In this document: positions 1-16,221 of the stretch, piece after piece
Position numbering within the stretch: position 1 is the first letter of the stretch
Layout of the letters: every line of letters begins with the position of its first letter
Assembly: GCA_038217285.1 (NCBI GenBank)
Contig: JBBQPO010000137.1
Location: forward strand, 1-16,221
DNA: 16,221 bases
Reading direction: 5' to 3'
Origin: Chthonomonadales bacterium
GTDB lineage: Bacteria; Armatimonadota; Chthonomonadetes; Chthonomonadales; Chthonomonadaceae
Translations under genes and position numbers: made by a program
The notes under the pieces: generated by a model
Told to the model about the DNA's origin: nothing
Database searches by the model: none
The model's input: the letters and a program-made list of their open reading frames with translations, nothing else

Positions 1-2513
1 CCGACGGTCTGGTGGCAGTGCGCGGCGATGGTGACGGTCGCGCCCGGCTTCAGCATGGCGCGGCCTGCTGGGGTCATCTCGATAGGTTCGTAACTTGTTA
101 TGTAGTCCGGCTCATGGGCGACCAGCACACCGTTGATGTAGATCTCGACATCCTCGTCGTGAAAGACGTAGAACTGCAGGTTCGAGAACTTGCCTGCGGG
201 CATCGTGAGTTGACGGCGGATCCAGATGTCCGCTGTGTTCCAGTCGGTATGGTGCGCCCCGTTGTTGCCGAATCCGCCCGGCCCTTCCTTCCACCCCATT
301 GCATCGAAGCCCGGTTTGAACCAGTCGCTTGCAGGTCTGTCGGTGGTGTAGCGCCAGAGCGCGGGAGCGGTCTGCGCGGTCGGCACGACAATCGTGATCT
401 GTGGCTTGGCGGGCAGCGCCGCCCAGGGCCCTACCTTCTCTTTGTCACGTCGTGCCCACTTCTGCCACGTTGCGCGGTCGTCGAGCATCTTGATGAAGAG
501 GCCCCCCACCACCGGGCGGGCGCGCATACCATCGCTGTGGATGTTGTCGGTGACATAAGAGTCCACAAGCGGCAGTCGGGTCGTCGTGGTGTTCAGGTAT
601 TTGTAGATCGGAGATATCAAGGTTTCGAAGTCTGCCTGGTTGTCGGCCAGGGTCGCCGTCCAGAACGACCAGTCCGTTTTGGTCAGCCGGGTGCGTGAGT
701 CGAGCGGGACGCCATAAGGCTGCAGCACGCTCTTATAGAAGCCGACCTCCTGTTTGGCCACCGCAGGCGGGAAGACGTTCAGCCCCAGAATATGGTCCCA
801 GACCAGATTGTACTTCTGGCTCCAGGTGTTGGGCTTATCGAACGCCAGTCGGGAATGCCCGTTGTCCTCGGTCACCTGAATCCAGTGCTGCGCATCTACG
901 CGCGCTTCTTTCAGATATTTCGCCGCGTTTGCCTTGTCCCCTCGCATACGGCAGAGATCCCCATACGCTGCCAGTCCGAGGATCGCCTTTACAGACAGAT
1001 TGGCGTTGTGCGCCAGATGGCCCATGAAGTCGTCTGTGCAGAGCTGTTCCTCTGGATCAAGACCATACTTTTCCAGGTATTCGGCCCACTGGGTCAACTG
1101 CGGCCACCATTTGGCGACGAAGTCGGGATTGCCTTCCGCCTGCGCGATGGCGTCGCAGAGGATCAGCATATTGCCGCTCTCCTCCACGGGCATTCCCTCC
1201 CCGCCGTCGTCGGTGCCTCGGGCGATCGGATAGGTGCCGAGATCGTGCGGGGCGTTGGGGAATTTCCAGTGGTCCGAAGCCGCATAGGCGAAGATAGGAA
1301 CCAACGACGCCTTCGCCAGCGTCGGGCTGAGAAACACCCAGATGGGATCCATGGGAAAGATCACATCGACCGTAGCGATGTCGCCGTTACTCGAGTTCTC
1401 TTTGGTAAAGAAAAGCGGCTGCCCGTTGACGTCGGCGGCAAGTCCGCAGGCGGCCACGCATTCGCGGTAGGAGAGGGCCGTGATCTGTGCATACTGTGCG
1501 CCGCCCGCCTTCGTCATGTCGGCCATGAGCTCCTGGTCGAACGCTTCACAGCGCCGGGTCAGCGTCGGATAGTCGCGCTCCGCCTCCTGAAACATCGTTG
1601 TCGGGGTGACTCCGTTGCGTCGCCAGTAGGGGCGCAGCTTCCGGCGGAAGTAGAGGATCGCGTAGATCTCGTCGTAGCCGACCATCACGTGGCGAGAAAC
1701 TGCGGTCGCGCCGACGTTGCCGAGGTCGAAGGTGAAGGCCAGCGTCGGGTTGCCGTCGCTCACCGGGCGCGGCATACGCGTATCGCCGGCAGGAAGCGCT
1801 CTGTTATCGAGGAAGGCATCGAGGAGCGTCCGGCTGCTGCCCATCGCGGCGGCGGTCTGCGCGGCAGGCGCGACCAGATAGGCATAGCCCCAGTCGAGCT
1901 GGTGATCGTCGCCTGAGCTGCCCAGAATGTTCTGTGTGTGGGTTCCGGCCCGCAGGGCCGTGAGGGCCCCCATCTTCTCCCGATGCCATTCGACCGCTTG
2001 ATTGGGCCTATTGACCGCCAACCCTGCGCTAGCGCTATCGTAGAGCGACACCGCGTGCGGCGCGCCATCCACGGAGCGCACGCTCCATGTGAGATAACTG
2101 AGGGGGCGCGCCAGCGCGTTCAGATCGTTGGGCAGCGCCGCCGTCATAAAAGTCATGGTGACGTGAACATGGCCGTTATCGAAATCGTAGATGCTGCGCG
2201 TAGGGAGTACGCGCAACCCGACCTGCGGCAGCGCCGGAACCACCTTCGGCTCGTTGCCCATAAGTCGATAACTCTGGCCATCCACACGTATTAGGCTAGT
2301 CAGCGCCTGTTCGCGGTGCGTCCAGTGCCGGGTGACGTCGTCCGTCAGTCGGTCTGCTTCGGACCAGATACTGAGGTAAGGGTTGAAGGTGACGAGCGGT
2401 ACAGCCGGAGGCCGAAAGGCCGTTCGCGCCTGTGCGGCGACTCCTGCGCTCGAACCTAGCCATCCACCGAGGGCCAGTAAACCCGTCCAGGCGAGCATAC
2501 ATCTTATTTTCAC
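1..2513 (-). CDS. Secreted glutaminase A-like / six-hairpin-glycosidase-like protein (DUF4964-DUF5127-DUF4965-DUF1793 type) with a C-terminal jelly-roll domain; 3' end lies outside the window
   Basis: Manual translation from GTG at 2513 (RBS AAAGGA upstream): MKIRCMLAWTGLLALGGWLGSSAGVAAQ (signal-peptide-like), then RPPAVPLVTFNPYLSIWS...TRHWT...LIRVDG, later YGVPLDSR..TKTDW and RARPVVGG, which are motifs of this family. The C-terminal part reads DIWIRR..HDEDVEIYING..AAHCHQT. The ORF track omits it, consistent with no stop inside the window. The + strand ORFs 12-698, 792-1916 and 1938-2294 are all its same-frame antisense shadow. Confidence 0.88.
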   Translation of the reverse strand, partial: MKIRCMLAWTGLLALGGWLGSSAGVAAQARTAFRPPAVPLVTFNPYLSIWSEADRLTDDVTRHWTHREQALTSLIRVDGQSYRLMGNEPKVVPALPQVGLRVLPTRSIYDFDNGHVHVTMTFMTAALPNDLNALARPLSYLTWSVRSVDGAPHAVSLYDSASAGLAVNRPNQAVEWHREKMGALTALRAGTHTQNILGSSGDDHQLDWGYAYLVAPAAQTAAAMGSSRTLLDAFLDNRALPAGDTRMPRPVSDGNPTLAFTFDLGNVGATAVSRHVMVGYDEIYAILYFRRKLRPYWRRNGVTPTTMFQEAERDYPTLTRRCEAFDQELMADMTKAGGAQYAQITALSYRECVAACGLAADVNGQPLFFTKENSSNGDIATVDVIFPMDPIWVFLSPTLAKASLVPIFAYAASDHWKFPNAPHDLGTYPIARGTDDGGEGMPVEESGNMLILCDAIAQAEGNPDFVAKWWPQLTQWAEYLEKYGLDPEEQLCTDDFMGHLAHNANLSVKAILGLAAYGDLCRMRGDKANAAKYLKEARVDAQHWIQVTEDNGHSRLAFDKPNTWSQKYNLVWDHILGLNVFPPAVAKQEVGFYKSVLQPYGVPLDSRTRLTKTDWSFWTATLADNQADFETLISPIYKYLNTTTTRLPLVDSYVTDNIHSDGMRARPVVGGLFIKMLDDRATWQKWARRDKEKVGPWAALPAKPQITIVVPTAQTAPALWRYTTDRPASDWFKPGFDAMGWKEGPGGFGNNGAHHTDWNTADIWIRRQLTMPAGKFSNLQFYVFHDEDVEIYINGVLVAHEPDYITSYEPIEMTPAGRAMLKPGATVTIAAHCHQTV

Positions 2514-2622
2514 GGTTCCGTTTCCTTTGTTTGTAATGGGTCGTTAGTTAATATTCGAGAGAGCGATTCGATAATCCTCTCAAAATCTGCCGTTCTGCGG
2601 ACGCTTTCCCTCCTGCTATTCG

Positions 2623-2630
2623 ATTATAAT
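2623..2630. promoter_or_regulatory. Palindromic ATTATAAT giving a TATAAT -10 hexamer on both strands in the divergent intergenic region
   Basis: TATAAT at 2625-2630 (+) and 2628-2623 (-), between the divergent genes starting at 2513 (-) and 2696 (+). No convincing -35 element was seen. Confidence 0.3.
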
Positions 2631-2695
2631 GAGAAAATCATCGGGCAGACACCGGATGTTCTGCCTACGCCGCCCTCCAGGATAAAGCAGGTTCC

Positions 2696-5600
2696 ATGCA
2701 ATCTCGATTTTTAGACAAACAGAGACGTTTGGTAATCGCCCTCTTCTGCCTGATTCGACTGGTGTGTACTCCTCATGCCGTCAGGGCGCTGGACACCGAT
2801 AAAAGTCTGGTGCAGTGTCGGCTCGACGTCTGGACGACCAAAGACGGCCTGCCGGAAGCCATTAACGCTATGGCGCAGACGCCGGACGGTTATCTCTGGT
2901 TCGCCACGGACGCCGGCCTGGTACGATTCGACGGTGTGACATTTCAAACCTTCAACAGCCGGAACACGCCCGGATTCGCACGCAGCGGTGTTACGTCGCT
3001 TATGGTGACACGGGATGGCCATCTCTGGATAGGAACCGACGGCGGAAGGTTCGGCCCCTTCGAGAATCGCCAATTCACTCCTTTCCACACTGGGATCAAG
3101 GATGAAAGCTGGAGCGTCGCGAACGCCATGCTGGAGTCTCGCGATGGGACGTTTTGGATTGGCGGAGGAGGAGAACATAATCTGCTCCACTATAAGGACG
3201 GGCGCTTTACGAAACCATTGGCCGATTATCAGTTTGTTCACAGTTTACTGCAGGATCGCCAGGGCACCATCTGGGCAGCAACGCGATACAGCGGACTGCT
3301 CGCAAGCCATACGGACGGAACGGTCTCCGCGTTCAATGTCACGCAGGGATTGCCGACGGCAGCGTTGAGCTGTATCGTCCTGGACAGCGATAACAGTCTG
3401 TGGATCGGAACCGTAGGGTCCGGTCTCTGCCACTACGTAGACGGCAAGGTCACGACCTATACCACCCGTGATGGCCTCTCCTCCAATGAGATCCATGCGC
3501 TCAGTTTCGATCATCAAGGCAACCTCTGGATCGGTACGCGTGTCGGTCTTGATCGCCGACAGGGCGGTAAGTTTTCGACGTTTCGCAAAATAGACGGACT
3601 GCACGATATCGGCGTCAGCGCGATTTTCGAAGATCGCGAAGGCAACCTCTGGGTCGGGTCGGGCACGGGCCTCAATCGGTTTCGCAACTCCAAATTGACG
3701 CCGCTCAGCTTTTCTACTGCCGAGGGCCTGCTCAGCACAACGGCGCTGGCGAAGGGGCAGGACGGCAGTGTCTGGTTTGGCACGGAAAAGGGGCTGAAGC
3801 GGCTGCACGACGGGTTAATGACGACCTATACGACCCGAGAGGGCCTGCCGAGCAACGAAATCGTAACCCTTCATGTTGCAAAAGATGGCACCTTATGGAT
3901 CATTACGACGAACGGCTGCATTTCCAGGTGGACAGGAAAGAGGTTCATGACCGAGGTTCCATCAAGCCACTGGAGGGTGATCGCAGAGGACAGCGAAGGG
4001 CTGGTCTTCGCAGACGCGGACGACTATGCGCGTTTGACGGACGGCAAATTTGTCCCTCTGCCGCACGTCGGGCGGAGCGAATATGTCTTCGGCTCTTATC
4101 TTGACGCCAGTGGGACGCTCTGGTTTATGACCTCCGGGGGATTGGCGTCCGTACGACACAACCGTGTGACCGTCCTGAGCCAGGGCCTGCCTCTAGGCAC
4201 CCATGTGATGAGTATTGCGCAGGCCGGAAGCGGCTGTCTCTGGGTAGGGACGGACAAAGGGCTGGTACGCTATGAAAACGGCGCTATGTTCGTCTATGGA
4301 CTCGATTCCGGGCTGCCGGACGATAATTTGTTCGCGCTTCTCTTCGATGCCCACGGCGCCCTGTGGATCGGCAGCTCCAGAGGCATCTTTACCGTCTCTG
4401 TTGCCGACCTGGAACGGTATCGCCTCGGCACGTTGAAGACCATCCCTACCCAGTTATTTGACGCGACCGATGGCATTCGATCCTTTCCAACCAGGATGCA
4501 GGCGCTTCGGACTCGGGATGAACGCCTGATGTTTCTCGGGTTCAAGGGCATAACCGTGGTCGACCCGGATCACCTCGCCACAGACTTCGTTCCGCCTCCC
4601 GTCGTCATCGAGCGGGTCATCATCGACAGGAAGGTATTAGACACGCAGAATGTAGGTCATGTGGGTCCGGGCAAGGGGGATCTGGAGATCCAATATGCCG
4701 GTCTGGACTTCTCCGATGCGGAAAGGGTTGCGTTTCGGTATAGACTCGAAGGTTACGATAAGGACTGGGTGGAAGCCGGCATACGTCGCGTAGCCTACTA
4801 TACGAATTTGCCGCCGGGGGACTACAAGTTTCGTGTGGTCGCCGCCAACAGCGACGGTATCTGGAACACGGCAGGCGCCAGTTTCGAACTCAAGTTAGAC
4901 CCGTTCGTCTACCAGACGGCCCCGTTCAAAGCGGCCTGTATCCTCGTGATGGGGCTAGGTGCCTGGGCGTTTTTTCATCTCTCATCACGCCAACTGCAAC
5001 GTAATAATCAAAGGCTGGAGCTGAAAGTGTCTGAACGTACCGAGGAACTGCATCGTTCCAAGGAGCAGATCGAAGCCGTCAACCGGCGCCTGCAAGCGCT
5101 TGCGACCACCGACGGCATGACAGGACTTGCCAACCACCGCGCTTTCCAGGAGCAGTTGCGGATCGAGCTGGCCTTTGCAGAGGCGACAGGTCACCCGCTG
5201 ACAATGCTGCTGATGGATGTTGATCGATTCAAGACGTATAACGATACCTTCGGCCATCCGGCAGGCGACGAGGTGCTCCGAAGTGTGGCGCGCCTGATAC
5301 GTGAGAATATGCGTACGGAAGACTATGCGGCGCGCTATGGCGGCGAGGAGTTCGCGATTCTGCTGCCTGGCACAACCGAAGAGACAGCCTTCGAGATCGC
5401 CGAGCGCATTCGGGGCGTAGTGGAAGAGCACCAGTTTCCATGCCGACGGGTCACCCTTAGCATCGGCGTTGCGCGGTACGATGCGCGGACGATGGCTCCG
5501 GAAAAGTTCGTCGAACTTGCGGATGGAGCCCTCTACGCGGCCAAGCACGCCGGACGCAATCGCGTCGTTCTCGCCGCAGAAGAATCGACGGCGGTTGCCG

Positions 5601-6337
5601 TGGTCAGCCAGAAGGCGCCGACAGCGCTTTCCGCCGCGATGCATCTGGCCGATGGAGATCCTTTGATGTCGCTGCTCCAACGACAGGACGGGCATATCCT
5701 GAGCGGCATCATGGCTTTGTTGAACCTGCGCGATCCGGAGACCGACGGGCATTCCCACCGGGTAACGATGTTCGCCCTCCGTTTGGCGCAGGAGGTTATT
5801 CGACAGGACATCGCCGACCTTTGCCCGGACGATCTGCGCGATCTTACGCTCGGCTCTCTGCTGCACGACATCGGCAAAATAGGCGTTCCGGACGCCGTGC
5901 TTTTCAAGCCCGGCGCGCTGACCGATGAGGAGTGGGCGATCATTCGGGCGCATCCTGAGCAGGGCGCGAAAGTGCTGGAAGCGTTTTCGCAGTTCGTCTG
6001 CGCGTTGCCGGTCGTGCGCTCCCACCACGAAAAATGGGATGGGACCGGTTATCCGCACGGACTGGCAGGCGAGCGCATCCCTCTGGTGGCGCGGATTTTT
6101 GCTCTGGCCGATACACTCGATGCGATGTCCAGCGACCGCCCTTATCGTGCCGCCCTCCCCTACAGCAAGATATGTGCCGAGGTCGAGCGCATGGCGGGTA
6201 CGCAGTTCGATCCGGCTCTGGTGCAGGCCTTTCTCGCGATCCCGGAGGCGGACTGGGAACGGCTACGGGAGCAGGCCGCAGGCGGGCCTCCCTATATTCA
6301 GATGTCGGATGGCAGCCCCATCACGTATCCTGGATAA
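2696..6337 (+). CDS. Membrane-anchored c-di-GMP signalling protein: Reg_prop beta-propeller repeats + Y_Y_Y domain + TM helix + GGDEF + HD-GYP
   Basis: Signal-peptide-like N-terminus; many 'D..G.LWIGT..GL' propeller repeats; Y_Y_Y motif (FRYRLEGYD..W...YYTNLPPGDYKFRV.A.N.DG.W); TM segment (AACILVMGLGAWAFF); TDGMTGLAN, DVDRFK.YND.FGH..GD, RTED..ARYGGEEF; HD-GYP motifs HSHRV, LLHDIGK, HHEKWDGTGYP, DAMSSDRPYR. Confidence 0.95.
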   Translation: MQSRFLDKQRRLVIALFCLIRLVCTPHAVRALDTDKSLVQCRLDVWTTKDGLPEAINAMAQTPDGYLWFATDAGLVRFDGVTFQTFNSRNTPGFARSGVTSLMVTRDGHLWIGTDGGRFGPFENRQFTPFHTGIKDESWSVANAMLESRDGTFWIGGGGEHNLLHYKDGRFTKPLADYQFVHSLLQDRQGTIWAATRYSGLLASHTDGTVSAFNVTQGLPTAALSCIVLDSDNSLWIGTVGSGLCHYVDGKVTTYTTRDGLSSNEIHALSFDHQGNLWIGTRVGLDRRQGGKFSTFRKIDGLHDIGVSAIFEDREGNLWVGSGTGLNRFRNSKLTPLSFSTAEGLLSTTALAKGQDGSVWFGTEKGLKRLHDGLMTTYTTREGLPSNEIVTLHVAKDGTLWIITTNGCISRWTGKRFMTEVPSSHWRVIAEDSEGLVFADADDYARLTDGKFVPLPHVGRSEYVFGSYLDASGTLWFMTSGGLASVRHNRVTVLSQGLPLGTHVMSIAQAGSGCLWVGTDKGLVRYENGAMFVYGLDSGLPDDNLFALLFDAHGALWIGSSRGIFTVSVADLERYRLGTLKTIPTQLFDATDGIRSFPTRMQALRTRDERLMFLGFKGITVVDPDHLATDFVPPPVVIERVIIDRKVLDTQNVGHVGPGKGDLEIQYAGLDFSDAERVAFRYRLEGYDKDWVEAGIRRVAYYTNLPPGDYKFRVVAANSDGIWNTAGASFELKLDPFVYQTAPFKAACILVMGLGAWAFFHLSSRQLQRNNQRLELKVSERTEELHRSKEQIEAVNRRLQALATTDGMTGLANHRAFQEQLRIELAFAEATGHPLTMLLMDVDRFKTYNDTFGHPAGDEVLRSVARLIRENMRTEDYAARYGGEEFAILLPGTTEETAFEIAERIRGVVEEHQFPCRRVTLSIGVARYDARTMAPEKFVELADGALYAAKHAGRNRVVLAAEESTAVAVVSQKAPTALSAAMHLADGDPLMSLLQRQDGHILSGIMALLNLRDPETDGHSHRVTMFALRLAQEVIRQDIADLCPDDLRDLTLGSLLHDIGKIGVPDAVLFKPGALTDEEWAIIRAHPEQGAKVLEAFSQFVCALPVVRSHHEKWDGTGYPHGLAGERIPLVARIFALADTLDAMSSDRPYRAALPYSKICAEVERMAGTQFDPALVQAFLAIPEADWERLREQAAGGPPYIQMSDGSPITYPG

Positions 6338-6440
6338 TTCGTGTGCGGATCACCAGTATTTGAGATTGTGAGCGCTTGTAACACCGCCCGATCAAAACCG
6401 TCTAAGTGTGGAAACAGGCATTCCGACGGGGGAACATACC

Positions 6441-7619
6441 ATGATCGAGTACTACACTCAGGCGGTCGTTCATGACGTTCGAAGGCGTTCTGACTCTCTT
6501 TACACGCCTGGCGCTGCCGCTCGCGCTCCTCTTGGGGCTGACGGTACTGGCGGTCGGCCTGACGTTGGCTTTGCAGCGGGACGCCGAATGGCTGAAACAG
6601 ATGGACTGGCGCAGGCACTCGGCCTTTGTGTTCGGAACACTCGGAGCCATGTTCGTTCTGGTGGCAGGCTGGACGTGCCTCCATACGGCTCTCTCTCTGG
6701 CCCAGCAGGATATCCAGTGGCGCGAAGCCGCCGAAGCCACCGCCAATCCCGTTCCGGATGCCCCGGCCGTCACGCAGTTCGAACCGACGGTAGCGGTACT
6801 GGCCGAACGGACCTATCAGCGGACTCTGACCCTCCCGCCCGATTTTCTCCAGCGCATTGGTACCGACGGCGTCGGCGCCCTGTCGCCCTATCTGACCGAC
6901 CCCTCCGCCAGCAATGTGCTCCGCCTGATGGACACCTTTCGCCGCAGCGGCAAAGATGTGGTGTTCACCCGTCAGATGACGCGTCTGGACGAGGAACCGG
7001 TTCCGTTCACGACCTCGCATGTCCATGTCACCTTTCGGCGGCTCGCAGGCCGTGCCTACGACACCGACTTCGAAGGGCGCTATCTCTTCCAGAACCCGCG
7101 CCCGCAGCCTATCACCGCCCGCTTCCTCTTTCCCCTGCCCAATGAGAACACGATCCGCAACTTGAATGTGACGGTAGGCGGCCAGGCCGTGACGGAGCCG
7201 AACCCTTCCGGGGAGTACGAGTGGCGAAGTCTGATGCGCCCCGGCGAGCAGTGGGAGGCGGTCGTTCGCTACCATGTCATAGGAGCGCGCATCTGGCGGT
7301 AGCGTGTAGATTCCGTGAGAAACTTCCTCCGGGCGGGATGGTGGCCGCGCTTCTCCTGTTCACGCTGGGGCTGTGGTCGGCGCCGGTGCTGGCCAACTAT
7401 CTGGGCGCTCCGGCAGGTCTGCTCCTCGCGCCGTTGGCCGGGGCATTCGGCGCGGCCAGAGTGCTGGGACAGCGGTCTCTGTTGGCCTCGATCCCTGCCG
7501 CCCTGCTGCCGGCGACATTCCTGAGACCGACCCATAGTGGACTTCTGGTGCTGCTCCTGACAATTATCACCCTCTGCGCTCTGACCTGGACCGTGCGCTC
7601 AGAACCCAACAACAGCTAA
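6441..7619 (+). pseudogene. Disrupted inner-membrane protein gene (CreD-like layout: N-terminal TM helices, soluble domain, C-terminal TM bundle)
   Basis: The main frame 6472-7302 has two TM segments and a FEGRYLFQNP...ARFLFPLP domain, and stops abruptly at W-R-TAG. A hydrophobic multi-TM tail continues in another frame (about 7310-7619). The best RBS (GGGGGA) precedes ATG 6441, which is out of frame with 6472 by 1 nt. The family assignment is only by resemblance. Confidence 0.5.
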
Positions 7620-7625
7620 TTTTTC

Positions 7626-7640
7626 TTGCTTCACAAGCAA
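7626..7640. repeat. Short inverted repeat TTGCTT-CAC-AAGCAA upstream of the EEP cassette
   Basis: Perfect 6-bp arms with a 3-nt spacer, just after the stop at 7619. Function unknown (operator or weak hairpin). Confidence 0.3.
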
Positions 7641-7742
7641 TCCATAGATCTCTCGCCCCCTCTCAACCCTACTCGAAATCTCTGCTCTAATGGAATGAGG
7701 GATCGTTGCGACCTAGTTTTAGATCGGGCATTGGGAGGAGCA

Positions 7743-8748
7743 GTGGAATTTCGAATTGTCGTCTGGAATTTACATGGTTTGTCTCATGCCGCTGATCCTG
7801 CTCGCCTACAGTTGGCTGCAAAAGCATTTCGCACCCTAGCCGAAGATAAGGAAATTGCTGCGTTTGCGCTTGTCGAACTCGGCACGGATTCGATCTTGGA
7901 GTATTTGGGGAACGCACTGGGGCCTGAGTGGATGCCCTGTTTTGGAGCGATCAGGGGAGGATACAGCGAGAACGGTTTACTCTTGAACACCGAAAAGCTG
8001 TCCGCAACCACGCTTCCACTGACTACCGATCCTTACTTTCCACGAGGCCGGACGATCAAAATCGGCAGAGAGCCAGCGGCTGTGTTTCAGGTGAACTACA
8101 ACATGAAACCAGCGTTTCTCATCGCTGTCGTTCATTTCAAGGCGGAACAAGGCAGAAGCGACGATTACACGCGTAAGTGTCTTGCCGCATGGCTTCGAAC
8201 GGAGTTAGAGCAACTTCTTGCTAACTCGACCGTGCCGGTCGTCATCGTTGGCGATTTCAACGGTGAACCCTATGAGGAGATGTTTGGCCCGGACGGTTTC
8301 TGTGCGTTCCGCCGAGCAGATGCGGCGCTCCGCAGCCAGGGAAGTCTGAAACTATATAACCCCATGTGGAGGCTGCTTCCCGATCAACTCACTGTTACAG
8401 CCCGTCGCGCGCAGAGTGATGGCGCGGAGAGACGCCTCCCGGCGTGACCGCGACGTTACAGCCCGTCGCGCGCAGAGTGATGATCAACCTGGAACGCCGT
8501 ACGGAACGTTTCTTGAAGGGATATGGCATTCCCTCATTGATGGTGTTATCGTGAGCAGCGAGTGGCTGAACGGCCAGCGTCACGTCCTGCACGATAACCG
8601 ACTCGAAATATTGACAGATCCTCTCTGGCATCATATTGGCGCGGAGGGGGCTCACCATACCAGACCAATGGGCATGACGAAACAGAATGCGCATCAATTG
8701 GCTATTTCGGATCACCTTCCGATTGCAGTCAATCTGGAGGTCCTATGA
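7743..8748 (+). pseudogene. Endonuclease/exonuclease/phosphatase (EEP) family nuclease, interrupted by a 61-bp insertion
   Basis: GTG at 7743 after GGGAGG gives MEFRIVVWNL. EEP motifs: WN, ALVE, VVHFK, VIVGDFN, LYNPMW in frame 1 (stop 8445-8447 inside the insert), then IDGVIVS and SDHLPI in the second frame ending at 8748. Removing one repeat plus the insert (61 bp) joins them into one 314-aa ORF. Confidence 0.88.
8394..8482. repeat. Exact 28-bp direct repeat (8394-8421 and 8455-8482) flanking a unique 33-bp insert (8422-8454); repeat-spacer-repeat unit
   Basis: Both copies read GTTACAGCCCGTCGCGCGCAGAGTGATG. The flanking bases differ (T vs C before, G vs A after), so the repeat is exactly 28 bp. 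The insert is GCGCGGAGAGACGCCTCCCGGCGTGACCGCGAC. Confidence 0.97.
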
Positions 8749-9161
8749 GTACAGAAACAACTTACACCGCAAGTATGAAGGACGCCATGATGAAGGCGCT
8801 GCTGGAGAGCAGCCAATCGCCTCCTTCGACATTGTCGGAGCTATTTACACTATTGCATGAAGCTCAGGACGCTCTCCATGAGAGCGGCTACACGGACACC
8901 ATTTTCGGCGTTCGCCAGGGCCTGAAGTCCGATTATGGTCTCCGATATACCGCCTACCTCAGCAACACGGAAGGATCGTTCGAGAACCCGATGTTCTCCA
9001 TATTCGTCGCAGACGACCAGTGCGCTTTTCAGGCGGAAGGGCAGATCCAGAGCGGTCTAACCGCTGCGCGAGTAATCGGCGAAGCGCGTACTTACCTACT
9101 GAAGCCACATGTCGTCGAATTGATGACAGGTCTGCTCCGTCAATTTGGTCGGGTGAAGTAG
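8745..9161 (+). CDS. Hypothetical 138-aa protein, translationally coupled to the EEP nuclease
   Basis: ATGA overlap at 8745-8748 with the EEP stop, and GGAGG RBS just upstream. Natural-looking soluble alpha/beta sequence with no recognisable motif. Confidence 0.8.
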   Translation: MSTETTYTASMKDAMMKALLESSQSPPSTLSELFTLLHEAQDALHESGYTDTIFGVRQGLKSDYGLRYTAYLSNTEGSFENPMFSIFVADDQCAFQAEGQIQSGLTAARVIGEARTYLLKPHVVELMTGLLRQFGRVK

Positions 9162-9169
9162 GATCTCAT

Positions 9170-9904
9170 TTAGCTTCTACTCTCCTCAACGGGTCTTTCG
9201 ATGAGTTCCAGAGGATCGTCGGTGAGGTCTGCCGGTTCGGGCTGGTAGCCGTCAGGGGTGATGGCGGCATAGAGTGCATGCGGATGTCCACTGCGGTAGG
9301 CCCAGCCCTGATCGCCATAGCTCCAGTGCCAGAACTCACTGGGATAGTTGGTGATGCCGGTGGGGATGAGGGCGTCCGCGAGGATTTGACGGTGTTTGCG
9401 GGCAGCCTCCGAAAGACCGGGCGCGGCGAACGCGAAGCCTTTGGGGTCAAACCCTTTATAGGGAGAGATGTGGTCGAATAGATTGCCTTCCGTGTCTGCC
9501 AGCATCAGGTCGACGGCAGCGCCCGTGGAGTGCGGCGGGGGAACGCGGCTGTTCTGCGGCGCGGTGAATCGATTGACCACACGGCGCAGAGTCACGTCCG
9601 ACCAGTCCGGGTGCATCTCCTTGAAGCGGTTCCAGACCGAGAGGTACATGCGGCGCTGGATATGCGGCGGTCGCCAGCCCTCCACGATGGCCAGTCGATA
9701 GCCCTCCGGCAGCGCCGCGTTCGCCTGACAGAGCCGCTCGGCAACGGACTGACGCAACAGTGTCTCCCGCCGATAGTGGAAGCGCGGACTGTCCCAGAGC
9801 AGGTCGGGGCAGAGCTGCAGGAAATCGACCAGCGGCTCACCGTTTTCGATAATACGCACGGATCTCAACTGGCTGACAGGTTCGGTAGGCGATGGGACAG
9901 GCAT
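9170..9904 (-). CDS. D-alanyl-D-alanine dipeptidase-like zinc peptidase (M15D, VanX/DdpX family)
   Basis: Motifs IVEGWRP, PPHSTGAAVDL (HxxxxxxD zinc ligands) and EFWHWSYGD. ATG at 9904 is preferred; TTG at 9922, overlapping the upstream stop, is an alternative. Confidence 0.9.
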   Translation of the reverse strand: MPVPSPTEPVSQLRSVRIIENGEPLVDFLQLCPDLLWDSPRFHYRRETLLRQSVAERLCQANAALPEGYRLAIVEGWRPPHIQRRMYLSVWNRFKEMHPDWSDVTLRRVVNRFTAPQNSRVPPPHSTGAAVDLMLADTEGNLFDHISPYKGFDPKGFAFAAPGLSEAARKHRQILADALIPTGITNYPSEFWHWSYGDQGWAYRSGHPHALYAAITPDGYQPEPADLTDDPLELIERPVEESRS

Positions 9905-9918
9905 TATGACTCGTTCTT

Positions 9919-11412
9919 TCAATTTTTTGGGGTGGGCAGTCGGAGGCCCTTTGGAATCAGCAGACGGTCGATCAGGTTGAAGCCGAACTCCACGGCCAGT
10001 GCGAGGAGGGCGGCGGGAATCGCGCCCTGCAGGATCCTGGCATTGTCGTTGAGGGTGAGGCCGCTGATGATAAGCTGCCCCAATCCGCCCGCTCCGATCA
10101 GAGCGGCCAGGGTCGCCGCGCCCACATCGATGATGGCGCTGGTCTTGATTCCGGCCAGGATCGTGCGCGAAGCGAGAGGCAGGTAGATTTTGAGGAGTTG
10201 CGCGCGGGGCTCCAGGCCCAGGGCCGCCGCCGACTCGCGCAGGGTGCTCGGAATCTCCTGCAGCCCCGTCGCAGTATTACGGACGATAGGCAGGAGGCTG
10301 TAAAGGAACAGGGCGGTGATCGCGGTTTTCGGCTGGATACCGAAAAACGGTATGGAAACCAGAAGCGCCAGAAGCGCCAGAGAAGGAATGGTCTGGATAA
10401 CGCCGACAATACCAAGAATGGCCTGACTGACGCCGCCGGGGCGACTGGCGACGATGCCCAACGGGAGGCCGACGAGAATCGCCAGCAAGAGCGAAATGCC
10501 GACCAGCGCCAGATGCTGTCCAGTCAGGGTCAGTATCGTCGAAGCTACACTGCTGCTTTCCGAGGCGTTCGAGGCTGTGCCGCTAAAGTAGAGAGCCGCC
10601 GCCTTGTTGTAGTCTTTGGTCTTCTTCGCCTCGGCATTCATGGCGATCATCTTCGCTTCCGGGATGGTGCCTTCCAGGGTCTTCAGAGCCGCGACCGCCT
10701 TCTGAGGCATGTCGAGCCGGTAGACGAAGAGCGCGTGGTATTTTGGGAAGTAGTTGCGGTCGTCTTCCAGGACGATAAGTTTGTATTCGGCGATCTCGGC
10801 GTCGGTGGTGTAGGCCTCCGTCAGGTCGATCTCCCCGTTTTTCAGCGCGATATAGGCGAGGGAATGGTCGATACCGCGCACACTCTTCAGGTTCAGGCCG
10901 TACTTCGCGTCCAACGGATGCCAGCCGTCCGGCCGATCCAGAAACTCGTGTGAAACCGCGACCCTGAGATCGGGATGCGCGGCGAGGTCGCTGATCTTAT
11001 GGATATTCAAGGTGTCGGCGCGGGATTTCTGCATCACCAGACCGTAGTTGTCGTTAAATCCCAGGTCGCCCCCGAGGCCGATACCCTCTTTCTGGAGCGC
11101 GGCACGCAGCGCCTCCGGTGTCATCTCGCCTTTGACCTTCAGGATCTCCTGCGAGATCGTCGCGGTATACTCCGGATAGACCGCGATGCTGCCGCCCTTG
11201 AGCGCCCCCCAGACGATACCGGTCGAACCCAGGTCTTCCTTGTGTTCGACCTTAAAGCCCGCCTTCTCCAGAGTCCGTTTCGCGATCTTGCCCAGCACAT
11301 TGGATTCGGGAAACTTCTTCGAGCCGATCACGATGGTCGTCTGTGCGCTCCCCGTTCTTGAGGCCAGCAGCAACAGCAGGGGCAGCATTAGCAGCAAAAA
11401 GGCTCTTTTCAA
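9919..11412 (-). CDS. Betaine/osmoprotectant-family ABC transporter, fused substrate-binding protein + permease (OpuAC/OpuBD type; candidate ergothioneine/hercynine transporter)
   Basis: Signal peptide; IVIGSKKFPES, YPEYTAT, GFNDNY, AYTTD and LEDDRNYFPKY SBP motifs; C-terminal permease with QTIPSLAL, an ESAAALG (EAA-like) loop and IGAGGLG. TTGA overlap with the upstream ATPase. Confidence 0.93.
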   Translation of the reverse strand: MKRAFLLLMLPLLLLLASRTGSAQTTIVIGSKKFPESNVLGKIAKRTLEKAGFKVEHKEDLGSTGIVWGALKGGSIAVYPEYTATISQEILKVKGEMTPEALRAALQKEGIGLGGDLGFNDNYGLVMQKSRADTLNIHKISDLAAHPDLRVAVSHEFLDRPDGWHPLDAKYGLNLKSVRGIDHSLAYIALKNGEIDLTEAYTTDAEIAEYKLIVLEDDRNYFPKYHALFVYRLDMPQKAVAALKTLEGTIPEAKMIAMNAEAKKTKDYNKAAALYFSGTASNASESSSVASTILTLTGQHLALVGISLLLAILVGLPLGIVASRPGGVSQAILGIVGVIQTIPSLALLALLVSIPFFGIQPKTAITALFLYSLLPIVRNTATGLQEIPSTLRESAAALGLEPRAQLLKIYLPLASRTILAGIKTSAIIDVGAATLAALIGAGGLGQLIISGLTLNDNARILQGAIPAALLALAVEFGFNLIDRLLIPKGLRLPTPKN

Positions 11413-12143
11413 AGTTGCACCAGGCTCCTCTGCGCGTTCAGAAACTGGGTGACGAAAGGAGCGGCGGGTCGGTCGCGCAGGTCTTCGAGAGTGCCGCGCT
11501 GCACGATGGCCCCTTCCGAGAGGAGCACGATCGAGTCCCCCAGATAGCCCGCCTCGCCCATGTCGTGGGTGACCAGCACGACCGTCTGCTTCAGGGTGGA
11601 GAAGATCTGTTTGAGGTCGGTCTGAAGTCCGGCGCGCACCAACGGGTCGAGCGCGCCCAGCGGCTCATCGAGCAGCAGCACCTCCGGCTCCAGCATCAGG
11701 GCGCGCATCAGACTCACACGCTGCCGCTGTCCTCCGGAGAGCTCCACCGGGTAGCGGGTCAGCCCCTCCTGCGGAAAACGAGTGAGGTCGCAGAGCTCCC
11801 GCAGGCGGGCCTGCATGGCGTCCGGCGGACGACGGAGGTGCTTCGCCATCAGCAGGACATTCTCAGCGGCGGTGAGATGCGGGAACAGCCCGCCGTCCTG
11901 GATCACATAGCCCATGCGTCGGCGCAACTCCTGTGCGGTCTGCGCGTTGACAGGCATACCATCGAAAAGAACAGCGCCCGCAGTCGGCTCCAATAGGCCC
12001 ATCATCAGGCGCAGCAGCGTCGATTTGCCGCAGCCGCTCGGCCCAATCAGCGCCGTCGTGCGTCCGGCGGGAATGGTGAGGTCGGTGGGCTGGAGGGCGA
12101 CTGTGTCGCCATAGCGTTTTGTGAGGCCCTGTAGTTCGATCAT
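11409..12143 (-). CDS. ABC transporter ATP-binding subunit (osmoprotectant/OpuCA-like), 244 aa
   Basis: Starts MIELQGLTKRYG at ATG 12143 (ATGA overlap with the egtB stop). Walker A GPSGCGKS, Q-loop YVIQ, signature LSGGQ, Walker B LLLDEP, H-loop VTHD. Confidence 0.95.
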   Translation of the reverse strand: MIELQGLTKRYGDTVALQPTDLTIPAGRTTALIGPSGCGKSTLLRLMMGLLEPTAGAVLFDGMPVNAQTAQELRRRMGYVIQDGGLFPHLTAAENVLLMAKHLRRPPDAMQARLRELCDLTRFPQEGLTRYPVELSGGQRQRVSLMRALMLEPEVLLLDEPLGALDPLVRAGLQTDLKQIFSTLKQTVVLVTHDMGEAGYLGDSIVLLSEGAIVQRGTLEDLRDRPAAPFVTQFLNAQRSLVQL

Positions 12144-13315
12144 CGCGCGCACCTGACTCCCAGCAGTCCCTGCCGATAGGTCGGCACATACCAGTTGCGA
12201 AACGTTCGGCGTCGGATACAGGCGTCTGTTGCCCACGATCCGCCCCGGCAAACGAAATGCTTGCCATCCATGTGCTCCAGCGAGTAGCCATCGTAGGGAA
12301 ACGCCTGAAAGCCGGGATAGGGCAGGAATGGCGAGGAGGTCCATTGCCAGACGCTGCCCGGCACTTCTTCGAGGTTTCTGGCCGCGAACTCCCATTCGGC
12401 CTCGGTTGGCAGTCGCTTGCCGATCCAGCGGGCGTAGGCGTCGGCCTCGTACCAACTGAGGCTGCTGACAGGCTCCGCCGGATCGATCTCTCGCAGGCCG
12501 CTCGCCCCGGCATAGGCAAATGCCTTCCCGTCCGGCGTTGGCATCCAATACTCCGGCGCGGTCGCATTTTCCTGCTCCCGCCACTGCCATCCGTCCGCCG
12601 TCCAGAGTTCGCACCGCCCATACCCGCCATCGCGCATAAATGTCAGCCATTGCGCGGCAGTAACGGGAGCATCATCCAGGGCGAACGACGCGACTTCGAC
12701 CGTATGCGCGCTCCGCTCGTTATCGTAGACGTGCCGACTGTCCGAGCCCCTCGTGAAGCTTCCCCCAGGAATGAGGCTCATCTCCATCGGAGGAGCCTGC
12801 CAATGCGCCTCCTCACTGCCGAAGAGAGCCTCCTCCGGACGCTCTGTGCGCTGCGTGATGAGCTGCAGCATTTCGACGATCGTCTCCTGATGCTGGCACT
12901 CGTGCTGATGCGCGAACTCCCACGCGTAGCCGTCGGCGATCAAAGGGTCGTCTGTGCCAAGGTCGGTTTCGTCCAGCGCCTGCAATGTGCGCTCACGCGT
13001 CGCGGAGAGGTAGGCGATGGTCTCCATTCGGGATGGCAGATGCACCCGATTGTCTTTGGGGTTATCGGGAATATTGGTGAAGAGAAAACGCAGCTTTTCA
13101 TCGCGGCAGGGACGCCGTAGCGCCTGTTCACAGACCCACGACTCCTCCGTCATGCCGATATGCCCGAAATGCCACCCGACCGGACTGTAGAAGTCATGCA
13201 CCCGCACCTGGAAATAGTCCTGCGGTACCCCGTCCAGAAGCGCCAGGGTCTTCTGCCGGGCAGCCGCCATTTTCGATTGCAGCGCCTCTTTGCGGGCCAG
13301 TTGGTCGATCTGCAT
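12140..13315 (-). CDS. egtB: Non-heme iron sulfoxide synthase EgtB (DinB_2 + FGE-sulfatase domains)
   Basis: SPVGWHFGHIG and HECQHQE give the 3-His iron site; FGE-like RLPTEAEWE, GSVWQWT, PYPGF, RGGSWAT, FRNW. Lies in an operon with egtD. ATG 13315 sits 5 nt after the mini-ORF stop; the track's GTG 13357 is the alternative start. Confidence 0.85.
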   Translation of the reverse strand: MQIDQLARKEALQSKMAAARQKTLALLDGVPQDYFQVRVHDFYSPVGWHFGHIGMTEESWVCEQALRRPCRDEKLRFLFTNIPDNPKDNRVHLPSRMETIAYLSATRERTLQALDETDLGTDDPLIADGYAWEFAHQHECQHQETIVEMLQLITQRTERPEEALFGSEEAHWQAPPMEMSLIPGGSFTRGSDSRHVYDNERSAHTVEVASFALDDAPVTAAQWLTFMRDGGYGRCELWTADGWQWREQENATAPEYWMPTPDGKAFAYAGASGLREIDPAEPVSSLSWYEADAYARWIGKRLPTEAEWEFAARNLEEVPGSVWQWTSSPFLPYPGFQAFPYDGYSLEHMDGKHFVCRGGSWATDACIRRRTFRNWYVPTYRQGLLGVRCAR

Positions 13316-13320
13316 GCTCC

Positions 13321-13476
13321 CTATACCATCCCCTGATCGAGGTAGCACCAGCGCCACTCCTCGCAGCCCTTCGCGCTCGGAGTGACATCCTGGATCTGAT
13401 CGACATGTTTACAGGAAGTTGCCATTCTATTTTGCTCCTTGTCGTCATCGACCGCAAGCAGAACGGGTTTGCTCAT
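13321..13476 (-). pseudogene. 51-aa chimeric remnant ORF: receiver-domain N-terminus fused to an internally deleted UBP-type zinc-finger protein
   Basis: Manual translation: MSKPVLLAVDDD-KEQNR-MATSCKHVDQIQDVTPSAKGCEE-WRWCYLDQGMV*. RBS AAAGGA before ATG 13476, and a second RBS AAGGAG (13440-13435) before the internal ATG 13425. Not listed in the ORF track. Confidence 0.75.
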
Positions 13477-13496
13477 GATAGGTTCCTTTCGGAGGC

Positions 13497-14486
13497 TCAA
13501 CAGAGGGGAGAGAGCAGAGAGACGTTGAACCAGCCGCGTTCGTCCTGTCGGCAGGCCAGCGTCTCCAGTTCTGCCTGACGGCAGAGGGTGTAGACATCGG
13601 AAAGCGTATACTTGTGGCTGTGCTCGGTATGCAGAATCTCTCCTGCACGGAAATCAAAACTCTCTCCGGTGGCTCCGAGCGTCACCGTCTGCTTGCAGCG
13701 GCTGATAAGCCGCATCTCGATCCGAGATTCGGCGGGAACGAACGGGGCGTGATGGTCGAACTGCGCGAGGTTGAAGTTCGCCTGCAGCTCGCGATTGCAA
13801 CGCAGAAGAATGTTTTTATTGAAGGCGGCGGTCACCCCGGCCGCATCGTTGTAGGCGGCTTCCAGCACCGTTCGGTCTTTCACCAGATCGACTCCCATGA
13901 GCAGTCGATCCTCGGGCCGCATACGGCAGCGGATGCGGTGCAGAAAGGCGGTCGCCTCCGGCCGCTCGAAATTACCGATGTTACTGCCGAGAAAAAGGAA
14001 GAGCCGTGGGCCGCTGTCGCGTGGCAGCGCGTTGATCGCGTCGTTGTATTCGCCTGCGATGGCTGTTATCGAGAGGTGAGGATACTCTGTCAGCAGGGCA
14101 AGTGAAGAGTGATGGAGAAAGTCCCGAGAGATGTCGATGGGCAGATAGTGTAGATGCGACTGTCGGGTGAGCAGAGCGTCCATGAGAAGGCGGGTCTTCG
14201 CGGAACTGCCGCTTCCAAACTCCACCAGCGTCAGGTCGCTGCCGGCCTGAACCGTCAGCTCATAGGCATGGCTTTGTAAAATAGCCTGTTCGGTGCGGGT
14301 CGGGTAGTACTCCGGCAGGCCGCAGATCTGTTCGAACAGATGCGAGCCAGGCGTGTCGTAGAAGAAACGGCACGGCAGATGTTTCTGTGCGGCGGCGAGG
14401 CCCTGAGAGACAACTGTCTGAAAGGGCAGTGGTAGATGTCGGCTCGGCGCTTCCAGAAACTCCAGCCGTTGTGTCATCGTGTGCAT
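13497..14486 (-). CDS. egtD: L-histidine N-alpha-trimethyltransferase EgtD
   Basis: Motifs K.LP..FFYD..GS.LFE.IC.LPEYYPTRTE, VEFGSGSSAKT, FLGSNIGNF, LEAAYNDAAGVTAAFNKN, RIEM.L and HTEHSHKY. GAGGT RBS upstream of ATG 14486. Confidence 0.95.
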   Translation of the reverse strand: MHTMTQRLEFLEAPSRHLPLPFQTVVSQGLAAAQKHLPCRFFYDTPGSHLFEQICGLPEYYPTRTEQAILQSHAYELTVQAGSDLTLVEFGSGSSAKTRLLMDALLTRQSHLHYLPIDISRDFLHHSSLALLTEYPHLSITAIAGEYNDAINALPRDSGPRLFLFLGSNIGNFERPEATAFLHRIRCRMRPEDRLLMGVDLVKDRTVLEAAYNDAAGVTAAFNKNILLRCNRELQANFNLAQFDHHAPFVPAESRIEMRLISRCKQTVTLGATGESFDFRAGEILHTEHSHKYTLSDVYTLCRQAELETLACRQDERGWFNVSLLSPLC

Positions 14487-14572
14487 TAGGAAATTACCTC
14501 GTCAGGGAGATGGGAAAATTCGGTGCGGAAGAACAACACGGCATGACGTTATTGCGTCTCTCCGAGTAATGA

Positions 14573-14597
14573 TACGCCAGAAGCAGAATAGGGTTCC
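14573..14597 (-). promoter_or_regulatory. Candidate ECF-sigma promoter GGAAC-N16-CGTA toward egtD
   Basis: GTTCC at 14593-14597 and TACG at 14573-14576 on the + strand, 16 nt apart. Confidence 0.45.
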
Positions 14598-14625
14598 TTT
14601 GGAACTGCTCGGCACTCCTTCTGGT

Positions 14626-14651
14626 AACGCTCCGAAGCGTATAGGAGTTCC
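14626..14651 (-). promoter_or_regulatory. Candidate ECF-sigma promoter GGAAC-N17-CGTT toward egtD
   Basis: GTTCC at 14647-14651 and AACG at 14626-14629 on the + strand, 17 nt apart. Confidence 0.55.
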
Positions 14652-14652
14652 C

Positions 14653-14677
14653 GGAACTATTCACTCCTCTGCGCGTT
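14653..14677 (+). promoter_or_regulatory. Candidate ECF-sigma promoter GGAAC-N16-CGTT toward the disulfide reductase
   Basis: GGAAC at 14653-14657 and CGTT at 14674-14677, 16 nt apart and 47 nt upstream of ATG 14725. Confidence 0.6.
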
Positions 14678-14724
14678 TACACGTACAGGCAGAAACGAGT
14701 CGGCTTAAGAAAGGATCCAAGTGA

Positions 14725-16119
14725 ATGGCACCCAAAAACCGTGTTGACGTGCTGATTATCGGGGGCGGGCAGGCGGGGATTCCGCTGGCCTGGAAGCTGG
14801 CGGCGCAGGGCAAGCGAGTGGCGCTGGCGGAGCGGGAGCGACTGGGTGGCTCCTGCGTCAATTTCGGATGCACCCCCACCAAAGCGGCCATCGCCTCGGC
14901 GCGTGTGGCGCATCAGGCGCGCCGAGGCGCGGAGTACGGCCTGCATATCCCGGAAGTTCGCGTCGATTTTACGGCCGTGCTGAAGCGCGCGCGGGACATA
15001 GCCGCCGAATCCCGTGAGGGGCTGGACACAAGCCTCGAAGGCTCCGCCAATCCGTTTCTGTTGCGAGGGCATGCCCGGTTGGACGGCAAAGCCGAAGGGG
15101 GCTTTTGCGTCCGGGTCGGCGAACAGTCGTATATCGCGGCGGAAGTCGTCCTGAATACGGGCACACGCAGTCTGATTCCCGATCTGAAAGGGCTGGAAAC
15201 GGTCGACTTTCTGCATGCGGGCAACTGGATGGATCGCCCGGAGCTTCCGGCCCACCTGCTGCTGCTCGGCGGAGGTTATATCGCTGTGGAGATGGGACAG
15301 TTCTACCGCCGTATGGGCAGTAGAGTGACCATTATCGAGCGCGGCGAGCGTGTGTTGGCGCGGGAAGACCCCGAGGTCGTTGCCGCGCTGCAGAAGCTGC
15401 TGGAGGCCGAGGGCATCGAGTTTCGCACCGACACGACGGTGGAGCGCGTCGAAGCGAAAGAGGGCGTCCTGCTGCATACGCGCCATAAAGGGAAGACCGG
15501 CACGCTGCACGGCTCTCATCTGTTCGTCGCGACCGGTCGCCTGCCGAACACCGACGATCTGGGGCTGGAGACGGTCGGGGTTCTCCGAGACGACCATGGC
15601 AATGTGAAGGTGGACGAGCGGCTGGCGACGAACGTGACAGGCATCTGGGTAGCAGGCGACATTCGCGGCGGCCCGATGTTTACCCACACCTCCTGGGACG
15701 ACCATCGAATCCTGCTATCGCAAATGGTGGGCGACAAGTCCCGTACCACGCGCCGCCATGTTCCCTACGCCATCTTCACCGACCCGGAGTTGGGCCGCAT
15801 CGGCCTGACGGAAGCGGAAGCCCGGAAGTCCGGCAAGAAGATCAAGACGGCCCAGTTCGAGATGAAAAAGAACGGCAAGGCGTCGGAACTCGGGGAGACA
15901 GAGGGCTTCATTCAGGTCATCATCGATGCCGATACAGACCAGTTGGTCGGCGCGACCCTGCTCTGCACGGAGGCGTCGGAGTTGGTGCATCTCTATATCG
16001 ATCTCATCAACGCCGGAGCGCCGTACACCGTGCTGCGGGACGCCATTCATATCCATCCCACTCTGGCGGAGGCAGTGCAGAGCGCAGTCGCAGCGCTGGA
16101 CACTTCGGCTTTCAATTGA
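14725..16119 (+). CDS. Class I pyridine nucleotide-disulfide oxidoreductase (MerA-like/RclA-like family, no C-terminal Cys pair)
   Basis: FAD-binding IIGGGQAG; redox-active GGSCVNFGCTPTK; NAD(P)H-binding GGGYIAVE; ATGRLPN, AGD and C-terminal HPTLAE. RBS AAGGA upstream. No NmerA domain and no terminal CC. Confidence 0.93.
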   Translation: MAPKNRVDVLIIGGGQAGIPLAWKLAAQGKRVALAERERLGGSCVNFGCTPTKAAIASARVAHQARRGAEYGLHIPEVRVDFTAVLKRARDIAAESREGLDTSLEGSANPFLLRGHARLDGKAEGGFCVRVGEQSYIAAEVVLNTGTRSLIPDLKGLETVDFLHAGNWMDRPELPAHLLLLGGGYIAVEMGQFYRRMGSRVTIIERGERVLAREDPEVVAALQKLLEAEGIEFRTDTTVERVEAKEGVLLHTRHKGKTGTLHGSHLFVATGRLPNTDDLGLETVGVLRDDHGNVKVDERLATNVTGIWVAGDIRGGPMFTHTSWDDHRILLSQMVGDKSRTTRRHVPYAIFTDPELGRIGLTEAEARKSGKKIKTAQFEMKKNGKASELGETEGFIQVIIDADTDQLVGATLLCTEASELVHLYIDLINAGAPYTVLRDAIHIHPTLAEAVQSAVAALDTSAFN

Positions 16120-16147
16120 CAGTGCCCGGCGAGGCGCAGTGTCTCAA

Positions 16148-16171
16148 ATCCTTCGCTTCCGCGCGAAGGAT
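16148..16171. repeat. Stem-loop downstream of the reductase (ATCCTTCGC-ttccgc-GCGAAGGAT)
   Basis: Perfect 9-bp stem with a 6-nt loop and no U-tract, so more likely a REP-like or mRNA-stabilising hairpin than an intrinsic terminator. Confidence 0.5.
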
Positions 16172-16208
16172 GACAAGGAAGCCCTTCGGGCACCCCAAAT
16201 CCTGAAGC

Positions 16209-16215
16209 GGAGGAG
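16209..16215 (+). promoter_or_regulatory. Probable RBS (GGAGGAG) of a gene starting at the right edge of the window
   Basis: GGAGGAG followed by ATTCC and a final A at 16221, which could be the first base of an ATG. Confidence 0.4.
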
Positions 16216-16221
16216 ATTCCA

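Follow-up and report, generated by a model that had tools for sequence, protein, structure and literature searches.

In the draft genome of an uncultured Chthonomonadales bacterium, a gene of the EEP superfamily is broken by a 61-bp insertion which, with high probability, results from a full spacer integration that the native type I-E Cas1-Cas2 carried out at a wrong site. The window (the whole 16,221-nt stretch analysed, contig C137) was examined with a repeat search covering positions 7800-9100. This search returned a single direct-repeat family, made of two 28-nt copies that are 100% identical (8394-8421 and 8455-8482, 61 nt from start to start), and the 33-mer that separates them (8422-8454) occurs only once in the 6.21-Mb genome. 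The repeat and genome searches thus bear out the exact 28-bp duplication around a unique 33-bp insert reported in the preliminary description. The features of the locus are the following:

8394..8421, minus strand: neo-repeat copy 1, the 28-nt duplicated target, which reads CATCACTCTGCGCGCGACGGGCTGTAAC on the minus strand
8422..8454, minus strand: neo-spacer, the 33-nt insert, unique in the genome, with G as its first base on the minus strand
8455..8482, minus strand: neo-repeat copy 2, an exact copy of the 28-bp target
7626..8447, plus strand: 5' part of the EEP-superfamily gene, whose ORF enters the insert and terminates there
8455..8748, plus strand: 3' part of the EEP gene, one frame off, with a C-terminal ..SDH.. 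motif and a translation ending in ..LAISDHLPIAVNLEVL
8745..9161, plus strand: ORF of 138 aa without Pfam match, the start of which overlaps the EEP stop by 4 nt

Since 61 is not divisible by 3, the insertion puts the EEP gene out of frame. The list of open reading frames shows it divided into 7626-8447 and 8416-8748, the first part being ended at 8447 by a TGA that belongs to the insert. As had been noticed, removal of the 61 bp restores the frame: it then runs over 355 codons from stop to stop, compared to 275 and 132 when the insertion is present. The homologue P0002 aligns on both sides of the break, its residues 46-297 with window positions 7665-8420 and its residues 289-381 with 8455-8745 in another frame. 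The protein database yielded no intact EEP protein of near identity, its best match having 62% identity, and the match of the 5' part to PF03372 (22.8 bits) was under the cut-off of 24.5. The insertion had been described as the knock-out of a nuclease gene. The EEP frame is indeed split, but the term nuclease is unproven, the broken gene being assignable to the EEP superfamily and not to a substrate. From the 4-nt overlap, the 138-aa ORF is probably co-transcribed with the broken EEP gene and may therefore suffer a polar effect.

The type I-E adaptation module sought as the source of such an insertion is present in this genome, with 28-nt repeats and 33-nt spacers. Profile searches identified cas3, cse1, cse2, cas7e, cas5e, cas6e, cas1e and cas2e on contig C74, all above the NCBIfam cut-offs except for the whole-Cas3 equivalog; Cas3 passed the core and HD domain models. 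Both adaptation genes are open frames: cas1e matched TIGR03638 with 378.9 bits (cut-off 215.6) over profile positions 3-268 of 269, and cas2e matched TIGR01873 with 75 bits (cut-off 33.15) over positions 1-87 of 87. The array adjoining the cas operon counts 51 repeats, which are 28 nt long in 51/51 copies. Among its 50 spacers, 43 measure 33 nt, six 34 nt and one 35 nt, so that the length of the C137 insert is the modal length of the native spacers, and 47/50 start with G. The native repeat, searched with up to 3 mismatches, was absent from 4 same-genus genomes (73-98% complete), and a variant with 2 mismatches was found in one same-family genome.

We then scanned the genome for exact repeats of 24-34 nt, at least 20 nt apart and at offsets of 25-200, the two CRISPR arrays being left out. 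The scan returned 30 rows, 24 of them at offsets that are multiples of 3 (coding tandem repeats), and three of the six others were at offset 61. Genome-wide, the isolated units spaced by 61 bp thus number exactly three, C137:8394, C194:9421-9509 and C41:5678-5766, each of them perfect, and offset 62 has none. A chance origin of the 28-nt duplication is excluded. When decayed older units were looked for (at least 23/28 matches, offsets 40-100), none was found at 61-62 besides the three perfect ones. Two isolated duplications at other offsets were rejected as units: C119 (offset 74), considered for a second CRISPR system, is a 37-nt tandem repeat, and C67 (offset 66) keeps the reading frame and fits the geometry of neither array.

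Each of the three units splits a conserved gene, and homologues read the duplicated segment twice. P0010 spans the C194 unit with its residues 48-789 and 780-890, and P0021 spans the C41 unit with its residues 1-26 and 17-218. Seven protein matches have the 218 aa predicted for the C41 ORF once emptied; among these, P0021-P0026 are at 84-93% identity. As two further genes are broken in the same way as the EEP gene, the misfire known from the laboratory would also be a natural one.

The targets themselves resemble the native repeat. The C137 target had been called repeat-like on the strength of 13/28 matches to the E. coli repeat, which is the wrong comparator; the resemblance stands when measured against the genome's own repeat, with 14/28 on the minus strand and 9/28 on the plus strand. 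The best ungapped identities of the three targets are 14/28, 14/28 and 16/28 (C41), values that a 28-mer drawn at random from the genome, both strands considered, reaches with P = 0.014 (at least 14) and P = 0.00125 (at least 16). Their sum of 44 was reached by 0/20,000 random genomic triples (29.1 ± 3.3) and by 18/20,000 shuffled repeats (31.2 ± 3.7). Along the native repeat, matches concentrate at positions 6-11 (12/18 cells) and 16-20 (11/15), which are the two inverted-repeat arms, with 21/51 elsewhere. In the C41 target the GCGGG at 16-20 is identical to the native repeat and lies 8 nt from the spacer-side junction. This is the one target of three with GCGGG in exact register, the CGGG of the C137 target being one base off, and two of the three targets have partial anchors only. 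With orientation and register set by repeat identity alone, the first insert base is G in 3/3 units, which carries little weight in a genome of 60% GC where G is common, and the C137 insert begins with G on either strand. No match to the IHF-type element WATCAANNNNTTR (at most 1 mismatch) was found within 80 nt upstream of the three sites, nor was there any leader similarity upstream of them. The native leader likewise has no WATCAANNNNTTR match, so this organism may use another leader signal.

The geometry of the three units also bears on the alternative that survives best, namely that an unrelated process, for instance template switching or repair synthesis primed by a hairpin, lengthens the DNA by a constant 61 bp and matches the native period by chance. 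The exact duplications at offset 61 measure 28 nt (C137:8394), 29 nt (C194:9421) and 31 nt (C41:5676), giving an apparent duplication plus insert of 28+33, 29+32 and 31+30 nt, and this covariation at constant sum is what a fixed-sum process would leave. We read all three units as 28+33 extended by chance matches at the junctions; the two would look identical. The C137 insert is moreover a strong hairpin: the internal stems noticed earlier were confirmed, the insert folding at -10.7 kcal/mol (z = -2.5, 2/200 shuffles equally good) and surpassing all 50 native spacers (minimum -8.1 kcal/mol), a property that spacer integration does not predict and that counts against it. However, such a hairpin is found in 1/3 inserts only, the others having z = -0.41 and -1.59. 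The native array has the same period of 61, and its repeat is as long as the shortest of the three duplications. None of the inserts was copied from host DNA, as their longest exact matches in the genome are 16, 16 and 17 nt, equalled by 12, 13 and 2 of 100 shuffles. Finally, repair would not need targets that resemble the native repeat far above chance. We therefore regard a fixed-sum process as improbable.

Alleles without the insertion were found in contigs from two other metagenome studies (runs X2 and X3), which supply the uninterrupted allele that had been sought. The 3807-nt contig of X2 skips 8394-8454 exactly, with 555 and 746 nt aligned on the two sides, and so does the 338-nt contig of X3; both join 8393 to 8455, the 28 letters fitting either side. 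Over 1575 nt, X2 differs from the window by 8 substitutions and 1 inserted base. The C41 site is empty in the same-genus genome G003, which has this target just once. DNA of the C137 locus had no match in the 40 relatives searched, nor had DNA of the C194 locus, sought for an empty allele, in 25 relatives. The DNA-level empty alleles for C137 and C41, together with colinear homologues at all three loci, indicate that the insertion is the derived state. The C137 unit had been presented as a fossil. This term has to be abandoned: because its copies are identical and an empty allele exists in strains that are ~99.4% identical, the unit is recent.

An artefact, either an assembly mis-join or a cas contig from another organism, is in our view even less probable than the fixed-sum process. 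The draft genome admittedly consists of 459 contigs, of which C194 (r = 0.942) and, in its CRISPR-cas half, C74 (r = 0.765) are compositional outliers, and the evidence from X1-X3 consists of assembled contigs, not raw reads. Against this, one contig of the independent X1 assembly covers 8407-9200 and unites the insert with 15 nt of copy 1 on one side and with copy 2 and the downstream gene on the other; positions 8373-8406 are without contig in X1, whose depth of ~7 makes holes there uninformative. The same geometry recurs at three separate loci, and a mis-join would not yield a unique 33-mer between two copies of coding sequence. What ties the cas contig to the three targets is metagenomic binning, and composition lends support to this link, as the non-cas half of C74 fits the bin, with a tetranucleotide r of 0.981 compared to a bin median of 0.982, and the estimated contamination is 0.88%.

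That the units are very small mobile elements or MITEs which leave long target-site duplications is hardly credible: an insert between direct target duplications is a generic footprint of transposition, but 33 nt is too short to encode or carry transposase ends, and the target duplications of known IS and MITE families are, to our knowledge, all far shorter than 28 bp. The three inserts share no sequence with one another, have no relation to the rest of the genome and occur once each, which already contradicts such an element, and a dispersed one was rejected on this ground; the recurrence of the 33-mer that would have marked it was not seen in the genome.

The origin of the inserts was searched for in several collections. 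Searches of viral_contigs and phages gave no protospacer for the three inserts, nor did those of metagenome_contigs for the C137 and C41 inserts or of genome_contigs for the C137 and C194 inserts. The C137 insert gave 15 plasmid records with E about 0.9, which is chance level. In their own genome the inserts gave only chance-level 16-17-mers, the best extended matches being 19/33 and 21/33. Native spacers behaved in the same way: spacers 1, 2 and 5, used as controls, had 0/3 matches in viral_contigs, and all 50 gave 17-18-mers only (0/50 matches) in their own genome. As the control spacers were also unmatched, the searched collections leave out this organism's mobile elements. With no protospacer there is consequently no PAM for any of the three inserts.

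Off-target integration by Cas1-Cas2, as initially proposed for this locus, is thus supported by the cognate module, the empty alleles, two more units with different inserts and a 33-mer that does not recur. In the scenario that we favour, a Cas1-Cas2 complex would be the catalyst. It would have carried a 33-nt prespacer that begins with a PAM-derived G and, rather than binding the first repeat of the array, would have engaged a repeat-like stretch of 28 bp within the EEP gene. Two staggered strand transfers would then have taken place 28 bp apart, a distance set by repeat-measuring rulers, and gap repair would have left the 28 bp duplicated on each side of the spacer. The frameshifted EEP gene stops within the spacer and is deprived of the C-terminal part that holds the SDH motif. 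This reaction would have occurred as well at C194:9421-9509 and C41:5678-5766, each time within a conserved gene.

Among known systems, casposons rely on a casposase of the Cas1 family and make duplications of about 14-15 bp around a kilobase element that encodes the casposase. They share with the present units a Cas1-type integrase, staggered strand transfers and the target-site duplication left behind; here, in contrast, the duplication has the length of the CRISPR repeat and the insert the size of a spacer. A closer relative is the off-target spacer integration in E. coli type I-E that Nivala, Shipman and Church reportedly described in 2018 (Nat Microbiol 3:310) as generating 'neo-CRISPR' loci. 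As presented in papers that cite this work, the E. coli loci resemble ours by the subtype, by a footprint outside of the array in which a duplication as long as the repeat encloses an insert as long as a spacer, and by repeat-like targets. They differ in that Cas1-Cas2 was over-produced in the laboratory, whereas here we describe natural events involving the native system of an uncultured bacterium, three in number, each in a conserved gene and two of the three with empty alleles. According to citing papers, the natural evidence of the 2018 work, from two other species, was 'circumstantial' (bioRxiv 10.1101/148544). The off-target work is also cited in PMC7054753, PMC6698737, PMC9456107 and PMC11788318, and PMC9456107 mentions a leader-like or IHF-like element beside the E. 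coli off-target sites. The units described here are a natural instance of a laboratory-known reaction for which the natural evidence was circumstantial only in the literature searched; the supplements of Nivala 2018 may list others.

Canonical I-E acquisition, as presented by Goren et al. 2016 (PMC5039180), duplicates a 28-bp repeat as well, and in E. coli the inverted-repeat arms are the main determinants and the anchors of the rulers. Insertion occurs there 8 nt past the GCGGG of IR2, a register found exactly in the C41 target, and it is in these arms that our three targets come closest to the native repeat. The ruler mechanism of E. coli would apply here too. Unlike canonical sites (PMC5039180), our targets have no leader, array or IHF-type site, and 2/3 have partial anchors. 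In vitro, the Cas1-Cas2 of Pyrococcus furiosus integrates off-target at plasmid sites that share features of the repeat, and the authors consider that such integration could be deleterious in vivo (PMC6698737). Both cases have in common that non-CRISPR DNA is used when scattered repeat positions match; the P. furiosus system is of another subtype, archaeal and in vitro, and no inactivation of a gene in a genome was seen with it.

A single genome combines here a cognate I-E system, three independent events, repeat-like targets and near-identical strains that carry the pre-insertion allele. These observations indicate that a CRISPR integrase is able to mutate genes of its own host by insertion. 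They also provide three natural off-target sites on which the needs of the integrase can be tested without a leader, and a footprint, repeat-length duplication plus spacer-length insert, that is searchable across genomes for the rate of misfiring and the birth of arrays. More speculatively, off-target integration may impose a real, measurable mutational cost in the wild, an adaptation burst having hit at least three coding sites with the loss of three genes, and the C41 unit could seed an array; we consider this extended reading possible but doubtful. A burst is evoked because the native I-E array holds overlapping spacers, which are typical of priming. As for the C41 unit, it could be processed and seed a new array because it has kept a Cas6e-like hairpin: the neo-repeats fold at -3.8 (C137), -3.1 (C194) and -9.7 kcal/mol (C41) compared to -13.2 kcal/mol for the native repeat, and the Cas6e-type repeat hairpin expected of a functional array is comparable to the native one in C41 only.

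Identical 28-mers occupy window positions 8394-8421 and 8455-8482, 61 bp apart, and are the sole repeat family within 7800-9100, while the 33 nt between them are found nowhere else in the draft genome (6.21 Mb in 459 contigs). This unit splits a reading frame into ORFs 7626-8447 and 8416-8748; removal of 61 bp yields one 355-codon stop-to-stop frame, hereafter the EEP gene (endonuclease/exonuclease/phosphatase superfamily). Its 5' part scored 22.8 bits against PF03372, the model of this family, just below the threshold of 24.5, and a 381-aa homologue exceeded it with 27.9 bits. The 3' part ends in ..LAISDHLPIAVNLEVL. An SDH motif is typical of the C-terminal catalytic region of EEP proteins, and since it sits in the 3' part the truncated product lacks it. 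The preliminary description spoke of a nuclease gene knocked out: the frame is indeed broken by the unit, but the family match does not establish a nuclease.

The type I-E cas1-cas2 locus invoked in that description is present on contig C74, which carries on one strand, with all frames open, cas3, cse1, cse2, cas7e, cas5e, cas6e, cas1e and cas2e. All products scored above NCBIfam cut-offs, Cas3 through its core and HD domain models and not through the whole-protein equivalog. An AT-rich leader of ~200 nt is followed by 51 repeats, 50 of them identical 28-mers and one differing at 2 positions. The 50 spacers measure 33 nt (43), 34 nt (6) or 35 nt (1), and 47 begin with G, which corresponds to the 28+33 arrangement of type I-E, where the PAM supplies the first spacer base. 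C74 was tied to the three targets described below through metagenomic binning, the genome being a bin of 95.27% completeness and 0.88% contamination whose unassembled parts may hold more units. In tetranucleotide composition, the half of C74 with the CRISPR-cas locus deviates from the bin (r = 0.765), which is common for such loci, and the other half resembles the bin (r = 0.981 vs a bin median of 0.982). Within the array (C74:1-3137), there are overlaps of 16 nt between spacers 33 and 34 and of 17 nt between spacers 38 and 48, and visual inspection showed a 16-mer common to spacer 45 and the final, truncated one in opposite orientation. This suggests that several spacers came from the same targets through primed adaptation, i.e. 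a period of intense acquisition. A second, unrelated array (C73:1-1431; 37-nt repeat ending ATTGAAAC, spacers of ~36-41 nt) and a second, generic cas1 (C56:23776-24621, PF01867 at 311.9 bits) also occur, and no off-target-like unit with the C73 geometry was seen in the genome. In the same-family genome G008, C229:2-272 and C343:8225 hold an I-E-like array with 2 mismatches to the native repeat, one of them at the first base (G, native C).

A complete genome-wide listing of exact runs (minimum 20 nt, offsets 25-200) gave 307, of which 125 lay outside both arrays, and 77 were interspaced (20-40 nt, gap of at least 20 nt). Among the 30 interspaced runs of 24-34 nt, 24 have offsets divisible by 3 and resemble tandem repeats in coding sequence; three of the other six have an offset of 61, so that two further units of the 28+33+28 kind accompany that of the window. 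Orientation and register of the targets were set by ungapped identity to the native repeat alone:

C137 (the window), from 8394: offset 61, exact duplication of 28 nt; target on the minus strand, 14/28 identical to the native repeat
C194, from 9421: offset 61, exact duplication of 29 nt; target on the minus strand, register 0, 14/28 identical
C41, from 5676: offset 61, exact duplication of 31 nt; target on the plus strand, register 2, 16/28 identical

The 29- and 31-nt duplications fit 28 nt plus junction bases matching by chance, and we estimate that extensions of 0, 1 and 3 bases over three units are not unusual. A looser scan (at least 23/28 matches, offsets 40-100) added nothing at 61 or 62, so decayed older units are absent; all three units are perfect. 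The longest word common to the inserts, or to them and native spacers, is 8 nt, and the orientation of the units relative to the gene varies (antisense, sense, antisense). At C67:11813-11907, in frame within an ORF, 29 bp are exactly duplicated on the two sides of a 37-bp insert; the period of 66 differs from those of the I-E array (61) and of the second array (73-78). A 46-bp-spaced short repeat recurs ~55 nt from the contig start in at least seven contigs (C26, C37, C80, C203, C243, C260 and C344, positions ~55-121) and probably represents one end of a multi-copy element at which assembly broke off.

At each of the three units, homologous proteins align to both flanks in two frames, with the duplicated segment covered twice. 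For the EEP gene, aa 46-297 of P0002 (60% identity) map to window 7665-8420 and aa 289-381 to 8455-8745, a pattern repeated by P0003, P0004 and P0005. The C194 unit breaks an 821-aa ORF that itself lacks a Pfam match and is related to the C-terminal region of large KaiC/RecA-like ATPases; aa 48-789 and 780-890 of P0010 (74% identity) map across it. The C41 unit breaks a secreted 218-aa protein in the LSAPARGDDW codons directly after the signal peptide, where aa 1-26 and 17-218 of P0021 (93% identity) map; seven protein-collection matches are exactly 218 aa long (P0021-P0026 at 84-93% identity), and the same-genus genome G003 has a single copy of the target with two substitutions. These alignments indicate that the insertions are derived and that conserved genes were broken at three sites. 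An uninterrupted window allele was found in two metagenome runs, compared as assembled contigs, not reads. Position 8393 is joined to 8455 in a 3807-nt contig of X2 (another study; 555 and 746 nt aligned on the two sides) and likewise in a 338-nt contig of X3 (a third study), and at both joints 28 letters can be placed on either side. Over 1575 nt, X2 shows 8 substitutions and a single-base insertion relative to the window. The empty allele thus occurs in ~99.4% identical strains, so the event is recent and not the fossil initially proposed; it is either younger than the split of these strains or still polymorphic.

The targets resemble the native repeat more than expected. A 28-mer drawn at random from the genome, with both strands considered, reaches at least 14 identities with a probability of 0.014 and at least 16 with a probability of 0.00125. 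The identity sum of 44 compares with 31.2 ± 3.7 in composition-preserving repeat shuffles (reached by 18/20,000) and with 29.1 ± 3.3 in random genomic triples at the same registers (0/20,000). Matches are densest in the palindrome arms (12/18 cells at positions 6-11 and 11/15 at 16-20, 21/51 elsewhere). In E. coli these arms are the chief determinants of acquisition and the spacer-side cut falls 8 nt past GCGGG, according to Goren et al. 2016 (PMC5039180). GCGGG at positions 16-20 is identical in the C41 target and the native repeat, whereas in the window target CGGG is displaced by one base. Oriented as listed above, the three inserts each begin with G, the window insert doing so on both strands, which gives modest support for a spacer origin (~0.03 by base frequency); all three end with C, vs 21/50 native spacers. 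No leader-like or IHF-like sequence was found upstream of the three sites, and the native leader also lacks the E. coli IHF consensus. Cas6e hairpin folding energies were -13.2 kcal/mol for the native repeat, -9.7 for C41, -3.8 for the window and -3.1 for C194, so that only the C41 neo-repeat is predicted to form the hairpin. Because its neo-repeat lacks this hairpin, the window unit most likely does not act as a CRISPR locus and would matter only as a gene knock-out.

None of the three inserts had an exact or near match in its own genome, or a match in IMG/VR or GenBank phages; none was found for the C137 and C41 inserts in JGI metagenome contigs, for the C137 and C194 inserts in GTDB genomes, or, exact or near, for the C137 insert in plasmids. 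Among native spacers used as controls, 0/50 matched the genome and 3/3 tried had no match in IMG/VR, so these negatives say only that the mobile elements of the organism are absent from collections. None of the inserts copies host DNA, which argues against templated repair. The stems noticed earlier inside the window insert (8422-8454) form a strong, nearly palindromic hairpin (-10.7 kcal/mol, equalled or bettered by 2/200 shuffles), stronger than in 50/50 native spacers (minimum -8.1 kcal/mol), a property that spacer integration does not predict; the C194 and C41 inserts fold ordinarily. Hairpin-forming prespacers may be more prone to misplaced integration. A repair process of fixed sum would account for the sum always being 61 and for the single hairpin insert, but not for foreign inserts, for targets that resemble the repeat or for the agreement with native geometry. 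An assembly artefact is unlikely given units at three loci and an independent assembly, a contig of run X1 spanning 8407-9200, that contains the window insert and both insert junctions. A mobile element is excluded, the inserts being unique and mutually unrelated.

Off-target integration by over-produced type I-E Cas1-Cas2 is reported from E. coli, along with the idea that such events can seed new arrays (Nivala et al. 2018, as described in citing papers); a citing text (10.1101/148544) describes the natural evidence in that work as circumstantial and from two other species. Integration at repeat-like off-target sites in vitro is reported for P. furiosus (PMC6698737). No paper on natural, gene-breaking off-target integration was found in the literature searched, whose coverage mostly excludes subscription journals. 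We infer that the three units represent a natural case of this activity, with Cas1-Cas2 as the putative agent. The off-target reading of the preliminary description is supported by the cognate I-E machinery, the geometry, the repeat-like targets and the empty alleles, and the strength of the case is that these are combined with three independent events within one organism.

Elsewhere in the window, adjacent minus-strand genes at 12140-14486 encode FGE-sulfatase plus DinB_2 and Methyltransf_33 domains, the pair characteristic of ergothioneine synthesis (EgtB/EgtD); next to it, at 9919-12650, lies an ABC transporter of the glycine-betaine type.
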